From Candidatus Bathyarchaeota archaeon (GTDB lineage Archaea > Thermoproteota > Bathyarchaeia > 40CM-2-53-6): a stretch of 64,000 bases of DNA. The position numbers were made by a program, and so were the translations under genes. Where the stretch lies: positions 544,001 to 608,000 of the forward strand of contig CAVSBL010000002.1 in NCBI GenBank assembly GCA_963726255.1. The letters run 5' to 3'. The notes under the pieces were generated by a model that did no database searches, was not told where the DNA came from, and was given only the letters and a program-made list of their open reading frames with translations. Numbering within the stretch: the first letter of the stretch is position 1; the number at the start of each line of letters is the position of its first letter. This document shows positions 1 through 64,000 of this stretch, one piece after another.

Positions 1-299
1 ACTTCACAGTAACCGCAGAGGATTCCGCAATAACCCCATCAGTTAACGGAACATGGCCTCTGCAGGTCTACGTGTATGTAATACGCGCTGGCGGAACGAG
101 CGGGGCGTTTTTGCTCGATTATCAAACCGTCAGCAACGTGACAATTGTAGTAGGAGCAGTAGGTCCTACACCCGTGCCAGAATTCAATATTGGCTTAGGT
201 TTCACCATTTTCGTATCCTTGGCCATAGGGACCCTGATCTCAAGGACGAGCCGTCGCAGAGGAACTTGGTCTAGAGTTCGTCATCCAGGCGTAGGCTAA
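1..299 (+). CDS. C-terminal part of a surface protein with PEF-CTERM-like sorting signal (partial)
   Basis: Frame open from the window edge; ends VPEF + hydrophobic helix + basic tail (SRTSRRRG). Confidence 0.7.
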   Translation, partial: FTVTAEDSAITPSVNGTWPLQVYVYVIRAGGTSGAFLLDYQTVSNVTIVVGAVGPTPVPEFNIGLGFTIFVSLAIGTLISRTSRRRGTWSRVRHPGVG

Positions 300-488
300 G
301 GAGGTTGTTGATTCCTGGTATGAAGGCAACGCCGAATTACTCCCAAAACTCAATCCAACTCTCAACATGCGCTATTCGTGCGCAGCGCTTAGGCCTGTGG
401 TTTAGGTTCGTACCGGGAAATCAACAACCTATATGTAGCAGTCTCCTTGTTTCTGCTCGAATTCGCTTACAAGTTTGAGTTGGAACGG

Positions 489-1193
489 TTGACGATACAC
501 GCAGAAAATAAGCAATTAGTAGGCCCGGGCGAACTGCTGGCCGAAGGCCCCTTTTTTGCTGGGGAGAACACATACCGTGAGGGTTCGAAGGTCTTCTCTG
601 CACGGGTAGGGTTGGCAGAGGTCATTGGAAACAAGCTTGTCGTAGTCCCAATCAAGGGAGCGTACATTCCACGCCTCGACGATATTGTGCTCGGGCGTGT
701 AACTGATATCGGAATGTCCGGTTGGCAGGTTGACATCGGTGCGCCTTACCCGGCGATGTTGCCCGCCTCGGAGACTCCGCTACAGCACGACCGGGATTCT
801 GTGCGCCGTGATTTAGGGCACATCTACGGAGTCGGCGACCTCATGATCGCACAGGTCATAGCCTTCGACCGAACGCGAGATCCACTCCTGACCACGAGAG
901 GAAGAGGGCTCGGCAAGATGACCTCGGGACACGTGGCTCGAATAACGCCCGCAAAGATACCGCGAATCATCGGAAAGAAGGGTTCAATGATAACAATGTT
1001 GAAGAATGAGACTCAGACCGATATCATTCCAGGCCAAAACGGCGTTATCTTGGTAACTGGAAGAAACCCAGATAACGAAAGAACCGCAGTAGAAGCAATT
1101 TACATGATTGAACGCGAGGCACATACGACTGGCCTTACCGATCGCGTAAAAGCAATGATTGTGGAAAGAATGAAGGGAAAAACAGTTGGGTAG
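489..1193 (+). CDS. rrp4: Exosome RNA-binding subunit Rrp4 (S1+KH)
   Basis: [21 protein letters not shown] motif IIGKKGSMI; first gene of exosome cluster; TTG start 489 inferred. Confidence 0.95.
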
Positions 1194-1950
1194 ACACGAA
1201 CAAGTTCGCCTAATCGATAAGAACGGCCTTCGTGTGGACGGCCGACGCCTTGATGAACTCCGCCCACTAAAGTTGGAGGTTGGAATTCTAGACAAAGCAG
1301 ATGGATCCGCATATATCGAGCACGGGAAAAACAAAATACTCGCAGCAGTGTACGGTCCGAGAGAAGCCCACCCGAAACACATAGCCCTTGCAGACCGGGC
1401 TGTGGTCAGATGCCGATACCACATGGCCCCATTTTCAACTGACGAGCGGAAATCACCAGCCCCCTCTAGGCGAGAGTTGGAGCTTTCGAAAATGATCAGG
1501 GAATCGCTTGAGCCCGCAATAATGTCAGAGTATTTCCCGAGGGCAACGATAGACCTATTCATCGAAGTGTTGCAAGCTGACGCCGGAACAAGGTGCGCTG
1601 GAATAACCGCGGCCTCGCTCGCTTTGGCAGATGCAGGAATTCCGATGCGCGAGCTGGTTGCAGCTTGTGCCGCTGGGAAGATAGATGGCAAAGTGGTTTT
1701 GGACCTCTCGGACATTGAAGATAAGCAAGGAGACGCAGACCTGCCTGTAGCATACATGCCAAAATCAAACGTTATCGGTCTCCTGCAAATGGACGGTTCT
1801 TTGACCGAGGAAGAATTCAAACAAGCTCTAGATTTGAGCACCAATGCGTGCCGACAAATCTACGACATGCAAAGGGAAGCACTGCGACAGAAATACCATG
1901 TCGTGAGAGACGAAACAGAGGCGGAGGAAGTAGCGGAGGTCCACGCTTAA
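1186..1950 (+). CDS. rrp41: Exosome catalytic subunit Rrp41 (RNase PH)
   Basis: [32 protein letters not shown]. Confidence 0.97.
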
Positions 1951-2765
1951 TGTCAGCAACGCATCAACTTTCCCCTGTAGCCAAACTGGAGCAGAAGACT
2001 GTCCATGACCTAATAACAAAGGGAAAGCGGCTCGACGAACGAGGCCCGCTGGATTACAGGCCACTAACGATAATGATGGGCACGGTTGAGAAAGCAAACG
2101 GATCGGCGTACGTTTACCTCGGGAAAACCAAAGTCCTAGCAGGGGTGAAGATACAACCAGGGACCCCGTTCGAAGACACGCCTAACGAAGGAATTTTGAC
2201 CGTCAACTCGGAATTCGTACCCATGGCCTCGCCAACCTTTGAGGCCGGGCCGCCTGACGAAGACTCAATCGAACTGGCCAGAGTAGTTGACCGGGGCATA
2301 AGAGAGTCCAAAGCCATAGACTTGAAGAAGCTCTGCGTCGTGCCCGGCAAGAAAGTATTCGTGGTCTTCGTGGACATTTACACCCTCGACCACGACGGCA
2401 ACCTAATCGACGCAGCGGGGATGGCGGCCCTAGGAGCCCTGATTAACGCCAAGATGCGTGAATTCGAAGTCAAAGACGGCGAACTTGAGTTCAAGGACAA
2501 GATGATACCACTACCCATGCTCGACTATCCAGTTCCAATCACCTCAGCAAAAATCGATGGCTCAATCGTCCTCGACCCCTGCCTCGAGGAAGAGCAGGTG
2601 ACAAGCAGCAGGTTAACCGTCACAACCGGCAAAGACGATCGAATCTGCGCCATGCAAAAAGGAGGCCTCGGAGTCTTCACTCCCGAAGAGGTCAAGCAAA
2701 TTGTTTCAACCGCCATAAACAAATCCCGGGACCTCCGCCAAAGGATTCTATCAAAAGTGAACTAA
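1950..2765 (+). CDS. rrp42: Exosome subunit Rrp42
   Basis: RLDERGPLDYRP, ELARVVDRGIRES, DHDGNLIDA; ATG overlaps rrp41 stop. Confidence 0.97.
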   Translation: MSATHQLSPVAKLEQKTVHDLITKGKRLDERGPLDYRPLTIMMGTVEKANGSAYVYLGKTKVLAGVKIQPGTPFEDTPNEGILTVNSEFVPMASPTFEAGPPDEDSIELARVVDRGIRESKAIDLKKLCVVPGKKVFVVFVDIYTLDHDGNLIDAAGMAALGALINAKMREFEVKDGELEFKDKMIPLPMLDYPVPITSAKIDGSIVLDPCLEEEQVTSSRLTVTTGKDDRICAMQKGGLGVFTPEEVKQIVSTAINKSRDLRQRILSKVN

Positions 2766-2766
2766 T

Positions 2767-3189
2767 GTGGGAAGAACGTACAAGGTCGGTCCCTCGGGTA
2801 GCTTCGGAGCCCGCTACGGGACCGTGGCTAGGAAAAGATACTCAACCGTCGTAACCACATTAAGAGCCGCGCACGAATGCCCCCAATGCCATTTAACGGC
2901 CGTAAAACGCATGTCCATCGGAATTTGGCTTTGCGGCCGCTGCGGTTTCGAATTTGCTGGTGGCGCATATACCCCAATCACAAAACTAGGACAAGTTGCC
3001 GAAAGAGCGGCACGCGCGGGAGTCGCGTCCAGCCTTGACGCCGAACTCAAGGCCGAGAAAGCAAAGGTAAGGGAAGCCGAGGCCAAAGCTAAGACAGCTA
3101 AGAGAAGGCGAAGAAAGGCTGAGACAAAGAAACGCGAAGAGGCGGCGAAGGCAAACGAGGCGGGTCCCGCCGAGGACAAAGCCGCTTAA
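2767..3189 (+). CDS. rpl37ae: 50S ribosomal protein eL43 (L37Ae) with long Lys/Ala/Glu C-terminal tail
   Basis: FGARYG, CPQC...GIWLCGRC..FAGGAY. Confidence 0.95.
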   Translation: MGRTYKVGPSGSFGARYGTVARKRYSTVVTTLRAAHECPQCHLTAVKRMSIGIWLCGRCGFEFAGGAYTPITKLGQVAERAARAGVASSLDAELKAEKAKVREAEAKAKTAKRRRRKAETKKREEAAKANEAGPAEDKAA

Positions 3190-3202
3190 TCAACACCGCA
3201 AC

Positions 3203-3514
3203 TTGAGTAGATATCGGCTGACTAAGGCCCGCGCTACTGTCGGCGTGGTTTTTCGAACAAGGCAACAGATGGACGCCATTGCCCAAGGCCTGGCCCCTGA
3301 GCTAAGGCATCCCGCCGGTAAGAGAGCCACCGCAAAAATCGTAACCCGCGGGAGGAAATTGAGCTTTCGATTCGAGGCGAACGATTCGGCGGCACTTCGA
3401 GCCATTATGAGTTCCTACCTCAGACTGCTGGCTGCTTCACTGAACGTCTCTGACTCTCTAATGCAACTTGAACGCTCACATGCACCGAGAAAAATCGATA
3501 ATAGCACTGATTAA
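3203..3514 (+). CDS. pcc1: KEOPS complex subunit Pcc1
   Basis: L.PE motif and FEANDSAALRAIMSSYLRLL; usual exosome-operon position. Confidence 0.8.
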   Translation: MSRYRLTKARATVGVVFRTRQQMDAIAQGLAPELRHPAGKRATAKIVTRGRKLSFRFEANDSAALRAIMSSYLRLLAASLNVSDSLMQLERSHAPRKIDNSTD

Positions 3515-3544
3515 CAGCGAACCAACTAAACCAGGCGGTCGCCT

Positions 3545-4765
3545 ATGATTCAGGATTTGGACGCGGAGATGCGGAAGCGGGATGTTAACGCAATCGTAGT
3601 TATTGGGGACACAACCCTCGCCAACCCTGATTTGATCTATGCCGTGGGCGGGAACCTCGCTCGGGGCGGAATCTACTTCAAACGAGAAGGAAACAAGCCC
3701 CTGTTACTCGTGGGCAACATCGACCTTGGCAGTGCTAGGAAGCTTGGACGCGTTCACAGAATTCAGACTTACACCGACTGGGGTTTCGAGAAACTTGTAA
3801 AGAAATATCGCCGAAGAGACGAAGCAATGCCTCGCCTAATTTCCACCGTCCTCAGGCGAGAAGGTGCATCCGGGAAGGTCGGACTGTTCGGCAGAAGCGA
3901 CCTCGCTTCTGGAATTTATTTGACGAACCGGTTGAGGGCGCTCGGCGTAAAGGTTGTTGGTGGTCAGTCGCCGACTATTCTCGAAGCCGCGCGGGAGACC
4001 AAGGACAAGAGGGAGTTGGATGAAATACGAAGTGTTGGAAGAAAAACCGCGGAAGTCGTCGGTGAAGTCGTTGATGTTTTAAGGAACATGAAGAGGACAC
4101 GCGGACATTTCCAGATCAGTAAGAAACGAGCTATAATCGGATTAGTCAAATCAATAATCGCAACCAAGATCGCGAAGAAGGGTTTGACTGCGCCAGAGGG
4201 TACGATTTTCGCGATAGGGCCATCTGGCGCTGATCCCCACAACAGTGGGGTTGATTCAGACGAGATAAGGAAAGGCCGGTTGATTGTTTTCGACATATTT
4301 CCGCAAGCGGAGACCGGATACTGGTTCGACCTCACACGAACCTATGTCGTCGGCAGGGCGGATGCGAAAGCTAAGCGTCTCTATGAGACTGTGCACGAAG
4401 CGCAGGCTACCTCACTCGACTTTGTGAGGGCTGGGTTGAAGGGAGAGGAGGCGATGGTGGCGGCTTGTGATGTAATAGAACGGGCCGGATACAGAACCGT
4501 GCGGGAGGTCTACGAGGGTAAAGCCAAGGCCCTGTTCTCAGGGTTCAATCACTCTCTCGGGCACGGAGTTGGCCTGACAATAGGTGAGCGGCCAGGCCTC
4601 GGTCTATTGAGTAAAGACCCGTTGAAGGCAAATGGGGTTGTGACTGTTGAACCGGGTGTCTACCTGCCCAAGTATGGGGGCGTCAGGATTGAAGACACCG
4701 TGAAGATAACACAGAAAGGATACGAGAACTTGGTGCAGGTTGAGAAAGAACTGGAGATCCTGTAG
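3545..4765 (+). CDS. Xaa-Pro peptidase family (M24B)
   Basis: ADPH, FDIFP..YWFDLTRT, HSLGHGVG, TVEPGVY, GVRIED. Confidence 0.93.
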   Translation: MIQDLDAEMRKRDVNAIVVIGDTTLANPDLIYAVGGNLARGGIYFKREGNKPLLLVGNIDLGSARKLGRVHRIQTYTDWGFEKLVKKYRRRDEAMPRLISTVLRREGASGKVGLFGRSDLASGIYLTNRLRALGVKVVGGQSPTILEAARETKDKRELDEIRSVGRKTAEVVGEVVDVLRNMKRTRGHFQISKKRAIIGLVKSIIATKIAKKGLTAPEGTIFAIGPSGADPHNSGVDSDEIRKGRLIVFDIFPQAETGYWFDLTRTYVVGRADAKAKRLYETVHEAQATSLDFVRAGLKGEEAMVAACDVIERAGYRTVREVYEGKAKALFSGFNHSLGHGVGLTIGERPGLGLLSKDPLKANGVVTVEPGVYLPKYGGVRIEDTVKITQKGYENLVQVEKELEIL

Positions 4766-4779
4766 GGAATGGCTGAAGA

Positions 4780-5268
4780 TTGAACACCAAAATTGTCGAC
4801 GTAAAGGTCCCCGATGGATGCAACGTAATATTGGGGCAGAGCCACTTCATCAAAACCGTTGAAGACCTGTACGAGGCCCTCATCAACGCAGTTCCAACCA
4901 TAAAGTTCGGCCTGGCGTTTTGCGAATCGAGTGGGCCGTGCTTAGTTCGAGTTGACGGTAACGATTCTGAACTGAAGGATTTGGCGTCGAAAAGTGCCTT
5001 CGCCTTATCTGCAGGTCACAGTTTCATAATCTTCATGAGAAATGCGTACCCGTTAAACGTCCTTGATAAGGTGAAGGCGGTTCCGGAAGTGTGTAACATT
5101 TTCATGGCCACAGCTAACCCATTTCAGGTAATCCTTGCCGAAACAGAACAGGGACGAGGTATCCTAGGGGTCGTGGATGGTTACGCGTCTAAAGGAATTG
5201 AGACAGAAAGGGACGTGCACGAGCGGAAGGAATTCCTAAGGAAAATAGGCTACAAACTCTCAACTTGA
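4780..5268 (+). CDS. Putative adenosine-specific kinase (DUF355/PAE2307-like)
   Basis: [40 protein letters not shown]. Confidence 0.88.
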
Positions 5269-6708
5269 CTTTGCCGTCGGTCTCGTTGACGCACGATACC
5301 AACGCATCCCGGCTGGCGTATCTTCGAGGCCGATCCCTAAGTTCGCGAGGCTCGCCCGAATAGAATCGGCGCTTGCCCAGTCGCCTTTCTTTCTTGCGTC
5401 CTCCCGCATTTTAAGGAACAGCTTCAGGAGACCGTCAAACTGCTTGTCTTGCGAGGCATTCGTTGGGCGCAGTATGCCGAATACACTGCCAAAGTAGTCG
5501 AAGGTCTTGATTACTAATTCGATAGAGTCGCGACCGATTGGCCGTGAAGCGTATGGCTCGACGTCTTTGGCATAGGCTATAACTGCTGCCAAGGCGCGCG
5601 GTGTATTGAAATCCTCATCCATTGCCTCCATAAAGCGCTGTGTTGCTTCAGACGACAACCTCTCTACTTCTGCGTCCCGTTCGCCGCCCGGTTTCATGGC
5701 CTCTGCTATTGCCTTGAATTGATTGTATACCGCGCGCAATTTGTCGAGAACTTGTTCTGCTTGAGTGATATCAGATTCGTCGAACTCCAATTGGCTGCGG
5801 TAGTGCCTCATACCATAGTAGAGCCGAAGGGCTTCAGCGTCATACTTGCGAAGGGTTTCCTCTATGGTTATGAAATTGCCCATTGAATGCCCCATACGTT
5901 CGCCGCGCGTCATGAGTAACCCTCCATGCACCCAGAATCGCACGAGCGGTTGGACACCCGTCGCCGCCTCAGCCTGAGCAATCTCCGCCTCATGGTGTGG
6001 GAAGACCAAATCGAGTCCGCCTCCGTGCAGGTCGTAGGTGGGGCCAAAATAGGTGGTTGTTATTGCCGTATCTTCAATATGCCAACCAGGCCTTCCCTTG
6101 CCCCAGGGGCTTTCCCATGAAGGCTCTCCAGGTTTCTGGCTCTTCCATAGGGCGAAGTCCACTACGTTCCTCTTTCTGGCGTCGGGGTCGATCCTGTGCA
6201 TCACTAGCTGCTCAATCTTTTGCCCGGAAAGCTCTCCGTAACGAGGGAACTTCGTGACATCATAGTAAACATCCCCTTCCACTTGGTATGCAAATCCCTT
6301 TTCGATAAGCGTCGCAATCTGCGCGATTATTTCAGGGACGTGCTCGGATGCCTTGGCGTATAGGTTAACGCTGGTTATTCCAAGCGCTTCCATGTCGCGC
6401 ATGAACTCTTTCGTAAACCGATCTGCTAAACGCAGGGGGTCTTCGCCGGATTCGTTGGCTCGGGCTATGATCTTATCATCGATGTCTGTTACGTTCATCA
6501 GGTAGAAGAGGCTGAAGCCTCTGGCCCTTAGATACCTTGCAATAATATCGTAGGCCAAGTAGGTTCTTGCATGGCCGATGTGGCTGTGGTCGTATACGGT
6601 AGGCCCGCATACGAACATGTAAACTCGGTTGCCTCGCGCTGGCTTGAATTCCTCGACCGACCGCGTTCTAGTATTATAAATCCTCAAACCCAAAGCGACC
6701 TCCCCCAA
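5260..6708 (-). CDS. cysS: Cysteine--tRNA ligase
   Basis: [44 protein letters not shown]. Confidence 0.96.
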
Positions 6709-6844
6709 TGATAGCGGATAAGTTCTAACGGCTGTAATAGTTCGTGATCAGTTAAGCGCAAGAGCCCGGGTTCCTTCGCAAACGCGTTCACCCATATTCC
6801 TCGCCGTCTTGGCAGACGAAGCTTCTTGACATCTAATTAATCTT

Positions 6845-6896
6845 ATGATGAGGCGCGTCCTCGCAACTTGAACTCTGCGGGGCTGCGGTGCGCTGA
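6845..6896 (+). ncRNA. Candidate box C/D sRNA
   Basis: Intergenic ATGATGA (6845-6851) to CTGA (6893-6896), 52 nt in total; internal C'/D' boxes unclear. Confidence 0.35.
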
Positions 6897-7031
6897 GCAG
6901 TTGAGTGAGCAGTTCTTCGAAGTTGGTCGTGGTATGAGTGTGCCAGAGTTTCTTCGAGGGTTGGATTTGATTTTACCCTCACACATATATTGAACGGACT
7001 GTTCCAATCTGCAAAATGGATGATTCTCGGC

Positions 7032-8303
7032 ATGGCACAAGCGATTCTCAAGTCGGAGAAGAAGGGCGATGAACTCGTGGTTCAGCCCGAGGTCAACATC
7101 GGGACTCTCGGGCATGTTGACAATGGCAAGAGTACGCTTGTGCAAGCCCTGACCGGTGTGTGGACCGCCCGGCATTCGGAAGAACTCCGCAGAGGAATTA
7201 CAATTAAAATAGGGTACGCTGACGCCTTCATCTACAAATGCCCGAAATGTCGCGCCCCAAGCAATTACACGACGCGGACCAAGTGCCCGAACTGCGGCAG
7301 CGAAACCAAGTTCGTTCGGGCCGTGAGCTTCGTTGATTGTCCCGGTCACCACAGCCTAATGGTCACAATGCTTTCGGGCTCATCGTTGATGGATGGGGCA
7401 CTGTTCGTGTTAGCTAGCAATGCAAAGTGCCCCCAAGCACAGGATAGGGAGCACCTCCTGGCAGCCGAGAGTGTGGGGATCAGGAACCTGGTAATCGTCC
7501 AGAACAAGATCGACGTTGTGACAAAAGAAAGGGCAATAGAGAACCACAAAGAAATTAGAGCATTCGTGAAAGGAACGATGGCTGAAGAAGCACCAATCAT
7601 ACCAATCTCAGCCCAACATGGAACGAACATCGATGTTATGTTGAAAGAGATTGAGGACCGGATACCGACACCTAAGCGCAACCTCACCGCGCCAGCGCGC
7701 GCATACGTGCTGAGGTCTTTTGAGGTGAACAAACCGGGGACTGAAACAGATGACTTGGTTGGGGGGGTGATCGGAGGCTCAATAATCCAAGGCGCCTTCA
7801 GGGTCGGAGATCAGGTCGAAATTAGACCTGGAATCCTTGTGCAGGAAGGCGGAAAGAGTAGGTACGAACGCTTAGTGACTACAGTTAGGAGCCTCAACGT
7901 TAGCAGAGGCCCGGTACAGGAGGCAAAGAGCGGCGGCTTGGTTGGAATAGGTACCGACCTAGACCCATCTCTTACGAAATCAGACGGCCTCGTCGGAAGC
8001 GTGACTGGAAAAATTGACACACTACCACCCACATTGGGAAGTATTACGCTAGACGTCAAGCTCTTCGAGAAAGTCGTTGGAACGGAACAGGCTGTGCCAG
8101 TGGACAAGATACGAACAAATGAAGCGTTGGTGTTGAACGTAGGAACCACTGTGACATCGGGCCTCGTCACTTCTGCCCGCGAAAACGTAGCGGATGTTAC
8201 TCTCAAGAAACCCGTCTGCGCCGAGGGCGGGGCGAAAGTCGCCATAAGCCGCAGAATAGCTGATAGCTGGCGACTCATTGGTTTTGGAACGCTGAGGGCG
8301 TAG
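7032..8303 (+). CDS. eif2g: Translation initiation factor aIF2 gamma subunit
   Basis: QPEVNIGTLGHVDNGKS, GITIKIGY, Zn knuckles, DCPGH, NKID, WRLIGFG. Confidence 0.97.
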   Translation: MAQAILKSEKKGDELVVQPEVNIGTLGHVDNGKSTLVQALTGVWTARHSEELRRGITIKIGYADAFIYKCPKCRAPSNYTTRTKCPNCGSETKFVRAVSFVDCPGHHSLMVTMLSGSSLMDGALFVLASNAKCPQAQDREHLLAAESVGIRNLVIVQNKIDVVTKERAIENHKEIRAFVKGTMAEEAPIIPISAQHGTNIDVMLKEIEDRIPTPKRNLTAPARAYVLRSFEVNKPGTETDDLVGGVIGGSIIQGAFRVGDQVEIRPGILVQEGGKSRYERLVTTVRSLNVSRGPVQEAKSGGLVGIGTDLDPSLTKSDGLVGSVTGKIDTLPPTLGSITLDVKLFEKVVGTEQAVPVDKIRTNEALVLNVGTTVTSGLVTSARENVADVTLKKPVCAEGGAKVAISRRIADSWRLIGFGTLRA

Positions 8304-8305
8304 AA

Positions 8306-8713
8306 ATGCCCGTAAAGGTTATTCTAGATTCGAATTTCCTTATGATACCGTTCCAATTCAATCTCGATGTCTTCCAGGAAATCGAATTTCTTCTTCAGAA
8401 GAAAGTAGATTTCATTGTCCCTTCAGCTGTTAAGAGTGAGCTGACGGGTATCTCTTCAAGAGGGGGTGAGGGCGCCGCTGAAGCTTCCTTAGCGCTTCAG
8501 CTTGCGTCACGGTGCCGTGTTGTAGAGGTCACTCTTGATCCGGGTGAGACGGTTGATGATGCAATAGTTAAGGCATCGCAAAAACTAGGAGCGGTCGTTG
8601 CGACAACCGACATCGCCCTCAAGAAGAGGCTAAGAGATATTAACATCCCGGTCGTGTACCTGAGAGACAAATCAAAACTAGAAGTCGACGGAATAGAACC
8701 TGCCTACCTGTAA
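8306..8713 (+). CDS. PIN-domain protein (Fcf1/Utp24-like)
   Basis: VILDSNFL, VDDAIV, VATTD..LKKR; conserved position after aIF2 gamma. Confidence 0.88.
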   Translation: MPVKVILDSNFLMIPFQFNLDVFQEIEFLLQKKVDFIVPSAVKSELTGISSRGGEGAAEASLALQLASRCRVVEVTLDPGETVDDAIVKASQKLGAVVATTDIALKKRLRDINIPVVYLRDKSKLEVDGIEPAYL

Positions 8714-8745
8714 AGGAAATTTGTGGTCGTGTTGAGGTAAGTCAA

Positions 8746-9320
8746 ATGTTTCGATTAGTCACCGTTGAAGATATAGTCAGAATTCCCCCAAAGAGCTTTG
8801 GCCACCCCATCGATAAAGCGGCTAAGGAACAGATCAAGCTGAAGTACGAGAACAGCGTGGATGAAGAACTCGGCTACGTAATCCTCGTCGTTGATGTAGA
8901 TGTTGACCCGGTTGGAAAAATACTTCCGGGTGATGGTTCTACCTACCATAAGGTCAACTTCAAACTCCTTTCCTTCTACCCAGAGATGCATGAGGTTGTG
9001 GAAGGCGAAGTCGTAGAGGTGACCGATTTCGGCGCATTCGTCAGAATCGGCCCCGAGGATGCGTTGCTGCATGTTTCGCAAATTATGGACGATTACATTT
9101 CCTTCGATGAGAAGCACGGCGTGCTCGTCGGTAAAGAGTCTCAAAGAAAACTGGGCAAGGGTGACATGGTTCGCGGTCGGATTATTGCCGTTAGCTTCCC
9201 CGCGGAGGCGCGGGAGGCAAGATAGGTATCACGATGCGTCAACCCTTCCTCGGGAAACTGGATTGGATAGAGGCTGACATCAAGCGAACGAAGGTTGTAC
9301 ATGAGGAGAAGGCCGCTTGA
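8746..9320 (+). CDS. rpoE1: RNA polymerase subunit Rpo7 (E'); 1-nt frameshift at CCCC 9198-9201
   Basis: GEVVEVTDFGAFVRIGP.DALLHVSQI; one extra C restores ...GKIGITMRQPFLGKLDWI to TGA 9320. Confidence 0.93.
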
Positions 9321-9502
9321 GTGATAAGGCCTGCAAGAACTGCAGGTTCATCAGTAATGGACCAGTATGCCCCAACTGCAAGTCGACCAACCTCAGTGAC
9401 GACTGGACCGGTCTAGTTGTCATCATAGATCCTTCCACCTCTGAGGTCGCGAAGAGGATGGAGATCAAAGGGCCCGGCCGGTATGCCATAAGGGTCCGCT
9501 GA
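9317..9502 (+). CDS. spt4: Transcription elongation factor Spt4 (RpoE'')
   Basis: ACKNC..CPNC..LSDDWTG..IIDP..PGRYAIRVR. Confidence 0.95.
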   Translation: MSDKACKNCRFISNGPVCPNCKSTNLSDDWTGLVVIIDPSTSEVAKRMEIKGPGRYAIRVR

Positions 9503-9538
9503 TATCTTGCGCAGTAGAAGCTGACAAGTGTTTCCTAC

Positions 9539-10057
9539 GTGGCAACACTACTCTTGACCGAAACCCAGAGGGGGTTACTCAAACGACCACTTGGAGAGTT
9601 AATCTCTGGGACACCCACCGAGTGCAACTCCAAACTCATGGAGATTATGGCAAAAGAGAAACCAGTGCGACTGATTCTGGTCGGTGACACCATATCTCGA
9701 AATGCCATCCAAACAGGAATGAAAGCAGACGTAATCATTATCGATCGTATGGAGAAGCGCCAGCAGGCTGTTGAATTCAACTACACAGCAGACAATATCT
9801 TCCGGACACAAAACTCGGCCGGAACAATCGAGTCGGGGGCGTGGAAAGTTATCGAGGAAGCTGTACGGAGAGGGAACAGTATTGTGTACGTGGATGGCGA
9901 AGAGGACTTACTGGCACTCCCCGCTGTCTTGTCTTCGCCGGAAAAGTCCATTGTGGTCTATGGACAGCCGGGCGAGGGAATCGTTCTCGTCAGGGTCTCC
10001 GCTCAAAGTAAGAAACAAGTCAGCAAATTCGTCGAGCAAATGCAGAAGAAAAACTGA
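9539..10057 (+). CDS. GTP-dependent dephospho-CoA kinase (DUF359)
   Basis: LKRPLG, VGD, DGEEDLL, YGQPGEG. Confidence 0.9.
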   Translation: MATLLLTETQRGLLKRPLGELISGTPTECNSKLMEIMAKEKPVRLILVGDTISRNAIQTGMKADVIIIDRMEKRQQAVEFNYTADNIFRTQNSAGTIESGAWKVIEEAVRRGNSIVYVDGEEDLLALPAVLSSPEKSIVVYGQPGEGIVLVRVSAQSKKQVSKFVEQMQKKN

Positions 10058-10059
10058 TC

Positions 10060-10275
10060 TTACTTAGTGGCCTTCACAAAGTCGGTAAAGCTACATGAGC
10101 CACATGTCCAACGTTCGACGGGGCTCTTGTGAAACGCCATAATGTTGCCACACCGCGGGCACTTTCGATTCTTGAGTTTGATGGTTCCCTTCTCGGAGTC
10201 AACCTCGTAAAGGGTGTTGAGTCTGCTCTTCGGTTCCTTTTTCTCGCTCACTTTCTCGCTCGCTTTGTCGCTCAC
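10060..10275 (-). CDS. rps27ae: 30S ribosomal protein eS31 (S27ae)
   Basis: CPRCG..MAFH...RWTCGSC. Confidence 0.93.
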   Translation of the reverse strand: MSDKASEKVSEKKEPKSRLNTLYEVDSEKGTIKLKNRKCPRCGNIMAFHKSPVERWTCGSCSFTDFVKATK

Positions 10276-10742
10276 TTCGCTTCGCTCCCTTTGGCCTTCT
10301 TAGGCGCTTCCGCTTTTGCTTCCGGTTTGGGCTTCTCTTCCTTGACCTCTTTGGGTTCTACCTTCGGCGTTTCCGGTTTTGCCTTTTCCGCCTTCGGTTT
10401 CTCAGCCTTGGGCTTTGCTTCTTCTTTCTTGGCTTCCTGTTCCCTTACTTTCTTTCGTTCCTCTGGCGGAAGGTTACGAACTTGAACGTACTTTGGGACC
10501 GTCCGTTGGGCGCTCTGCGGGTCATCGTAAACCTCTACCGCGCACAGGGCGCTCTGTGTGCCAGTTTTCGTTTCAATGTCAAGAACGTAGACGTTCTCCG
10601 GTTTAGTATTGAATTTAGTCGCGATGGCTTTCCTCAAGTCAATCCTTGAAGGGGTACCGGCCGCGTCATGGTCGACTTCTACGCGAACTTCCTTTCGCTT
10701 CAGGAGAGGGTTATACGTGTCTTGCCTAACCTTGAAATCCAA
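10272..10742 (-). CDS. rps24e: 30S ribosomal protein eS24 with KPKAE-repeat tail
   Basis: NPLLKRKE, TPSR.DLR, TKTG, VYD. Confidence 0.93.
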   Translation of the reverse strand: MDFKVRQDTYNPLLKRKEVRVEVDHDAAGTPSRIDLRKAIATKFNTKPENVYVLDIETKTGTQSALCAVEVYDDPQSAQRTVPKYVQVRNLPPEERKKVREQEAKKEEAKPKAEKPKAEKAKPETPKVEPKEVKEEKPKPEAKAEAPKKAKGSEAK

Positions 10743-10755
10743 TCATCTACGCCTC

Positions 10756-11232
10756 TTACTTTTTCTTAACTGCCTTCTTTCCTGCCTTTTTTGCATGTGG
10801 TTTCTCTGCGGGCTTCGGGGCGGCTGGTTTGACTGTTTCGGCTGGGGGTTTGGTTTCGGCAGATCGCTTCGGTTCTTCTCCAGCCGCTTGTTTTCTTAGA
10901 GTGAAGTTGATCTGGTAGGTTTCCTCTGTTATTGTTCGCCCGCGCACGAGCTTTCTTCTTCTTTCGCCGTGCCGGGTTTGTCTGAATCCCGGCCCACCGG
11001 TGAGAACGATGTGCTTCTTTACCGCACCATGCACGTCGGGTCTCATTGGAATGCCATTCTTGTCGCATCCTCCGGAAATGAGCATTTTGCTCGAACCGAG
11101 CCCTAAGGCTGATCCATCTATTGTTTCGCCCAGGGAGCGACCGATGAGTGCTTGTGCCCTAGACCCTTCTATTTCGCTTGCGGCAGACTTGCCAGTAGTT
11201 GGGTCAGAGATAATCAGTTTGAACTTTGCCAT
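10756..11232 (-). CDS. rps6e: 30S ribosomal protein eS6 with basic tail
   Basis: FKLIISDP.TGK, ISGG.DKNGIPMR, GERRRKLVRG. Confidence 0.95.
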   Translation of the reverse strand: MAKFKLIISDPTTGKSAASEIEGSRAQALIGRSLGETIDGSALGLGSSKMLISGGCDKNGIPMRPDVHGAVKKHIVLTGGPGFRQTRHGERRRKLVRGRTITEETYQINFTLRKQAAGEEPKRSAETKPPAETVKPAAPKPAEKPHAKKAGKKAVKKK

Positions 11233-11304
11233 GACGTTGACCTGTCTGAAAGCGCGGAGCGATACTACGCTTTAAGTGCCTTTTATTAACGTTGCCAGAA
11301 TTTC

Positions 11305-11673
11305 CTACTGGGGCATGTGTCCCCGTAAGAACGCTTTCAATTCCGAGATGCTCATGAACCCATGCTCACGCCGTTCTGCACCGCCCGCTTCAAGCCAAAT
11401 GTGCTTAGCCTTTTTGCCTTCGATCCCGCGCAGAAACTCCTCCAATGCCAGCGGCTTCACTGACTGGGGCATTGCGCCAGAGTAAATCATCTCCACCAGC
11501 TTGTCCCTCTCCCCCCGGCCGAGTTTTCCTTGAAACATGAAGTAAGTCATCCGGTCACCGGCGGAGTGCAATATTCCAAAAGTCGTCGCGTCCCTAAGCT
11601 CGACAAGAAGCATCGAGTACTGGTGAATCTCACTTATTATGTGGAGCAGATCGCTCGTGGAGATCATCGTCAA
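11305..11673 (-). CDS. Hypothetical protein
   Basis: 122-aa ORF filling the gap; no motif recognised. Confidence 0.5.
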   Translation of the reverse strand: MTMISTSDLLHIISEIHQYSMLLVELRDATTFGILHSAGDRMTYFMFQGKLGRGERDKLVEMIYSGAMPQSVKPLALEEFLRGIEGKKAKHIWLEAGGAERREHGFMSISELKAFLRGHMPQ

Positions 11674-11887
11674 TCATTGTCCGGCAACACGACGAAGGTT
11701 CTCAGACTGTGAGCGCTAAAGTGCCTATTCAAGTTTGACAGCCGCGAGTAACGATATTGGACCGGGAACGCTGTTTGCGCTCTGGAGCCTTTCCGGGCCA
11801 ATATGGACTCTTGGCGCGTCACTTTGCGCAGAAACCTTCATAAAAGGCTCACAAGTGTTTACGCTTGGCAAATGTGCGGTGAAGCGA

Positions 11888-12280
11888 ATGCCAAAATCGT
11901 TCTACGTTAAGTTCGAAGTCCCAAAGGAATTGGCCGATAAAGCACTCCAAGTTGTGCAAGTGGCCAAGGATTCTGGAAAAGTCAGAAAAGGAACCAATGA
12001 AAGTACCAAGGCCATTGAACGCGCCGTTGCAAAGCTAGTCCTGATAGCGGAGGATGTTGACCCCCCTCAAGTCGTTGCGCACTTACCGATATTATGCGAT
12101 GAAAGGAAGATACCATTCCTCTTTGTGCCAAGTAAACTTGACTTAGGTCGAGCTGCTGGTATTGACGTTGGCTGTGCCGCGGTTTCAGTTCTCGATGGCG
12201 GTGAAGGTTCTAAGGCTCTGAAGGAAGTGGCAGACGCAACCCAGCAAATCAGAAAGGGCGGAGCCAAAGGTCAGGCATGA
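11888..12280 (+). CDS. rpl7ae: 50S ribosomal protein eL8 (L7Ae)
   Basis: [30 protein letters not shown]. Confidence 0.97.
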
Positions 12281-12501
12281 GTACAGCGAAGGAACGCGCT
12301 GAAGAAGCAATCACGCCAGCCGAAGTCACCCAAATCATCGGAAGAACCGGCGTTACTGGGGAAGTGATCCAGGTTCGCGTCCGAATCCTAGAAGGCCGAG
12401 ACAAAGGCCGAGTTATCACGCGGAATATCAAAGGGCCCATCAGAACAGGCGACGTCCTAATGCTCCGCGAAACTGAGAGAGAAGCTAAGAAGATCAGGTA
12501 G
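12277..12501 (+). CDS. rps28e: 30S ribosomal protein eS28
   Basis: [31 protein letters not shown]. Confidence 0.97.
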
Positions 12502-12518
12502 GGAGACGCGTCTGCGAC

Positions 12519-12713
12519 TTGCCCAGAACATTCACCTGTTCATTTTGCGGAAAAGACTTTCCGCAAGCCACTGGAATTATGTTCGTTCGGAATGACGGCT
12601 CGATTCTGTACTTCTGCTCCTCAAAGTGCAGGAAGAGCCTGATGGTCTACGGAAGAGATCCTAGGAAGCTAAAGTGGACCGTTTACCACGGTAAGAAGGA
12701 ACGAGGCAAGTAA
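12519..12713 (+). CDS. rpl24e: 50S ribosomal protein eL24
   Basis: CSFCG...G.MFVRNDG...FCSSKC...PRKLKWT. Confidence 0.97.
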
Positions 12714-12724
12714 GGTAAGGACCC

Positions 12725-13183
12725 TTGCAGACTGAGCAAACCTTCTCATTTCTTAAACCTGAGAGCGTTATGCGAGGCCTCATCGGCGAAATCGTTTCTC
12801 GTTTCGAAAAAAAGGGATTAGTTCTGCTCGGCGCCAAGCTCATTCAAATGTCTTCCGAACAAGCGCAGAAGCTATACGAAGTGCATAAGGGTAAACCGTT
12901 CTTCCAAGAACTTGTGTCCCACGTGACGTCAGGGCCAGTGTTCGCCATGGTTTGGGAAGGACCCAATGCGGTCAGCGTCGTCCGGGGTTTGGTGGGAGCT
13001 ACGAATCCCCTAAATGCTGCGCCCGGCACCGTCAGAGGTGACTTCGCCATTTCAATGACCCCAAATGCCATTCATGCCGCCGACTCGTTGGAGAACGCCA
13101 AACGTGAGATGGCCATTTTCTTCCAGACAAACGAAATCGCAAGATATTCGAAACCGACTGAGAGCCTATTCCTGCTAAAGTAG
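12725..13183 (+). CDS. ndk: Nucleoside diphosphate kinase
   Basis: KP, HKGKPFF, GATNP..AAPGTVRGDF, NAIHAADS. Confidence 0.96.
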   Translation: MQTEQTFSFLKPESVMRGLIGEIVSRFEKKGLVLLGAKLIQMSSEQAQKLYEVHKGKPFFQELVSHVTSGPVFAMVWEGPNAVSVVRGLVGATNPLNAAPGTVRGDFAISMTPNAIHAADSLENAKREMAIFFQTNEIARYSKPTESLFLLK

Positions 13184-13184
13184 T

Positions 13185-14971
13185 TTAGAAGGCCCACACA
13201 GGATTTTCCTTTCTTTTGATCTGGATCAGTTCCTTAATGGTCTCTTGGTCGCTTTCCCCGAGTTCGGCGGGGAACTTGGTCATCAGGGTTTTCAAATGTC
13301 TCTCTGGAACATCAGCGTACAGTGTATCGCCTTCGGAAACATTACGTCCAACAACGCCATCCTCTATTGAGACAGCAACCTGCACGCCGGCTACGGCTTC
13401 CTGAATATCCTTTCCCTGATCTTGTATTCTCTGCAGTTCCCCCAGCTTCCTACCTGATGATGTAATCATGTGAATTTTCGGCTTCAGCCTGCCAGTTAGT
13501 ACCTCGACGCCCACTATCGCGGGTTTACTCCTTCTGAAAATCATTCCAGTCAAGACTTTCGCTTTACAGGGTCGCACAAGAAGGTCCAGCTCGGCCTTTA
13601 CTCCCGCCGTCCGTTGCTCCTCGCTCCATCTCAGGTAATCTTCAATCATATGATAAATTATGTCGGATTGAAAGATTGGTATCCCTGCGGCCTTGGCTTC
13701 TTGTTCCGCATCTGGTAATATCTTCACATTGAAGGCCAGCACCACTGCCACGAGCCTGTCCTCCTGACCGGCGGCTTCCGCCTCAACAACATCCCTTCTT
13801 GAAACGTCTCCTATGTCGGCTAGCCGGATTTGGACATCATGCCGCGAGAGAGATTCTGTAACGGCTTCAAGCGAACCTAGTGTGTCGGTCTTCAGTATGA
13901 TACCCGACCTTTCCGCCTTGATTCGAAGCTTTTCAACCTCATCTTCAACGATCCGAACATACTCCTTCGCATTTTTTCCCTTCACGACAGCATAAAGTGG
14001 AGAACCAGCAAGCGCGGTCTCTAAGTTAGGCGCCGCGACCTTTACACCCGACGCAGCCGTAACCCTCTTCACACTTGAGAACCGGTCTCGTGGATCCCTG
14101 ATTTCATCTAAGGGCTTGGGAACCAAAATCGCCCGAACTTCAGTGATGATCGGGTGCTCTCGGCCGCCTAACACTATCGTATCATCGACCTTCAAAGACC
14201 CGTCAAATATGATTGCGTTGATCGTTGTCCCGAGGCCGGGCTCATCTCTTACTTCGAGGACGGTGCCTCTTGCTGGTCCAGAAGTAACTTGGAGCTCACT
14301 CGATAAGTATGCCTGAGTCAAGCCTGTTAGTATTGCGAGTAGTTCGGGTATGCCTTCACCGGTCTTTGCGCTCACTGGGACAATCGCTACATTCTCGGTG
14401 AAATCCGAGATCCTGTCAAACCTTTCTGCGCAAAACCAAGCCTTGACAGTGTCCCCATAAGGGTGTATATTCGGTTGTCAATTTCGGTCTGAATTTCGGG
14501 GAACTGAGTCTTGAGGGAAGTTAGGAAAGATGATTCAGGAGCAGACTTCCAGCCTTTTATCGCATCGATTTTGTTCGCTGCCACTATGAACGGTGTCTTT
14601 CGGCTTTTCAGAATGTTTAACGATTCTACGGTTTGAGGTTCGACTCCCTTGGTTAAGTCCACTACAAGGATCGCAATGTCCGCAGCAGAACCGCCCCTTC
14701 TCCTGAGGTTCGAAAAAGTCTCATGTCCAGGGGTGTCGATGAAGAGCAGCCCGGGGACTTTGAGTTCGAAATGAAACTGCTGCAACAACGGGCCGCAGAT
14801 CTCTACGATTGTCTTGCTCGGCAGTAAGCTCGCGCCAATCATTTGCGTTATTTGGCCTGCTTCTCGCTTCGCAACCGTAGTGCCCCGCAGCTTGTCCAGC
14901 AGGGTAGTCTTGCCGTGGTCTACATGACCGAGTACTACGACGATTGGTTGCCGAAGCGTCATCCTTCTCAC
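13185..14971 (-). CDS. infB: Translation initiation factor aIF5B (IF-2); 1-nt frameshift near 14432-14435
   Basis: RQPIV..LGHVDHGKT, DTPGHE, NKID; frames join as GF-x-AERFDRISDF..VPVSAKTGEG. Confidence 0.95.
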
Positions 14972-15267
14972 GCTGGTTTCGAACTTTCACGTGTGCTAAA
15001 ACGGAAGTTTCACCCTTAAACTTTGAAAGAGGGTCCGTTTTGCCGGAAGGCGGACCCCTTTTGCCCATAGCATGGGTTTAGGTGTTCCATCTTAGTTATG
15101 GCTGAGGGATTCGTGGGCCACTATTGTCGGACGTTTTGCCGTACGTTTTGCATGTGACAAGACCGGGCTGCAGCGACTTCTGGCGTTTGAGGTCTTGTTA
15201 GACCACAGAAAACATCGCTGTGCTTTTTACACCCGGCAGGTTAGGTTGCTCAGGCGTCGCGTTCGCA

Positions 15268-18135
15268 ATGGTCCTTCAACAGTCAAACGTCTTCGATGAA
15301 CTCGCAAAACCCATTCGCGATGCCATTGTAGATCGGGGCTTCACTTCTCCCACAGACCCTCAGCTAAGAGCGATTCCAGAGATCTTAGCCGGCAAGAATG
15401 TTCTGCTGATCTCGCCAACCGCTTCAGGAAAAACAGAGGCAGCGGTCCTACCTGTTCTGAGTAGGTACATTACAGATCGTGGGGAAGATCGAGGAATCAA
15501 GATACTCTACATTACCCCTCTACGGGCATTGAACCGTGACATGCTGGAACGATTCGAATGGTGGGGGAAGAAACTCGATCTGAGGATTGCGGTTCGGCAT
15601 GGGGATACGGAAGTCAAGGAAAGAACATTCCAAGCAAAGAACCCTCCAGACATGCTGATCATAACACCTGAAACGCTCCAAGCGATCTTGACCGGGCGTG
15701 TCATGAAACGCCATTTGCAAGCGGTGAACTTCGTAATAGTTGATGAGGTTCATGAGTTAGCTGAGGACAAGCGAGGAAGTCAACTCGCCCTAGCGTTAGA
15801 GCGGCTACGATGGGCAGCTATGCATGATTTTCAGGTAATCGGCCTTTCGGCCACTATAGGAACTCCTGAGAAAGTTGCTCGATTTCTGGTCGGAGTTGGC
15901 AGAGAAGTTACTATTGTCCATGTTCCAGTCGGGAGAGAGATTCACCTCGATATTACCTGTCCAAAACCTGAGGGAAGGGACATGGTGTTGGCTTCTCGAC
16001 TGTATACCCACCCTGATGTCGCGGCACGCTTGAGGCTCATGAGAGAACTGATAGAGTCTCATCGGTCCGTTATCCTCTTCACTAACACGAGGTCAATTGC
16101 GGAGATTCTTACTAGCCGAATGAAAGTCTGGGACGTTGACTTCCCCGTCTCAATTCACCACGGTTCACTTGCAAAACCGTCCCGAATTAGTGCTGAGAGG
16201 GGGCTGAAGGACGGCCAGCTCCGAGGGCTCGTCGCCACGTCATCTTTGGAGCTTGGGATTGATGTCGGTAGTGTCGACTTCGTTATTCAATACATGAGCC
16301 CGCGCCAAGTCACTAGGCTGATCCAGCGTGTGGGTAGGAGCGGTCATAGGATTGGGAGGATCGCGGACGGAATAATTGTTGCCTCAGACTCAGATGACAC
16401 GTTGGAAGCGATGGTGATCGCTCGCCGTGCTCTGGAGGAACGCCTTGAACCAGTTACAATTCCATACAAACCATTGGATGTCCTAGCCCATCAGTTAGTA
16501 GGCCTGCTGATACAGAAAGGAAGATGGTATGTCAACGAGGTTATGGACATTTTCACAAAGGCCTCCCCTTACGAACACTTAACGGAGGAAGACCTGATTG
16601 GCGTAATCAATTACATGCACTCCCGATTTCCAAGGCTGGCCTGGTATTCGGCGCAGGACAATGTAATACTAAGGCCGCGAAGGCTGAACGCGCTTTTCAC
16701 ATACTATTTTGGCAAGCTTTCCATGATACCCGACGAAAAACAGTACCTGATTATCGACCAGGGAAACGATGAAGCTGTCGGGGTTCTCGACGAAGCATTC
16801 GTGGCCGAGTACGGCGAGCCGGGACGGAAATTCATCGTCCGCGGTTCGCCTTGGAGAATGATGAGCATACGTGGAGACAAAATTTACGTCAAAGCCATTC
16901 GAGACCCGACCGGCTCAATTCCAAGTTGGGTGGGTGAAGAGATCCCTGTCCCATTTGAGATAGGCCAAGAAGTCGGCGCGACAAGACGGCGAGTAGAAGA
17001 AGGCGTTCAGGCGGGCAGGAGCGGTTCCGAGCTAGTTCAGGAGCTTTGTAGGGATTATCCGGCAGATTCTGAAACGGTAGAACGTTCATTGAGCGAAACG
17101 TTCGAACAAATCTCGCTAGGCTTGAAGGTCCCCACGGATATGCGGGTGGTTCTGGAGGACTGGGAAGACTTTGTCATAATCAACGCTCATTTCGGACTGT
17201 TGGTTAACAGGACCCTCGCTCGCTTGGTCGGGCATGTCCTGTCAGAGGAAATTGGCACCACGATAGGTGTCCAGCAGGACGCATACCGAATCGTTGTTCA
17301 AACCTCTGGGTCGGCTAACGCGTTGAAAGTTGCTGAGACGCTTCGCCGACTTGCAAGGATGGACGTTCAGACACTTGTCGTTGACGCCTCGAAGAAGACT
17401 GGCTTGTTCAAGCGCAGGCTAGTGCACGTAGCAAAGAGGTTTGGTGCCATTACCAAATGGGTAGAGTTTGGTAGCGTCAATCTCCGCCAAGTCATGAAGA
17501 GCTTCGAGGGGACGGTAATCATGGAGGAGGCTTTCAAGGAGACTATGGAGAAGGATTTGGATGTCCCGAACACTCTCCGGGTGCTGCAGAAATTCGGCAA
17601 TGAAATCGAGCTTTCAGTGGCCTCTCGAACACGAGAGGCAAGTCCAATTGCCAGGATAGGAATTGAGCGCATAAGCCGAAAAACGGACCTGATTCCACCT
17701 GAGAAAATGAAGCGAATTCTCGTTGAGTCGGCAAGGGTAAGGATACTCAATGAATCGAGAACTCTGGCATGTCCAGCCTGTCTGAGTTACGCCAAAATTC
17801 TAATGGTCAAAGATATGCCCACCGACTTCTCTTGCCCGAAATGTGGGACGGGTAAACTTGGAATCACCAGCGAACTCCCCGAACTTGTCGAGAAGATTGG
17901 ACGAAAGAGAGGACGCAACATGTCGGAACGGGAGGAAAGAGTTCGCGAGGATCTCAAAGCCAGCGCAGCACTACTCCAGAAATATGGCAAGGTGGCGGCA
18001 TATGTGCTCGCTGGAAGGAGGATAGGGCCTGGAGAAGCGAAGGTTGTCCTTAGGCGGACACATCGTGTGTCGGAGCGTCTCTATGAATCTATCATGGATG
18101 CTGAAAGGCGGGTTCTTCGCCGCAGATTTTGGTGA
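15268..18135 (+). CDS. lhr: Lhr-family SF2 helicase with C-terminal Zn ribbon
   Basis: PTASGKT, PLRALNRD, DEVH, SAT, HHGSL, SSLELGID, QRVGRSGH; CPAC/CPKC. Confidence 0.93.
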   Translation: MVLQQSNVFDELAKPIRDAIVDRGFTSPTDPQLRAIPEILAGKNVLLISPTASGKTEAAVLPVLSRYITDRGEDRGIKILYITPLRALNRDMLERFEWWGKKLDLRIAVRHGDTEVKERTFQAKNPPDMLIITPETLQAILTGRVMKRHLQAVNFVIVDEVHELAEDKRGSQLALALERLRWAAMHDFQVIGLSATIGTPEKVARFLVGVGREVTIVHVPVGREIHLDITCPKPEGRDMVLASRLYTHPDVAARLRLMRELIESHRSVILFTNTRSIAEILTSRMKVWDVDFPVSIHHGSLAKPSRISAERGLKDGQLRGLVATSSLELGIDVGSVDFVIQYMSPRQVTRLIQRVGRSGHRIGRIADGIIVASDSDDTLEAMVIARRALEERLEPVTIPYKPLDVLAHQLVGLLIQKGRWYVNEVMDIFTKASPYEHLTEEDLIGVINYMHSRFPRLAWYSAQDNVILRPRRLNALFTYYFGKLSMIPDEKQYLIIDQGNDEAVGVLDEAFVAEYGEPGRKFIVRGSPWRMMSIRGDKIYVKAIRDPTGSIPSWVGEEIPVPFEIGQEVGATRRRVEEGVQAGRSGSELVQELCRDYPADSETVERSLSETFEQISLGLKVPTDMRVVLEDWEDFVIINAHFGLLVNRTLARLVGHVLSEEIGTTIGVQQDAYRIVVQTSGSANALKVAETLRRLARMDVQTLVVDASKKTGLFKRRLVHVAKRFGAITKWVEFGSVNLRQVMKSFEGTVIMEEAFKETMEKDLDVPNTLRVLQKFGNEIELSVASRTREASPIARIGIERISRKTDLIPPEKMKRILVESARVRILNESRTLACPACLSYAKILMVKDMPTDFSCPKCGTGKLGITSELPELVEKIGRKRGRNMSEREERVREDLKASAALLQKYGKVAAYVLAGRRIGPGEAKVVLRRTHRVSERLYESIMDAERRVLRRRFW

Positions 18136-18197
18136 CTGAAAGTGGTGCGTTGGTGTACCTCCGCAAGGACGATAAGCCGGAGCGGTCAAAGGTGTTT

Positions 18198-18257
18198 GGG
18201 CAATGACGAAAGCTGGTATTGGAGTAACCTGTGATCGAAGAAACCAGACCGGAGCCC
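18198..18257 (+). ncRNA. Candidate box C/D guide sRNA
   Basis: GGGC/GCCC terminal stem around C-like ATGACGA and D-like CGGA; guides AGCTGGTATT and ACCAGAC are antisense to 16S helix-18 sequence as I recall it. Confidence 0.45.
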
Positions 18258-18350
18258 GCAACCCTTAGCTAGAGAGAGAACGGCACCGCTACCTGCCGCG
18301 AACAATTTTCAAGTCTAAGAACATTTCTTCCGCGCACGGCGTGTGGGAGC

Positions 18351-18361
18351 TTTTATATAAA
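18351..18361 (+). promoter_or_regulatory. TATA box of first ABC operon
   Basis: TTTTATATAAA about 50 nt upstream of the binding-protein start. Confidence 0.6.
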
Positions 18362-18410
18362 CAAACGACGCCTGTCTGTTCCACGGAAATTTTGGAGGAA
18401 AATAACGTAA

Positions 18411-20063
18411 ATGTCAGCTACATCGAAACGAAACACAACATACATCGCGGCAGCAGTTCTAATCGTAATCATACTTGCCGGAGTAGGCTACTACTTCTAC
18501 TCATCACCGAGCGCTCCCACCATGACTACTCAATCGATGCCCACTTACAAGGACACTATCGTGATAGGCACAACCGACACAGTCCAGACCACACTTGACC
18601 CGGCGGACGCATACGACTACTTCGCACAAAGCGTAATCATGACCAACATAGCCAACGGGCTCGTCGAATATAGACCGGGAACAACAGAATTTGTGCCAGC
18701 GTTGGCGACAGATTGGAGCGTAAGCCCAGATGGCCTCACGTGGACATTCAACCTGCGGCAGGGCGTAAAATTTGCGGACGGAACACCATTCGATGCAAAC
18801 GTCATGAAGTATACCATGGATAGAGAGTTTGCAATAGACGAACCATCAGGTCCATTCGCGGGAGTCGGTCTTGACACACTAATCAACAAAACTATTGTGA
18901 CAAGCCAATACCAAGTTCAATTCGTTCTTAACGAGCCCTTCTCAGCGTTCTTGGCGATGGTCGCCTTCCAAGCCATGTGGCCAGTCAACCCGAATGTGGC
19001 TCCTATGCATTCTATTGTGAACTACACTGGAGATGTGAAAACAGAAGTCAACACAAACATCGGAGCGTACATGGTGACCGCTTGGCAAAGAACAGGCGGC
19101 AAGGATGTTGAGATCGATCTACAGGCAAATCCAAACTATTGGAACGCGTCAGGTGGTAATCCCAAGACAAAGAACATAATTTTCAAGATCTACTCCGACT
19201 CAACATCACTCAACCTGGCTATGCAGAGTGGTGCGATCGATATCGCGTACAGACAGCTCTCCCCAACTGACAATCAGGCGTACCAGACAAACGCGAACTT
19301 CAAGTTCTGGGAAGGTCCAGGCACATTCATACAATATCTTTGTTTCAACTTGAAATCACCGCCGTTCGACAACGTTGCGGTGAGGCAAGCAGTCGCGGCG
19401 GGTATTGACAGGTCCCTCATAACTAACACGGTCTTTCTAGGACAGATGGTCCCGTTGTACAGCATGATACCTGCTGGAATGTCCTATCATGAGGATGCGT
19501 TCAAGACTTACGGCGACGCGAACGTAGCCCAAGCTACGTCGTTGCTGCAAAGCGCAGGTTACAGTGCCTCAAACCCATTGAAGTTCACTTTGACATACCC
19601 CACTGGGCACTACTCGTCGACAGACGGGATTTCTTCTGCAATTAAGCAGGCGCTCGAAAAGACTGGGATGGTACAGGTTACACTCGCCAGTGAACCCTGG
19701 GCAAACTACAAGGCAAGTACGCAGTCGGATCAACTTCAGGCGTATATTTACGGTTGGTACCCTGACTTTTTGGATCCGTTCGATTACACGCAACCATTTC
19801 TGCCAGCAGACGGCCGCGGTTTCCTGAACACGCACTACGTCAGCCCCGACATGACAGCACTGATTAAGACAGTGGGTTCATCCACTGACACGAGTGTGCT
19901 GGCTACGACGTACACGAGCATCCAGGAGTTGACCGCCAAAGACGCGCCAGTAGTGCCTCTCTTTCAAGGCAAAAGCACTGCTGTAAGCAATCTCAAGGTT
20001 GGCGGAATCGTACTGGACGCCACAATCTGGTTCAGAGCCTACTTGTTGTGGGAAACGACATAG
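18411..20063 (+). CDS. Peptide/nickel ABC transporter substrate-binding protein (family 5)
   Basis: N-terminal TM anchor, LDPA, LAT.W.VS.DG.TWTF.LR.GVKF.DGTPF, GWYPD. Confidence 0.93.
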   Translation: MSATSKRNTTYIAAAVLIVIILAGVGYYFYSSPSAPTMTTQSMPTYKDTIVIGTTDTVQTTLDPADAYDYFAQSVIMTNIANGLVEYRPGTTEFVPALATDWSVSPDGLTWTFNLRQGVKFADGTPFDANVMKYTMDREFAIDEPSGPFAGVGLDTLINKTIVTSQYQVQFVLNEPFSAFLAMVAFQAMWPVNPNVAPMHSIVNYTGDVKTEVNTNIGAYMVTAWQRTGGKDVEIDLQANPNYWNASGGNPKTKNIIFKIYSDSTSLNLAMQSGAIDIAYRQLSPTDNQAYQTNANFKFWEGPGTFIQYLCFNLKSPPFDNVAVRQAVAAGIDRSLITNTVFLGQMVPLYSMIPAGMSYHEDAFKTYGDANVAQATSLLQSAGYSASNPLKFTLTYPTGHYSSTDGISSAIKQALEKTGMVQVTLASEPWANYKASTQSDQLQAYIYGWYPDFLDPFDYTQPFLPADGRGFLNTHYVSPDMTALIKTVGSSTDTSVLATTYTSIQELTAKDAPVVPLFQGKSTAVSNLKVGGIVLDATIWFRAYLLWETT

Positions 20064-20112
20064 AAATCCTCTGGGTAAGTTTAAAACCCAGCCTCCACTC
20101 CCTCCCTTTTTT

Positions 20113-21144
20113 GTGGGCTTAAGAGATTACGTAATCACTAGGATACTACTAACAATCCCAATGATTATGATTTTGCTTTCGATCGTATTCATAATCATGA
20201 GGGTTTTACCAGGCAACCCTGTGTTGCTTAGGTTTGAGAAGAACGCCGACCCGGCATTGATAGCATCGTATACCCATCAGCTCGGGTTGGACAGGCCACT
20301 GTATCTCCAGTATGTTGATTACCTTTGGGGTCTTTTGCACGGCAACTTTGGAGTCTCGATGGCAGGGGATTTCGCACCAGTTGGCCCCCAAATACTCTCC
20401 AGATTTCCTGCTACCCTTGAATTGACGTTTTACGCGTTCATCGTAGCAGTACTAGTAGGAGTCTTCTTGGGCGCGTTTGGTGCTCGTAGGGGGGGTGCTC
20501 CTGACGAGTCCGTCAAGGTGTTCGGTATCCTCATCTACGCTTTTCCTGTTTTCTTTCTTGGCATGATACTTCAACTAGTGTTTGGAATTTGGGTTCATCT
20601 CTTGCCAGTAACAGGAAGACTTAGTGCGGGGATTCAGCCCACGGGGCTGTCGATTAACGGAGTTCAATATCAAACTGGCATATACACGCTCGATAGCCTC
20701 CTGGCGGGCAATGTCATCGAACTCATAGATGCGGTTAGGCATTTGATCCTTCCCTGTCTCGCTCTTGGCTTGGTTATCTCCGGAGTATTTGTGAGGATGA
20801 CCCGGGCAAATATGATGGAAACAATGAGGTCAGATTTTGTCACGGCTGCCCGTGCAAGGGGATTGAAAGAGAGAACTGTCGTGTATGCTTACGCACTTAG
20901 GAATGCGATGCTTCCGATCGTTACAATCATGGGGTTGCAGTTTGCCGTTTTGCTTAGTGGCGCGATACTTACTGAGACTGAGTTTAGTATTCTTGGGCTT
21001 GGGACCTACCTGATTGACAGGATAAATTTCAGGGATTACACAGCCGTCCAAGGCACCGTCGTTTTTCTCGCTCTTCTGATATCCTCTGTGAGCCTCATCG
21101 TTGACATCCTGTACGCCTATCTCGATCCCAGGGTTAGACTATGA
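20113..21144 (+). CDS. ABC permease (OppB/DppB-like)
   Basis: LPG.P, GLD.PL..QY, EAA loop ARARGL, LDPR. Confidence 0.93.
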   Translation: MGLRDYVITRILLTIPMIMILLSIVFIIMRVLPGNPVLLRFEKNADPALIASYTHQLGLDRPLYLQYVDYLWGLLHGNFGVSMAGDFAPVGPQILSRFPATLELTFYAFIVAVLVGVFLGAFGARRGGAPDESVKVFGILIYAFPVFFLGMILQLVFGIWVHLLPVTGRLSAGIQPTGLSINGVQYQTGIYTLDSLLAGNVIELIDAVRHLILPCLALGLVISGVFVRMTRANMMETMRSDFVTAARARGLKERTVVYAYALRNAMLPIVTIMGLQFAVLLSGAILTETEFSILGLGTYLIDRINFRDYTAVQGTVVFLALLISSVSLIVDILYAYLDPRVRL

Positions 21145-22022
21145 AGCAGAATAATTCCCGCCAACACCCAGCCTCTCTGATGGGGAACCTGCTCTCACCG
21201 CTCATAGGAAAGGGGCGCGGCAGGGCTTTGATGTTCGTTGGCATTGGAATAGCCTTGGTCATAACTCTCATGAGCGTGACTGCCCCGTTCATCTCACCCC
21301 ACGACCCAACGGTCATCGGCTTGGGGCCTGTAAACTCCCCCCCGAGTGCTAAATTTCCTCTTGGAACGGATCAATATGGCCGAGACCTTCTCAGCCGGAC
21401 AATTTGGGGTGGGCGGTTCATACTGCTCGTCGCAGTCGCGGCAGTTTTGATCTGTATGGCTGTAGGGTTGCCGATCGGGCTCGTATCGGCTTACAATGGT
21501 GGTAATCTGGACAGGACCGTGGCGCTTGTAATGGATAGCATCTATGCCTTTCCGAGTCTGGTGCTCGCCATAATGATCATCAGCGTGTTCGGCGTTTCAA
21601 TAATCAACGAAGCGTTGGCAATCGCTGTGGTTTACATACCAACTTACTTCAGAGTAGTAAGAAGTCAGGTACTCGCGATTAAGGAGATGCCGTACGTAGA
21701 CGCCGCAAAGTCCGTTGGCGCAAACGGCCCTTCAATTTTGCTAAAATACATCTTGCCAAACGTGATTTCATCGACCGTTGTGGTTGCCACGGTTAACTTT
21801 GCTGACTCAATTCTTACGACAGCAGGGCTTGATTTCATAGGCTTAGGCTTGCCAGTTACCCTTCCGGACTGGGGAATAGACCTCACATATGGCAGGATGT
21901 CTCTGCCCACTGGAAGTTGGTGGACCATATTCTTTTCAGGTCTCATGATTCTCCTGGCTGCACTGGGCTTCTCTCTGATCAGCGAGGGTTACGCTGAGAG
22001 GACAAATCCCAAACTCCGGTGA
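21141..22022 (+). CDS. ABC permease (OppC/DppC-like)
   Basis: LGTDQYGRD, YVDAAKSVGA, ILPN. Confidence 0.93.
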   Translation: MKQNNSRQHPASLMGNLLSPLIGKGRGRALMFVGIGIALVITLMSVTAPFISPHDPTVIGLGPVNSPPSAKFPLGTDQYGRDLLSRTIWGGRFILLVAVAAVLICMAVGLPIGLVSAYNGGNLDRTVALVMDSIYAFPSLVLAIMIISVFGVSIINEALAIAVVYIPTYFRVVRSQVLAIKEMPYVDAAKSVGANGPSILLKYILPNVISSTVVVATVNFADSILTTAGLDFIGLGLPVTLPDWGIDLTYGRMSLPTGSWWTIFFSGLMILLAALGFSLISEGYAERTNPKLR

Positions 22023-22026
22023 AATC

Positions 22027-23010
22027 TTGGACGCACTTGTAGACATTGAAGCTCTCTCGGTCGAGTACAGGACTGATGTTATTGCACAGGCGGTACAAGA
22101 TGTCTCGCTAGAAATCAGAAAAGGAGAAACACTTGGACTAGTTGGCGAATCCGGGTCGGGAAAATCTACCCTAGGAATGGCGCTGATGGGGCTCATCCAG
22201 CCTCCAGGGTACATTACTTCTGGAGAAGTAACCTTTGACGGAATGGACCTCAGGCACCTAAGCAAGGATGCCCTAAGAAACATTCGGGGAAAAAGGATCG
22301 CGATGATCTTCCAAGACCCCATGACTTCCCTAAATCCTGTCAAGAAGATTGGCAATCATTTTATAGAGTATATCCAGGCGCATGAGCCGAACACTTCTGA
22401 GGGAAAAGCGAGGTCAATTGCGGAAACGGCCTTAGCCGACCTTGGAATTCCTGCTTCAAGGATCGACGACTACCCGCACCAGTTCAGCGGTGGAATGAGG
22501 CAAAGAGTCATGATCGGCCTAGCGCTCGCGTTAAGTCCGTCCCTCATAATAGCGGATGAACCAACCACAGCGCTAGACGTTATCGTGGAAGCCCAAATTC
22601 TGAAACTTCTAAGGGACCTGAAAGCGAAGTATTCGCTTTCCCTCATGCTCATCACACACAATATGGGCATCGTTGCAGAAATGGCGGATAGAGTTGCCGT
22701 AATGTACGCCGGGAGAATTGCCGAAGTCGCTCCAACAACCAAGATATTCGAGGACCCGAAACACCCCTACACCAAGGCGCTCTTGGACACAATTCCTAAC
22801 ATCCAAGTTGAAGACAAGGTCCTCAACACTATCCCAGGTTCGCCACCGAGTCTAACCGATCCGCCACCAGGTTGTCCCTTTCATCCCCGATGCCCTTACG
22901 CGTTCGAGAGGTGTCGAGCTGAAGTGCCCGAACCCATCGTGACCGGAACTGAGTCTGAAGCGGCTTGTTTTCTGCTGGAGGGTGTAGTAGCTCGCCATTC
23001 ATTGAAGTAA
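22027..23010 (+). CDS. ABC ATPase (OppD-like)
   Basis: GESGSGKS, FSGGMRQR, DEPT, GCPFHPRC. Confidence 0.95.
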   Translation: MDALVDIEALSVEYRTDVIAQAVQDVSLEIRKGETLGLVGESGSGKSTLGMALMGLIQPPGYITSGEVTFDGMDLRHLSKDALRNIRGKRIAMIFQDPMTSLNPVKKIGNHFIEYIQAHEPNTSEGKARSIAETALADLGIPASRIDDYPHQFSGGMRQRVMIGLALALSPSLIIADEPTTALDVIVEAQILKLLRDLKAKYSLSLMLITHNMGIVAEMADRVAVMYAGRIAEVAPTTKIFEDPKHPYTKALLDTIPNIQVEDKVLNTIPGSPPSLTDPPPGCPFHPRCPYAFERCRAEVPEPIVTGTESEAACFLLEGVVARHSLK

Positions 23011-23978
23011 AGAATCTGAAGAAGTACTTCCCGGTTTCGAAGGGACTTGTGGCTCAACTGATGTCCCGCACAGGCGAGTCTGTCAAAGCAGTAGATAACG
23101 TCACATTCAATGTGGAAAAGGGCGATGTGTTTGGCCTTGTTGGGGAATCAGGCAGCGGAAAGACCACGACTGGCAAGATCACAGCGGGCCTTCTCAGACC
23201 TACCAGCGGTAAGGTCATGATTGACGGCGTCGATCTCTACACCCTCGAACGGAAGAAGCTCCGTGCGTTCAGACGCAAAATGCAGTTCGTTTTCCAAGAC
23301 CCATTATCCTCCTTAAATCCGAAGATGACAATTGGTAACGCGATTGCAGAACCGCTGCGCTATCTGAGCGACGTACCCGCATCAAAAAGACGAAACCAAG
23401 TTCTTGCGATTCTAGAAAGAGTTGGGTTATCGCCCGCCGACTCGTTCTATTCAAGATACCCCCACCACCTTAGTGGTGGGCAGAGACAGAGGGTGGTTAT
23501 CGCGAGAGCGATTTCGATAGATCCTGAATACTTGATCGCAGACGAACCCGTGGCAATGGTTGATGTTTCCGTTAGGGCCCAAATAATCGAGCTGCTTCTG
23601 AAAATGCAGCGGGAACTGAACCTAACGATATTACTCATAACCCATGACTTGGCAGTCGCCAAATACATGTGCAACAAGATTTCTGTCATGTATCTTGGTA
23701 AGATTATGGAATCGGGACGAAGGAAAGATATCTTCGCAAATCCACTGCATCCTTACACGCAAGCCTTGCTCCAAGCTGTTCCTATTCCGAATCCAAGGCA
23801 ACGCTCGGACAAGCAAATACCGCTAGGGGAAATACCAAGCGCGTTGAACCCGCCAGCCGGATGCGTATTTCATCCACGCTGCCCATTCGTTTTCGGCAGG
23901 TGCTCTGTTGAAGTGCCAGAACTTCTCGAACGGGATGCGGGACACTTCGTCGCCTGCCACCTCTATTCAGGGAAATAG
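22965..23978 (+). CDS. ABC ATPase (OppF-like); start uncertain
   Basis: [27 protein letters not shown]. Confidence 0.94.
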   Translation: MFSAGGCSSSPFIEVKNLKKYFPVSKGLVAQLMSRTGESVKAVDNVTFNVEKGDVFGLVGESGSGKTTTGKITAGLLRPTSGKVMIDGVDLYTLERKKLRAFRRKMQFVFQDPLSSLNPKMTIGNAIAEPLRYLSDVPASKRRNQVLAILERVGLSPADSFYSRYPHHLSGGQRQRVVIARAISIDPEYLIADEPVAMVDVSVRAQIIELLLKMQRELNLTILLITHDLAVAKYMCNKISVMYLGKIMESGRRKDIFANPLHPYTQALLQAVPIPNPRQRSDKQIPLGEIPSALNPPAGCVFHPRCPFVFGRCSVEVPELLERDAGHFVACHLYSGK

Positions 23979-24001
23979 AATAGAGTTCGGTGGGCGTCAG
24001 C

Positions 24002-24403
24002 TCATTCAGCGGGTGACCGCGTCGCTCTTCTGCGCATTTCCCATTTAGTTGCTGATTCGAATCCGAGGCGTTGGTAGAATTCCTCAGTTCCGTCGAAGGG
24101 TATGACTGAAAATGCGCTCTCCGGATAATGGTCTAGGGCAGCCTGAATCAAGCCAGTGCCGACGCCGCGGCCTTTGTGCAAGGCGGACACTTGAAGGTAC
24201 ATGACCTTGAATTCATTCGGGCCTGCTCTCCCGAGCACAGTCAACCCTACGATACTATCTCCCTCGACCGCAATCCAGAACTCGTGTCCTATGCCTAAGA
24301 CGTTGAATTCGATGCTCTCCGCCGTCGCGGATAACCCCTCAGAAATCTGCAGCTTTGATAAGTCCTCGAGGTTCCCCTTACGATAAACAATCGGAGAGGT
24401 CAT
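24002..24403 (-). CDS. GNAT acetyltransferase
   Basis: V...HKGRGVG..LI, FYQRLGF. Confidence 0.85.
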   Translation of the reverse strand: MTSPIVYRKGNLEDLSKLQISEGLSATAESIEFNVLGIGHEFWIAVEGDSIVGLTVLGRAGPNEFKVMYLQVSALHKGRGVGTGLIQAALDHYPESAFSVIPFDGTEEFYQRLGFESATKWEMRRRATRSPAE

Positions 24404-24516
24404 TCACAACACCGAATTCCTCATTGATTTAACCACAAGGTTTATGTTTAGTCATCCCGAACCGGTCGCCGAACGAAACTCACAATTCTATCGAACAGTC
24501 TAGGATATGATGATTC

Positions 24517-25251
24517 TTGGGTAAACAGATTCGCGTCCAACGAAGAGGAAAGGGCGGGTCGGTTTTCAGAGCCCGAACTTTTCGGCGAATCGCACCCGCA
24601 CGATTTCCCCCCGCCGCAGCGGACTACCCGTCACTGAAAGGCGTTGTCAAGGAGATTATGCACGAGTCCGCTAGAGGAGCACCGCTTGCGTTTGTGGAGT
24701 TCGCCAATGGTACTGCTTGCTGTCTTCCTGCGCCCGAGGGCCTCGCATTAAACCAAGGCATAACCGTTGGAACCGACGCCTCGCCCGACATTGGAAACGT
24801 CTTGCCACTTGGCCGCGTTCCGGAAGGGACGATGGTATCGAGCGTAGAATTACGGCCTGGCGATGGAGGCCGTTTGGCCAAATCTTCAGGGACATATTGT
24901 ATGATCGTCTCGCACACACCACAGGGAACAGAGGTTCGCATGCCCTCAGGGAAATCAGTCTACATGAACGACCAATGTCGAGCAATGGTGGGCGTTGTGG
25001 CTGGCGCGGGAAGAATCGAGAAACCCTTCCTGAAGGCTGGAAACGTCATGAAATTAATGAGGGCACGCGGCCGGGTCTGGCCAACTACCTCGGGACAGAA
25101 GATGATATCGGCCTCTCACCCTCATGGTGGTGGAAGGCACAAACATGCTGGAAAACCAACCACAGTCGGCCGAAACACACCGCCGGGAAGAAAAGTTGGA
25201 ATGATCGCCGCCCGACAGACTGGCCGAGCGAAGAGAGCGATTAGAACTTGA
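24517..25251 (+). CDS. rpl2: 50S ribosomal protein uL2
   Basis: MGKQIRVQRRGKG, ELRPGDGG, HPHGGG, PPGRKVG.IAARQTG. Confidence 0.97.
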   Translation: MGKQIRVQRRGKGGSVFRARTFRRIAPARFPPAAADYPSLKGVVKEIMHESARGAPLAFVEFANGTACCLPAPEGLALNQGITVGTDASPDIGNVLPLGRVPEGTMVSSVELRPGDGGRLAKSSGTYCMIVSHTPQGTEVRMPSGKSVYMNDQCRAMVGVVAGAGRIEKPFLKAGNVMKLMRARGRVWPTTSGQKMISASHPHGGGRHKHAGKPTTVGRNTPPGRKVGMIAARQTGRAKRAIRT

Positions 25252-25268
25252 CGACGCTGGTGATTTAG

Positions 25269-25661
25269 ATGACCCTAGTAGACCCATTATCAAATGCTCT
25301 GAACACTATTTACAATAATGAAAGACGACACAAGCGCGACTGTATCGTCTGGCCAGCCTCGAAGTTAATGGGGCAGGTTCTGCGAGTCATGCAAAAGAAC
25401 GGTTACATTGGAGAATTCGAGTTCATCGACGACGGTCGTGCAGGCAAATACCGAGTCCAGCTCTTGGGCCGAGTCAACAAGTGCGGCGTCATCAAGCCGA
25501 GATATGCCGTCAGGACTCCAGAAATCGAAGCCTGGGAGGAACGGTATCTCCCCTCACGTGAGGTCGGCGTTCTCATCGTGAGCACGCCGAAAGGTGTAGT
25601 GTCCCACATGGACGCCAGAACTGCCAAGACAGGCGGACGTCTCCTCGCGTACGTCTTCTAA
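25269..25661 (+). CDS. rps8: 30S ribosomal protein uS8
   Basis: DPLSNAL, GYIGEFE.IDDGRAG, NKCGVIKPR, STPKG, GGRLLAYV. Confidence 0.97.
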   Translation: MTLVDPLSNALNTIYNNERRHKRDCIVWPASKLMGQVLRVMQKNGYIGEFEFIDDGRAGKYRVQLLGRVNKCGVIKPRYAVRTPEIEAWEERYLPSREVGVLIVSTPKGVVSHMDARTAKTGGRLLAYVF

Positions 25662-25731
25662 CTACATCCAGCTGGAAACGCTTTAATTGTGCACTGAGGA
25701 GTCGAGGTTACTTCAAAGAGCGAACTAGAAA

Positions 25732-26331
25732 TTGGCAAAAGGACCGCAATACAACCTCCCCTTTCGACGAAGGCGCGAAGGAAGGACCCACTACGGAAAA
25801 AGGGAAAAACTTGTAACTTCAGGAATTGCGCGGTTCGTTATACGTCCGACGAACAAGCACTTGGGCGCTCAAGTTATTCAGGCGAAACCTGAAGGCGATT
25901 TCGTACTTGCCAGTGCTCATTCATCTGAGTTGAAAGAGTTCGGATGGAAAGCGCCTTGCGGGAACATGCCCGCAGCTTATCTTACAGGGCTGCTTGCTGG
26001 CCGGAGGGCCAAGGCCAACGGCGTGTCTGAAGCAATCTTGGACATTGGTTTATACTCGAGGGGTCCAGGGTCGCGCATATTTGCTGCGACAAAAGGAGCT
26101 CTAGACGCGGGACTTACCATACCACATGACGAAAGGGTGCTCCCGAAGGCCGAGCGCATCAGAGGTCAGCACGTTGGAAATTACTCCAAAGAACTAGCCT
26201 CAGACGCAGAGGCCCACAAGAAAAGATTCTCATCCTATCTAAAGCACAGACTGAAGCCGGAGGATCTACCGGACCATGTCGCACAGGTGGAGGTAAAGAT
26301 TAGCGCTTCGCAGAAGGAAGCTGCCAAATGA
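25732..26331 (+). CDS. rpl18: 50S ribosomal protein uL18
   Basis: RRRREGRT.Y..R, N.PAAYLTG, LDIGL, KGALDAGL.IPH. Confidence 0.96.
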   Translation: MAKGPQYNLPFRRRREGRTHYGKREKLVTSGIARFVIRPTNKHLGAQVIQAKPEGDFVLASAHSSELKEFGWKAPCGNMPAAYLTGLLAGRRAKANGVSEAILDIGLYSRGPGSRIFAATKGALDAGLTIPHDERVLPKAERIRGQHVGNYSKELASDAEAHKKRFSSYLKHRLKPEDLPDHVAQVEVKISASQKEAAK

Positions 26332-26951
26332 GTACACCTCAGAAACGTAAAGCAAAGCCCAAAGCACCGCGCAAAGCGAAAGCTAAGGTCCCCCGCAAGC
26401 GTGCAGTTCCCGCCAAGAAACCTGTAGAAAAGGCAGTTGTACTACCACCTCAGAAGAAAGTAGTTGCGCCGGAGAAGGTGTTCGTCTTTGCAATTCGCCT
26501 GAAGGGGTCTTTCGGCACGCCGGTGGATGCCGAAAGAACATTGGCAAGCCTGAGACTTGACAGGAAATTCAACGCAGTACTCCTAGAGAATAACGCGAAC
26601 GTAATGGCGACGTTGCGGAAGGCAAAGGATTACGTGACGTGGGGTGAAGCCAAACCCCGAGATATTGCAATGTTGCTAAGGGAACGTGGAGAACTTCTCG
26701 GCGGGTTACCGCTTACCGACAAGTCGGCCCACGACAAGTTCGGAGCGCAGTCTGTAGACGGACTGGCGTCCGCACTTGCAGACGGGAGCATCACACTGAA
26801 AATGCTTTTGGAGAAAGGACTAAAACCCGTGTTCAGGCTTCGGCCACCATCCGGGGGCTTTGACGCGAGCACCAAGCGGCCGCACGGAAGCAGAGGCGAG
26901 CTAGGGTACAGAGGACCAGACATAGCAAATCTGGTAGCAAGGATGAGCTAA
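26328..26951 (+). CDS. rpl30: 50S ribosomal protein uL30 (archaeal long form) with Lys/Pro N-terminal extension
   Basis: AIRLKG, KDYVTWGE, FRLRPPSGG, GELGYRG. Confidence 0.93.
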   Translation: MSTPQKRKAKPKAPRKAKAKVPRKRAVPAKKPVEKAVVLPPQKKVVAPEKVFVFAIRLKGSFGTPVDAERTLASLRLDRKFNAVLLENNANVMATLRKAKDYVTWGEAKPRDIAMLLRERGELLGGLPLTDKSAHDKFGAQSVDGLASALADGSITLKMLLEKGLKPVFRLRPPSGGFDASTKRPHGSRGELGYRGPDIANLVARMS

Positions 26952-27000
26952 CCTACGAGACGAGTTTTCCTTAGGAACCGATCCTCCATATTGATAACCA

Positions 27001-27780
27001 ATGGCGCAACGTACTCCTATTACCCTAATCCCGGTAAAATTTCCGCTGGCCGAACAGGGCCAAGATCTCGGTGAACTTGTCGAGCGCGCCCTTGATAATC
27101 AAAACACGCGGCTGAGGAATGGTGACGTGCTCGCCGTGGCGAGCAAGGTTGCATCTCTGTGCGAGAACCGAATCTTGAGACTTGACCGCGTTCAAGTATC
27201 GACCAGAGCGAAACGACTCGCCGAGCGATGGCAAATTGATCCCCGCCTGGTATCCATCGTCGTTCAAGAAGCGGATTTGATTCTTGGTGGAACACGCGGT
27301 TTTCTGCTTACTGTCAAAGACGGCATCCTGACGGCAAATGCGGGGGTGGACATGAAGAACTCACCCCGAGGGTCAGTGAGCTTGTGGCCCGACAACCCGG
27401 ATCATTCTGCGGCGCGGCTCCGACGGCATCTACAGAATAAAAAGGCTATTCGGCTTGGAGTTGAAATAGTGGATAGCCGGGTGACAGCCTTGCGATTAGG
27501 AACCGTAGGACTCGCCATTGGCGTATCTGGCTTCAAACCTATTCTGGACTACAGGGCGAAACTTGATCTCTACGGACGCAAAGTGAAGGTTACTCAATCA
27601 AATATCGCTGACGACTTGGCAGCCGCGGCTCACATGCTAATGGGTGAAACTAGGGAACAGGTTGGAGCTGTCTTAGCGAGAAACGCTCCCGTAACCTTCG
27701 ACGGCTCCGATACTTCAGCACAGGGAAAGTTGAATTCGCAACGCTGCCTGATTGCAAGTGGTTTACGCGGTTTCGGATAA
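27001..27780 (+). CDS. cofE: Coenzyme F420-0:L-glutamate ligase (CofE family)
   Basis: SKV.S.CE, NAGVD..NS, DS..R.G.VG.AIG, ADDLAAAA..LMGE. Confidence 0.88.
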   Translation: MAQRTPITLIPVKFPLAEQGQDLGELVERALDNQNTRLRNGDVLAVASKVASLCENRILRLDRVQVSTRAKRLAERWQIDPRLVSIVVQEADLILGGTRGFLLTVKDGILTANAGVDMKNSPRGSVSLWPDNPDHSAARLRRHLQNKKAIRLGVEIVDSRVTALRLGTVGLAIGVSGFKPILDYRAKLDLYGRKVKVTQSNIADDLAAAAHMLMGETREQVGAVLARNAPVTFDGSDTSAQGKLNSQRCLIASGLRGFG

Positions 27781-29292
27781 TCATACACGCTTGAGCTGAT
27801 ATCGCAAAGCAAATGCGAGAATAATCACTGGAACCAATAGGACGAGGTTGCTGAGCCAGCCAAGGAAGGTATCGTATAATTGCATTTGCTTTGCCCTGTT
27901 GAACAAGTCAATCGCTGCTTGGGCAGCCTCTTTGGTGGTTGAAAAGTCCCTCAAATCGAACGCGTGCTTTGCGATGTCGAGTTGCTCGTTCGCTTGTTGG
28001 ACCAGCGCAACAGCTTGATGTGAGTTCGCATCGATGGTACTGTTCTTTAGAACTTCGGCGGACTCGAGCAACTGTGCGGCTTGAGAATAGTCCAAGGGGA
28101 CGGTCGCCGTGTTAGCGGTCGTCTCAGCCGAGATGGCCATTGCGTCGGCATCTGTGAACTTGCCGAGATCGAATAGTTCGTGCGCATTAGCCAGAAGAGT
28201 TTGTGCCAAGTCAAGGTTATTGAACCTGTTCTCTGTTTCCGCAACTTGTATCGCGCCTTGGGCACGGTACATTGCGTAGACGCTTGTTTGCGCATCCCTG
28301 CCGTCCTCCTCGTCTCCTAGCAACAAACTATACCTATCCTGGGTCGAGTTAAGAGCGATTATCGAAAGATCAGCGCCTGTGTCCAAGAAGACCGCCTTGC
28401 TAACGATGTCGGGTTGGAGCACCTTCTGGAATTGTATCGATGCATTGGTTGGCGGGACATAGCTCACCATAGCACCATACTCTTGGAGATTGTTTCTGTC
28501 ATATCCGATACTCTCGCGCACCTCCACCCAATATTCCCCGGCCCCTACGCCCAAATTGATTCGCAGCGCCAGAGGATCGGTGCTAGGGTCCTCCACCGGA
28601 TTGAGCGTCAGGATCCGACGGCCCGGACTCTCCACTGTCACCACTTGCGAACTATTGATCCAACCTAGGGCCATCTTCGACCAGGAGGACATGTCTCCCG
28701 TTCCACTTGCAGCCACGTCGGCTGGTCCGACCCCAGCTAGCTGAGCTTGCAAACGCCATAGACCAAGCTCAAGTGCGAAAGCATGAGCGTAGGCAGTCCA
28801 ATCACGGTCTTCTTCGACCACAGCGAATCCCGTCACGAGTCCTGTTTTTGTTGAGATAGACCCGTACGAGGCAGGTATGTAATCGCCTGTCAAGCTTGGA
28901 TAGACTGATAGAACCAAGAACACGTAATCAAAGGCGGTAAGGTTGAATGACTGAGACGCTGAATGGAAGGCGTCCTCAGCAACGTTCATTGCTGTCGTGT
29001 AAATGTTGGGAACCGCATATTGCGAGTATAACTTAGGTAATCTAATCCAATCCGTTGCGTTGCCGCTTATCATAACCCTGCTGTATGAAACGTCGTAGAA
29101 ATATCGTGCTACTTTGTTGAAGAAAAGGGTCGTAATCTCATCGCGGCTTGATATATGCAGATATTCCGGAAAGTCGGCAAGTACAAGCAGAGCTTTTCTC
29201 GTTCCGCATACACATTGAGTGTCTTGGTAAGCAGGAGTCAGAAATGAACTTAGCAAAACCGCTGAGAACAGGATGATGATTGGCAGTCGCAT
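27781..29292 (-). CDS. Membrane-anchored M6/InhA-like protein lacking HExxH
   Basis: Signal peptide, L.DFP, YFYDVSY, MSSWSK..LGW, YWVEVR..GYD; helical stalk and C-terminal TM. Confidence 0.7.
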   Translation of the reverse strand: MRLPIIILFSAVLLSSFLTPAYQDTQCVCGTRKALLVLADFPEYLHISSRDEITTLFFNKVARYFYDVSYSRVMISGNATDWIRLPKLYSQYAVPNIYTTAMNVAEDAFHSASQSFNLTAFDYVFLVLSVYPSLTGDYIPASYGSISTKTGLVTGFAVVEEDRDWTAYAHAFALELGLWRLQAQLAGVGPADVAASGTGDMSSWSKMALGWINSSQVVTVESPGRRILTLNPVEDPSTDPLALRINLGVGAGEYWVEVRESIGYDRNNLQEYGAMVSYVPPTNASIQFQKVLQPDIVSKAVFLDTGADLSIIALNSTQDRYSLLLGDEEDGRDAQTSVYAMYRAQGAIQVAETENRFNNLDLAQTLLANAHELFDLGKFTDADAMAISAETTANTATVPLDYSQAAQLLESAEVLKNSTIDANSHQAVALVQQANEQLDIAKHAFDLRDFSTTKEAAQAAIDLFNRAKQMQLYDTFLGWLSNLVLLVPVIILAFALRYQLKRV

Positions 29293-29386
29293 CGTTATTT
29301 TCGAGCTTACGATATCCATTCCCTGCTTCACGTCTCTCACGGGCAAATTTAAAGGTCTTTTATCAGGGAGTTCGCCGCTAACACAT

Positions 29387-29809
29387 GTGAGCGAATTGTT
29401 CGAAAAGGAACGGGCACTTGTAAGGGGTGTGCAGCTAAGAACTGCTTACCGAGTCTACATGTGCCTTTTGAGGTCCCGCGCAGCTTCCGCAAAAGACATT
29501 CAAGAGGCCATGGAGTTCTCTACGCCTGCCCAAGCAAAGTACCACCTGAAAAGACTTGTAGATTTGGGCCTCGCCAAAGAGGATGGAGACGCAACATATA
29601 GAGCCACCGAGCGCAAGTTTGGCATACTCAGATTCTTTTTCAGAATTCGAAATTCAGTTATGCCAATGAGCCTGTTTTACAGCGCGTTCTTCGGAATACT
29701 GACCGTATTCCTGTTTCTCAGATCGCCTACCATAGAAATCTTGCTTATGGGGGCTTTAATTACCGCAAAGGAAGTCGCTGACACCTACACGTTCTATGCG
29801 ATGTTGTGA
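29387..29809 (+). CDS. Winged-HTH protein with two C-terminal TM helices
   Basis: YRVY..LL, AKDIQ..FSTPAQAKYHLKRL.DLGL; hydrophobic C-terminus. Confidence 0.75.
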   Translation: MSELFEKERALVRGVQLRTAYRVYMCLLRSRAASAKDIQEAMEFSTPAQAKYHLKRLVDLGLAKEDGDATYRATERKFGILRFFFRIRNSVMPMSLFYSAFFGILTVFLFLRSPTIEILLMGALITAKEVADTYTFYAML

Positions 29810-29887
29810 CCCTATCATTTGACGCTGTGTGCCCTACACGAAGTCTTAAAACCTGATCGCATGCATTCTTTCATGGGGAAAATTCCT

Positions 29888-31921
29888 ATGAATACGAAAG
29901 CGATTGCGAAATCCACAGCTGCATTAGCCGTTATTATAATCGTTCTCATCGCAGGGCTAGCTGGGACGCTTGTCTATTACAGCTCACGAGGCCCATCAAC
30001 TCCGTCTGGGCCAACGACCGTCTCCATTCCTACGCCAAGTTTTGTGACCTCATCAACGTACGTCGCTGAATCTCCAAATCAGTTTCAATGGCTTGATCCT
30101 CATGTATCTTACTACCAGTTCGACTACGAAATCCTGAATAATCAATATGAGAAGCTGCTTTGGTACAATGGCGCTAGTAGCACAGAGATCATTCCATGGC
30201 TCGCAGATAGCTATACGCAAGTATCCCCGACTCAGTACACTTTCAAGCTACACCAAGGAATCAACTTCCAAGACGGAACGCCATTCAATGCTCAGGCCGT
30301 CTGGTTCAGCCTGAACCGCCTGCTCATAATAGACGGAACGAGTGGAACAGGCGACCACGGAACACAGGCCGCTTGGATCATTGAACAGTTGCTTGACACA
30401 AGCCCAAATACGTTCACCTATTTCGGTGCAAGTCCGGCTTATGACCCAGCTTGGGTTCAGACGGTTCTTGGCTTCGATTTTGTGCAGATAGTTGACCCGT
30501 ACACGATCAACATCAACATTAAGAATCCAACTACGCAGTTCCCGTATTTGCTTTCGAACGAATGGGCGGACATAGTTTCGCCATCCTTCGTCGTGGCACA
30601 TGATTTCCCGTCAGCCTGTAAGACAACTGACTGTCCCGCTGACAGCATTGATTACACAGCTTACTTCAACCACATCGCGGGCGACGGATTGGTGAAAGAC
30701 AACTACCTGAACCTGCCCACGAATGGTGCGAAGGCCGGGACCGGGCCCTACTACACCGACAGCGTAAACCCGACCACATACGAGGTCGTCATGAAAGCAA
30801 ATCCGAACTATTGGGGTGGGCCAAAGAACTGGAGTGGACCACCAATTTCTGTTTCAATTAAGACCCTGGACCTCGTGTACATTCCGGATCTGGGCACTAG
30901 ATTACTCGACGCAAAGGCCGGGAAAGCGACGACTATCGGCGTAAGTTCCTCCGACATATACTCAGTTGCCGACAGAGATCAATGGTTGTCTAACGGCAAG
31001 CTCGTTTCTGTAGTGCCAGGTCTAACTCTCGATGGACCATACCCAACGTTCACGACAGATTGGTTCAATTTTATCACTAATGTCACCGACAATGCAGGCA
31101 ACGTGCGTAAGTTCCAGCCTTTTGCAGACCTACGATGGAGACTGGCCGTAGCAGATTCGATCAACCTCACCGACGCCAACATAAACATCAACAACAGACT
31201 AGGCCAGGTTGCAATCAACCTTATTCCGCCCGGTACGGCGCCTGAGGGTGCGTACAACCCTGATATTCAGCCAATCTACAGCTTCGACCTCGCTAAGATG
31301 AAAGCCCTGATAACTGACGCATGCCAAAATCCGCTGACCAATTTCGTTGATTTCAACGGACACCCGTACGCTTCGGGGACAATCGATGATTCATGCCACC
31401 CCGGTAACCCACAATTAGTCGAACTCTACGTTGGGGCAGGGGATCAGACTGACCAGCGGATGCTCTCTGTGATGGCCGCCAACCTAAACAAAGTCTCCAC
31501 AGCTCTTGGCGTTACATTCACGATTGTGCCCGTCCCCGGAGGGCAATATTATACGCTGGCCTCAAAACATCAGATATACTTCTACTGGGGGGGCTGGGTT
31601 GCAGACTACAACCATCTACTCGACTGGCTGGGGCCAATGCTTCTCGCCGCTGGAACGTACCCGGCTTGGAACAACATGAACTATACCGCTCTCAACAACC
31701 TATACTACGATGCCCTTGACGCTGACAAAAAGGGCGACGTTCAAAGGCTACTGAGCGACAATAACCAAATGGAAACCATAGCGAACAACGCCGTCATCTA
31801 CATGTACACAACTTATGACGTTTCGTACGGAGTACGGTCAACCTTTGTGCAGGGCGTCTTCTACAATGAAGCTACTGCAGTACCGTACTTCGCGACACGA
31901 TCATACGCAACGTCAACATGA
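29888..31921 (+). CDS. ABC substrate-binding protein (family 5), paralog 1
   Basis: TM anchor, LDP, WLA.SY, FQDGTPFNA, GWVADY. Confidence 0.9.
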   Translation: MNTKAIAKSTAALAVIIIVLIAGLAGTLVYYSSRGPSTPSGPTTVSIPTPSFVTSSTYVAESPNQFQWLDPHVSYYQFDYEILNNQYEKLLWYNGASSTEIIPWLADSYTQVSPTQYTFKLHQGINFQDGTPFNAQAVWFSLNRLLIIDGTSGTGDHGTQAAWIIEQLLDTSPNTFTYFGASPAYDPAWVQTVLGFDFVQIVDPYTININIKNPTTQFPYLLSNEWADIVSPSFVVAHDFPSACKTTDCPADSIDYTAYFNHIAGDGLVKDNYLNLPTNGAKAGTGPYYTDSVNPTTYEVVMKANPNYWGGPKNWSGPPISVSIKTLDLVYIPDLGTRLLDAKAGKATTIGVSSSDIYSVADRDQWLSNGKLVSVVPGLTLDGPYPTFTTDWFNFITNVTDNAGNVRKFQPFADLRWRLAVADSINLTDANININNRLGQVAINLIPPGTAPEGAYNPDIQPIYSFDLAKMKALITDACQNPLTNFVDFNGHPYASGTIDDSCHPGNPQLVELYVGAGDQTDQRMLSVMAANLNKVSTALGVTFTIVPVPGGQYYTLASKHQIYFYWGGWVADYNHLLDWLGPMLLAAGTYPAWNNMNYTALNNLYYDALDADKKGDVQRLLSDNNQMETIANNAVIYMYTTYDVSYGVRSTFVQGVFYNEATAVPYFATRSYATST

Positions 31922-32145
31922 AGCTCAGACATCCTCCCCACCCCTATTTTTCTGCTACGTATCGAGGAAAACTGCATCAATACGGTAATGTTCCAGACTG
32001 GGAACAGCCCGTGCTGGCCCCATCCTTTGTCCGCAGCTGGAAGTATTTTCTGGGTGCCGAAAATTGTTTCATTGAACCACCCGAACTTCAGTGCGCAAAC
32101 CGTTAAAAGCTAAATGGTTCTCCTTTAGCCCGAAGGAAAATTTCT

Positions 32146-34179
32146 ATGAATACGAAAGCAGTAGCAAAATCTACCGCTGCGTTAGCCGTCATAGTGATAG
32201 TTCTCGTTGCAGGACTGGCAGGCACGATCGTCTACTACAGCTCACGTGGACCGTCTGGGCCAACGACGCCTAGTGTTCCGACACCAGGCTTTGTCTCGTC
32301 ATCAACAATGGTCAATGAAGGAGGAAACGAGTTTCAGTGGCTTGACCCGGCCGTTTCCTACTACCAATGGGATTACCAAATTCTGAACAACCAGTATGAG
32401 ACGCTGCTCTGGTACAATGGCGCTAGTAGCACGGAGATCATACCATGGCTCGCAGATAGCTATACGCAAGTATCGCCGACTCAGTACACTTTCAAGCTAC
32501 GCCAAGGAATCAACTTCCAAGACGGAACGCCATTCAATGCTCAGGCCGTCTGGTTCAGCCTGAACCGTCTTCTAATAATGGACGGTGGAAGCGGAACGGG
32601 CGACCACGGAACACAGGCCGCTTGGATCGTAGAGCAGTTGCTTGACACAAGTCCGAACACGTTCGCCTACTTCGGTGCAAGTCCGGCTTATGATCCGACG
32701 TGGGTTCAAACTGTTCTCGGCTTCAACTTCGTTCAAATAGTCGACCCATACACGATTAACATCAACATCAAGAATCCTACGACCCAATTTCCGTATCTGC
32801 TGGCGAACGTATGGGCGGACATATTGTCGCCCTCTTTTGTCGTTTCGCATGACTTCCCATCAGCGTGCAAAACTACTGACTGCCCCTCAGACAGCATTGA
32901 TTACACCGCCTACTTCAACCACATCGCCGGACACGGCGACGTATCCATGAACTACCTCAACCTGCCAACAACTGGCGCCAAGGCTGGTACAGGACCGTAT
33001 TACATCGACAGCGTGAACCCGACCACCTACGAGGTCGTCATGAAGGCCGCCCCAACCTACTGGGGTGGACCCAGCAACTGGAGCGGTCCTAAGATCAGTG
33101 TGTCAGTAAAGACCTTGGACTTCGTATACGTCCCTGACTTGTCCACACGAATACTCGATGCAAAGGCCGGGAAGGCAACTGAAATCGGTGTCTCTGCCGC
33201 AGACATTTATTCAGTCGCTGACAGAACTCAGTGGCTTTCAAACGGCAAGCTCATCTCAGTCATACCTGGAGTGTCACTCTATGGGCCGTATCCGCAATTC
33301 GTAACGACATGGTACAGTTACCTAACGAACGTGACAGATGCCACTGGAGCCATACGAAAGTTCCAGCCATTCGCCGACGTTCGATGGAGGCTTGCGGTTG
33401 CGGACTCCGTGAACATTACGGATGCAGACATCAACATCGCCAATAGACTGTGGACACCACCGAATCAAATGATCCCGATCGGAACAGCGCCCGATGGTTC
33501 GTACAACCCGGACACCACACCAATATACAGTTTCGACATCGCAAAGATGACCGCCCTAATCAAGGATGCCTGCGCTAACCCCTTGACCAGCTTCGTCGAC
33601 GTGAATGGTCACCCGTATCCGGCGGGCACAATTGATAACTCATGCAACCCCAAGAACCCACAGATCATACCGATGCAAGTGGGCACAGCAGACCAAACCA
33701 ACCAGCGCATAATGGCTGCAATGGCGGCCAACCTGAACAAAGTATCAACGGCACTCGGCGTGACCTTCACGATTGTTCCGGTTCCTGGAGGACAGTACTA
33801 CACCAACGCCGCGAAACACCAGATATACTTCTACAGAGCAGGATGGGTGGCTGACTACAACCATCTCCTCGACTGGCTGGGGCCAATGTTCTTGGCCAGC
33901 GGAGCATATCCAGCATGGCATAACATGAACTACACAGTACTCAACAACCTAGTCAACGACGCAATTGACGCAGACGCGAAGGGCGACGCTCAGAGACTGC
34001 TCAACGACAACAACCAGATACAGAACTATGCGAACCAGATCGTCGAATACATGTACATTGAGTACCCACTGAACTATTACGTGGAATCCTCATTCATACA
34101 AGGCTTCTACTACAACGCAGCGATGAACGTGGAATATTACGGTACGTGGACCTACACAACTACTCTGAGTTCCACTTAG
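32146..34179 (+). CDS. ABC substrate-binding protein (family 5), paralog 2
   Basis: Collinear with paralog 1, with long identical stretches. Confidence 0.9.
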   Translation: MNTKAVAKSTAALAVIVIVLVAGLAGTIVYYSSRGPSGPTTPSVPTPGFVSSSTMVNEGGNEFQWLDPAVSYYQWDYQILNNQYETLLWYNGASSTEIIPWLADSYTQVSPTQYTFKLRQGINFQDGTPFNAQAVWFSLNRLLIMDGGSGTGDHGTQAAWIVEQLLDTSPNTFAYFGASPAYDPTWVQTVLGFNFVQIVDPYTININIKNPTTQFPYLLANVWADILSPSFVVSHDFPSACKTTDCPSDSIDYTAYFNHIAGHGDVSMNYLNLPTTGAKAGTGPYYIDSVNPTTYEVVMKAAPTYWGGPSNWSGPKISVSVKTLDFVYVPDLSTRILDAKAGKATEIGVSAADIYSVADRTQWLSNGKLISVIPGVSLYGPYPQFVTTWYSYLTNVTDATGAIRKFQPFADVRWRLAVADSVNITDADINIANRLWTPPNQMIPIGTAPDGSYNPDTTPIYSFDIAKMTALIKDACANPLTSFVDVNGHPYPAGTIDNSCNPKNPQIIPMQVGTADQTNQRIMAAMAANLNKVSTALGVTFTIVPVPGGQYYTNAAKHQIYFYRAGWVADYNHLLDWLGPMFLASGAYPAWHNMNYTVLNNLVNDAIDADAKGDAQRLLNDNNQIQNYANQIVEYMYIEYPLNYYVESSFIQGFYYNAAMNVEYYGTWTYTTTLSST

Positions 34180-34287
34180 AGGGCCATCGCAGCCCTCCCC
34201 CTTTCCCTTTTTTTGGTACCCACCGAAAGATATACAGGCGTGACTCGTTGCTCGTATGGCAAGAACTGACGCAAAGGTGTTTTCGCA

Positions 34288-35325
34288 TTGAAAATCTACG
34301 AGTACGTAATCAGACGACTGGCCTTGATGGTTTTCGTCTTATTCGGCGTAAGCGCAATAGTCTTTTACTTGGCCAGGGGATTCCCCTCAGCGTTCGCCCC
34401 TTGGGCGCAGTACATAACATTCAGGATGAAACCGGCCCAGATTGAAGCTGTAATCAAAGCCCACGGCTTCGACCAACCCCTCTACATTCAATACTGGTAC
34501 TGGTTGCAGGACGTGTTCCACGGCGACTGGGGGTACTCAAACTGGGCGAATGGTCTGCCAACATTCGAGGTGTTCGCCTCACGGTTTCCATTCACTATTG
34601 AGTTGACTATTGCCGCAACAATACTTACCGTCGCGATCGGCATTCCTCTTGGAATTCTTTCCGCCTTGAAGAATAACACAGCAGCAGACCACGCGTCTAG
34701 GATAATTGCCCTGACCGGCTACTCCACGCCGTCGTACTGGTTCGCCTACATCTTGCAGCTAGTTTTCTTCTACTATTTCTACACATGGGGTCTCCCGAAC
34801 CTACCCAGCGGAGGCGTAATCAGCCAGAACCTGTCCGGCGCCGTACCAGCAGTCACTGGCCTCCCAATCATTGACGGCATAATTGCTGGCAATCTGACTT
34901 ACACCGCCGACGCTTTTGCGCACGTAATCCTTCCCGCGTTCAATTTGGCTTTCATAAGCTTGGGATACCTTGCTCGAATCGTACGAGCGAGCATGCTCGA
35001 GGTTCTTCGACAAGATTACATAATTATGGCGCGCTCGAAAGGGCTGTCTGAGCGAATAGTGATTTACCGACACGCGCTTCGCAACGCGCTCATACCCGCA
35101 ATGACGCTTACGGGGCTCTTCTTCGCAGGTTTGCTTGGCGGTGCTATAATTACCGAAACTGTCTTCTCGTGGCCGGGGGTTGGCAACGTTTCATTGCGAG
35201 CCGTCTTTCAGGGGGACAGCAATTTCTTACTTCTTTACAGCTTAGTCACCGCATTGATCATCGTCGCGTCGAACTTGGTCGTGGATGTAATGTACGTTTT
35301 TCTGGACCCGAGGATAAAGTACTAG
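34288..35325 (+). CDS. ABC permease (OppB-like)
   Basis: D.PL.IQY, ARSKGL, HALRNA, LDPRIKY. Confidence 0.93.
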   Translation: MKIYEYVIRRLALMVFVLFGVSAIVFYLARGFPSAFAPWAQYITFRMKPAQIEAVIKAHGFDQPLYIQYWYWLQDVFHGDWGYSNWANGLPTFEVFASRFPFTIELTIAATILTVAIGIPLGILSALKNNTAADHASRIIALTGYSTPSYWFAYILQLVFFYYFYTWGLPNLPSGGVISQNLSGAVPAVTGLPIIDGIIAGNLTYTADAFAHVILPAFNLAFISLGYLARIVRASMLEVLRQDYIIMARSKGLSERIVIYRHALRNALIPAMTLTGLFFAGLLGGAIITETVFSWPGVGNVSLRAVFQGDSNFLLLYSLVTALIIVASNLVVDVMYVFLDPRIKY

Positions 35326-36277
35326 GTGGCTGCAATGACTGTGGAAACTACGGTTACCGAGGTTAGAGAGAGCGAGACTAAAGCTAGGATTGCGGAGCTT
35401 AAGTATGCGATTTACTTGATGCGCCAGAACCCACTTGTCCTCGCCGGTTCAGTTCTGGTCATATTCTTCGTTTTTATCAGTCTTACCGCGACTCTCCTCG
35501 TGAGCCCCGACACTGCTGACCGGCTTATTTTTACGAGGAGTTACTGCTGGTCTAGCTCTGTTTTTTCGTGGACATCGCTTGCGGCAGTCTGCCCTGCTGG
35601 AACCTTCCTACCATTGGGAACGGACGGGTATGGAAGAAGCGTTCTAGACATGATCGTTCTTGCCATTCCGTTGGACCTATCGATCGCCTTCATAATTGTC
35701 ATAATATCGACCGCCTTCGGGATGGTCCTTGGGTCAGTAGCGGGTTGGATAGGTGGGAAATTCGACGAAGCCATTCTCAGAATCACTGACATATTCTTCG
35801 CATTTCCAGGCCTTGTCTTGGCCCTCGTATTTGCCGCACTTTTTGGACGAACGATTGAAACCCTCACCATCGCAGTCCTGCTGGTCTGGTGGCCAACGTA
35901 TGTCAGGTTATCGCGAGGCCAAGTCCTCGTTGAAAAGGAGAAAACATACGTAGAAGCACTGAAGGCGCTTGGAGTACACCCATCGAGGATTGTGCTGTTT
36001 CACGTTATACCGAACTCAATTTACCCCATAATCGTTCAAATGTCGCTTGACATAGGTGGCGTCATTCTGACCTTTTCGGCTCTGATGTTTCTAGGCTTCT
36101 CACCCAGCCCCGCACTTCCTGAACTAGGTAACCTCGCATCAGACGGCATCGGCCACGTCTTCACAGCGCCATGGCTTATCGTGTTCCCGGGACTTACAAT
36201 TCTCGTAATCGCGTCTGGCATTCAACCTGGTTGGGGACGGACTCAGGGACATTCTTGACCCAAGACTCAGGCGGTAA
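35326..36277 (+). CDS. ABC permease (OppC-like); small frameshift near 36212
   Basis: LGTDGYGR, YVEALKALG; shifted frame gives LAFNLVGDGLRDILDPRLRR*. Confidence 0.92.
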
Positions 36278-36281
36278 GCAT

Positions 36282-37370
36282 ATGGCCGCCAAGGGTGAGT
36301 CCCTCCTCGAAACCCGAGATCTAACGGTCAATTTTCACACGTACCGCGGCGAAGTAAAGGCGCTAGATCACGTCCAACTAAGTCTCTACCCACACGAAGT
36401 GCTCGCCCTGGTAGGAGAGTCGGGCTGCGGAAAATCCGTTACAGCCCTTACAATTCTCGGCCTCCTCCCAGGCAATGCTCACGTATTAGAAGGACAAGTC
36501 CTCTACAAGGGTGAGGACCTGCTCAAGAAGACCCCCGAACAAATGCGGGAAATCCGAGCGGAAGGGATCGCGGCAATCTTCCAGGATCCCATGACCTTTC
36601 TCAATCCTGTCCTCACGGTCGGCGTTCAACTGAAAGAAGCGTTCCTAGTTCAAAAGCACCTCTGGACGGCTCAGACACGCGACAAGTCAGCAACCGGAGC
36701 AGTAGATGCGCAAATTAAGGGATTCCTACTCGAAAAAGAAACCGAAAAGGAAGGTTCAAAGCGAGAATCCGGAAGGGAAAGGGAGAAAATGGCTGAAGAA
36801 CTCTCGAAAGATATACTGAAGCTCGTGCGGATTGCGGATCCTGAGCGAATATTGACTCAATACCCCCATGAATTGTCAGGTGGTATGCGCCAGCGGTGCA
36901 TGATCGCGATGGCTTTGGCGAGACGGCCTTCGATCATCGTTGCTGATGAAATCACAACTGCTCTCGATGTTACGGTACAAGCTCAGATACTGACTTTGCT
37001 TAAGGAGCTAAGAGATACCATTGACGCTTCTTCGATTCTCATAACCCATGACTTGTCGGTCGCTGCGGAAACAGCCGACAGAATCGCTGTGATGTACGCC
37101 GGCCACGTAGTGGAGGTGGCGTCCACAATTGAGTTGTTCAGAAAGCCCTTGCACCCATATACTCAGCTACTGATGAAATGCATCCCTGACGTTAGGAAAC
37201 CCGTAACGCACCTCGAATCAATCAGCGGTACCGTTCCCGACCTAATCGATCCACCTACGGGATGTAGGTTCCACCCCCGATGCCCATTTGCGATGGAGGT
37301 TTGCAGGACAACTAAGCCGGTCCTAAAGGACATAGGGAACGGCCACCTGGTGCACTGCCACCTATATTGA
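36282..37370 (+). CDS. ABC ATPase (OppD-like)
   Basis: GESGCGKS, LSGGMRQR, GCRFHPRC. Confidence 0.94.
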   Translation: MAAKGESLLETRDLTVNFHTYRGEVKALDHVQLSLYPHEVLALVGESGCGKSVTALTILGLLPGNAHVLEGQVLYKGEDLLKKTPEQMREIRAEGIAAIFQDPMTFLNPVLTVGVQLKEAFLVQKHLWTAQTRDKSATGAVDAQIKGFLLEKETEKEGSKRESGREREKMAEELSKDILKLVRIADPERILTQYPHELSGGMRQRCMIAMALARRPSIIVADEITTALDVTVQAQILTLLKELRDTIDASSILITHDLSVAAETADRIAVMYAGHVVEVASTIELFRKPLHPYTQLLMKCIPDVRKPVTHLESISGTVPDLIDPPTGCRFHPRCPFAMEVCRTTKPVLKDIGNGHLVHCHLY

Positions 37371-37383
37371 GGATGAAAAAACC

Positions 37384-38403
37384 TTGCCAGACGAAATTCT
37401 AGTCGTGAAGGACCTAAAGACTTGGTTCCCAATCAAAGCCGGGTTACTTCAGAAAACCGTAGGCCATGTCCGGGCTGTAGACGGCGTCGACCTTGAAGTG
37501 AGAAAAGGCGAAACTTTCGGTTTAGTCGGCGAATCTGGTTCGGGGAAAACCACGCTTGGAAAGAGCGTCCTCAGACTGATCAAACCGACCGACGGTCAAG
37601 TATACTTCGACAGCATCGATGTAACGAAGGCCACGAAGAAGGAGCTTATGCTACTACGACGCCGCATGCAAATCATCTTCCAAGATCCCTATGCCTCCCT
37701 CGATCCTCGGCAGACCGTAGGCTCGACGCTTGTTGAGCCCATGAGATTACACAAACTAGTGTCAACGAAGTCAGAGGCCATGAAACGTGCCAAAGAACTC
37801 CTGCTTAGAGTAGGCCTCAACGAAGAACATCTTTTCCGGTTCCCTCATGAGTTTAGCGGAGGGCAGAGGCAGAGAATCGCAGTTGCGCGAGCATTGGCCG
37901 TTGACCCAGATTTTATTATACTGGATGAGCCCACATCATTCCTTGATGTCTCAGTGCAAGCCCAGGTCCTGGACTTGCTGAAACAATTACAGAAGGAACT
38001 AGGCCTTACCTACGTCTTCATTTCCCATAACCTAAGCGTTGTTCAGTACATGAGCGACCGAGTCGGCGTGATGTATTTGGGGAAACTTGTGGAGGACGCT
38101 GAACGTGATGTGCTTTACAAGTATCCTGAGCATCCCTACAGCTACTTCTTGATGGAAGCGATACCAGTACCCGACCCCGAATACAAGAAGGTTCCAAAGC
38201 TCCTATCAGGGGATGTCCCAAGCCCAGTCAACATACCCCCCGGATGCCGATTCAACCCCCGTTGCCCATATGCCACTGACAAATGTCGGTCAGGCGACAT
38301 GCCATTTTACACGGGGTCCGGAGGTAGCTACCACCGTGTGGCCTGCCACTACAAAGTCGATTTTGACAGCGGAAGCGAAGTCCTTAGGCCTCAAATGAAC
38401 TGA
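37384..38403 (+). CDS. ABC ATPase (OppF-like)
   Basis: [20 protein letters not shown]. Confidence 0.95.
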
Positions 38404-38430
38404 TTGCGAATATTCCGACAAAGTGCCAAG

Positions 38431-38968
38431 CTAAGAGGCGGCTCTGCGAGAACGTCGGTAAGCTATCGCCATGAAGGTGGCGAAGGCCACGGCCAGAGTC
38501 GCGGCGCTTCCCCAGAGCAATGCCTGTGTAAGAGACTCTGTGTGGAAGTTAAGAAGCGCCAGTTGACTGAGATTCCAAGCCATGATGAGCGCGAAACGCG
38601 GTTGAAAGTACGTAGCCCCCTGTTCTTGGATTCGGCACCGTCCTCGCGAAGAGAACTATTGCGAGGGATGAAAGCAACTTCGCGGCGACGAAGACCGTCG
38701 GTCCTGTGCTCAAGACTAAGGGATTTATTTCGTAGTTCCAGCTTGCGATCGTAACCGAAGCATCTAGCGTGTTTAGAACGGCGGCTATCAAGCAGGATAG
38801 TCCTTTGGCTTGGCTGCCCACCCATCCTGCCCAGAGCATCGCGACGCCTATGAATACGACCAACAACCCTTCAAGGTGTCCAGCCACAGAGGCCCCGAAT
38901 CCCCCCACAACAAAGAGCAAGCCGAGGAGGACGAGCCCCACGGACATCGGCGCCATGACTCTTTCCAT
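38431..38968 (-). CDS. Multi-TM membrane protein (DUF5658-like); frameshift near 38595
   Basis: LN.LD...T...E.NP...K motif; shifted frame continues hydrophobic to TAG at 38431. Confidence 0.6.
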
Positions 38969-39114
38969 TGTTGAATGCGACTTGCCATCCCACTTTCATT
39001 AACTTGCCGTCCCCCCTACAGCAAAGAACCCAAAATTCCGTAACATGTCGAACCCAGTCGAGGTTTGAAATTGGTCGCCTTATATCGGGGGCCGCTCTTC
39101 AGTAAGTGAAAGGA

Positions 39115-39282
39115 ATGTCGCCCCTTTTGGCAAGTGACGACAAAATCAGGGACGAAAACGCGGTCCACCTAGAGTGGCGAGACTATGTCGCAATCACGAT
39201 CGCGACATTCGAAACGACACTATTGCCAATCCTAGTTACGGTTGCAGTGTTGATACTCGTCGTCTTGCTACTAAGGTGGTAG
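39115..39282 (+). CDS. Small single-TM protein (55 aa)
   Basis: MSPLL...LEWRDYVAITIATFETTLLPILVTVAVLILVVLLLRW; TATA-like TTATAT upstream; below the ORF-track cutoff. Confidence 0.6.
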   Translation: MSPLLASDDKIRDENAVHLEWRDYVAITIATFETTLLPILVTVAVLILVVLLLRW

Positions 39283-40539
39283 CATAAACTCAGACCCATT
39301 GGCAGCAGACTGTTGTAACTCTGAAGTACCAGGCTGTTGCGCCGGAGCCTTTTGGCGGAGAATTACTCTGCCCGCGTCAGGTATTACTGAAATAGTTGAC
39401 CCAAAGCCCAAGACGCGTTGGGCTGTCTGAAGAGCTGCGTTAACCGTTGGTGCGGCCTTCATACCGAAGATGTTCTCCACGTAGTAGTCGGGGATCGTTG
39501 AGACGAAGTATATTCGATGTGCAACAAGCGTTCTCCGAAGAAATGCTGCTTTAGAACCATTATAATTGAAGTGGTGTCGAAGCCTCGCCTCCAGATGGTG
39601 AGCCTCCCTCTTTTCCGCACACCACTGGTAGAACTCCGTGTCACCATGTCCTTTTCCGCACTCAGCCGCAACAATCAACGCCCCATTTCTCTTGAGAGCC
39701 TCAATTCCCACAGGGAATATCTCAATTGCTTCAAGGAGCGATTCGTCCTGGGGTATCCCGCCAACGCTCATGATTACAATGTCAGCGGCTTTCGCAACAT
39801 CTCTGCAACATGCAGTTTGCATTGCGTTGCCAAGGGTCAACATGGAATCCGATAGGGTTCCGAATGCGAGTTGGAGGGGGCTTCCTTCAGAACCGAGAAC
39901 CATCCCTAACGCGAAGACGTCGCCCGCTGAGGTAGTAATCTGCAGTCTTTCCTTACGGAGGTCCGACATTGAGAAGCCAGCACCTCTAGTTAGATGACTC
40001 TGTACAGATTTCTCAGAGGCTAAACCAGGAAAAACTATGTCACATAGCCCGGAATACTGGAGGTAAGGATGCGGTTTCAGTTCCCCTACTATGATTCTAA
40101 GGTCGGAAGTCATGTATTCTGAGTTAAGCTGAGGTGGGAAGTCACCGTTGAGGTTTTCGACGGGAGTCGTAGGTGACCCTTGTGGCTGATGATGCTCAAT
40201 CCTTGTTTCAGGGAACAAGTTCGGGTCTAATTCAGGCGCTCCTTTCGTACAGAGAATGGTGGTTGGTGCAAGTGAGTATTGTGCTAAGTTCTCATGCAGC
40301 GTTTTGACCAAGTCGATGGCCAATTGCCTATTACCGCAAGAGCCCAATGACACACATATCCTCTTTGCCTCCTTCACCTGGGTCTGGAAGCGTCCGTTCG
40401 TATCGATGAGTCTCCTCGTTTCGGCCAGAGGGTCCGGGACAGCTGTCGCTTCCGGAATGTTGAAGATTTCCACCAACCTCTCCTCAGGCACACGTAGGGG
40501 GATCTGGGAAGACCCGTACGGTAGCCAGACCTCCACCAC
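39271..40539 (-). CDS. LarA/DUF2088-like protein, degenerate active site
   Basis: MVEVWLPYG, ADIVI.S.GG.P.D, G.LI..AEC..G.G. Confidence 0.75.
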   Translation of the reverse strand: MVEVWLPYGSSQIPLRVPEERLVEIFNIPEATAVPDPLAETRRLIDTNGRFQTQVKEAKRICVSLGSCGNRQLAIDLVKTLHENLAQYSLAPTTILCTKGAPELDPNLFPETRIEHHQPQGSPTTPVENLNGDFPPQLNSEYMTSDLRIIVGELKPHPYLQYSGLCDIVFPGLASEKSVQSHLTRGAGFSMSDLRKERLQITTSAGDVFALGMVLGSEGSPLQLAFGTLSDSMLTLGNAMQTACCRDVAKAADIVIMSVGGIPQDESLLEAIEIFPVGIEALKRNGALIVAAECGKGHGDTEFYQWCAEKREAHHLEARLRHHFNYNGSKAAFLRRTLVAHRIYFVSTIPDYYVENIFGMKAAPTVNAALQTAQRVLGFGSTISVIPDAGRVILRQKAPAQQPGTSELQQSAANGSEFMLPP

Positions 40540-40687
40540 GAAAAGACGCCTCGAAGGCAGCGTCGGAGTCGGGTCTGGTTAACGTTTCGGTCTCAACGAC
40601 GCTATGACACGACTTGGAATCGCTGGACGCTATTTGCAACAAAGAATAAACACATAGAATGGTGTTAGGAGAGCGGAGCAGTCAGAC

Positions 40688-41305
40688 GTGGACGCAAAGA
40701 ATCGCAGCGACAAGGAAGAACTATGTGACATTCTCCTAAGAACGGGGAGCCTGAAGTTCGGAACATTCAAGCTCGCGAGCGGTATCCTGAGCCCATATTA
40801 CGTTGACCTGCGAATTATCCCAAGCGACCCCGAAGCATTCCGAAGGGTGATTAACTACTACCTCGCCCTCGTTGAGCCGAACATGGTAAAACGTGTTCAG
40901 CGTTTGGCTGGCATACCAACTGCCGGCATCGCTTACGCGGCTGTGTTGGCGTTCAAACTCTCTAAGCCGTTCCTCTACGTTCGAAAGGAAGTGAAGGAAC
41001 ACGGACGTGAGCGAAGGATCGAAGGCCTTCTGCAACCAGGCGACAAGGTCCTAGTCTTAGATGATGTTGCGACTACGGGGAAGAATATCATAGAAGCTGC
41101 TGAGGCGATCCGAGCGGAGGGCGGAGTCGTTGAGGACGCCGTCGTGTTGCTGGATAGGCTGCAGGGAGGAGCGGTAAACCTTCGGAAGATTGACGTGAAG
41201 CTCCACGCTTTCACCACTATGAAACAAATCGCAGACAGGCTGGCGGCTTTGGGCACAATCGACGAAACTCAGCACAAGGCAATTGTCGGGCAGATCGTCA
41301 GCTAG
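40688..41305 (+). CDS. pyrE: Orotate phosphoribosyltransferase
   Basis: FG.FKLASG..SPYYVDLR, RKE.KEHG, VLDDVATTG. Confidence 0.96.
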   Translation: MDAKNRSDKEELCDILLRTGSLKFGTFKLASGILSPYYVDLRIIPSDPEAFRRVINYYLALVEPNMVKRVQRLAGIPTAGIAYAAVLAFKLSKPFLYVRKEVKEHGRERRIEGLLQPGDKVLVLDDVATTGKNIIEAAEAIRAEGGVVEDAVVLLDRLQGGAVNLRKIDVKLHAFTTMKQIADRLAALGTIDETQHKAIVGQIVS

Positions 41306-41371
41306 AAGCCAGATCGAGACGCGTGCTAACCAACGATCCGCACTTCGAACTCCGAATGGCTATGGCAAAAC

Positions 41372-43651
41372 CTAGGCCCAGTAGGTGACTGGCCACTCAG
41401 CATGGTTCGCCTGGCCGGAATCTCTCAACGCGGCTAAATCATATCCGAAGGGTAGTAGAAGGTTGACAGTTGAGGAAAGAAGCAGATCGACATACCTCTC
41501 TGAGTCGAAGACGGATCCTTCATCCATCAGCTCGGTGGGGAGAGCTCGGTTATGGTTTATTCTGGACTTGTCGTAGGTTAAGATGTAGTTGATTGTTTGC
41601 CCGGCGTGTACCTCCATGCCTTCCGCGGCGAGGTGCTTAGCCGCGATGGCTTGCGGAACCAGGTTTCTGTATTCGTTGGGATTCTTGCTGAGGTGTTTCT
41701 CGATCACGAGCTCTGCGACCGGAATGTTTCCGGTTCTGATTAGGTCAACGTATGACTTAACGACCGCCAGCACTTCGGGTATGAGCGCCATGAATTCCTC
41801 TGAATTGTTCGCCTTCGAGAGTGTGGTTAGCACATCCGTTTGACACCGCCTGACTATGCCGGCAGTGTCATGGCGGCGGAGGTCGATTCCTCTAACTTTG
41901 AGCTTGCCGTCCTGGAAGACTCCGTAGTACCGGTTGAGGACGGGGATTCGCGGGTCCGTTCGCGAGTTCAGGAACACAATCCACTTGTAGCGCCCCTCGA
42001 ACGCTATCGGGAAGTGCAGCTGCTCCTCTATCGTGCGGCATAGCTCCTCGTACTCATCTGGTGTTGCGTTAGGTTTCCAGAGCCACATCGAATCCACGAT
42101 GCCGTGTATGAGTTTGAAGCAATTGGATTCTGCAATCGCGACCGCTTCTCGCAGGATCTTCCGGGAGTAGGCACAGGTTGCGATGTGTGCGTCGATTCTC
42201 CCAAACCGCGCGTTCTTGAAGCCTAGGTATCCAATTGCCCGCCGCGTTCGAGGCGGCTATGAGCAGACTAGGATCCATTTGAGCGCGGCTTGGCGTTGAT
42301 CGTACCGCAACCTTGTAGGTGGGTCCATGGCTTCTTTTTTGTACTTCTTGTAAAGCGCACGTTTTCGGAGTAATATATCGAGCGACCTGGGTACTATGCC
42401 ATTCCATCTTTCACAAACATTCCACCCAAGCTCCGGTACTCGACTAACGGAGTCTGGGCAGCAGTTGCAGCGTATGGTTTCTCCGCTCAGGTTCATGTTG
42501 CGCATTATAGTTGGGTATAGGGAGGAGAAGTCGAGTTCGGCGACGGAGTCGTGTAGGCCGAATTTTGGTTCGTAAATGAAGCCACCGCGGTCCGCTAGTA
42601 TGAGTTCGTTTCCGTTCTTCCACTCCTCGGGCTCGTTCTTGTTCCAGGGGATTAATACGTCGGCTTTGACGGCGTGGTAGAGTTGGAGGGACGTCATGCT
42701 GGTGCCAATCGTCGTTCGCGAGGCCCTCTGCAATGGGATTATGCAGGTTCGGGCCACCTCGAAGAGACCTTCGAGGCCGCAGTCGCTGCTGATGAATCCA
42801 TTCGCCTCGTCCACATGCAACCGGCCCAGTAGTCTTGCGGCGGTTTGCTTGAAGAGTATCTTCCCGTACGAAAAGTAACTGTGGCCTTGCACTTCGTAAA
42901 CCCGAAGCGGCGAATCTTCCCTACCGAGAACCATTTTGTGGAGGATGTGGTGGTGTTGAGCACGCCTGGCCAAGTAGGGGAAAATGAAGGAGTCTCCGCC
43001 TTCCGTCAAGACTACATCCGGGTCAATCTCGCGGAAGGCTGTGACGAGTTTGTTGAGCTTGTCAAGTTCGCTGCCCGAGTCGAAAATTATGGTATCATTC
43101 TTGGTTTGGATTTTGATTAAGTCTAATTCATCTTCAAACCTTGAGATCCTGCAAGTCTTCTTAGTGCTGATTTCTAGCCGTATGTTTCGAAGTGTTGGCA
43201 GTTCGTAGTCGATTGTTTCACGGGAATCCTTGATGGTCCACTTAACGCGGCCATGAGATGCGTCAGCCTCGACGAACGCTAGGGGGAATAGGTCGTTGTG
43301 GTAGAGGTACATCTGAATTGATGGGATATCTACGTCGTAGAGCCTGAACTTCGAGTATCCACCATGCCGGAGGATCTTCCGTGCCAGAGTTTGGGCTTCT
43401 GATTCGTCGTTTACTTCAACTTCGAGAACGTTACTCTTAGTCTGGTCGCCTGCCCTCTCGAATTTCTCGACGAATGTGCATGATGGAATGAATGGTTGGA
43501 GGTTTAGGAGGTCGTCACGTTCTCCGCCAATGTGGATTCGCGGCTTCCAGCCGTCAACTAGCTTGACGCATGATCCGTCGCGCTGCTTGAGCCAGACAAC
43601 CATTTGGCTGGCTTTAGGGTAGAGATCCAAGATCCAGCCTTGATGTTTCAA
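41372..43651 (-). CDS. polB2: Family B DNA polymerase PolB2 (Dpo2-type), interrupted by a 24-nt putative intron; 751 aa if spliced
   Basis: DRGG..EP, DFSSLYPTIM, KWILVCS|FGYLG, HGIVDS (variant motif C), NRYYG, KVRG. Confidence 0.92.
42235..42258 (-). other. Putative BHB mRNA intron in polB2 (AGCCGCCTCGAACGCGGCGGGCAA)
   Basis: 4-bp helix GCTC/GGGC, bulges ATA and AAT, intron stem GCCGC/GCGGC; excision gives TCA TTT GGA (S-F-G) and removes a TAG. Confidence 0.85.
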
Positions 43652-43902
43652 AGGCCCCGCTCTTCGATTCGCTTCTCTAACTCGATGATTTTCTTGTGGT
43701 GCGCGAACAACATCGAAATAATCAGGGGCACCTGTTTTATTGGTGAGGCCATTACACTCGCCGCCGACGCTAGCAACTTACACTGATTCAACATATCTTC
43801 GAAAATGATTTTGTCTTCTTGCCTGAGAAATTCCTGAAACCTTTTCAATTTTTCAACCTCGGCCTCTACGACCATTCTCCATGACGGGATTGTTCGTCCC
43901 AT
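43648..43902 (-). CDS. Small PolB2-associated protein
   Basis: MGRTIPSWR...LR.ED..IF; translationally coupled between RadA-like gene and polB2. Confidence 0.8.
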   Translation of the reverse strand: MGRTIPSWRMVVEAEVEKLKRFQEFLRQEDKIIFEDMLNQCKLLASAASVMASPIKQVPLIISMLFAHHKKIIELEKRIEERGL

Positions 43903-44651
43903 CACAGGTAACTCTCCAAAGTCTCTACCCCAAGCGAGGATGCTGTGGCGGTGCGTGGGGGAAGCCACGGATGTTTCAGTAGTGAAACTCGGGTCAGGCC
44001 GCCTTTTTCCTCGATTGTTGCGAAGACATGTACAGCCTGTGTAAGGATGCGATCCATTAGCGCGTTTCTTGATTCTATGTTCGTCGCAATTATCAGACAT
44101 TTTTGTTGTCGAGCGAGGCTTGCGAGATTTCTCGCGGCTTTCGCGAAAATGCGAAGTGCATCCTCTTTATCCTCGCCCCGTATATCCGGGTCGCAGTAGA
44201 GTTGCGTAATGTCGGAGACGACAACGAGTTTCGCCTTGAATTTCTTTATCGCAAGTTGGAGTTTGTCGGTTATGAGGCATGCGAGTTGGTGGTGGGTGAA
44301 AGCCCTACTGACATGCAGCCGTTCTAACACTGTCTCCGTGTCAAGGCCATGCTCAACTGAACGGTCTGAGATATAGTAAGGGTCGAAGAGGTTGCCGCCG
44401 TCAACGAATACCGTATCGCAGTCCGGACCCAATGGTTGCGGAAGTGTCGCCCTGACGCAGAGTAGCATAGAAAGGGCGTGTGCAGGTTTACCCTGAAACG
44501 TAGCAAACTGGCCGAAGTTGAGCCTCAAGATGCCGTCTAAGGCTTCCATGCCAGAGGTCAGATCAGGTTGCAACTGTTGACGCTTGCTTAGCAGAAGGTC
44601 GTTAACTTTGACGAAATTTTCGACAGCTACTTCACAATTCAATGGAGCCAT
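43902..44651 (-). CDS. Inactive RadA/RecA-like protein of the PolB2 cassette (start uncertain)
   Basis: TSG..ALD, FVDGGN.FDPY, VSRAFT.HQL; Walker A absent. Confidence 0.8.
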   Translation of the reverse strand: MAPLNCEVAVENFVKVNDLLLSKRQQLQPDLTSGMEALDGILRLNFGQFATFQGKPAHALSMLLCVRATLPQPLGPDCDTVFVDGGNLFDPYYISDRSVEHGLDTETVLERLHVSRAFTHHQLACLITDKLQLAIKKFKAKLVVVSDITQLYCDPDIRGEDKEDALRIFAKAARNLASLARQQKCLIIATNIESRNALMDRILTQAVHVFATIEEKGGLTRVSLLKHPWLPPRTATASSLGVETLESYL

Positions 44652-44793
44652 AGAATTGCCGTGAAGAATGCAAGCAGATAATCTGGGAGACCAGATTATG
44701 CGCATCTCTGTCAGAGACACGTGAATGTAAAGCGTTCTGCATTTTGAGGCGTTCACTGAGGCTGGAAGTTGTTACGGAGTAAGGTGGTTCAAC

Positions 44794-45768
44794 CTACCGT
44801 CTTGCGAGTCGCTTATTGACTAACTTGCGGCCGGCAGAGTAAGGGTCGATTTTGTTCGCCGCTACCTGTTTCATGATTTTCCGGAATGTTTCTGACGATG
44901 CCATTTCCTTCAGCGATATGTCCTCAAAGTATTGCTGGGCTGCATCGAGCACTTCGGATCGCAACCAATTCTCATCTGCCCTGCGTGATCCAACTGATTC
45001 TTTTACGTACTTTGAGTGTTGGTTTATTGCTTCTATAAGCCCCGTAACTCCTTCTCCCGACCTTGCAATAGTCTTCAAGACGCGGGGTCGCCAACCGGTA
45101 ACCGGTTCGGCCATCATGACCATTTGGTGAATTTGCTGGGCCGCTCGTTCCGCATTTTCCATATCGGCCTTATTGACGACGAAGATGTCACCGATTTCCA
45201 TAATGCCCGCTTTTAATGCTTGAATCTCATCGCCTAACCCGGGTGCGGTTACGACGATTGTGGTATGGGCGAGTTCTTTTACGTCGACATCGGATTGGCC
45301 CGCTCCAGCTGTTTCAACGATAACGTAGTCCATTGCGGTTGCGTCTAAGATTCGAACCGCGTCTTCTGTTGCCCTGGCGATTCCGCCGAAATGGCCGCGA
45401 GTAGCCATGCTTCTAATGAACACTCGAGGATCTGCTGCTAGGTTTCCCATCCTAATTCGATCTCCCAGCAAGGCACCACCTGTTATCTGACTTGATGGGT
45501 CAACGGCTACGATTCCAACTCTGCTGCCAGCATCTCTGTATCGCTCTGCAAGTTGTGCGATGAGCGTGCTCTTTCCGCAGCCTGGGGGGCCCGTTATGCC
45601 GATAACCTGAGCCTTGCCCGCACGCCAATACAGGCTAGAAAGAATCACAATTCTTGAACGGGGATCATTCTCGGCTGTTGACATTAGCTGGGATATGGCA
45701 CGCCGGTCGCCGTGTACAGCTTTTTGAATTAGTCTTTCAACGGGTGATTTCGTATGCGGCTTGGGCAC
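44794..45768 (-). CDS. meaB: MeaB/ArgK GTPase, B12-mutase chaperone
   Basis: GPPGCGKS, DPSS..TGGALLGDRIRM, RSMATRG, ETAG.GQS, NKAD. Confidence 0.95.
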   Translation of the reverse strand: MPKPHTKSPVERLIQKAVHGDRRAISQLMSTAENDPRSRIVILSSLYWRAGKAQVIGITGPPGCGKSTLIAQLAERYRDAGSRVGIVAVDPSSQITGGALLGDRIRMGNLAADPRVFIRSMATRGHFGGIARATEDAVRILDATAMDYVIVETAGAGQSDVDVKELAHTTIVVTAPGLGDEIQALKAGIMEIGDIFVVNKADMENAERAAQQIHQMVMMAEPVTGWRPRVLKTIARSGEGVTGLIEAINQHSKYVKESVGSRRADENWLRSEVLDAAQQYFEDISLKEMASSETFRKIMKQVAANKIDPYSAGRKLVNKRLARR

Positions 45769-45792
45769 GAATGTGAGCGCCTCGTCATTTTC

Positions 45793-47381
45793 CTAGATGA
45801 TCGTCTTGGGATGGAACTCTCCATACTCTTCTCTTATGACATCGCTTATTTCGCCAGTAGTAGCCTTAGACCTCACGGCGTCGAATATCAAAGGTATTAC
45901 GTTGATGTTCCGCTCAAGAGCATTCTGAAGCTTTCTGAGGCTACGAAGCAGCTGAGTTTTCCGACGGTTTCGTCTGAAAGCTTCTGTGCGGGAAATCTGC
46001 CGACGTACTACCAGGGGGAGATCTTATGAATCTTGATTTGATACGGTTTCGGGTCAACATATACGTTGACCCCAACAATTTTGATTGCGCCAGATTCTAT
46101 TCCAATTTGCCTCTTGAAAGCGCTATCGCGAATCTGCTTTTGAATATACCCACTCTGAATCGCTTTAACAGATCCTCCCAGTTTTTCAACTCGACCTATT
46201 TCAGCCCGGGCCTCATTTTCCATCTGGCTCGTGAGGTATTCGAGGTAGTAGCTTCCGCCCAAGGCGTCAACTGTCTTCGTAACACCACTTTCGTGGGCAA
46301 TTATCTGCTGCGTTCGAAGGGCTATTTTCACGGCTTCTTCTGTAGGCAGGGATAACGCTTCGTCAAGGGAATTTGTGTGCAGCGACTGTGTTCCCCCTAA
46401 GACTGCCGCCAGAGCTTGGATGGCTACTCGGACGATGTTATTCTGCGGTTGCTGGGCAGTGAGCGTTTCTCCGCTGGTTTGCGTGTGGAAGCGTAATTTC
46501 ATCGCCTCCGGGTCATTTGCGTGAAATTCCTCTTTCATCATGTGTGCCCATATGCGGCGGGCTGCCCGGAATTTGGCTACTTCTTCTAGGAAATCGTTGT
46601 GGCATGCAAAAAAGAAGGACAGATGCGGCGCGAACTCGTCGATCTTCAACCCGCGTTGGATGCAAGCTCTCACGTACTCCTTTGCGTTCGCAAATGCGTA
46701 AGCGAGTTCTTGGACCGCGCTTGAGCCGCTTTCTCTGATGTGATATCCGCTTATGCTGATCGGGTGCCACATCGGCATTCTCTTGGCGCAAAATTCGATA
46801 ATGTCCACGGACAGCCTCAACGATTGCTCGGGAGGAAAGATGTAGGTATTGCGCGCTATGTACTCCTTGAGGATGTCATTCTGTGTCGTTCCACGCAGTC
46901 GTCCAAGCGGGACTCCCTGCGATGTTCCGACCGATGCGTACATTGCTAACATTATGGCAGCCGTGGCGTTGATGGTCATCGAAGTACTGATCCTTCCAAG
47001 GTCGATTCCCTGGAAGAGTAGTCTCATGTCATTCACAGAACTGATCGGTACTCCTACCCGACCGACTTCTCCTTCAGCCCGAGGGCTGTCGGAATCATAG
47101 CCCAATTGAGTTGGAAGGTCAAAGGCAACGCTAAGCCCCGTTTGTCCTTGTTTAATCAGGAATCTGAAACGCCGATTCGTAGCCTCGGCGCTGCCAAACC
47201 CGGAATATTGCCTCATCGTCCAAAGTCGGGAACGGTACATCTCGGAGTAGATTCCGCGCGTAAAGGGGAATTTCCCCGGTTCGCCCAAATTGCGTTCGAG
47301 GTACCGTGGGTCAGAATCCCTTTGGTCGTAGAACTTTTTCACTGCAAAGCCCGAAGCAGAGAAGATCCTTTCTTCTTTCAA
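45793..47381 (-). CDS. mcmA: Methylmalonyl-CoA mutase large subunit; 1-nt frameshift at 46014-46018
   Basis: TMRQYSGF (Tyr), QNDILKEYIARNTY (Arg), SGYHIRE; shifted frame continues to ATTGEISD..YGEF. Confidence 0.9.
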
Positions 47382-47500
47382 AGTTGGACGAACCTCCTAG
47401 TGGACCTAGCACGTATATGACTTTGAAGGGAAAAGCCCTCAAATCACCCAAAAGAACATTAACGCCCATCTTCTGAAGTTTCTAAGTTCGTGTGGAACAA

Positions 47501-49261
47501 ATGCCGCCGAAGAGAAAAATGAATTACTGGGCGAAGAAAGTTGAGCAAATAGTAGCCGCGAGAAAACGACAAGGCCCACTTTACGATCGCAAGCAGCTTC
47601 GTTCGATAGTTGAAAAACAGCGCAAATGGAAAGAAGGCACGCTAAAGAAATGGTTGGCGAAGGCGCCCGAGCGCAAGGAAGAATTCGAGAACCCGTCCGG
47701 AATCCCCCTAAGACGGATATACAGTCCTACGGACGTGTCGTACCAAGCTTATTCCGAGAACGTTGGACTCCCGGGCGAATTTCCATACACCCGCGGGGTC
47801 CACCCAACCATGTACCGGGGCCGGCTATGGACTATGCGAATGTTCTCCGGTTACGGTACTCCCGAGCAAACCAACGCACGACTCAAGTACCTTCTGAAGG
47901 AAGGCGAGACTGGACTGAGCATTGCTTTCGACATGCCGACTTTGTATGGCGTTGACGCAGACCATCCAAGGGCTGAGGGAGAGGTTGGCAAGTGCGGTGT
48001 TTCGGTATCCTCACTTAGAGACATGGAAGTGGTCCTCGATGGCATTCCGCTCGATGAAGTCAGCACTTCAATGACGATCAACGCGCCTGCTTCTGTTCTA
48101 ACCTGTATGTATGTTGCAGCCGCTGATGAACGCGGGATAGCGCCGAAGAAACTGCGCGGCACGGTGCAAACCGACATTCTCAAGGAGTATGCAGCCCAAA
48201 AGGAGTGGGTGTACCCACCCGAAGCTCACCTCAGAATCATCCGCGACATGATTCTGTACTCCACAAAGCACCTCCCACAATGGAACTACGTCAGCGTAAG
48301 CGGATACCATATTCGCGAAGCGGGTTCAAGTGCCCTACAGGAATTGGCTTTCACTTTGGCCGATGGGTTTGCCTACGTTGACCTAGGACTGCAAGCTGGG
48401 TTGAAAGTAGACGATTTCGTCCCCAGGCTATCCTTTTTCTTTAACTGTGGTATGGACTTCTTTGAAGAGATTGCGAAATTTCGGGCTGCCCGACGGGTTT
48501 GGTCTAAAGTTCTCAAAGAAAAATATAATGCGAGAAACCCCAGGTCAACGTTAATGCGGTTTCACACTCAGACCTCAGGCGTGTCTTTGACATGGCAACA
48601 ACCACTCAACAACATTGTAAGAACTACTATTGAGGCCTTAGCCGCAGTTTTGGGCGGAACACAATCATTGCACACGAATGCGTACGATGAGGCATGGGCT
48701 CTACCTACAGAGCAAGCCGCTCTAATTGCCCTGAGAAGCCAACAACTCTTGGCTGAAGAGACCGGGGTTGCTGACGTCATTGACCCCCTCGGTGGATCAT
48801 ACTATGTTGAATGGCTAACGGATGAAATGGAGCAGCGAACATACGAGTATCTTGCAAAAATCGAGGGCCTCGGCGGTATTCTGGCTGCCATCAAGACAGG
48901 TTTCATTCAGAGGGAAATCGCAGATACTTCATACAAGTATCAAAGGCAGATGGAAGAAGGCAAAAGGGTTATTGTGGGAGTTAACGCCCACCAAATGAAT
49001 GAAGCATCTCCTATTGAAACGCTAAGAATCGACGAAAAGATACGCAACAGCCAAGTCGAGAGGTTGAAAGAAGTCAAGAAAAACAGGGATGCTACAGCAG
49101 TGAAAAACTCTTTAGAAGAACTCCGCTTATCTTTCCTGGATCCTGATTCGAACTGCATCTACCCGATGCTTAAGGCCGTAAAATCCTATGCAACATTAGG
49201 AGAAATTGTGGACGTTGGAAGAAGGGTGTTCGGGGACTGGAAGGAGCCCTCGATACTGTGA
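47501..49261 (+). CDS. B12-dependent acyl-CoA mutase large subunit, isobutyryl-CoA-mutase-like
   Basis: TMRMFSG (Phe), QTDILKEYAAQKEW (Gln), SGYHIRE. Confidence 0.85.
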   Translation: MPPKRKMNYWAKKVEQIVAARKRQGPLYDRKQLRSIVEKQRKWKEGTLKKWLAKAPERKEEFENPSGIPLRRIYSPTDVSYQAYSENVGLPGEFPYTRGVHPTMYRGRLWTMRMFSGYGTPEQTNARLKYLLKEGETGLSIAFDMPTLYGVDADHPRAEGEVGKCGVSVSSLRDMEVVLDGIPLDEVSTSMTINAPASVLTCMYVAAADERGIAPKKLRGTVQTDILKEYAAQKEWVYPPEAHLRIIRDMILYSTKHLPQWNYVSVSGYHIREAGSSALQELAFTLADGFAYVDLGLQAGLKVDDFVPRLSFFFNCGMDFFEEIAKFRAARRVWSKVLKEKYNARNPRSTLMRFHTQTSGVSLTWQQPLNNIVRTTIEALAAVLGGTQSLHTNAYDEAWALPTEQAALIALRSQQLLAEETGVADVIDPLGGSYYVEWLTDEMEQRTYEYLAKIEGLGGILAAIKTGFIQREIADTSYKYQRQMEEGKRVIVGVNAHQMNEASPIETLRIDEKIRNSQVERLKEVKKNRDATAVKNSLEELRLSFLDPDSNCIYPMLKAVKSYATLGEIVDVGRRVFGDWKEPSIL

Positions 49262-49293
49262 AGTTTGGAGGTGGGACAATCTCGACAACACGG

Positions 49294-49736
49294 TTGACGA
49301 CCAAGAAAATTCAGCAGAGAAAGATTAGGGTGCTTGTGGCAAAGCCCGGGCTCGTGTGAATCAACGGCTAAACGGGCATGACCGTGGCGCCCTCGTCTTG
49401 TGTAGGGCCCTCCGAGATGCTGGTATGGAGGTCATCTACGCCGGACTCTTAGCCGGCCCAGAGCAAGTTGCTCAAATGGCCATAGACGAAGACGTTGACG
49501 TTGTTGCGATGAGCTTGCTCAACGGCGCACACATGACCGCCTTCCCGAAGGTCGCAAAGGCACTCAAGGAACATCAGGCAGGCGACATCCTGCTTGTAGG
49601 GGGCGGCATTATCCCTGAAGAGGATAAACCGAAACTCGAGAGATTGGGTATAACGGGGAATTTCGGCCCAGGCACCTCTCTGCAGACGATCATCAATCAC
49701 ATAGTAGGACGCGTTCGGAAGGAACGTTGGAAGTAG
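49294..49736 (+). CDS. Cobalamin-binding small subunit of acyl-CoA mutase, interrupted by a 17-nt putative intron; 141 aa if spliced (start uncertain)
   Basis: KIRVLVAKPGL|DGHDRGA..LRDAGMEVIY.G..SLL.GAH..GGGIIP. Confidence 0.92.
49355..49371 (+). other. Putative BHB mRNA intron (TGTGAATCAACGGCTAA)
   Basis: Exon stem GCCCG/CGGGC, helix GGCT/GGCT, bulges CGT and AAA; excision gives CTC GAC GGG CAT (L-D-G-H). Confidence 0.88.
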
Positions 49737-49753
49737 CCGTTCTATTTAGCCCG

Positions 49754-49990
49754 TCAGCTTACCTTTTCGAGATGTTCAAATTCTAGCATGGAGCCAGTTC
49801 GATTTGATTTTTTGTTTGAAAACCACGTGCACTTCGTCGCCTACGGCGACTTGACCCTTTGTCTTGTGAACTATGCCGCCATGGGAGGGAAAACGGACCA
49901 GCGCGACTGTGACTGGTTCTGAGAGATTCGGATATGAGGGTATCTTTGAACGCTTTTCAGGTCTCGAGACAATCTCTTCCTGCGTAACCT
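49754..49990 (-). pseudogene. Remnant of a DUF35-type OB-fold domain
   Basis: EPVTVALVRF..HGGIVHK...VAVGDEV.VVFK..(shift)RTGSML; no start and no Zn ribbon. Confidence 0.5.
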
Positions 49991-50089
49991 CACGACTTCA
50001 ACGAGGTTCTGATAACTGGACAATAATCTTCATTATTGGCAACTAGCATTCGCAATGCGAACGCGCAGGGATTCGAGGATCAATTTAGA

Positions 50090-51262
50090 ATGACAGAACC
50101 TCTTGCTAGTATTGTTTCAGCGGGTGTTTCGAAGTTCGGTGTTCGCGAAGGGCTGTATAGCAGAGAGCTCTTCGCCGAGGCCGCGAGAGAAGCGTTCGAT
50201 GCTTGCCCCAAACTCGATCCCAAACGGGACATCCAAGCCCTCTTCGTTGGGATGATGAGCGAATCCTACGAACACCAAGCCCATGTCGCTCCCCTGCTCT
50301 TAGATTGGATTGGTTTGCTCCCGAATCCCGCTTTCAGAACGGAGGGGGCATGCGCATCCTCAAGCATCGCAATGCGAACTGCATTGTTTGCTATCGTCTC
50401 TGGCCTATACGAGGTGGTCCTTGTGGGGGGCGTAGAGAAGATGACCCATGTCAGCACCACCGGAGTAACTGAGATTCTAGCAATGGCATCAGACTTCCCC
50501 TTCGAACAGTGGCACGGAATCTCCTTTCCTGGTATCTTCGGTATGATGGCGGTAGACCACATGAACCGGTATGGGACCACAGAGGAACAGATGGCTAAGG
50601 TTGCGGTAAAGAATCATGAACACGGAGTCCTCAATCCGAAGGCGCATTTCCAAAAGCGCATAACAGTTGACGAAGTTCTATCATCGCGCCCCGTTGCGTG
50701 GCCCCTGAAACTGTACGATTGCTGCCCCCGATCGGATGGTGCCAGTTGCCTAGTACTTACCTCGCCTAAGATTGCGAGAAAATTCACTGATGCACCCGTG
50801 AACATAATTGGTTCAGGGCAAGCTCAGGACACGCTCGCTCTTTGCCAACGAGAGAATTTTAGCAGTATGAAGGTCACTAAGCTTGCGGCCCAACAAGCAT
50901 ACAAAATGGCCAAAGTCGGGCCGAGCGACATTGACGTGGCCGAATTACACGATTGCTTTACGATTGCGGAGATCATTGCCTACGAAGACTTGGGCTTCTG
51001 CGATCAAGGGAAGGGTGGAAAACTAATCGACGAAGGGGCAACCTACCTGGGGGGGAAGATTCCGGCGAATACTAGCGGGGGACTCAAAGCGAAGGGCCAT
51101 CCCGTCGGGGCGACAGGGACGGCACAAGCGTGTGAGATCTACTTCCAATTAACCAACCAGGCGGGGCGAAGGCAGGTTGCCGGAGCAGAAATTGGGCTCA
51201 CGGAGAACGTTGGTGGGTCAGCCTCAACCGGGGTTGTCCACATCTACAAACGTGGAGACTGA
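50090..51262 (+). CDS. Thiolase (archaeal SCP2-type acetyl-CoA acyltransferase)
   Basis: EGACASS, GVEKM, NPKAH, ELHDCF, SGGLKAKGHPVGATG. Confidence 0.95.
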   Translation: MTEPLASIVSAGVSKFGVREGLYSRELFAEAAREAFDACPKLDPKRDIQALFVGMMSESYEHQAHVAPLLLDWIGLLPNPAFRTEGACASSSIAMRTALFAIVSGLYEVVLVGGVEKMTHVSTTGVTEILAMASDFPFEQWHGISFPGIFGMMAVDHMNRYGTTEEQMAKVAVKNHEHGVLNPKAHFQKRITVDEVLSSRPVAWPLKLYDCCPRSDGASCLVLTSPKIARKFTDAPVNIIGSGQAQDTLALCQRENFSSMKVTKLAAQQAYKMAKVGPSDIDVAELHDCFTIAEIIAYEDLGFCDQGKGGKLIDEGATYLGGKIPANTSGGLKAKGHPVGATGTAQACEIYFQLTNQAGRRQVAGAEIGLTENVGGSASTGVVHIYKRGD

Positions 51263-51276
51263 AGGAGACAGAAGAG

Positions 51277-51731
51277 ATGGGAGCATCAATAATGAAAACG
51301 CCCACCGAAAAACCTGGTTTCGTTCGGGACGAGAACGGATTCATAATGCCGACCGTAGAGAACTTCTACAAGTATTGTGGCGAACGGAAGCTCATGGGCG
51401 TCAAATGCAAGGGATGTGGTGAAATCCTTTGGCCCCCTCCGGCATATGCCCGAAATGTTTCTCTTACAAAGTTGAGTGGACGGAATTCAAGGGTAAGGGA
51501 AAGCTTCTAACATACACAATCATTCACTTTCCGCCAAGCCAATTCGTGGCGCTCGCCCCATACGCCGTTGGCATACTCAAGTTGGAAGAGGGCCCTCAGC
51601 TGCCGGGCATGATAAAGAACCTCAAGCTAGAAGACCTGCGGATTGGAATGAACCTTGAGGTCGATTTCGAAGGTTCCGTCCCTAAGGAATGGCCTCGTTG
51701 GCCGCGCTATTTCTTCAAGCCGGTGAGTTAG
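51277..51731 (+). CDS. DUF35 Zn-ribbon/OB-fold thiolase partner; 1-nt frameshift at 51433-51437
   Basis: One extra C gives CKGC-x10-CPKC, then G.G.LLTYT, PYAVG..LEEG. Confidence 0.9.
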
Positions 51732-51754
51732 ATCTACGCTGGGGATCGAAAAAC

Positions 51755-51774
51755 ATTATTCCTAATGGAATAAT
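51755..51774. promoter_or_regulatory. Inverted repeat upstream of the methionine synthesis genes
   Basis: ATTATTCC-TAAT-GGAATAAT, perfect 8-bp arms. Confidence 0.5.
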
Positions 51775-51836
51775 TCGAGGCCTAGAATATTAATGAAGGA
51801 ATATACCGGGCTGGAGGAATCTAACGCATTCACAGT

Positions 51837-52796
51837 GTGGTACTCGTGGTAGAAGCGGAGCTAACAGGGGTTTTCCCGCGTTCCGAGAAACTCGTAGAGG
51901 CAACACGGGCTGTGGCGCGCGGAAAAATCTCACAATCCGAGGTTGATGCGATCTCCGCCGAAGATACGAAATCGCTTGTTGAACTGGAGAAGGCCACATC
52001 CTTGGACGCCTTCGTAGACGGACAGTTGAACTGGCAAGACCTATTCAGACCCTTTTCAGAGTTGTTCACCGGCATTCACCCGGGCGCCCTGACCAGGTGG
52101 TTCGACAACAACACTTTCTACCGGAAACCAGTAATCGTTGAGAAAGTAACGTTTCGTGGCTCAAGAATAGATGAGTTCTTCCGCCATGACATGCTACCAA
52201 CCAACGCCCGTAAGAAAGCCATTCTTCCCGGGCCCTTTACGTTCGCGGCACTAGCAGAAAACTCCGCCTACCCGTCGCTCGTGGACCTTGCAGATGACCT
52301 CGCGCATGCCCTGCGAGAAACCGTGGCCAGCTTGCAGAGATCTGGTTACACTTACTTCCAATTCAATGAACCCGCTCTCGCTGCGGGCGGCGCAACGAAA
52401 CACTATCTCGAAGTCGCGAAACATGCATTCGAGGTTTGTGCAAGAGGCGTGGCGGGGCAAACCATGCTGCAAACATACTTCGGCGACGTCGAGCCTGTGA
52501 TTGACGACCTGTTAGATTATCCGGTGAACTGCATCGGGTTGGACTTCTATGCAACATCAATCGACTCACTGGCTCAGCATGATTTCAATAAAGCACTAGG
52601 GTGCGGCTGCGTCGACGGAAGAAACTCATTGCTTGAAACGGCAACCGATCTCAGCAAGTTTGTAGCAGAGGTCAAGAAACGGTTAGACCCTAAGGGCATA
52701 CGCCTTGGTCCTAACTGTGACTTAGACTTCCTCCCCGAAGTCGTGGCCGAGAAGAAGGTACGCCTTCTAGGCGAAACGGCAAAGTTGGTAACCTGA
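51837..52796 (+). CDS. Split MetE, N-half-like subunit
   Basis: G.FPR, DGQL.W.D.FRP, TRWFDNNTFYRKP, LPGPFT. Confidence 0.85.
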   Translation: MVLVVEAELTGVFPRSEKLVEATRAVARGKISQSEVDAISAEDTKSLVELEKATSLDAFVDGQLNWQDLFRPFSELFTGIHPGALTRWFDNNTFYRKPVIVEKVTFRGSRIDEFFRHDMLPTNARKKAILPGPFTFAALAENSAYPSLVDLADDLAHALRETVASLQRSGYTYFQFNEPALAAGGATKHYLEVAKHAFEVCARGVAGQTMLQTYFGDVEPVIDDLLDYPVNCIGLDFYATSIDSLAQHDFNKALGCGCVDGRNSLLETATDLSKFVAEVKKRLDPKGIRLGPNCDLDFLPEVVAEKKVRLLGETAKLVT

Positions 52797-52797
52797 C

Positions 52798-53928
52798 TTG
52801 GGCAGCAGCCTATTCCCAGTGCAGGAAATTGGAAGCCTGCCGAAAGCCCCTTGGCTAATTGCATACCTGCGCGGAAGGAAATTTGAGCAATCCGATTTTG
52901 ACCATTTATCAAAGTGGTCAAAGATTACCGGGTTCGAAGGCGCAGAAGATGCCAAGTCTGTCCTCTCGCTTGCGAAGGCTCCTGAAACCGAAGAGCGAAT
53001 CAGACAACTAGCTTCATTGTTCGGCATCAGGTTTCTCGAATCCGCAGGCCTAGAGTACGTCTACGATGGTGAAGCAAATCGGATCGAAATGTATGAACAC
53101 CCGGTTAGGAACTCAGATGGATTCACATTTTACGGACACGTAAGATCCTTCGATAATAGATACTACAGAAAGGCCGCTTGCATACGTAAAGTAGGATTCC
53201 GAGAACCATACCACTTGAAAGAATTCGATTTTGTGAAACAGCATGCAAAACGGAAAATAAAAGTCCCCATTACCGGACCGTACACAATAGCAGAATGGTC
53301 CTTCAACGAATACTATCAAAAACAACTTGCGAAAAAATATGCGGACCCGCGGCAGCTTAAGTTTGAAGCAAAAAGAGAGTTTGTACTCGACATAGCGAAG
53401 GAAATCATACGGCCGAACCTTCAAGGCCTTGTCGAGGCGGGCGCAGAATGGATCCAAATAGACGAGCCGGCACTCACTACCAAGCCTGCGGAGGTGCCAT
53501 TCTTCGTTGAAGCGTTCAACGAATGCACAGAGGGGATTCAGTGCAAGTTCAGCGTACACGTTTGCTACAGCGACTACAGCCTACTCTACCCATACGTCAT
53601 GGAGCTAAAGAACTGTAGCCAGCTGGCCTTGGAATTCGCCAACCGCGACTACGGCAAAAGAGAAGCGTACGACCAACTCAAGCTCCTCAAGCAGTACGGC
53701 GACGAGAGAGAAATCGGTTTAGGAGTTGCCGACGTGCACATTGATGAGGTTGAAAGCCCCATACTTGTCCGAGACAGAATAGAATACGCGACCAAGATTC
53801 TCGGAGACCCGGGAAAAATCTACGTAAACCCGGATTGTGGCCTGCGAACACGGTCGTGGGACGTAGCGTACGCGAAACTCTGCAATATTGTAAAGGGCGC
53901 CGAGTTGGCAAAGCAATCCATGAGCTGA
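52798..53928 (+). CDS. metE: Split MetE, Zn-catalytic subunit (cobalamin-independent methionine synthase)
   Basis: EIGSLPK, ITGPYT, QIDEPA, HVC, NPDCGLRT. Confidence 0.9.
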   Translation: MGSSLFPVQEIGSLPKAPWLIAYLRGRKFEQSDFDHLSKWSKITGFEGAEDAKSVLSLAKAPETEERIRQLASLFGIRFLESAGLEYVYDGEANRIEMYEHPVRNSDGFTFYGHVRSFDNRYYRKAACIRKVGFREPYHLKEFDFVKQHAKRKIKVPITGPYTIAEWSFNEYYQKQLAKKYADPRQLKFEAKREFVLDIAKEIIRPNLQGLVEAGAEWIQIDEPALTTKPAEVPFFVEAFNECTEGIQCKFSVHVCYSDYSLLYPYVMELKNCSQLALEFANRDYGKREAYDQLKLLKQYGDEREIGLGVADVHIDEVESPILVRDRIEYATKILGDPGKIYVNPDCGLRTRSWDVAYAKLCNIVKGAELAKQSMS

Positions 53929-53974
53929 CCGTGGAAGCATAGTGGAAAGCGCTAGGTCAGAAGGCAAGCCAGCC

Positions 53975-54838
53975 ATGAGAATTTCCGAAATGCTGAAGAC
54001 CAAAAGGCCAATCTTCTCATTGGAATTCTTTCCCCCCAAAACAGAGGAGGCGATGTCTCAGCTCTTTGAAACTCTGAAGGAGGTCAAGAACCTAAACCCT
54101 GGATATGTCTCTGTGACCTACGGTGCTGGCGGTGCAACACGAGACAAAACAATAGACATTGTCACGCGCGCGAAAAGGGAGATTGGCTTGGAGAGCATGG
54201 CGCATCTCACCTGCGTCGGGCATTCGAGGCAAGAGATCAGGGCCATCCTCGACAGATTAGTGGCTTCAGGGATTGAGAACGTTGTCGCCTTGCGCGGTGA
54301 CCCGCCACAAGGACAAACCAAGTTCACGGCCAACCCCGACGGGTTTAGGCACGCAAGCGAACTGGTATCGTTCATCCATGCCTCCTACCCGCTGTGCATC
54401 GCCGTCGCCGGGTACCCCGAAGGGCACATTGAAGCGGCGGACAAGGAGACAGATTGGAACTACCTTTGCCAGAAAGTGCGTGCCGGAGCCGATTTCGTGA
54501 TCACCCAGCTCTTCTTCGACAACAAGCACTTTTTCAGTTTCGAGAGAAGAATGCGGGAAAAAGGCGTAACCGTCCCGATTATTCCAGGCATAATGCCAAT
54601 CACAAACTTCAACCAAATCCTTAGGTTTACTCGCATCTGCGGAGCAACAATTCCACAAAAGCTTGTGACGGACCTAGAACGGATCAAAGATAACCCCGAA
54701 GCAGTTCACGAATATGGTGTCGAACAGGCAACCGGGCAATGCAAGGAACTCTTAGCCCATGGCGTTCCGGGAATTCACTTCTACACGCTAAACAAGTCTA
54801 CAGCAACCCGCGACATTATTCGAAGCCTAAGAAACTGA
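53975..54838 (+). CDS. metF: Methylenetetrahydrofolate reductase
   Basis: EFFPPK, VTYGAGG, HLTC, LRGDPP, YPEGH, TQLFFD, HFYTLN. Confidence 0.95.
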   Translation: MRISEMLKTKRPIFSLEFFPPKTEEAMSQLFETLKEVKNLNPGYVSVTYGAGGATRDKTIDIVTRAKREIGLESMAHLTCVGHSRQEIRAILDRLVASGIENVVALRGDPPQGQTKFTANPDGFRHASELVSFIHASYPLCIAVAGYPEGHIEAADKETDWNYLCQKVRAGADFVITQLFFDNKHFFSFERRMREKGVTVPIIPGIMPITNFNQILRFTRICGATIPQKLVTDLERIKDNPEAVHEYGVEQATGQCKELLAHGVPGIHFYTLNKSTATRDIIRSLRN

Positions 54839-54852
54839 AGCCTTGGCTTTTC

Positions 54853-55368
54853 TTACTGCACGATTACGAGGACGGCTTCTTTCTTAATTACTACGCCCTC
54901 TTCAATTAGAATCGATTTTACCTTACCTGCAACTGGTGAAACTATCTCATTTTGCATTTTCATCGCCTCAAGAATCAAAAGAGGGGTTCCAACATCCACA
55001 GACTCGCCTTCTTTCACAAGGATGCTAGTTATTCGGCCTGGCATGGGGGCGCAAATATCACCGCTTAGATGTGAACGCCCCATCCCCTGCGTCGGAATGG
55101 CATAACCCCCTGCTCCGATGGCTTGAACGGAGGCTTGAAAGGCTGTTCCAGCAAGCCAGACGTCCACTTTGTCAGTCGGCAGGACCCTTGTCTGTGCATT
55201 GATGCTGTCCTCGCCCGAACGTATTCGCCAAGTGGAGATATTGCCTTTTGTCAACGGCTCGCTTTCGAAAACCTCTCCGTCGACTGTAACCTGGAAGGCG
55301 CCGTCGCCCTTTTGGTCCACTGATGCGGTATACTCCCTGCCATTGATCTGAACTCTATACGTGCGCAT
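54853..55368 (-). CDS. Biotin carboxyl carrier protein
   Basis: APMPG...EAMKMQNEI. Confidence 0.95.
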   Translation of the reverse strand: MRTYRVQINGREYTASVDQKGDGAFQVTVDGEVFESEPLTKGNISTWRIRSGEDSINAQTRVLPTDKVDVWLAGTAFQASVQAIGAGGYAIPTQGMGRSHLSGDICAPMPGRITSILVKEGESVDVGTPLLILEAMKMQNEIVSPVAGKVKSILIEEGVVIKKEAVLVIVQ

Positions 55369-55370
55369 TT

Positions 55371-56867
55371 TTACCACCTTACCCTTTCCCTCATTTGTTC
55401 CGCCCTTGCAGCCATTCGCCACCTCAACGTGCCGCCGTTCCTATGTTCTATAGTGGTCGGGGGGTTCCTAATTCTGCTCGTAGAGGCCGCGACGGCCGCA
55501 AATTTCTCTAAGGTGAGAAAGTTCGCATTCATCCGTGGCAATACGCCGTTTAGATATGTTGTGTCAAAGGCTCCCGCAACGAAACCTTCGTCGCGCATGA
55601 GTAATCTGTGCAAAGGAATTGTCGTCGGCACACCAATTATCTCAATCTCATCGAGCGCGACCTTCATTCGTTGGATCGCTTCAGACCGGTCCCGTCCCGA
55701 TGTTGCAAGCTTTGCAACCAACGAATCATAGTACTCAGGGATCGTATACCCAGAGAACAACGCTGAATCAACACGAACACCTGGCCCTGTCGGCGGATGG
55801 TAATGAATCACGGTGCCCGGCGAGGGGGCGAAACTTCGCGGGTCTTCGGCGTTGATTCGGCAATTCATCGCCCACCCTTCCACCTGAACCTCATTCTGAG
55901 AAATTCCTAGGGAGGAGGTAGATGCTATCGTAATTTGCTCCTCTACGATGTCGATACCGGTTGTCATCTCGGTCACAAGATGCTCAACCTGAAGTCGCTT
56001 GTTGACCTCGAGAAAGTAGAATTCCCCGGTCTTATCGAGCAGAAACTCTACTGTCCCAGCATTTGTGTACCCTCCAGCCGACAATCCCTTTTTGGCTGCG
56101 TTAATCAGTTGTTGCCGGAGCTTTTCGTTCACTGCCACGGATGGTGCTTCTTCAAGGAGTTTCTGGTGCCTACGTTGTATGCTGCATTCACGTTCTCCGA
56201 GGCTGACAATCTTTCCATGCTTATCGCAGACTGCTTGAATCTCAACATGTCTAGGGCTGATCAATCTCTTTTCAATATAGACCTCTCCTCTTCCAAATGC
56301 GGAGAGCGATTCGAGTTTTGTCAATCGGAAGAATCGCCGGGCATCATCGCTCGTTTTTGCAATTCTCATTCCCCTTCCGCCACCGCCATAGACGGCCTTT
56401 AGTATGACTGGGTATCCGATTTTCTCTGCGACATCTGCCGCGTCATCCGCGTCCTTCACAGGTCCATCGGCAGGTATGATTGGAACTCCAGCTTCTTGCA
56501 TTGTTCTTCTGGCCGATAACTTATTGCCAAGTTTCTCCAGAGCGGCGCTTGAGGGGCCGATGAAGTTGAGGCCGTTCTCTTCACACGCCTGAACGAAGGA
56601 ACTCTCTTCAGCTAGGAAACCATATCCCGGATGAACTGCATCGCAACCGGTATCGAGGGCGGCGCGGACGAGCTTTTCCACATTCAAGTAACTCTCCGAT
56701 GGGGTCGCTCCCCCAAGGGCGTACTTTTCATCTGCGTAGCGTAGAGGTAGTGAATCTCGGTCTGGGTCCGAGTAAACTTGAACTGTGCGAACGCCGAGCT
56801 TACGGCACGTTCTGATAATCCTAAGCGCTATCTCGCCTCTGTTGGCAATGAGTAATTTCATCTTCAA
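55371..56867 (-). CDS. accC: Biotin carboxylase subunit
   Basis: ANRGEIA, HPGYGFLAE, GGGGRGM, RECSIQRRHQK, RLQVEH, RINAED. Confidence 0.95.
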   Translation of the reverse strand: MKMKLLIANRGEIALRIIRTCRKLGVRTVQVYSDPDRDSLPLRYADEKYALGGATPSESYLNVEKLVRAALDTGCDAVHPGYGFLAEESSFVQACEENGLNFIGPSSAALEKLGNKLSARRTMQEAGVPIIPADGPVKDADDAADVAEKIGYPVILKAVYGGGGRGMRIAKTSDDARRFFRLTKLESLSAFGRGEVYIEKRLISPRHVEIQAVCDKHGKIVSLGERECSIQRRHQKLLEEAPSVAVNEKLRQQLINAAKKGLSAGGYTNAGTVEFLLDKTGEFYFLEVNKRLQVEHLVTEMTTGIDIVEEQITIASTSSLGISQNEVQVEGWAMNCRINAEDPRSFAPSPGTVIHYHPPTGPGVRVDSALFSGYTIPEYYDSLVAKLATSGRDRSEAIQRMKVALDEIEIIGVPTTIPLHRLLMRDEGFVAGAFDTTYLNGVLPRMNANFLTLEKFAAVAASTSRIRNPPTTIEHRNGGTLRWRMAARAEQMRERVRW

Positions 56868-56917
56868 AGGTCGAGCAGCCTCACTACTTGCGGATCTGTC
56901 GAAGATTGCATATTGAG

Positions 56918-58480
56918 TTAGAGGGGAGGGTTGCCATGCTTCTTGGGCGGCCTAAGTTCGCGTTTATTCAGCGACGCCTCCAAAGCTCGTATTAGCCTTG
57001 GACGTGTTTCTTGTGGTTCAATTACATCGTCAATATACCCACGTTCCGCAGCTACGTAAGGGTTGGCGAACCTTTCACGATAATCCTCCAATAACTTGCT
57101 GACTGCTCTCGGATCTGCGTCTTCAGCGATCTTTTTCCTGTGAATGATCTTGATGGCACTTTCAGGACCCATGACGGCTATTTCGGCGGTAGGCCATGCG
57201 AAATTGAAATCTGCCCGAATGTGCTTGCTTCCAAGGACATCGTATGCTCCCCCGTAGGCCTTGCGTATGATTAGCGTGAGCTTCGGAACTGTAGCTTCAC
57301 AATACGCGTACAGCAATTTAGCCCCGTTCTTGATTATGCCTGAATGCTCTTGATCGACGCCAGGAAGAAAACCTGGGACGTCGACGAACGTTAGAATTGG
57401 AATATTGAACGAGTCACAGAATCGTATGAATCGGGCTGCCTTCATAGAGGAGTTGTTATCCAATGCCCCGGCGTAGTGCTTGGGTTGGTTTGCAACTACA
57501 CCCGCGCTCCGACCGTCCAAGCGTCCGAATCCTATAACTATGTTCGGGGCCCACTGTGCGTGCACCTCCAAGAACGTTCCAGTATCAAGAACTCTCTGAA
57601 TGATTTCTTTCATGTCGTATGGGCGGTTGGGATCTGATGGGACAATTGAGGAAAGTTCATGGTCCATCCTGTTCGGATCATCGCCTGTCTTGACGATGGG
57701 TGGGTCTTCTAAGTTGTTTTGCGGTAGGTAGGAGAGCACTGCTTTGATCAATTGTATTGCTGCAGATTCATCAGCAGCGAAGAAGTGAGAAACACCCGAG
57801 ATTTGGCTGTGGGCAGACGCGCCGCCGAGGGCCTCAAAGGTAACATCCTCATTGAGCACAGACTTAACCACGTCTGGCCCAGTAACGAACATGTAACTGG
57901 TTTTGTCGACCATGATTACGAAGTCGGTCAGTGCCGGAGAGTAAACTGCCCCCCCAGCGCAAGGCCCCATTATCGCAGAGATTTGCGGAACCACCCCGCT
58001 AGCCAGCACGTTCCGCTGGAATATCTCTGCATAGCCACCAAGGCTCACTACCCCCTCCTGAATTCTGGCTCCGCCAGAATCGTTCAATCCGATTATGGGA
58101 ACTCCAACCTTCATGGCTTGGTCCATGACTTTACAGACCTTCATTGCGAAGGTTTCACCCAGTGATCCTCCGAATACTGTGAAATCGTGGGCAAATACAC
58201 AGACCGGGCGACCGTCTACCGTTCCGTGCCCAGTGACAACCCCATCTCCTAGAATTCTGCGGTCCTCCATTCCCGGTGCCACGTTCGGAGTCAAGGCGAA
58301 GCGGTCGAGTTCAACGAAACTGCCCTGGTCGAGGAGAAGGTCTATCCTTTCGCGTGCAGTGAGTTTTCCTTTCGCATGCTGCTGATCGATGCGTTCCTTC
58401 CCGCCCCCAAGGGCGGCTTTCTGCCTGAGTTCTCGCAGTTGATCGATTTTTGTTTTAATTTTGGAACCGGTTTCTTTCAA
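56918..58480 (-). CDS. pccB: Acyl-CoA carboxylase carboxyltransferase (PccB/MmdA-like)
   Basis: KLTARERI, DSGGARIQEG, GGAVYSPA, DVPGFLPG, KAYGGAY, KKHGN. Confidence 0.93.
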   Translation of the reverse strand: MKETGSKIKTKIDQLRELRQKAALGGGKERIDQQHAKGKLTARERIDLLLDQGSFVELDRFALTPNVAPGMEDRRILGDGVVTGHGTVDGRPVCVFAHDFTVFGGSLGETFAMKVCKVMDQAMKVGVPIIGLNDSGGARIQEGVVSLGGYAEIFQRNVLASGVVPQISAIMGPCAGGAVYSPALTDFVIMVDKTSYMFVTGPDVVKSVLNEDVTFEALGGASAHSQISGVSHFFAADESAAIQLIKAVLSYLPQNNLEDPPIVKTGDDPNRMDHELSSIVPSDPNRPYDMKEIIQRVLDTGTFLEVHAQWAPNIVIGFGRLDGRSAGVVANQPKHYAGALDNNSSMKAARFIRFCDSFNIPILTFVDVPGFLPGVDQEHSGIIKNGAKLLYAYCEATVPKLTLIIRKAYGGAYDVLGSKHIRADFNFAWPTAEIAVMGPESAIKIIHRKKIAEDADPRAVSKLLEDYRERFANPYVAAERGYIDDVIEPQETRPRLIRALEASLNKRELRPPKKHGNPPL

Positions 58481-58605
58481 TGTTCGTCGACCAAGTTACA
58501 GTGCGGAGCTATTATTCAGCCCGCTTATCAAAGCGAGCGGAAAAACCCACGCTCTTCAAGGGTAGGATGAAAAGAGCCTTCAATCGTTAAAAGGGCAGCT
58601 GCAGT

Positions 58606-59427
58606 TCAGAAGTCTGGATACTCCACGCCGACCACGAAACCCGTTTCAATCTGACGATAGGATCCATAAACCGTTCTGATTCGAACTGTGGTGAATGATT
58701 CGTAGCCAGCCATGATTCCGGAGATTTCTTCGCCCTGAAGCTTGATTCTTACTTGCCTTCCACTTGAGCAATCTAGTTCCTGCAGCAACACTTTTGCATC
58801 GTTTAGGTTGGAGGATCCTAGCTCGTAGACGTTCTCTATTTCCATAAGGAGAAGGGCAATTATTGATCCCCTGTCGACGGGTGAGCCGAGAAGGTCCTCG
58901 AGTGAGGTCGCCTTTGAGCTTACCTCGCCTAGCACGGTTGAGTGAAAGTTGGCGTTGATTCCTACGCCTAGAAGTGCATATTCTACTTGGTTCCCTTTGA
59001 ACTTGGTTTCCACTAAGACGCCTGCGAGTTTACGGCCGCCAACAAAAATGTCGTTAGGCCATCGCACACGCGCCTTGACGCTTGGGCTGGAGTTGATGGT
59101 TTTGGCCGCAGCTAGCGCGGCGATTAATGGGAGGGCGTTCAAAGGGTCAAGTGTTGAAGGTGGACGAAGCAGGGTTGTCAACCAAATTCCGCCCCTTGGG
59201 GAAAGCCAAGTGCGGCCTTGGCGGCCACGGCCCGCGGTCTGTTCCTCAGCGAGGATAGTGTAACCGTGGGAGGCACCAGCGTTGGCGCGTTGTGCGACCA
59301 CATCGTTCGTCGACGTGCAACTGTCAAGAACCTCCAACGGCCGGCCTAACTGTTTCGTTCTCAGTTTTCTGAGGATTGAGTCACGGTCAAGGTTCGGAAT
59401 GGGTTTCAAGCGGCGCACTTCCCACAA
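58606..59427 (-). CDS. birA: Biotin--protein ligase
   Basis: STND, QTAGRGRQGR.W.SP, WPND, KLAGVL.E, GVGIN. Confidence 0.95.
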   Translation of the reverse strand: MWEVRRLKPIPNLDRDSILRKLRTKQLGRPLEVLDSCTSTNDVVAQRANAGASHGYTILAEEQTAGRGRQGRTWLSPRGGIWLTTLLRPPSTLDPLNALPLIAALAAAKTINSSPSVKARVRWPNDIFVGGRKLAGVLVETKFKGNQVEYALLGVGINANFHSTVLGEVSSKATSLEDLLGSPVDRGSIIALLLMEIENVYELGSSNLNDAKVLLQELDCSSGRQVRIKLQGEEISGIMAGYESFTTVRIRTVYGSYRQIETGFVVGVEYPDF

Positions 59428-59516
59428 GCCATCGTTGTTACCTAGCCTAACTAGGCATCTATCAAAGCAGGACGGAGGCGATAAGGTCCATGGTCAACGC
59501 CAAAGCCGATGAGCAG

Positions 59517-59657
59517 GTGACTCAGCATCTCGCCAACGAGAAAACCCTGCGAGTCTTGAAGAGGCTCTTAGAGTATGAGAGGAAGGAGGGCAAGAACCCC
59601 TTGCGCATATTGTCAGACAAGACTGCCGTCGAGATTGTGGCCGAGGGTAGGGAGTGA
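59517..59657 (+). CDS. Small antitoxin-like ORF (46 aa)
   Basis: MTQHLANEK...AVEIVAEGRE; C-terminus resembles archaeal VapB-type antitoxins. Confidence 0.35.
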   Translation: MTQHLANEKTLRVLKRLLEYERKEGKNPLRILSDKTAVEIVAEGRE

Positions 59658-59680
59658 TGGCATGCTACTTGGACACAATA

Positions 59681-59757
59681 CCCAGCAAACGTCCAAGGAT
59701 TCATACTACACAAACTCTGGATGATGTTGGGCTAGGGCAGACAGACACGGCAAACAC
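59681..59757 (+). pseudogene. Degenerate copy of the 5' part of ORF 61137-61562
   Basis: CCAAGGATTCATACTA(C/T)ACAAACTCTGGATGATG shared with 61151-61232; 5-nt deletion follows. Confidence 0.75.
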
Positions 59758-59873
59758 TGATAGATGCGAAACCCGAAAGATACTCGGCGAGATCCCTCGC
59801 TTCATGTGGCCGCTGTTCTTCCAGATGCAGCAAGACGTAAATTGCAGCACACACATACACACACAGACCGACC

Positions 59874-60107
59874 ATGGGGACCAAGAACATAGCCGTTTCC
59901 GACGAGGCGTACCAGTTGCTCAAGGCGCTCAAGAGGCCTAGCGAAAGCTTCACGGACGTTATTGAGAGAATAACCGGAGGAAGCGCGGTTCTGGACCTGG
60001 CAGGAATTGTGTCCAAAACAGAGGCCAACAGCATCGAGAAACGCGTCAAGAAAATCAGAAGGCAAAGTTCTCAACGAATCCTTAGCACGGCTGAAGGGAT
60101 GAAGTAG
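59874..60107 (+). CDS. vapB: VapB-type antitoxin (DUF217-like)
   Basis: TKNIAVSDEAY..LK..K...ESFTDVI.R; directly upstream of a PIN toxin. Confidence 0.85.
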   Translation: MGTKNIAVSDEAYQLLKALKRPSESFTDVIERITGGSAVLDLAGIVSKTEANSIEKRVKKIRRQSSQRILSTAEGMK

Positions 60108-60109
60108 AC

Positions 60110-60502
60110 TTGCTGGCCGACACGACATTCATAATTGATGTAATGAGGAACGACGCAAGTGCGGTTCGAAAAGCTGAGGATCTATCAGGCGTTTCAATCT
60201 CTATTTTGGTAGGAACACCGACCGTTTTTGAACTGTACGTCGGAGTGGGTTTGAGTGTGAGGTCCGCTGAGGAGAGGGAAAAGATACTTGGTATACTCAG
60301 GTCGCTCCCTCACTTATCCTTGGACGTCGCCTCGGCATCCAAAGCGGGAATGATTTACGCCCAACGTGTCAAAGAGAAAACTAAGATTGATCCCGAAGAC
60401 GCTATGCTGGCGGGTATTGCGATTCAAAACAATGAGCCTCTGCTAACTCGAAACAGAAAGGATTTCGCAGGAATACCTGAACTGAAGGTCGAAACGTACT
60501 AG
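60110..60502 (+). CDS. vapC: VapC PIN-domain toxin
   Basis: DTTFIID, ELY.G, DAMLAG.A, LLTRN.KDF. Confidence 0.9.
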   Translation: MLADTTFIIDVMRNDASAVRKAEDLSGVSISILVGTPTVFELYVGVGLSVRSAEEREKILGILRSLPHLSLDVASASKAGMIYAQRVKEKTKIDPEDAMLAGIAIQNNEPLLTRNRKDFAGIPELKVETY

Positions 60503-60737
60503 GGAAAAAGAAAATCGTCAAGAAGTGGAAGCAGAGGAAACAGGAAACCGGCAAACACCAAGTCCACGCGATAAAAAGGGTACGCTCAATCATTATGGTC
60601 CAATGAATTCACCACGCCATCAACCGACTCAGCAGTCGCTTGACTCTCGGATTTCAACCGCAGACTTGACGTTACCGAATTCAGCAAGCCTCTAAAGAAA
60701 AACAGAGGACGACGAAAAAGGGAGAAAAGGAAGAGCT

Positions 60738-61049
60738 TTAACGTCTTCGCAACGGGGCTAACTGAGCCTTTCGAGCGAAGTGGATTAGGTCGTGCAGGTC
60801 GTTCTCCACATTGAACCTATAGGTTTGAGCGTTCCCGACCTTTCGGCTCTTTCTTACATATCCGCGTCTCTCAAGCCTTTTCAGCGATTTCTGGATAGTC
60901 TTATAGTCTAGGTTGGTCGAGTCAGCGAGCATGCGGACGGTTTGTTCCATGTTTCCAACTATAATTGATTGGTCGAGCACCTTTGCTATCGCTCTACCTT
61001 GCGGGTTTCCGAAGAGGCTAGTTAGTGGCCCGTCTAGTTGAGTTTTCAT
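60738..61049 (-). CDS. Winged-HTH DNA-binding protein
   Basis: LA..TNL.YKTI...L..L...GYV...RKVGNA..Y. Confidence 0.8.
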   Translation of the reverse strand: MKTQLDGPLTSLFGNPQGRAIAKVLDQSIIVGNMEQTVRMLADSTNLDYKTIQKSLKRLERRGYVRKSRKVGNAQTYRFNVENDLHDLIHFARKAQLAPLRRR

Positions 61050-61136
61050 TGACCTCTCTCCACGGTAAGATGTGCATATGATAGCGCATATAAAAGTTTG
61101 TATCTAAACCCATAGAGAGTGGATTAGATTCCAAAG

Positions 61137-61562
61137 TTGAAAGAGGGCGACCCAGCGCACATCCAAGGATTCATACTATACAAACTCTGGATGATGCGAT
61201 GCTGGGCTAGAGGAGGCAGACACGGTAAACACATCGACCTGGAAGACGATTTACACACAAACTACGACAAGAAGTTTAAGGGCGAAATCTTGTCACAGGC
61301 GAGAGAACTGCACACCCGTCAGCTTGTCAGTATTTTCAAATCTGAGGGCCGTGACGCAATAGCGGCCGTCTTACCCTCTGAATCTGTAATACGCGCTGCA
61401 TTGCCGGTGATAAATGCCTATCTCAGGGCGATAGGAGAAGACCCGTTAGAAGCAGACATTCGAGAGATTATCACGGGTAAGCGGTCAGAGAAGAAAACCC
61501 AACTAACGAATGAGGAACTTCGGAAATATGCGAGATTGCACCGACAAGCCCAGAACTGCTAA
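61137..61562 (+). CDS. Hypothetical basic protein
   Basis: 141-aa ORF divergent from the HTH gene; ILYKL...W.RGGRH. Confidence 0.6.
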   Translation: MKEGDPAHIQGFILYKLWMMRCWARGGRHGKHIDLEDDLHTNYDKKFKGEILSQARELHTRQLVSIFKSEGRDAIAAVLPSESVIRAALPVINAYLRAIGEDPLEADIREIITGKRSEKKTQLTNEELRKYARLHRQAQNC

Positions 61563-61747
61563 CCCCCCACAAGTTACCAGGCCACGAAACCACCCACCCA
61601 AGTTAACAAAACCCGAGAAATGGGGAGGTGGAGTGAAGGTTCCGGGATCGGTTTGCTGAATGGTTCCGAGCCCCTTGCTTGCCATGCTTGCGTTTTTGTA
61701 GCGCCACACTTTTCTAACAGAAGACTCACAGAGGCGAGCAGAATTCC

Positions 61748-61990
61748 TTGGCCTCAGTACTGCAGGTTAAGCGAAGCGATTGGGAGGCTTTCATTAAAGA
61801 GTTCTCTGAGCTCGCCAAAAAGCATGAACTCCTCCTCAAGAGGTTGGATTTGGCTGAAGCGGAGCTTGAGGCGCAAGACCAGCGAGTGAGGCAGGAAGTG
61901 AAAAGGAGCAGGAACGCCATAATGCGGATTCAATCTGCCATCGACAAACTCTGTAAGGAGACGGAGGATGCGTTGCATGCCACAAGATGA
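61748..61990 (+). CDS. Small coiled-coil protein
   Basis: Heptad periodicity, charged. Confidence 0.6.
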   Translation: MASVLQVKRSDWEAFIKEFSELAKKHELLLKRLDLAEAELEAQDQRVRQEVKRSRNAIMRIQSAIDKLCKETEDALHATR

Positions 61991-62339
61991 AGCGAAACCT
62001 AAAACCGAATTATCATTCACACGAGACGACTGGGAACGTCTCGTCTCCTCCCTAGAGCGATTGATGGTCCTCCAACGAAAAACGCTTCAGAGGTTGAAGG
62101 AATTGAACCGGCGAAACGAAGTGCTAGATCGCAAACTTCGAAGAGCCACTTCTGCGCCTATTGCTAAGGCTTCAAAACCCGTCCGGCAACACCGCATCAA
62201 ACTTACTGGTGAACTGAGGGCGGCGGGTGTCGGGCCTGTTCGAGAGGGAACAGCGAAAGGGTCGTTGTGTTCATGCGGACGGGAGTTGCCGGCTGAGGCT
62301 AAGTTCTGTGACCGCTGCGGCCGCGCAGTCTTGCCTTGA
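61968..62339 (+). CDS. Coiled-coil protein with C-terminal zinc ribbon
   Basis: Heptads, then CSCG...AKFCDRCG. Confidence 0.65.
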   Translation: MRCMPQDEAKPKTELSFTRDDWERLVSSLERLMVLQRKTLQRLKELNRRNEVLDRKLRRATSAPIAKASKPVRQHRIKLTGELRAAGVGPVREGTAKGSLCSCGRELPAEAKFCDRCGRAVLP

Positions 62340-62340
62340 T

Positions 62341-62619
62341 TTACTTTGGCAGTCGCTTGTCCGTTTCCCGAATGAGACGAGTTATGGTCTCCCGCGTTTT
62401 CCGAAGCGACTCATCCATCTGGCGCGAACCAGCGGTGAGGCTTACCTCGACAGACTCGATTTTGGCTTTAGATGCTTGAAGTTCATCATGTAATTGCTTG
62501 TTAGCCTTGTCTAGTTCGTCGATTCTCTTGACGAGTTGCTGGCAGCGGTCCATGAGGGATTGGTTGTCGGCTAGGAAGGCTTCGAATTCTTTTCGGTCGA
62601 CTGTGATCCGTTCAGACAT
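62341..62619 (-). CDS. Small coiled-coil protein
   Basis: Continuous heptads. Confidence 0.65.
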   Translation of the reverse strand: MSERITVDRKEFEAFLADNQSLMDRCQQLVKRIDELDKANKQLHDELQASKAKIESVEVSLTAGSRQMDESLRKTRETITRLIRETDKRLPK

Positions 62620-62760
62620 GGGGAAGTCTCGGCATTTGATGATTGTCTGAGTATTTGAGCGATTTCGGTAATGTTGCGGGTTTGTGGTTGCCGGGGTGCG
62701 ATGATCAGAATTAGGAGGTAGAAGTTATATGTCGGATTGACTAGGTTCACTTACTGGTGA

Positions 62761-63051
62761 TTGGGCATGTATGTTCTAGAACAAAGGCCAGAGCCCAATA
62801 GAACTCGCGTTGAGATACTTGCGAAGATCCTACAGGTCGCGGGGAACAGGATACTCAAAACGCATATTATGTATCGGGCGAATCTGAGCCATCGCCAGCT
62901 TGAGAAATATCTGGCCTTGCTTCAGGAGAATGGGTTGCTTGAGCAGGTCGTCGGCGAGGACGGGATAATGTACCGGGCAACCGAGAAGGGTAATGAGTTC
63001 TTGAAGGATTATGTGAGGCTGAATAGCCACCTAGTACCAGTTGCTACCTGA
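62761..63051 (+). CDS. Winged-HTH regulator (HTH_45-like)
   Basis: R.R.EI...IL, KTHIMYRANLS...L.KYL, TEKG..FL. Confidence 0.85.
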   Translation: MGMYVLEQRPEPNRTRVEILAKILQVAGNRILKTHIMYRANLSHRQLEKYLALLQENGLLEQVVGEDGIMYRATEKGNEFLKDYVRLNSHLVPVAT

Positions 63052-63177
63052 AAATGAGTGGGTTTTGCGAAGAAGCCGAGGCGAGGGATTTACACCGACC
63101 TGTCCATTGTGTTTGGGTTGTTGTGCGTTAATGTTAAGGATTAATGTTCTAGAACATATGTTCACAACATCCTTCAT

Positions 63178-63534
63178 ATGCCCAGGGACATCTGGCAATC
63201 GAGTCATGTGGCTGAAGCATTGAGCAAGCGCAAACGCCAGTACAGGGGACGCATCGAGATCACAGCGAACATACTCGAAATCGCCAAAGCCGGTTCACGG
63301 AAGACGAAGATAATGTACCAGGGCAACCTAAGCTTCGACCTGACCCAGAAGTACTTGAAACAACTCGAAGACTTCGAGCTCATCGACGTCAAGACGAGCA
63401 ACGGCGACAAAGTGTACACGGTCACCCCGAAAGGGGAACAGTTTCTTGCGGACTTTTACGAATTACAGAAGCACGCAGAAATCGCTGACAGCAAGAAACG
63501 AGTTCTCCAGGTTGCACTAAGCGCTCCAAGGTAG
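63178..63534 (+). CDS. Winged-HTH regulator (HTH_45-like), paralog
   Basis: RGRIEI..IL, KTKIMY..NLSF...KYL, TPKG..FL. Confidence 0.85.
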   Translation: MPRDIWQSSHVAEALSKRKRQYRGRIEITANILEIAKAGSRKTKIMYQGNLSFDLTQKYLKQLEDFELIDVKTSNGDKVYTVTPKGEQFLADFYELQKHAEIADSKKRVLQVALSAPR

Positions 63535-63798
63535 CCTAGCAGCCTACCGGCAGTGCGCGTACAGATGGATGCACCCCCCTAGGGGGCGGGGTCCTTTTTA
63601 GGGGTCAGGCGCGGCTGATTTTGCGGTTTCTTCGGAGTGGACCTGAAGGTTACGATCCTTGTATGAAGGACAGGTTTCATGCTGCCACGGTCGGCCAACA
63701 CGATTACCGCGGTGGGACCGGTGAAGATGAATTAGAATATGCCATGTGAGCCACAGGAACACCATACTTTAAGCCAACAAAACCCACGGACATGGAAC

Positions 63799-64000
63799 AT
63801 GGAATTTGCGGCGAAGCTATCGCGTTGCGTCAGCGGAGTGAGCCTGGGGATAGGGCTACTAGTACTTTTGAATTCACTTGAAATTCCATTCTACCTATAC
63901 TATCCACATGTAACGCAGACGATCCTAACCTCAGCCGCCTACGACCTCTACTTCTTCCTCGCATCGAGTGTCTCCGTTCCGTGCATACTTATACTCAATA
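63799..64000 (+). CDS. Membrane protein, N-terminal part (partial)
   Basis: Hydrophobic ORF open to the window end. Confidence 0.5.
   Translation, partial: MEFAAKLSRCVSGVSLGIGLLVLLNSLEIPFYLYYPHVTQTILTSAAYDLYFFLASSVSVPCILILN

What the first reader, a model, noticed from the sequence alone, without database searches (positions are those of the whole stretch)
42235..49371. Candidate mRNA-splicing system: two unrelated protein genes carry BHB micro-introns in their key motifs
Seen: within about 7 kb, polB2 and the B12-binding mutase subunit each contain a 17-24 nt insert. Each insert has a stop codon at its 5' end and folds into a 4-bp helix flanked by two 3-nt bulges. Cutting after the 2nd bulge nucleotide restores the family motif exactly in both cases. 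The two inserts share structure but no sequence. Established: the archaeal tRNA splicing endonuclease EndA cuts BHB motifs this way and RtcB ligates; the well-documented archaeal mRNA intron is in crenarchaeal cbf5. Inference: this lineage may carry many mRNA introns that annotation would call pseudogenes, making splicing a requirement, and possibly a switch, for DNA-damage and B12 metabolism genes. I cannot confirm from here that this is unreported.
Basis: partly seen in the sequence, partly recalled or inferred. Interest (0 to 1): 0.95.

Follow-up and report, generated by a model that had tools for sequence, protein, structure and literature searches.

The report
Micro-introns inside archaeal protein genes
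Two protein genes of this uncultured soil and sediment archaeon are each interrupted by a tiny insert shaped like the introns archaea cut out of tRNAs; relatives carry the same inserts, and two more genes have them, so this lineage very probably splices several messenger RNAs, which has been documented for only one archaeal gene.

Summary
A 24-nt insert (window 42235-42258, minus strand) breaks a family-B DNA polymerase gene in motif B. A 17-nt insert (49355-49371) breaks the Asp codon of the DxHxxG motif of the B12-binding mutase subunit. Both fold as bulge-helix-bulge (BHB) motifs, and cutting after the second bulge nucleotide restores the junction seen in insert-free orthologues. The window comes from a Bathyarchaeia MAG.

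Neither insert is an artefact or a pseudogene mark. The polB insert is in 11 of 18 orthologous loci (20-26 nt) and the mutase insert in 13 of 21 (16-23 nt). Helices are maintained, flanking exons stay open, and dN/dS is 0.03-0.2.

I found two more such inserts in the genome:
- one in cbf5, at the catalytic Asp codon, the known crenarchaeal site;
- one of 29 nt in the essential aEF-2 gene, present in 46 of 86 sampled genomes of the order.

A catalytic and a second EndA paralogue and RtcB are encoded.

Not shown: RNA-level splicing. The only RNA-library contig over the mutase insert retains it. Not supported: "many" introns (a partial census found four) or a regulatory switch.

Verdict: new members of a known kind.

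The parts
42259..43651 (-). Family-B DNA polymerase, exon 1 (ORF as listed; the true start was not determined). Ends ...KWILVCS plus the first letter of the Phe codon.
   Evidence: PF03104, PF00136 positions 41-159; NF004418 positions 11-435 of 717
42235..42258 (-). 24-nt BHB insert (putative mRNA intron) in polymerase motif B. Inner hairpin GCCGC/GCGGC, then GGGC pairing with exonic GCUC. An in-frame TAG forms at the 5' junction.
41372..42234 (-). Family-B DNA polymerase, exon 2. Starts with the last two letters of the Phe codon, then GYLGFKNARFG...
   Evidence: PF00136 positions 282-450; NF004418 positions 484-703 of 717
42261..42264 (-). Exonic 5' strand (GCUC) of the central 4-bp helix of the polB BHB.
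   Evidence: (40 of 40 cells paired in 10 distinct sequences)
49294..49354 (+). B12-binding (small) subunit of the methylmalonyl-CoA-mutase-type enzyme, exon 1. TTG start, 20 codons plus the G of the Asp codon.
49355..49371 (+). 17-nt BHB insert (putative mRNA intron) splitting the Asp codon (G|AC) of DxHxxG. In-frame TGA as second codon.
49372..49736 (+). B12-binding subunit, exon 2 (..AC GGG CAT GAC..: D-G-H-D-R-G onward).
   Evidence: PF02310 positions 11-115 of 121; TIGR00640 positions 13-130 of 132
49344..49377 (+). Complete hBHBh' of the mutase insert: outer helix GCCCG/CGGGC, central helix GGCU/GGCU, bulges CG|U and AA|A.

Best explanation
The two inserts are archaeal bulge-helix-bulge (BHB) introns in pre-mRNAs. 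After transcription, four exon-1 nucleotides just upstream of the 5' junction pair with four nucleotides near the 3' end of the insert. A short hairpin inside the insert closes one side, and exon-exon pairing more or less closes the other. This presents two 3-nt bulges, 4 bp apart, to the tRNA-splicing endonuclease. Here that enzyme is probably a heteromer of a catalytic and a second, divergent EndA paralogue. It cuts after the second nucleotide of each bulge, and RtcB joins the exons. Joining re-creates the Phe codon of polymerase motif B and the Asp codon of the mutase DxHxxG motif.

The same mechanism serves at least two more genes of this genome: cbf5, at the catalytic Asp codon, and aEF-2, just before the GTP-binding P-loop. 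Unspliced transcripts meet an in-frame stop within one to three codons of the 5' junction.

Shown here: the sequence anatomy, conservation and covariation, purifying selection on both exons, precise loss in some relatives, and presence of the enzymes.

Inferred: cleavage, ligation and their timing.
For: 1. Anatomy. A 4-bp helix flanked by 3-nt bulges, with junctions after the second bulge nucleotide. RNAalifold run de novo on MAFFT alignments predicts the central helix, the 3-nt bulge and the inner stem for aEF-2, polB and the mutase. It predicts the full hBHBh' for the mutase.

2. The junctions equal the insert-free orthologues. polB gives S-F-G (7 of 18 loci lack the insert). The mutase gives L-D-G-H (7 insert-free loci have GAC/GAT; an eighth, L039, has AAC). 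In L034 the base before AC is T, which fixes the 3' cut.

3. The inserts vary in length (polB 20, 21, 23, 24, 26 nt; mutase 16, 17, 18, 23 nt; aEF-2 25-44 nt), mostly not in multiples of three. Both exons nevertheless stay open in every carrier.

4. Pairing is kept while the sequence changes.
 - polB central helix 40 of 40 cells, inner stem 30 of 30.
 - Mutase 52 of 52 and 34 of 39.
 - aEF-2 104 of 104 and 75 of 78.
 - Slid controls, central helix plus inner stem pooled: 20-24 of 70 (observed 70 of 70), 18-31 of 91 (observed 86 of 91) and 32-110 of 182 (observed 179 of 182).
 - 6 of 11 aEF-2 pairs show two-sided compensatory changes.

5. Purifying selection. dN/dS is 0.06-0.14 for polB exon 1, 0.195 for polB exon 2 and 0.03-0.04 for mutase exon 2. 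dS is saturated in the more distant pairs.

6. Precise loss. On the polB tree, insert-free G017 and G019 are nested in a 100/100 clade whose other five members carry the insert.

7. An essential gene is affected. aEF-2 exon 2 matches TIGR00490 from profile position 22 (839.9 bits). Its insert is in 27 of 30 loci read and in 46 of 86 sampled genomes of the order, with reversed-pattern controls at 0. In 10 of the 27 carrier loci (L209-L211, L213-L215, L217, L218, L220, L222) exon 2 starts with ATH (Ile), not ATG, so it cannot be an independent start.

[quoted passage not shown] That is the site described for crenarchaeal cbf5 introns (PMC2738675, passages). The signature is in 80 of 301 class genomes, controls 0.

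9. Enzymes.
 - One EndA paralogue scores TIGR00324 at 90.9 bits and has its best solved relatives in chains 3p1z_B, 3ajv_B, 2cv8_A and 2zyz_B.
 - The second paralogue is below the cut-off and matches beta-subunit models weakly.
 - RtcB scores 571 bits.

10. The DNA is real. Contigs of runs X2 and X4 bridge both inserts without gaps.
Against: - No RNA evidence of splicing. None of the 4 runs laid shows a 17- or 24-nt joint. The one RNA-library record over the mutase insert (X20 record 21, 49233-49461, 0 gaps) retains it. That library also yields a 4.1-kb contig across genes of both strands, so it may hold DNA or precursor.
- The polB exon-side helix next to the second bulge is weak: 33 of 50 cells paired. 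RNAalifold places a 10-bp outer helix several nucleotides away. The polB motif is therefore relaxed on that side.
- The mutase inner stem is only 2-3 bp.
- My 5' boundaries were placed by requiring 4 of 4 central pairs. The 100% figures for that helix are therefore partly built in, although the same boundaries are demanded by the reading frame.
- Structure-plus-ORF scans of the whole genome show no excess over chance (23464 seen against 24565 expected; 1132 against 1143). Structure alone proves nothing.
- The assembly carries many small frameshifts, so broken frames as such are common in it.
- The relatives are not independent samples.
Confidence: 0.85

Rival explanations
1. The inserts mark decaying or dead genes (pseudogenes), and their hairpin shape is incidental.
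For: - Each insert introduces a stop or a frameshift.
- The same assembly has many other broken frames.
- A neighbouring mutase large-subunit paralogue (46008-47381, minus strand) is frameshifted.
Against: - Both exons stay open in 11 and 13 species, with dN/dS of 0.03-0.2.
- Insert lengths change while the pairing is kept.
- The same kind of insert sits in the essential aEF-2 gene in 46 of 86 genomes of the order.
- The neighbouring frameshift is a 1-nt difference at a C run. DNA contigs of three other runs carry one more base there.
Confidence: 0.02
2. The inserts stay in the mRNA, and the ribosome skips them. This would be programmed translational bypassing, as in phage T4 gene 60 or the short bypass elements of a yeast mitochondrion (both recalled, not read here).
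For: - A stop codon right at the 5' edge followed by a hairpin resembles the recalled take-off signals of bypassing.
- The one RNA-library contig over the mutase insert keeps the insert.
Against: - Bypassing, as I recall it, needs matching take-off and landing codons. By eye none is present: TCA before the polB insert has no partner at its end, and likewise CTC for the mutase.
- The restored codons (T|TT, G|AC, A|AT, G|AT) are each assembled from letters on both sides of the insert. Hopping between whole codons cannot do that.
- The conserved pairing is between exon 1 and the 3' end of the insert. It places 3-nt bulges exactly at both junctions, which is the endonuclease's geometry.
Confidence: 0.04
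3. The genes work as two separate polypeptides or from internal starts. On this reading the inserts are some other RNA or DNA element, such as a regulatory hairpin, a terminator or a mobile-element scar.
For: - ORF listing finds a GTG inside the mutase insert that opens a 126-aa ORF.
- aEF-2 exon 2 begins with ATG in the window's genus.
Against: - In 10 of the 27 carrier loci aEF-2 exon 2 begins with ATT, ATC or ATA, and the insert-free genes read ...IRN-IGIIAH straight through.
- polB exon 2 has no start codon at its beginning.
- A product starting inside the mutase insert would lack the Asp of DxHxxG.
- Rfam finds no known RNA family at either insert.
Confidence: 0.05
4. The inserts are assembly or sequencing artefacts of a long-read MAG.
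For: The assembly shows numerous 1-nt frameshifts. One of them, at 46012, is contradicted by other DNA runs.
Against: - The inserts are 16-44 nt and structured.
- They are present in independent MAGs of different projects (record titles; loci).
- Contigs of runs X2 and X4 bridge both inserts without gaps.
Confidence: 0.01

Closest known systems
BHB intron in the cbf5 pre-mRNA of Crenarchaeota (Watanabe 2002 and Yoshinari 2006 seen only as reference-list entries; Yokobori 2009, PMC2738675, passages read)
   Same: - A short BHB insert in a protein-coding gene.
[quoted passage not shown]
- It is gained and lost among relatives.
- It is associated with a hetero-oligomeric EndA.
- This genome's own cbf5 has such an insert at that very site.
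   Different: - The host genes here are a family-B polymerase, a B12-binding mutase subunit and aEF-2, in Bathyarchaeia.
- The 2009 survey found no cbf5 intron in Thermoproteales, Cenarchaeum, Nitrosopumilus or Korarchaeum, and did not include this lineage.
- Splicing was shown experimentally for cbf5. It is not shown here.
Archaeal tRNA and rRNA BHB introns cut by EndA and joined by RtcB
   Same: - The same motif geometry: a 4-bp helix, two 3-nt bulges, and cuts after the second bulge nucleotide.
- Very short introns occur.
- The enzymes are encoded here.
   Different: - The substrate is an mRNA, so the exonic halves of the helices are also codons and are constrained by the protein.
- A conserved early in-frame stop is a feature with no counterpart in tRNA introns.
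BHB intron in the 5' UTR of Haloferax volcanii HVO_1309 (PMC7714728, passages read)
   Same: An mRNA substrate of the splicing endonuclease, outside tRNA and rRNA.
   Different: - That intron lies in an untranslated leader (46 nt) and does not interrupt a reading frame.
- It was verified by circRNA-seq and in vitro cleavage.
- That paper states that cbf5 was then the only other reported case.
Unconventional cytoplasmic splicing of HAC1/XBP1 mRNA by IRE1 and a tRNA ligase (recalled; only the title and abstract start of PMC4687415 seen in the listing)
   Same: - A micro-intron (26 nt in XBP1, recalled) is removed from a coding region by a protein endonuclease.
- The exons are sealed by the tRNA ligase.
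- Removal changes what is translated.
   Different: - IRE1 recognises paired stem-loops, not a BHB.
- It is a stress-regulated switch. No regulation is shown here.
Programmed translational bypassing elements (T4 gene 60; yeast mitochondrial bypass elements; recalled)
   Same: Short, hairpin-forming, stop-bearing inserts inside otherwise intact protein genes.
   Different: - Those stay in the mRNA and need matching take-off and landing codons.
- Here the restored codon is built from both sides, and the conserved pairing frames two bulges.

Membership tests
Archaeal BHB intron (EndA substrate) | Two 3-nt bulges on opposite strands separated by a 4-bp helix | tested here: met
   All 4 central pairs form in 10 of 10 distinct polB, 13 of 13 mutase and 26 of 26 aEF-2 sequences. 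RNAalifold predicts the helix and the 5' bulge de novo in all three, and both bulges in the mutase. Caveat: the 5' boundary was chosen with this helix as a criterion.
Archaeal BHB intron (EndA substrate) | Closing helices h (exon-exon) and h' (intronic) of at least 2 bp next to the bulges (definition as given in PMC7714728, footnote seen) | tested here: inconclusive
   h' is met everywhere: polB 4-6 bp, mutase 2-3 bp (5 bp in L034), aEF-2 1-13 bp as contiguous pairs from the central helix; the three h'=1 loci (L196, L199, L200) have one mismatch followed by 6 bp. h is met for the mutase (61 of 65 cells). It is weak for polB (33 of 50) and aEF-2 (82 of 130), where only displaced or partial exon pairing is seen. 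These two are relaxed motifs.
Archaeal BHB intron (EndA substrate) | Cutting within the bulges and joining gives a functional product | tested here: met
   In silico only. The junctions reproduce the sequence of insert-free orthologues and the family motifs.
Archaeal BHB intron (EndA substrate) | Splicing endonuclease and RtcB ligase encoded by the organism | tested here: met
   Two PF01974 hits at 80.9 and 53.3 bits. RtcB PF01139 at 571.4 bits. Domain architecture and nearest solved chains.
Archaeal BHB intron (EndA substrate) | Spliced RNA and excised (often circular) intron exist in the cell | tested here: inconclusive
   One RNA library could be laid. It has no spliced joints. One contig retains the mutase insert. 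Contigs cannot show absence of a minor form.
Hetero-oligomeric (alpha-beta) EndA of Crenarchaeota | One catalytic and one structural paralogue, with only the former keeping the catalytic residues | tested here: inconclusive
   - Two 187-188-aa paralogues, each with the N- and C-terminal domains.
- One is above the TIGR00324 cut-off and closest to crenarchaeal chains.
- The other is below the cut-off, with weak beta-subunit matches.
- By eye the second has Arg where the first has the His of the recalled Tyr/His/Lys triad.
- Assembly state not testable here.
Pseudogene | Relaxed selection and decay of the flanking reading frames | tested here: not met
   dN/dS is 0.03-0.2, and exon lengths are conserved across carriers.
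Translational bypass element | Matching take-off and landing codons flanking the skipped stretch (recalled definition) | tested here: not met
   By eye, no matching codons. The restored codon is split across the insert.

The most novel reading that the evidence does not exclude
One order of Bathyarchaeia has been accumulating EndA/RtcB-dependent micro-introns over time: cbf5 class-wide, aEF-2 order-wide, polB and the mutase subunit family- or genus-wide. They lodge specifically in catalytic-motif codons, always after the first codon letter, and each carries a conserved early in-frame stop. On this reading, production of an essential translation factor, a polymerase and a B12 enzyme depends on, and could be throttled by, the capacity of the tRNA-splicing machinery. 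That would be a prokaryotic counterpart of IRE1/XBP1-type splicing control, and a living example of how protein genes come to tolerate obligatory mRNA splicing.
Probability: 0.15. Interest if true: 0.88.

Novelty: new member of a known kind. Interest (0 to 1): 0.64.

Why it matters
Since 2002 the textbook list of archaeal protein-coding BHB introns has held one gene, cbf5. A 2020 study still says so (PMC7714728). My six literature searches found no report for Bathyarchaeia or for these genes.

If the inserts are spliced, four things follow:
- **Annotation.** Automatic annotation mis-calls these genes as truncated or as pseudogenes. aEF-2 loses its first 20 or so residues, and polB and the mutase subunit appear split. 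This would affect many MAGs of an abundant soil and sediment lineage.
- **Scope of mRNA splicing.** Archaeal mRNA splicing is not a one-gene curiosity. It reaches an essential translation factor conserved across an order.
- **A data set on intron evolution.** The nested distribution, together with precise losses, gives a natural record of intron gain and loss in prokaryotic protein genes.
- **A testable hypothesis.** The recurrent position in motif codons and the conserved early stop suggest how such introns persist.

The finding is ordinary in mechanism and notable in scope.

Tried and rejected
**Whole-genome scans.** BHB-plus-open-frame scans of G000 ([timed out], 26, 30) showed no excess over expectation, so they were rejected as a census tool. 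A codon-usage filter was too weak at 20 codons: it failed on polB exon 1.

**Candidates examined and rejected**
- C2:546375 is a continuous ORF with a hairpin.
- C2:731636, C2:2172165-2172223, the L7Ae/S28e pair, and several 100-150-nt 'introns' are adjacent genes.
- C2:1299290, 1808719, 2361899 and 1336417 are 1-nt frameshifts.
- C2:1127748 (G000) was looked at without finding a BHB; its nature was not resolved.
- Of three G017 sites looked at, one (320424) read as a 1-2-nt frameshift. The other two were not resolved, and none showed a BHB insert.

The mutase large-subunit paralogue (46008-47381, minus strand) has a 1-nt difference at a C run, not an intron.

**tblastn of G017 and G039 ORFs against G000, and the reverse**. 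Only the polB insert appeared as an insert carrying a stop. This method cannot see shared introns or very short first exons, so it missed aEF-2 and cbf5.

**Reads**
- One RNA run among the 21 listed.
- Laid with three DNA runs.
- No 17- or 24-nt joints in any run.
- The RNA run has no cover of the polB insert.
- I make nothing of depth.

**Other steps**
- Rfam found nothing at the inserts. The window holds no tRNA gene.
- Not tried: structure prediction, complex prediction, protein-database searches, and a pattern search for the mutase insert across the family.
- No supplementary files were consulted.

Full report
**What is in the window**

Between 41.4 and 49.7 kb lie the following genes:
- a family-B DNA polymerase gene (minus strand);
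- a RadA-like gene;
- MeaB;
- two divergently oriented methylmalonyl-CoA-mutase large-subunit genes;
- a small B12-binding subunit gene.

The polymerase frame reads ...KWILVCS, stop, seven codons, then IGYLGFKNARFG.... The small subunit's frame breaks after ...VAKPGL and resumes, two bases out of frame, at GHDRG.

**Shape**

In both inserts, four exon-1 nucleotides ending two bases before the junction pair with the four insert nucleotides that end two bases before the 3' junction. This leaves 3-nt bulges that contain both junctions after their second nucleotide. A hairpin inside the insert abuts the helix.

For the mutase the exon-exon helix GCCCG/CGGGC follows directly, giving a textbook hBHBh'. 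For polB that side is loose. Folding 90-100 nt gives z-scores of -3.7 and -2.4 against shuffles. Shorter pieces are not exceptional.

**Source and relatives**

The window is G000:C2:544001-608000 of a 2.42-Mb, 5-contig assembly. Related records are titled Candidatus Bathyarchaeia or Bathyarchaeota MAGs.

*polB.* Among 20 orthologous polB loci, 18 had both exon matches. L015 and L018 had no exon-2 match and were dropped. Of the 18, 11 carry an insert of 20, 21, 23, 24 or 26 nt at the same spot. The other 7 read TCA/TCG/GCA TTC/TTT GGN with nothing between. A pattern search finds the insert in 13 of 59 genomes of the family.

*Mutase.* Of 21 mutase loci, 13 carry 16-23 nt and 8 do not. One insert-free locus, L039, at a contig end, has AAC (Asn) instead of GAC.

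*What varies.* The exonic helix strands are fixed by the codons, and the intronic strands vary only in pair-preserving ways: G(A/G)GC for polB; GGCU, GGCC, AGCC or AGCU for the mutase. The inner stems change on both sides, for example GCCGC/GCGGC against GCCGU/ACGGC.

RNAalifold, which knows nothing of my boundaries, returns the helix, bulge and stem design.

**Not pseudogenes, not artefacts**

- Exon lengths are conserved: 120 codons for mutase exon 2, 273-299 for polB exon 2.
- dN/dS is 0.06-0.14 (polB exon 1), 0.195 (polB exon 2) and 0.03-0.04 (mutase exon 2). More distant pairs have saturated dS with modest dN.
- Stop-to-stop 'exon 1' of the mutase includes non-coding DNA, and its ratios (0.1-0.5) should not be used.
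- DNA contigs of two further studies (runs X2 and X4) bridge both inserts without gaps.
- On a tree of polB exon 1 (20 rows), the insert needs three changes. Starred branches force at least two. Insert-free G017 and G019 lie inside a 100/100 clade of carriers, which indicates an exact loss.

**More of the same in this genome**

*cbf5.* cbf5 is split at profile position about 70-73. A 19-nt insert sits between the G and the AT of the catalytic Asp codon of GTLDP, with helix CCCU/GGGG. The distant genome G039 has an 18-nt insert of unrelated sequence at the same point. A pattern for 'any 10-40 nt at this codon' hits 80 of 301 genomes of the class: 35 of 86 in the window's order, 44 of 214 outside it, plus G000. 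Reversed-pattern controls gave 0. In 28 of 39 relatives, the open frame upstream of exon 2 ends within 9 codons.

*aEF-2.* A comparison of BHB-compatible junction peptides between G000 and G017 turned up a 29-nt insert in aEF-2 (G000 C2:504176-504204, minus strand, 39.8 kb before the window). It lies between IR(N) and MGIIAHVDHGKTT, with helix UCCG/CGGA, bulges AA|U and AG|A, and an 8-bp inner stem. G017 has 27 nt with a different stem.
- Of 30 aEF-2 loci read, 27 carry 25-44 nt. Two (G037, G026) read ...IRN-IGIIAH uninterrupted. In one (G001) the locus fell in a long ORF.
- The pattern search shows that G001 also has the insert.
- That search finds the insert in 47 of 301 class genomes. All are in the order (46 of 86); none of 214 outside it; controls 0.
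- Six of 11 RNAalifold pairs show two-sided compensation.
- All 27 inserts contain an in-frame stop, and 24 have TAG or TAA at insert positions 6-8.

aEF-2 is indispensable, so these cells must remove or bypass the insert.

**Enzymes**

- There are two EndA paralogues of 187-188 aa, each with both domains.
- One passes the endA equivalog cut-off. It is closest to solved chains 3p1z_B, 3ajv_B, 2cv8_A and 2zyz_B, which I recall, without checking here, to be crenarchaeal EndA entries.
- The other does not pass the cut-off and weakly matches beta-subunit models.
- By eye, the second lacks the His of the recalled catalytic triad.
- RtcB is present.
- This resembles the hetero-oligomeric enzyme that earlier work linked to cbf5 splicing. 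I saw only the title of that work, in the reference list.

**How many?**

Structure-plus-ORF scans are at chance level.

Comparative screens used G017 (776 kb plus 420 kb, 41% of about 2.9 Mb) and the whole of G039 (1.44 Mb). They found only the mutase, aEF-2 and polB inserts (G017) and cbf5 (G039). They also found a background of 15-21 small frameshift-like breaks per comparison in both long-read MAGs.

Four is therefore a floor, but 'many' is not supported.

**RNA**

One metatranscriptome run held part of the stretch. Its contigs show no spliced joint, and one 229-nt record carries the mutase insert intact. The library may contain DNA. This neither confirms nor excludes splicing.

**Comparison with the known**

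Position, size, motif and phyletic patchiness match the crenarchaeal cbf5 intron (PMC2738675). The 2020 Haloferax study added a 5'-UTR case and stated that cbf5 was the only other one (PMC7714728). Six searches of the paper library found nothing on Bathyarchaeia mRNA introns or on introns in aEF-2, polB or mutase genes. Subscription journals are not covered.

I file the inserts as new members of the BHB mRNA-intron kind. Two features are worth testing:
- All four sit after the first letter of a codon inside a conserved motif, and two of them split an Asp codon.
- An early in-frame stop is conserved.

**Verdict**

- The mechanism is very probably EndA/RtcB splicing (0.85).
- The 'system of many introns' and the 'switch' remain speculation.

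Noticed in passing
window 46008-46015 (minus-strand gene 46008-47381): The mutase large-subunit paralogue changes frame at a run of five C (G on the plus strand). One more base would give an uninterrupted C-terminus that aligns with the paralogue at 47492-49261. DNA contigs of runs X1, X2 and X4 have an extra G at 46012. The RNA-library contig has an extra C at 46013. This is likely an assembly or strain 1-nt indel.
   Followed up: yes
G000 genome-wide (e.g. C2:553201, 536430, 945838, 647833, 558432) and G017: There are many 1- or 2-nt frameshift-like breaks in conserved genes of both long-read MAGs: 15-21 per comparison, with many 'extra -1' pairs. Broken ORFs in this assembly are mostly errors, which matters for any pseudogene count.
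   Followed up: partly
G001:C20:32618-34958; also G023:C11:1511-1960: In G001 the aEF-2 insert is followed by an open frame of 1320 aa whose match to aEF-2 starts only at residue 11 (1200 aa in G023). This looks like an intein in or next to the P-loop, a few codons from the intron site. Two kinds of intervening element would then share one motif.
   Followed up: no
L015 = G023:C17:18120-22517: The polB orthologue of G023 has an open frame of 1283 aa, against 750-800 elsewhere, and gave no exon-2 match near the junction. It may carry an intein or other large insertion at or near motif B.
   Followed up: no
L039 = G024:C103:1-1734: An insert-free mutase small subunit reads CTT AAC GGG CAC, i.e. 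Asn where all others have the Asp of DxHxxG. It lies at a contig end. It could be an imprecise intron loss or a divergent copy.
   Followed up: no
all four insert sites (window 42258/42259 and 49354/49355; C2:504204/504205; C2:296551/296552): All four inserts lie after the first letter of a codon (T|TT, G|AC, A|AT, G|AT), and all are inside or next to catalytic or ligand-binding motifs. With four cases, two of them found because a motif was broken, this may be ascertainment.
   Followed up: partly
window 43801-43929 (minus strand): A sub-threshold Rfam match to the glycine riboswitch (24 bits against a gathering score of 32, E = 0.3) lies over the overlap of two minus-strand ORFs. Probably chance.
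   Followed up: no
G000 C2, 35 ARAGORN calls: ARAGORN in intron mode reported introns in 31 of 35 predicted tRNA genes. Several are implausibly long (over 500 nt). The window itself has no tRNA gene. This suggests an intron-rich tRNA set, but the calls were not verified.
   Followed up: no
window 42200-42300 (minus strand) and 49320-49410: Beyond the BHB, longer exon-exon helices bracket both inserts in the single-sequence folds: 11 bp CCAAGCCGCGC/GCGCGGUUUGG for polB, and an extended stem for the mutase. RNAalifold keeps part of them (3 bp and 8 bp), with one compensatory pair in polB.
   Followed up: partly

What the first reader, a model, noticed from the sequence alone, without database searches (positions are those of the whole stretch)
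42222..42272. 24-nt BHB-like intron in polymerase motif B of PolB2
Minus strand reads GCTC-AT|A-GCCGC-CTCGAAC-GCGGC-GGGC-AA|T-TGG. Excision gives TGC TCA TTT GGA TAC, i.e. KWILVCSFGYLGFKNARFG, joining the two track ORFs into a 751-aa polymerase. Unspliced RNA stops at TAG (42259-42257). The exon-side stem is relaxed (U-U next to the bulge; CCTAG/CTAGG further out), of the kind accepted by broad-specificity TACK endonucleases. PolB2/Dpo2 is DNA-damage-inducible and linked to mutagenesis in Sulfolobales, so splicing could add a post-transcriptional control on a mutator (inference).
Basis: partly seen in the sequence, partly recalled or inferred. Interest (0 to 1): 0.88.

Follow-up and report, generated by a model that had tools for sequence, protein, structure and literature searches.

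The report
Short splicing intron inside a DNA polymerase gene
A 24-base insert carrying a stop codon interrupts a repair-type DNA polymerase gene of a soil archaeon and looks like a tRNA-style intron cut out of the messenger RNA, a kind of intron reported so far for very few archaeal protein genes.

Summary
A family-B polymerase gene (window 41372-43651, minus strand) has one in-frame TAG (42259-42257) inside a 24-nt insert (42258-42235). The insert is absent from 21 of 21 aligned homologues. It folds into a bulge-helix-bulge: a 4-bp helix GCUC/GGGC between 3-nt bulges AUA and AAU, plus an inner 5-bp hairpin. Cutting after the second base of each bulge rebuilds the conserved Phe codon and gives a 751-aa protein.

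- **Relatives:** 24 genomes in five genera of two families carry an insert at the same nucleotide. Lengths are 20-32 nt, and 17 of 24 shift the frame.
- **Structure:** the central helix pairs in every sequence. One of its pairs and all four inner-helix pairs show compensatory changes.
- **Selection:** exon 2 has dN/dS 0.055-0.17, like exon 1.
- **Machinery:** the genome encodes two EndA paralogues and RtcB, and TAG is a normal stop there.
- **Second case:** its cbf5 gene has a 19-nt intron of the same kind in the catalytic Asp codon.

No RNA read covered the site, so splicing is inferred and any regulatory role is untested. I class it as a new host gene for a known intron type. Homologues carry an intein inserted 4 nt upstream.

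The parts
41372..43651 (-). Family-B DNA polymerase gene (PolB2-like), two exons; TTG start at 43651, TAG stop at 41374-41372
   Evidence: frame. Pfam DNA_pol_B 5.9e-28 and DNA_pol_B_exo1 8.3e-07; full-length homologues at 62-78% identity. The N terminus aligns from residue 1.
42259..43651 (-). Exon 1 (1393 nt); ends with the first base (T) of the split Phe codon
   Evidence: dN/dS 0.05-0.16 in pairwise comparisons.
42235..42258 (-). 24-nt bulge-helix-bulge intron (predicted)
   Evidence: Absent from 21 of 21 aligned homologues. Same-site inserts of 20-32 nt in 23 other genomes. Structure counts.
41372..42234 (-). Exon 2 (863 nt including the stop); starts with TT of the Phe codon
   Evidence: Conserved from its first codon (invariant G474-G484 and onward). 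dN/dS 0.055-0.17. The first ATG/GTG/TTG in this frame is only at 42097.
42257..42259 (-). In-frame TAG that ends translation of unspliced RNA after residue 464
   Evidence: TAG ends 339 of 1002 open frames of at least 300 codons in this genome. All 24 intron alleles have UAG or UAA here.
42261..42264 (-). Central 4-bp helix, 5' strand (GCUC, exon 1)
   Evidence: Paired in 23 of 23 distinct sequences. One pair changes on both sides (U-A or U-G to G-C in 3 sequences).
42237..42240 (-). Central 4-bp helix, 3' strand (GGGC, intron)
42258..42260 (-). 5' bulge AUA; predicted cut between 42259 and 42258
   Evidence: Invariant in 24 of 24 sequences. The cut position follows from the protein alignment.
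42234..42236 (-). 3' bulge AAU; predicted cut between 42235 and 42234
   Evidence: Variants AGU and AUU occur in relatives.
42241..42257 (-). Inner hairpin of the intron (GCCGC, 7-nt loop, GCGGC)
   Evidence: All 4 counted pairs show changes on both sides across the 24 genomes. All length variation lies in the loop.
42268..42277 (-). Distal exon-exon pairing, 5' strand (codons of W-I-L-V)
   Evidence: 89.6% of cells paired but no compensatory change. It may be a by-product of coding sequence.
42217..42226 (-). Distal exon-exon pairing, 3' strand (codons of L-G-F-K)
43902..44756 (-). Rad51/RadA-like ORF upstream on the same strand (PolB2-operon partner)
   Evidence: Pfam Rad51 8.8e-11. The operon is described in PMC4104785 (passages).
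43648..44100 (-). Small ORF between the RadA-like gene and the polymerase gene; its stop abuts the polymerase start
   Evidence: No Pfam hit. Its place and size fit the small alpha-helical partner described in PMC4104785. Family membership was not tested.

Best explanation
**What it is.** The 24 nt at 42258-42235 (minus strand) are an archaeal bulge-helix-bulge intron inside the coding sequence of a PolB2-like family-B DNA polymerase.

**How it most likely works.**
- In the transcript, exon bases GCUC pair with intron bases GGGC. This gives a 4-bp helix flanked by two 3-nt bulges on opposite strands. An inner hairpin stabilises the 5' bulge.
- The splicing endonuclease cuts after the second base of each bulge. 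Two EndA paralogues are encoded, probably a two-subunit enzyme.
- RtcB joins the exons.
- The spliced message has an intact motif B and encodes 751 aa. The unspliced message stops at UAG after residue 464.

**Shown versus inferred.**
- Shown: the structure, its conservation and covariation, the frame-shifting lengths in relatives, purifying selection on exon 2, and the presence of the enzymes.
- Inferred: the cleavage and ligation themselves, and any regulatory use.
For: 1. **Insert absent from homologues.** It is missing in 21 of 21 aligned homologues and aligns to a gap in a solved Pyrococcus polymerase. Only the 24-nt excision restores the conserved Phe.
2. **Same site in relatives.** 24 genomes (genus g1: 10, g3: 3, g15: 8, family f2: 3) have inserts at the same nucleotide. 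Lengths are 20 (4), 21 (1), 23 (1), 24 (6), 26 (1), 31 (1) and 32 nt (10). 17 of 24 are not multiples of three.
3. **Structure counts.** On the 24-sequence alignment, 92.5% of cells pair against 26-49% when the partner is slid. The central helix is 100% paired. One of its pairs and all 4 inner-helix pairs change on both sides. 0 of 500 shuffles reach the covariation score.
4. **Selection.** Exon 2 dN/dS is 0.055-0.17, equal to exon 1 and to intron-less genes. This includes pairs whose 20-nt inserts shift the frame.
5. **No separate start.** Exon 2 has no start codon before 42097, yet it is conserved from its first codon.
6. **Machinery.** Two EndA paralogues are over the Pfam cut-off. One is close to crenarchaeal enzymes (7.7e-41). 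RtcB matches at 8.5e-172.
7. **A second intron in the same genome.** The cbf5 gene is split by a 19-nt insert with the same geometry inside the catalytic Asp codon. That is the position of the experimentally shown crenarchaeal cbf5 intron (PMC2738675 passages). cbf5 appears as two pieces, or as one match with an internal stop, in nearly all of the 29 of 31 relatives that have a match.
8. **TAG is a stop.** It is an ordinary stop in this genome, and no PylS is over cut-off.
Against: - No RNA evidence exists. The one RNA run with words of this gene has three short contigs, none over the intron.
- The helix next to the 3' bulge is weak: U-U or U-C, then one or two pairs. The motif is therefore relaxed rather than strict. 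In some relatives the MFE fold extends the central helix and shifts the 3' bulge.
- The distal exon-exon helix has no compensatory change.
- The sequences are related, so the shuffle control overstates significance.
- The rule of cutting after the second bulge base is recalled from pre-tRNA geometry. It was not tested here.
Confidence: 0.9

Rival explanations
1. Stop-codon read-through or recoding of TAG: the insert is translated and the polymerase keeps 8 extra residues in motif B.
For: In this window the insert is a multiple of three with a single TAG. 7 of 24 alleles are in frame.
Against: - 17 of 24 alleles shift the frame.
- In-frame lengths are no commoner than one in three.
- Read-through gives Ile where all homologues have Phe.
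- The insert falls inside the motif-B helix and aligns to a gap in a solved structure.
- TAG ends 339 of 1002 long open frames, including this gene's own end.
- The best PylS match is 28 bits against a cut-off of 178.
Confidence: 0.02
2. Decaying pseudogene: a nonsense insertion has inactivated the polymerase.
For: An in-frame stop lies in a catalytic motif. Gene callers would report two ORFs.
Against: - Exon 2 dN/dS is 0.055-0.17, the same as exon 1 and as uninterrupted genes.
- The interruption is kept in 24 genomes of two families with a conserved fold.
- No further stops occur in either exon.
Confidence: 0.02
3. Split gene or translational trick: the two parts are made as separate polypeptides, or ribosomes hop over the insert.
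For: - Split family-B polymerase genes exist in Methanobacteriales and Nanoarchaeum (PMC4104785 passages).
- A stop codon inside a hairpin resembles known bypass sites (recalled).
- Three relatives have a +1-nt version of this site.
Against: - No start codon lies between the stop and the conserved start of exon 2 in the window.
- The conserved Phe codon is split one base to two across the insert in all 24 alleles. Neither a restart nor a hop between matching codons can rebuild it.
- Compensatory changes fit a 4-bp helix between two bulges specifically.
Confidence: 0.04
4. Assembly or sequencing artefact.
For: The genome bin has 9.3% estimated contamination.
Against: The same site is interrupted in 24 separate assemblies. 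Their sequences differ at synonymous sites and in intron length.
Confidence: 0.005

Closest known systems
cbf5 pre-mRNA intron of Crenarchaeota (Watanabe 2002; Yokobori 2009, PMC2738675: abstract and passages read)
   Same: - A short bulge-helix-bulge-like intron inside a protein-coding gene.
- It depends on EndA and splits a codon in the catalytic core.
- It is patchily present, with inferred gain and loss.
- The same genome here also has a cbf5 intron at the catalytic Asp codon.
   Different: - The host gene is a DNA polymerase rather than a pseudouridine synthase.
- The lineage is Bathyarchaeia, going by source names.
- Splicing of cbf5 was shown experimentally. Splicing here is inferred.
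Pre-tRNA and pre-rRNA bulge-helix-bulge introns of Archaea
   Same: The geometry matches (3-nt bulge, 4-bp helix, 3-nt bulge) and the presumed enzymes match (EndA, RtcB). The size is similar to short pre-tRNA introns.
   Different: It lies in an mRNA. The exon half of the central helix is also constrained by codons (Cys-Ser/Ala-Phe). The outer helix is relaxed.
BHB intron in the 5' UTR of Haloferax volcanii HVO_1309 (PMC7714728, passages read)
   Same: An mRNA substrate of the splicing endonuclease.
   Different: That intron lies in an untranslated leader. This one interrupts the reading frame and carries a stop.
HAC1/XBP1 unconventional mRNA splicing (RtcB role noted in the PMC8718801 abstract; the rest recalled)
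   Same: A very short intron is removed from a coding sequence by a protein endonuclease acting on RNA structure. An RtcB-type ligase joins the exons. Removal changes what is translated downstream.
   Different: That pathway uses the IRE1 nuclease at twin stem-loops and is stress-regulated in eukaryotes. No regulation is shown here.
Inteins of family-B polymerases
   Same: They interrupt the same motif. 19 of 19 intein-bearing homologues examined have the intein between Cys463 and Ser464, 4 nt upstream of the intron site. Both elements are removed after transcription.
   Different: Inteins are removed at the protein level and are 182-532 residues long, some with a LAGLIDADG domain. This insert is 24 nt, encodes a stop and has no intein feature.

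Membership tests
Archaeal bulge-helix-bulge (EndA-dependent) intron | Two 3-nt bulges on opposite strands separated by a 4-bp helix | tested here: met
   Window fold. The central helix pairs in 23 of 23 distinct sequences, with one pair changed on both sides. The 5' bulge AUA is invariant. The 3' bulge is AAU, AGU or AUU.
Archaeal bulge-helix-bulge (EndA-dependent) intron | Cuts at symmetric positions in the bulges give a functional joined RNA | tested here: met
   Cutting after the second base of each bulge restores the homologues' motif B in all 24 alleles. The cut rule itself is recalled from pre-tRNA 37/38 geometry.
Archaeal bulge-helix-bulge (EndA-dependent) intron | Flanking helices on both sides (strict hBHBh' form) | tested here: not met
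   The inner helix is present (4-6 bp, 4 of 4 counted pairs covary). The helix next to the 3' bulge begins with U-U or U-C in 24 of 24 and has 1-2 pairs. This makes it a relaxed form. A 10-bp exon-exon helix lies further out but lacks covariation.
Archaeal bulge-helix-bulge (EndA-dependent) intron | Host encodes the splicing endonuclease and an RNA ligase | tested here: met
   Two PF01974 matches over cut-off. One is close to crenarchaeal enzymes and the other is divergent. RtcB matches at 8.5e-172. The abstract of PMC5829648 (listing) says the two-subunit and epsilon-2 types cut non-canonical introns.
Archaeal bulge-helix-bulge (EndA-dependent) intron | Excision seen in RNA | not testable with these tools
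   The only RNA run holding words of the gene has no contig over the site.
PolB2 (Dpo2-type) family-B polymerase | Family-B polymerase and exonuclease domains | tested here: met
   Pfam hits. Alignment to Pyrococcus PolB.
PolB2 (Dpo2-type) family-B polymerase | Predicted operon with a RadA-like gene and a small alpha-helical protein (PMC4104785) | tested here: inconclusive
   A Rad51-like ORF (8.8e-11) and a small ORF lie directly upstream on the same strand. The small ORF has no Pfam hit and was not compared with arCOG07300.
PolB2 (Dpo2-type) family-B polymerase | Catalytic residues partly replaced | tested here: met
   Motif C aligns I-V-D to D-T-D of the solved enzyme. The motif A Asp is kept. 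Exonuclease motifs were not examined.
PolB2 (Dpo2-type) family-B polymerase | Groups with Dpo2 in a phylogeny | not tested
   The best NCBIfam models are 'type B DNA-directed DNA polymerase' at 349 and 327 bits, below their cut-offs of 516 and 692.
Intein | In-frame insert with intein splicing blocks | tested here: not met
   The insert is 8 codons long and starts with a stop. Real inteins of homologues lie one codon earlier.

The most novel reading that the evidence does not exclude
The mini-intron persists because it breaks the DNA target of the homing endonuclease carried by the PolB2 intein, which inserts only 4 nt upstream. Intron-bearing alleles would then be immune to intein invasion. 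This one spot in motif B would be a contested site with three mutually exclusive states seen among relatives: BHB intron, intein, and a +1-nt allele.
Probability: 0.12. Interest if true: 0.85.

Novelty: new member of a known kind. Interest (0 to 1): 0.72.

Why it matters
- **Rarity.** A 2020 paper states that, beyond tRNA and rRNA, the cbf5 mRNA of Crenarchaeota was the only previously reported additional BHB intron. That paper itself adds one in a Haloferax mRNA leader (PMC7714728). My six literature searches found no polymerase case.
- **What this adds.** It is a second protein-coding host gene, in another archaeal lineage. It has enough natural variants (24 genomes, seven lengths) to read the enzyme's substrate rules from comparison.
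- **Annotation.** These polymerase and cbf5 genes are probably mis-annotated as fragments or pseudogenes in many assembled genomes.
- **Testable questions.** An intron, an intein and a frameshift allele all sit within a few bases of each other. This gives a concrete way to ask why mobile and intervening elements cluster in catalytic motifs.

Tried and rejected
**RNA evidence.** One search for sequencing runs gave 6 runs. I laid 4 of them. Run X1 had three contigs of 163-174 nt at 42582-43473. Run X2 had four contigs at under 95% likeness. X5 and X6 had none. Nothing covered 42200-42300, so this says nothing either way.

**Genome-wide scan for other intron-split genes**.
- 9366 raw candidates fell to 155 with a compact hairpin shape.
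- I inspected 20 by ORF geometry. They looked like adjacent genes or overlapping frames. None was convincing.
- The scan required 80 open codons on each side, and its later filter required a 4-bp inner helix. It therefore missed the cbf5 intron and cannot show absence.

**Other negative or uninformative checks.**
- Intron copies elsewhere in the genome: blastn-short found only chance-level matches.
- Rfam on the window: 0 matches.
- ARAGORN on the window: 0 tRNAs.
- ARAGORN with introns allowed on the genome: 35 genes, 31 'with intron', including implausible introns of 500-2800 nt. I did not curate or use these.
- The first 11-sequence alignment gave no significant covariation. Signal appeared only after adding more distant genomes.
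- The 'hungry codon' idea for the +1-nt alleles: CGG makes up 13.5% of Arg codons in G000, so it is not rare there. G000 is only a proxy for another genus.
- The stop flagged in G006 is the gene's natural end.

**Limits of the tools and the tree.**
- Supplementary files of papers were not opened. Supplementary Table S1 of PMC4104785 may bear on PolB2 distribution.
- The tree used 18 rows. I dropped L012 (upstream frameshift) and L005 (cut by a contig end). The alleles of g2, g15 and the intron-bearing f2 alleles were not in it.
Full report
**What is in the window**

On the minus strand, a family-B DNA polymerase gene runs from a TTG start at 43651 to a TAG at 41374-41372. It has exactly one internal stop, TAG at 42259-42257, and the frame is unchanged on both sides. 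Pfam finds the polymerase and exonuclease domains.

A search of the large protein collection returned more than 2000 relatives. The named ones come from Bathyarchaeota/Bathyarchaeia. I aligned the read-through translation with 21 of the 120 listed homologues, chosen among those without an intein annotation.
- All 21 lack residues 465-472.
- All 21 read Cys-Ser-Phe-Gly-Tyr-Leu-Gly-Phe across the gap.
- The read-through has Ile where they have Phe.
- In an alignment to a solved Pyrococcus polymerase, the extra residues fall opposite a gap inside motif B.

Removing the 24 nt at 42258-42235 joins a T to TT and recreates the Phe codon.

**The RNA structure**

The predicted fold contains a 4-bp helix between exon bases GCUC (42264-42261) and intron bases GGGC (42240-42237).
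- A 3-nt bulge AUA lies on the 5' strand.
- An unpaired AAU(U) lies on the 3' strand.
- An inner 5-bp hairpin has a 7-nt loop.

This is the geometry of the archaeal bulge-helix-bulge motif. In pre-tRNA, exon bases of the anticodon loop pair with the 3' part of the intron, and the enzyme cuts after the second base of each bulge (recalled from pre-tRNA knowledge). Those cuts are exactly the ones the protein alignment requires.

The fold alone is not remarkable. Motifs of this strictness occur about 0.0015 times per position in this genome.

**Comparative evidence**

I searched 105 genomes of the same order for the polymerase. 74 had a match at E of 1e-80 or better. I read the junction in every case where the match was split or carried a stop near residue 465.

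Twenty-four genomes carry an insert at the same nucleotide:

| Group | Genomes with insert |
|---|---|
| Window's genus (g1) | 10 |
| Genus g3 | 3 |
| Genus g15 | 8 |
| Second family (f2) | 3 |

| Insert length (nt) | Genomes |
|---|---|
| 20 | 4 |
| 21 | 1 |
| 23 | 1 |
| 24 | 6 |
| 26 | 1 |
| 31 | 1 |
| 32 | 10 |

- 17 of 24 lengths would shift the frame, about what is expected if length is free of coding constraint.
- All length variation lies in the hairpin loop.
- The 5' bulge AUA is invariant.
- All 24 have UAG or UAA straight after the 5' cut.

On the 24-sequence alignment:
- The central helix pairs in every sequence.
- One central-helix pair switches from U-A or U-G to G-C in the second family, where the exon codon is Ala instead of Ser.
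- All four counted inner-helix pairs show changes on both sides.
- 92.5% of cells pair, against 26-49% when partners are slid by one to three columns.
- None of 500 shuffles reaches the observed covariation score.

The sequences are related, so this control is generous. The distal exon-exon helix shows no compensatory change and may just reflect codons.

**The gene is alive**

Pairwise dN/dS for exon 2 is 0.055-0.17. That matches exon 1 (0.05-0.16) and the uninterrupted genes of relatives. It also holds between genes whose 20-nt inserts shift the frame.

Exon 2 is conserved from its very first codon, yet the first possible start codon in its frame is 46 codons downstream, inside motif C. The conserved Phe codon is split one base to two across the insert in every allele. 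A pseudogene, a separately translated second half and a ribosomal hop are therefore all poor fits. Stop-codon read-through cannot serve the 17 frame-shifting alleles. In this genome TAG ends a third of long open frames, and no pyrrolysyl-tRNA synthetase is found over cut-off.

**Machinery and a second case in the same genome**

- The genome encodes two EndA paralogues of 188 and 187 aa.
- The first is close to crenarchaeal enzymes (7.7e-41) and shows a Tyr/His/Lys pattern by eye. The second is divergent and lacks the His (the residue roles are recalled).
- This fits the two-subunit enzyme type. The abstract of PMC5829648 (listing) says that type accepts non-canonical introns.
- RtcB is present.
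- When I checked cbf5, the one gene in which archaeal mRNA splicing has been shown, it too is split in this genome. A 19-nt insert with a CCCU/GGGG central helix and two 3-nt bulges sits inside the catalytic Asp codon. That is the position described for Crenarchaeota (PMC2738675 passages).
- cbf5 appears as two pieces, or as one match with an internal stop, in nearly all of the 29 of 31 relatives that have a match.

**History**

A maximum-likelihood tree of exon 1 from 18 loci places two intron-less pairs (G006+G010 and G019+G017) inside a well-supported clade (100/99) of intron-bearing genes. The label needs three changes, consistent with one gain and two precise losses. Introns in a second family suggest either an older origin with more losses or transfer. 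This is unresolved.

**What kind of polymerase**

- A Rad51-like ORF and a small ORF lie directly upstream on the same strand. This arrangement is described for PolB2 (PMC4104785 passages).
- Motif C reads I-V-D where active enzymes have D-T-D.
- NCBIfam gives only sub-threshold matches, and I built no polymerase tree.
- 'PolB2-like' is therefore reasonable but not proven.
- The DNA-damage induction and mutagenic role of Dpo2 in Sulfolobus come from abstracts in the listing (PMC7390963, PMC8764526). Nothing here links splicing to damage.

**Neighbouring oddities at the same site**

- In 19 of 19 intein-bearing homologues examined, the intein sits between Cys463 and Ser464, 4 nt upstream of the intron site. 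Five of them carry a LAGLIDADG domain.
- Three genomes of genus g2 have neither intron nor intein. They have one extra T at this spot, giving TCC-TTT-CGG-C, with both halves still conserved.

The intron, the intein and the frameshift allele were never seen together. However, single-ORF predictions would hide combined alleles, and the groups are phylogenetically separate.

**Verdict**

Direct RNA proof is missing. It is a new host gene and lineage for a known mechanism.

Noticed in passing
G000:C2:296552-296570 (outside the window; L050:1694-1712): The cbf5 gene of the same genome is split by a 19-nt bulge-helix-bulge insert. It has a CCCU/GGGG central helix, bulges AGA and UAA, and an inner GAC/GUC helix, and it sits inside the catalytic Asp codon. 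cbf5 appears as two pieces, or as one match with an internal stop, in nearly all of the 29 of 31 relatives that have a match.
   Followed up: partly
L037, L038, L039 (G050, G054, G044; genus g2): At the exact intron site, three species have one extra T (TCC-TTT-CGG-C) and no intron. The gene falls into two frames, and both halves stay conserved and open. Possible readings are a programmed +1 frameshift (Phe tRNA slipping from UUU to UUC), a scar of imprecise intron loss, or a split gene.
   Followed up: partly
P0015-P0121 (19 proteins); L029, L071, L027: Inteins of 182-532 residues interrupt the same motif between Cys463 and Ser464, 4 nt upstream of the intron site. Some carry a LAGLIDADG domain. 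None of these alleles shows the intron.
   Followed up: partly
L012 (G003): This allele has the 20-nt intron plus a 1-nt insertion about 24 codons upstream. The unspliced DNA therefore reads as one open frame with about 27 scrambled residues over motif B. It could be a sequencing error, a decaying allele, or a compensated frameshift.
   Followed up: partly
L030 (G036, family f5): An extra G eight codons upstream of motif B shifts the frame of an otherwise intron-less homologue.
   Followed up: no
G006, G013, G018 cbf5 loci (rows): cbf5 matches are broken into three or four pieces at further positions (profile about 148-154, 193, 211-215, 232-234). These could be more introns or assembly frameshifts.
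   Followed up: no
G000:C1:7063, C5:6044, C2:2134109: A repeated element is present in three identical copies. Each has two long open frames of about 350 codons meeting at a hairpin. It is probably an insertion sequence.
   Followed up: no
G000:C2:212848-213972 and 877548-878846 (L002, L003): Two further family-B polymerase genes lie in the genome (29% and 25% identity to this one). Both are uninterrupted.
   Followed up: no

What the first reader, a model, noticed from the sequence alone, without database searches (positions are those of the whole stretch)
49344..49377. 17-nt canonical BHB intron splitting the Asp codon of the DxHxxG cobalamin-binding motif
Structure: exon stem GCCCG (49344-48) with CGGGC (49373-77); helix GGCT (49349-52) with GGCT (49366-69), containing two G-U pairs; bulges CG|T and AA|A; mini stem-loop GT-GAATCA-AC. 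Unspliced RNA reads KPGL-V-stop and is frameshifted, so readthrough cannot rescue it. Spliced RNA reads KIRVLVAKPGLDGHDRGA, the canonical motif with the cobalt-ligating His. This is the only B12-binding subunit in the cluster, so splicing could gate both mutases (inference).
Basis: partly seen in the sequence, partly recalled or inferred. Interest (0 to 1): 0.9.

Follow-up and report, generated by a model that had tools for sequence, protein, structure and literature searches.

The report
Tiny spliced intron in B12 gene
A 17-base insert that breaks the only vitamin-B12-binding gene of an uncultured archaeon appears to be a real tRNA-type intron cut out of the messenger RNA, a kind of splicing so far described for essentially one other archaeal protein gene.

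Summary
Bases 49355-49371 interrupt the B12-binding small subunit of an acyl-CoA mutase between G and AC of the Asp codon of DxHxxG. The flanks can form helix(5 bp)-bulge(3)-helix(4 bp)-bulge(3) plus a 2-bp hairpin.

It is not an artefact. I read 32 family loci. An insert of 16-23 nt sits at the same site in 20 species of two genera. Its lengths fall in all three classes modulo 3, and only exact excision G|...|AC restores KPGLDGHDRG.

Both exons are under purifying selection in their own frames: pN/pS 0.15 and 0.12. In 17 of 20 orthologs exon 2 has no start codon of its own.

One metatranscriptome contig lacks exactly these 17 nt. It carries the SNPs of an allele whose DNA keeps the insert.

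The genome encodes a two-paralog, crenarchaeal-type EndA, RtcB, and a cbf5 gene split in the same way.

Verdict: a genuine BHB-type pre-mRNA intron in a new host gene and lineage. "Canonical" is slightly generous, and regulatory "gating" is untested.

The parts
49294..49354 (+). Exon 1 of the B12-binding small subunit: 20 codons plus the G of the Asp codon (M)TTKKIQQRKIRVLVAKPGL + G. Start at TTG 49294 is inferred.
   Evidence: Frame open from 49264. An ATG, GTG or TTG lies at about the same place, 9-12 codons before [KR]IR, in most g1 orthologs. The last 11 codons have pN/pS 0.151, against 2.4 in a shifted control frame.
49355..49371 (+). 17-nt intron TGTGAATCAACGGCTAA. It holds the in-frame stop TGA 49357-59.
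   Evidence: Exactly these 17 nt are left out in RNA contig record 18 of run X20 (table 4). They are present in DNA runs X1 and X2. Inserts of 16-23 nt occupy the same site in 20 species.
49372..49736 (+). Exon 2: AC of the Asp codon, then GHDRGA... to the stop TAG 49734-36. The spliced product would be 141 aa.
   Evidence: PF02310 B12-binding, E 6.2e-21, but only from profile position 11. Uninterrupted homologs match from position 2. pN/pS is 0.119 over 112 codons in 20 species.
49344..49348 (+). Outer helix, 5' strand (GCCCG, in exon 1; Lys/Pro/Gly codons)
   Evidence: Pairs with 49373-77. In the 20-sequence alignment 90% of cells of this helix are paired. The Pro codon is CCC in 19 of 20 insert-bearing loci and 0 of 12 insert-less loci.
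49349..49352 (+). Central 4-bp helix, 5' strand (GGCT, in exon 1)
   Evidence: Pairs with 49366-69. All 80 of 80 cells are paired across 20 species.
49353..49355 (+). 5' bulge CG|T. The predicted cut lies after 49354.
   Evidence: G at the second position is invariant in 20 of 20 sequences. The cut site agrees with the gap in the RNA contig.
49356..49365 (+). Inner hairpin GT-GAATCA-AC (2 bp, 6-nt loop)
   Evidence: The inner helix has 2-5 bp in genus g1 and is weak or absent in g15. 74% of its cells are paired.
49366..49369 (+). Central helix, 3' strand (GGCT, in the intron)
   Evidence: The only changes seen are G/A opposite U and C/U opposite G, and all of them keep the pair.
49370..49372 (+). 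3' bulge AA|A. The predicted cut lies after 49371.
   Evidence: It is unpaired in the MFE fold of all 20 sequences. The third base A and the following C are invariant.
49373..49377 (+). Outer helix, 3' strand (CGGGC, in exon 2)
   Evidence: The Gly codon is GGG in 19 of 20 insert-bearing loci and 2 of 12 insert-less loci.
47492..49261 (+). Acyl-CoA mutase large subunit (589 aa), directly upstream in the same orientation
   Evidence: PF01642, E 1.4e-218, profile 3-512 of 512.
45793..47381 (-). Second mutase large subunit. Its ORF 46008-47381 continues in another frame (45793-46023) after a 1-nt gap relative to congeners.
   Evidence: PF01642, E 2.8e-198, profile 3-449 of 512. Frames.

Best explanation
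Bases 49355-49371 are a 17-nt archaeal bulge-helix-bulge (BHB/BHL) intron inside the coding sequence of the cobalamin-binding small subunit of an acyl-CoA mutase.

Proposed mechanism. In the transcript, exon-1 bases GCCCG-GGCU pair with the intron's GGCU and exon-2's CGGGC. This exposes CG|U and AA|A as 3-nt bulges on opposite strands of a 4-bp helix. The host's two-paralog splicing endonuclease (presumably alpha2-beta2) cuts between the 2nd and 3rd base of each bulge. RtcB then joins the exons. The mature mRNA reads ...AAG CCC GGG CUC GAC GGG CAU... and encodes a 141-aa protein with the universal KPGLDGHDRG loop, in which His ligates cobalt.

Unspliced RNA would give only a 21-residue peptide. 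In 17 of 20 orthologs it allows no translation of the His-bearing part.

What is shown: the insert, its conservation, the selection on both exons, one RNA molecule without the insert, and the presence of the enzymes. What is inferred: that EndA and RtcB are the enzymes acting here, and that the protein is made.
For: 1. Sequence and structure.

2. Distribution. An insert of 16, 17, 18, 19 or 23 nt lies at the identical site in 13 of 15 g1 genomes and 7 of 7 examined g15 genomes. It always has the form ...CTN G | ... | AC GGG. It is absent from 12 other family loci and from the 78 of 80 more distant loci that a GH[DE]xG regex read (L067 and L084 were not read); those 78 all read K[PLVA]GLDGHDRG.

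3. Insert lengths cover all residues modulo 3, and every insert brings an early stop. Only exact excision restores the protein.

4. The central helix is paired in 80 of 80 cells. Overall 89.5% of cells are paired, against 18-34% when partners are slid. The 3' bulge is open in all 20 MFE folds.

5. Synonymous codons that build the outer helix (CCC GGG ... GGG) occur together in 18 of 20 insert-bearing loci and 0 of 12 insert-less loci.

6. pN/pS is 0.151 for exon 1 and 0.119 for exon 2, each in its own frame.

7. Only 3 of 20 orthologs have any ATG, GTG or TTG upstream of GHDRG in the exon-2 frame.

8. RNA run X20 holds one contig (185 nt, depth 4) with exactly 17 nt left out at 49355. It carries 49266 T>C, 49308 A>G and 49344 G>A, which is the G021 allele, and G021's DNA has the insert. 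DNA runs X1 and X2 keep the insert.

9. All 7 database proteins at 95% identity or more are truncated forms of 126 or 103 aa, none uninterrupted (only P0002 was read).

10. Machinery. Two EndA paralogs of 188 and 187 aa carry both Pfam EndA domains. The first is most like the A. pernix alpha subunit 3P1Z_B and has Lys at the position of the specificity-loop residue K44. One RtcB is present.

11. The same genome's cbf5 has a 19-nt insert between G|AT of its catalytic Asp codon, with the same architecture.
Against: The RNA evidence is a single assembled contig of depth 4 from one small library. No DNA run of that sample was laid, so an insert-less DNA allele there is not strictly excluded.

A second RNA library (X19, Nanopore) shows only the insert-bearing form: record 6, 229 nt, 0 gaps. 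That could be pre-mRNA or carried-over DNA.

There is no true compensatory covariation. Only 1 pair shows a change on both sides, and the shuffles match the observed scores. The exon strands are held by coding, so the structure is conserved rather than proven by covariation.

In G000 the canonical BHB is 3.4 kcal/mol above the MFE, and its inner helix has 2 bp. In g15 the inner helix is weak or absent.

Uninterrupted proteins at 85-93% identity are common in metagenomes, so insert-less relatives do exist.

No enzyme assay, no junction peptide.
Confidence: 0.87

Rival explanations
1. The insert is removed from the RNA, but not by EndA and RtcB. Some other nuclease and ligase pair, or a self-processing activity, recognises the conserved hairpin.
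For: No assay links EndA to this site. The canonical BHB is not the MFE in G000. The g15 versions lack a clear inner helix.
Against: The cut sites implied by the RNA contig are exactly those of the BHB rule, between the 2nd and 3rd bulge bases (rule read in passages of PMC2738675). The host has a crenarchaeal-type EndA with the specificity-loop Lys, an enzyme type reported to cut relaxed BHL motifs (PMC3241643 passages). The cbf5 intron of the same genome obeys the same rule. Seventeen nt is far too small for a group I or II intron.
Confidence: 0.05
2. The gene is dead or truncated in insert-bearing genomes, and the X20 contig comes from an insert-less strain. No splicing happens.
For: Insert-less alleles exist in the same genus (L011, L012) and in metagenomes. 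X19 RNA shows only the insert-bearing form.
Against: Twenty species keep both exons under purifying selection in two different frames. The insert keeps its helices while its loop sequence drifts. This is the only PF02310 gene in the genome, and it sits beside two mutase large subunits. The X20 contig carries the G021-type SNPs, and G021's DNA has the insert. No uninterrupted protein at 95% identity or more was found: 0 of 7.
Confidence: 0.04
3. Ribosomes skip the insert on an unspliced mRNA, either by translational bypass of the T4 gene 60 type or by programmed frameshifting.
For: An in-frame stop follows within 2-4 codons of the junction in all 20 orthologs, and a hairpin lies there. Both features recall gene 60 (recalled, not from a call). 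GGG occurs on both sides.
Against: A GGG-to-GGG hop would delete Leu-Asp-Gly and destroy DxHxxG (read from the sequence). Insert lengths of 16-23 nt in all classes modulo 3 rule out a fixed +1 or -1 shift. An RNA contig physically lacks the 17 nt.
Confidence: 0.02
4. Translation starts inside the insert (GTG 49356) and yields a 126-aa B12 domain without strand beta-1 and the Asp. Exon 1 is a separate small ORF or a leader.
For: GTG 49356 opens a 126-aa ORF. Gene callers predict such 126-aa proteins (P0002 and others).
Against: A start codon in that frame exists in only 3 of 20 orthologs. The 126-aa form loses Pfam positions 1-10, which uninterrupted homologs match. Exon 1 encodes the conserved IRVLVAKPGL under purifying selection.
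Confidence: 0.02

Closest known systems
cbf5 pre-mRNA intron of Crenarchaeota (Watanabe 2002; Yoshinari 2006; Yokobori 2009, PMC2738675, passages read)
   Same: A short BHB-like intron inside a protein-coding sequence. It is cut between the 2nd and 3rd bulge bases. It lies between the 1st and 2nd letter of a functionally critical Asp codon. It is associated with hetero-oligomeric EndA, shows gain and loss among relatives, and has often relaxed motifs. The window's own genome has such a cbf5 intron.
   Different: The host gene is different: a metabolic cofactor-binding subunit rather than an RNA-modification enzyme. The lineage is different: the closest named relatives are labelled Bathyarchaeia, Conexivisphaerales or Thaumarchaeota. 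The evidence here is metatranscriptomic, not RT-PCR or an enzyme assay.
Archaeal tRNA and rRNA BHB introns
   Same: The same motif of 3-nt bulges around a 4-bp helix, and presumably the same enzymes. The size falls within the range ARAGORN calls for tRNA introns in this genome (6-119 nt among its plausible calls).
   Different: It sits in an mRNA, so excision must be exact to the base to keep the reading frame. One strand of each of the two conserved helices (outer and central) is itself coding sequence.
BHB intron in the 5' UTR of Haloferax volcanii HVO_1309 (PMC7714728, passages read)
   Same: An mRNA substrate of the splicing endonuclease outside tRNA and rRNA.
   Different: That intron is in the untranslated leader. 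This one interrupts a codon.
HAC1/XBP1 unconventional splicing by IRE1 and RtcB (mentioned in PMC13149111; details recalled)
   Same: Spliceosome-independent, protein-enzyme removal of a short mRNA segment that changes the reading frame. The ligation chemistry is of the RtcB type.
   Different: The nuclease and the structure recognised are different. That system is a proven stress-regulated switch, and no regulation is shown here.
Translational bypass in phage T4 gene 60 (recalled)
   Same: A short non-coding gap with an early stop and a hairpin inside an ORF.
   Different: There the gap stays in the mRNA and take-off and landing codons match. Here an RNA without the gap exists, and matching codons would delete part of the motif.

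Membership tests
Archaeal BHB intron (EndA-cut, RtcB-joined) | Two 3-nt bulges on opposite strands separated by a 4-bp helix | tested here: met
   49353-55 and 49370-72 flank GGCU/GGCU. The central helix is paired in 80 of 80 cells in 20 species. This fold is the MFE in 4 of 20, within 1 kcal/mol in 7 more, and +3.4 kcal/mol in G000.
Archaeal BHB intron (EndA-cut, RtcB-joined) | Flanking helices h and h' (strict hBHBh' form; definition recalled from Marck and Grosjean 2003) | tested here: inconclusive
   The outer helix has 4-5 bp in 19 of 20 and 3 bp in G007, with 90% of cells paired. The inner helix has 2 bp in G000, 2-5 bp in g1, and is weak or absent in g15. The motif is therefore strict in some species and relaxed (BHL-like) in others.
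Archaeal BHB intron (EndA-cut, RtcB-joined) | Cleavage between the 2nd and 3rd bulge base yields the functional junction | tested here: met
   The rule comes from PMC2738675 passages. The predicted cuts 49354|55 and 49371|72 give CTC GAC GGG = LDG. The same holds in all 20 orthologs despite their different lengths.
Archaeal BHB intron (EndA-cut, RtcB-joined) | RNA without the intron exists while the DNA has it | tested here: met
   The X20 RNA contig has 17 nt left out at 49355. DNA runs X1 and X2 keep them. This rests on one contig, and DNA and RNA are not from one sample.
Archaeal BHB intron (EndA-cut, RtcB-joined) | The host encodes the splicing endonuclease and an RNA ligase | tested here: met
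   There are 2 PF01974 hits, and both ORFs carry PF01974 and PF02778. The best PDB match is A. pernix EndA alpha, with Lys at the K44 position. RtcB matches at E 8.5e-172.
Archaeal BHB intron (EndA-cut, RtcB-joined) | Cleavage by EndA shown in vitro or in vivo | not testable with these tools
   Needs recombinant enzyme or genetics.
cbf5-type pre-mRNA intron | Located in the cbf5 (pseudouridine synthase) gene | tested here: not met
   The host gene is a PF02310 B12-binding subunit. The genome's cbf5 has its own separate 19-nt intron.
Programmed ribosomal frameshift | A fixed +1 or -1 shift restores the frame | tested here: not met
   Inserts of 16, 17, 18, 19 and 23 nt cover all classes modulo 3. 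The 18-nt inserts carry in-frame TAA or TGA.
Translational bypass (gene 60 type) | Matched take-off and landing codons give the functional protein from an mRNA that keeps the gap (definition recalled) | tested here: not met
   The only matched codons, GGG and GGG, would delete LDG. An RNA without the gap exists.
Cobalamin-binding domain PF02310 with DxHxxG | Full domain including strand beta-1 and Asp-x-His-x-x-Gly | tested here: met
   Met only after excision. Exon 2 alone matches profile positions 11-115. Uninterrupted homologs P0003 and P0010 match 2-114 and 2-115 and read KPGLDGHDRG. The spliced G000 protein itself was not submitted to any tool.

The most novel reading that the evidence does not exclude
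The intron is more than a tolerated passenger. It sits in the only B12-binding subunit of the genome, which must serve two mutase large subunits. The extent of EndA/RtcB splicing would then set the level of all adenosylcobalamin-dependent acyl-CoA mutase activity, as a post-transcriptional switch. This order of archaea already carries a conserved cbf5 intron, and it would use tRNA-type splicing on a wider set of mRNAs than is known. The co-existence in nature of a spliced (X20) and an unspliced (X19) RNA form would fit partial, conditional splicing.
Probability: 0.12. Interest if true: 0.92.

Novelty: new member of a known kind. Interest (0 to 1): 0.78.

Why it matters
In the texts I could read, archaeal protein-enzyme splicing of coding sequence rests on one gene, cbf5. 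One further mRNA intron lies in a 5' UTR (PMC7714728, 2020). A 2025 paper still cites only the cbf5 work (PMC12397907, reference list passage).

A second, unrelated host gene has several consequences:
- It is a metabolic gene in mesophilic sediment and peat archaea, conserved in at least 20 species and backed by an RNA molecule. The cbf5 case is therefore not unique.
- Interrupted genes in such genomes should not be written off as pseudogenes. Public gene calls for this protein are truncated to 126 or 103 aa.
- It offers a compact natural substrate of about 40 nt for testing how relaxed BHB motifs are recognised in mRNA.
- It gives a concrete place to ask whether archaeal mRNA splicing is ever regulatory.

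Tried and rejected
Genome-wide search for further coding introns. Two naive scans of contig C2 looked for BHB geometry plus an ORF restored by excision. Neither gave an excess over random positions: 291 found against 288.5 expected on the + strand, and 561 against 643. An earlier, looser version passed about 22% of random sites. The second scan does recover the cbf5 intron. Such scans cannot separate true introns from noise, so nothing is concluded about other genes.

Covariation statistics. The shuffles match the observed values, so I do not claim covariation.

Gene tree. A FastTree tree of exon 2 nucleotides had 32 leaves. Two of three outgroups (L048, L049) dropped out of my filter, partial L019 was left out, and support values were not inspected. 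Insert-bearing sequences came out paraphyletic. I draw no conclusion on one gain versus several.

Junction-motif scan of metagenome contigs. All 120 loci were 74% identical to G000 or less. It is therefore uninformative about insert-less alleles near G000.

Other blanks. Rfam gathering search of the window gave 0 matches. ARAGORN on the window found 0 tRNAs. PMC4090602, PMC13149111 and PMC3082918 gave nothing that bears on the claim.

No supplementary files were opened, and the supplements of the cbf5 and EndA papers might list further mRNA substrates that I could not see. Structure prediction, complex prediction and fold search were not used. The spliced protein was not sent to any tool because it would be a joined sequence.

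'Not in print' rests on the searches and 63 of the held library only.

Full report
THE OBSERVATION

The window lies at G000:C2:544001-608000 in an archaeal genome of 2.42 Mb in 5 contigs.

The frame coming from upstream reads ...KIRVLVAKPGLV and stops at TGA 49357-59. A 126-aa ORF opens at GTG 49356 and reads MNQRLNGHDRGA.... It matches Pfam B12-binding PF02310, but only from profile position 11. Taking out 49355-49371 (17 nt) joins CTC G to AC GGG CAT and gives Leu-Asp-Gly-His.

The proposed pairing is present:
- GCCCG/CGGGC as the outer helix;
- GGCU/GGCU with two G.U pairs as the central helix;
- 3-nt bulges CGU and AAA;
- a 2-bp hairpin.

It is not the minimum-energy fold in this genome. 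The MFE keeps the outer helix, the AAA bulge and three central pairs, but closes the 5' bulge. The BHB-constrained fold is 3.4 kcal/mol above it.

The same geometry at this spacing occurs at 127 of 2,363,725 positions of the contig's + strand. Its coincidence with the one excision that restores frame and Asp codon is therefore unlikely by chance.

NOT AN ARTEFACT AND NOT A DEAD GENE

A search of 41 relatives, and then of 59 genomes of the family, found the small-subunit gene in 46 of the 59. I read the site in 32 loci:
- Twenty carry an insert at the same place: 13 of 15 in the window's genus g1, and 7 of 7 fetched in genus g15.
- Twelve do not: 2 in g1 and 10 in g2, g3 and g14.

The inserts measure 16, 17, 18, 19 or 23 nt, so they cover every class modulo 3. 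Their interior sequence is variable, and each brings a stop within 2-4 codons. All keep ...CTN G before and AC GGG after the predicted cuts.

A regex read 78 of the 80 more distant loci, bacterial and archaeal. All 78 read K[PLVA]GLDGHDRG without interruption. Exact excision therefore recreates the universal motif.

Independent DNA contigs from another sediment study (X2) carry the insert, as does the probable source run X1.

SELECTION

Across the 20 insert-bearing species, the last 11 codons of exon 1 have pS 0.537 and pN 0.081, a ratio of 0.151. The same bases read one position off give 2.4. Exon 2 over 112 codons has a ratio of 0.119. Two pieces that lie in different frames of the DNA are thus both kept as coding sequence.

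A start codon lies 9-12 codons before [KR]IR in most g1 species, and TTG 49294 is its counterpart here.

In the exon-2 frame, only 3 of 20 species have any ATG, GTG or TTG upstream of GHDRG before the nearest stop. This speaks against independent translation from within the insert.

Codon choice supports the outer helix. The codons that make it (CCC, GGG, and GGG after the Asp) occur together in 18 of 20 insert-bearing loci and in 0 of 12 insert-less loci. These species are related and not independent.

STRUCTURE ACROSS SPECIES

On a 20-sequence alignment, the named structure has 89.5% of cells paired, against 18-34% when the 3' partners are slid. The central helix is paired in 80 of 80 cells. 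Its intron strand changes only G/A opposite U and C/U opposite G.

There is no real compensatory covariation. One pair shows a change on both sides, and the shuffles reach the observed values. The exon strands are fixed by coding.

All 20 MFE folds keep the outer helix and an open 3-nt 3' bulge. The full BHB is the MFE in 4 and lies within 1 kcal/mol in 7 more. In g15 the inner helix is weak or absent, so the 5' site lies in a loop, a relaxed BHL-like form.

RNA EVIDENCE

Four runs were laid on 49000-49800.

The Illumina metatranscriptome X20 gave one contig: record 18, 185 nt, depth 4, covering 49232-49433. Exactly 17 nt are left out at 49355, which is the predicted junction. Its other differences (49266 T>C, 49308 A>G, 49344 G>A) are those of the G021 allele (L002), whose genomic DNA has the insert. 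The 49266 and 49344 variants also occur in insert-bearing contigs of X2 and X19.

Among database proteins at 95% identity or more to exon 2, 7 of 7 are truncated forms of 126 or 103 aa, and none is uninterrupted (only P0002 was read). The nearest uninterrupted protein is 93% identical and has a different N-terminus (P0003).

Against this reading, the Nanopore RNA run X19 shows only the insert-bearing form (record 6). No DNA of X20's sample was examined. The RNA evidence is one assembled contig.

MACHINERY AND PRECEDENT IN THE SAME GENOME

The genome has two EndA paralogs of 188 and 187 aa, each with both EndA Pfam domains. The first is closest to the alpha subunit of Aeropyrum pernix EndA (3P1Z_B, E 7.9e-41). 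It aligns a Lys with K44 of the Crenarchaea-specific loop. According to passages of PMC3241643, that residue and loop confer broad specificity, including BHL motifs. One RtcB is present.

ARAGORN marks an intron in 31 of its 35 tRNA calls. Seven of those introns are implausibly long, so the list is noisy.

The genome's cbf5 is split in the same manner. A 19-nt insert (L128 1483-1501) lies between G and AT of the catalytic Asp codon (GGTLD|PKVTG). It has CCCU/GGGG as central helix, AG|A and UA|A as bulges, and a GAC...GUC hairpin.

Of 29 relatives of the order with a cbf5 match, 26 show the match split near profile position 70. The other 3 show one match with a single stop inside. I read the sequence only in G000.

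This matches the published cbf5 intron. Passages of PMC2738675 state that it lies between the first and second letter of the catalytic Asp codon, and that it is cut between the second and third bulge residues.

WHAT IT IS

The best explanation is an EndA/RtcB-spliced BHB-type intron in the mRNA of the mutase small subunit. The spliced product would be 141 aa: exon 1 49294-49354 and exon 2 49372-49736.

The rivals fare poorly:
- A fixed frameshift fails on the insert lengths.
- A GGG-to-GGG bypass would delete Leu-Asp-Gly and does not explain an RNA without the gap.
- A start inside the insert is available in only 3 of 20 species.
- A pseudogene does not fit selection on both exons in 20 species.
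- Removal by some enzyme other than EndA cannot be excluded without an assay, but the cut sites are those of the BHB rule.

PF02310 has one match in the whole genome, and it is this gene. Two PF01642 large subunits lie beside it. Any activity that needs this subunit therefore depends on splicing. Nothing here shows that splicing is regulated. PMC7714728 notes that the function of the cbf5 intron is also unknown.

COMPARISON WITH THE LITERATURE

Five full-text searches and passages of PMC7714728, PMC6379350 and PMC12397907 name only two cases: cbf5 as a coding-sequence BHB intron, and the 5' UTR of HVO_1309 as a further mRNA substrate. None mentions a mutase or a B12-binding gene. This is therefore a new member of a known kind.

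TAXONOMY

Taxonomy is only approximate. The closest named protein (88% identity) is labelled Candidatus Bathyarchaeia archaeon, and another (77%) Conexivisphaerales. Named genome contigs at 62-72% identity are mostly Thaumarchaeota or Nitrososphaerales MAGs; the best, at 76%, is a MAG labelled only 'bacterium'.

LIMITS

- No supplements were read.
- The attempts to find more coding introns by motif were uninformative.

Noticed in passing
outside the window: G000:C2:296359-297328; locus L128 1483-1501: The genome's cbf5 gene carries a 19-nt BHB-type insert between G|AT of the catalytic Asp codon (GGTLD|PKVTG). Of 29 order-level relatives with a cbf5 match, 26 show the match split near profile position 70, and 3 show one match with a single stop inside. 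The passages of PMC2738675 that I read list no cbf5 intron for Cenarchaeales, Nitrosopumilales or Korarchaeota. A cbf5 intron conserved across this order may therefore widen the known distribution.
   Followed up: partly
window about 46010, minus strand (ORF 46008-47381, continuing at 45793-46023): The second MM_CoA_mutase large subunit changes frame 76 codons before its end. G000 lacks 1 nt here relative to G021, G015 and G014 (...TCCCCCT-GG... against ...TCCCCCGCGG...). This is probably an assembly indel rather than biology.
   Followed up: partly
window about 51441 (ORFs 51277-51510 and 51429-51731): A ChsH2-like gene (zinc ribbon plus OB fold) next to a thiolase-like gene is split into two frames. 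G000 again lacks 1 nt relative to G021 and G014, again next to a CGCGG-like string. Two such gaps within 6 kb suggest systematic indel errors in this assembly.
   Followed up: partly
whole genome G000 (contig C2): ARAGORN with intron search marks an intron in 31 of its 35 tRNA calls. Seven of these introns exceed 500 nt and are implausible. The list is noisy, but it suggests a genome rich in tRNA introns, which fits a broad-specificity EndA.
   Followed up: no
window 45600-45790, minus strand: Downstream of the second mutase, an open frame reads ...VERLIQKAVHGDRRAISQLMSTAENDP.... By eye it resembles the N-terminus of a MeaB/ArgK-type mutase chaperone. That resemblance is recalled and not tested.
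   Followed up: no
loci L034-L040 (genus g15): The g15 versions of the intron (16-19 nt) keep the outer helix, the 3' bulge and the central helix, but they have little or no inner helix. Their 3' bulge is AAA (G070, G065) or AGA (the other five). This is a natural series from strict BHB to BHL at one site.
   Followed up: partly
proteins P0002-P0121: Public gene calls for this protein in many metagenome contigs are truncated: 126-127 aa starting in or near the insert, or 103-113 aa starting at an internal Met. P0005, P0020 and P0031 read through the 3' part of the insert (...RPNGHDRG). This points to systematic mis-annotation of the gene.
   Followed up: partly
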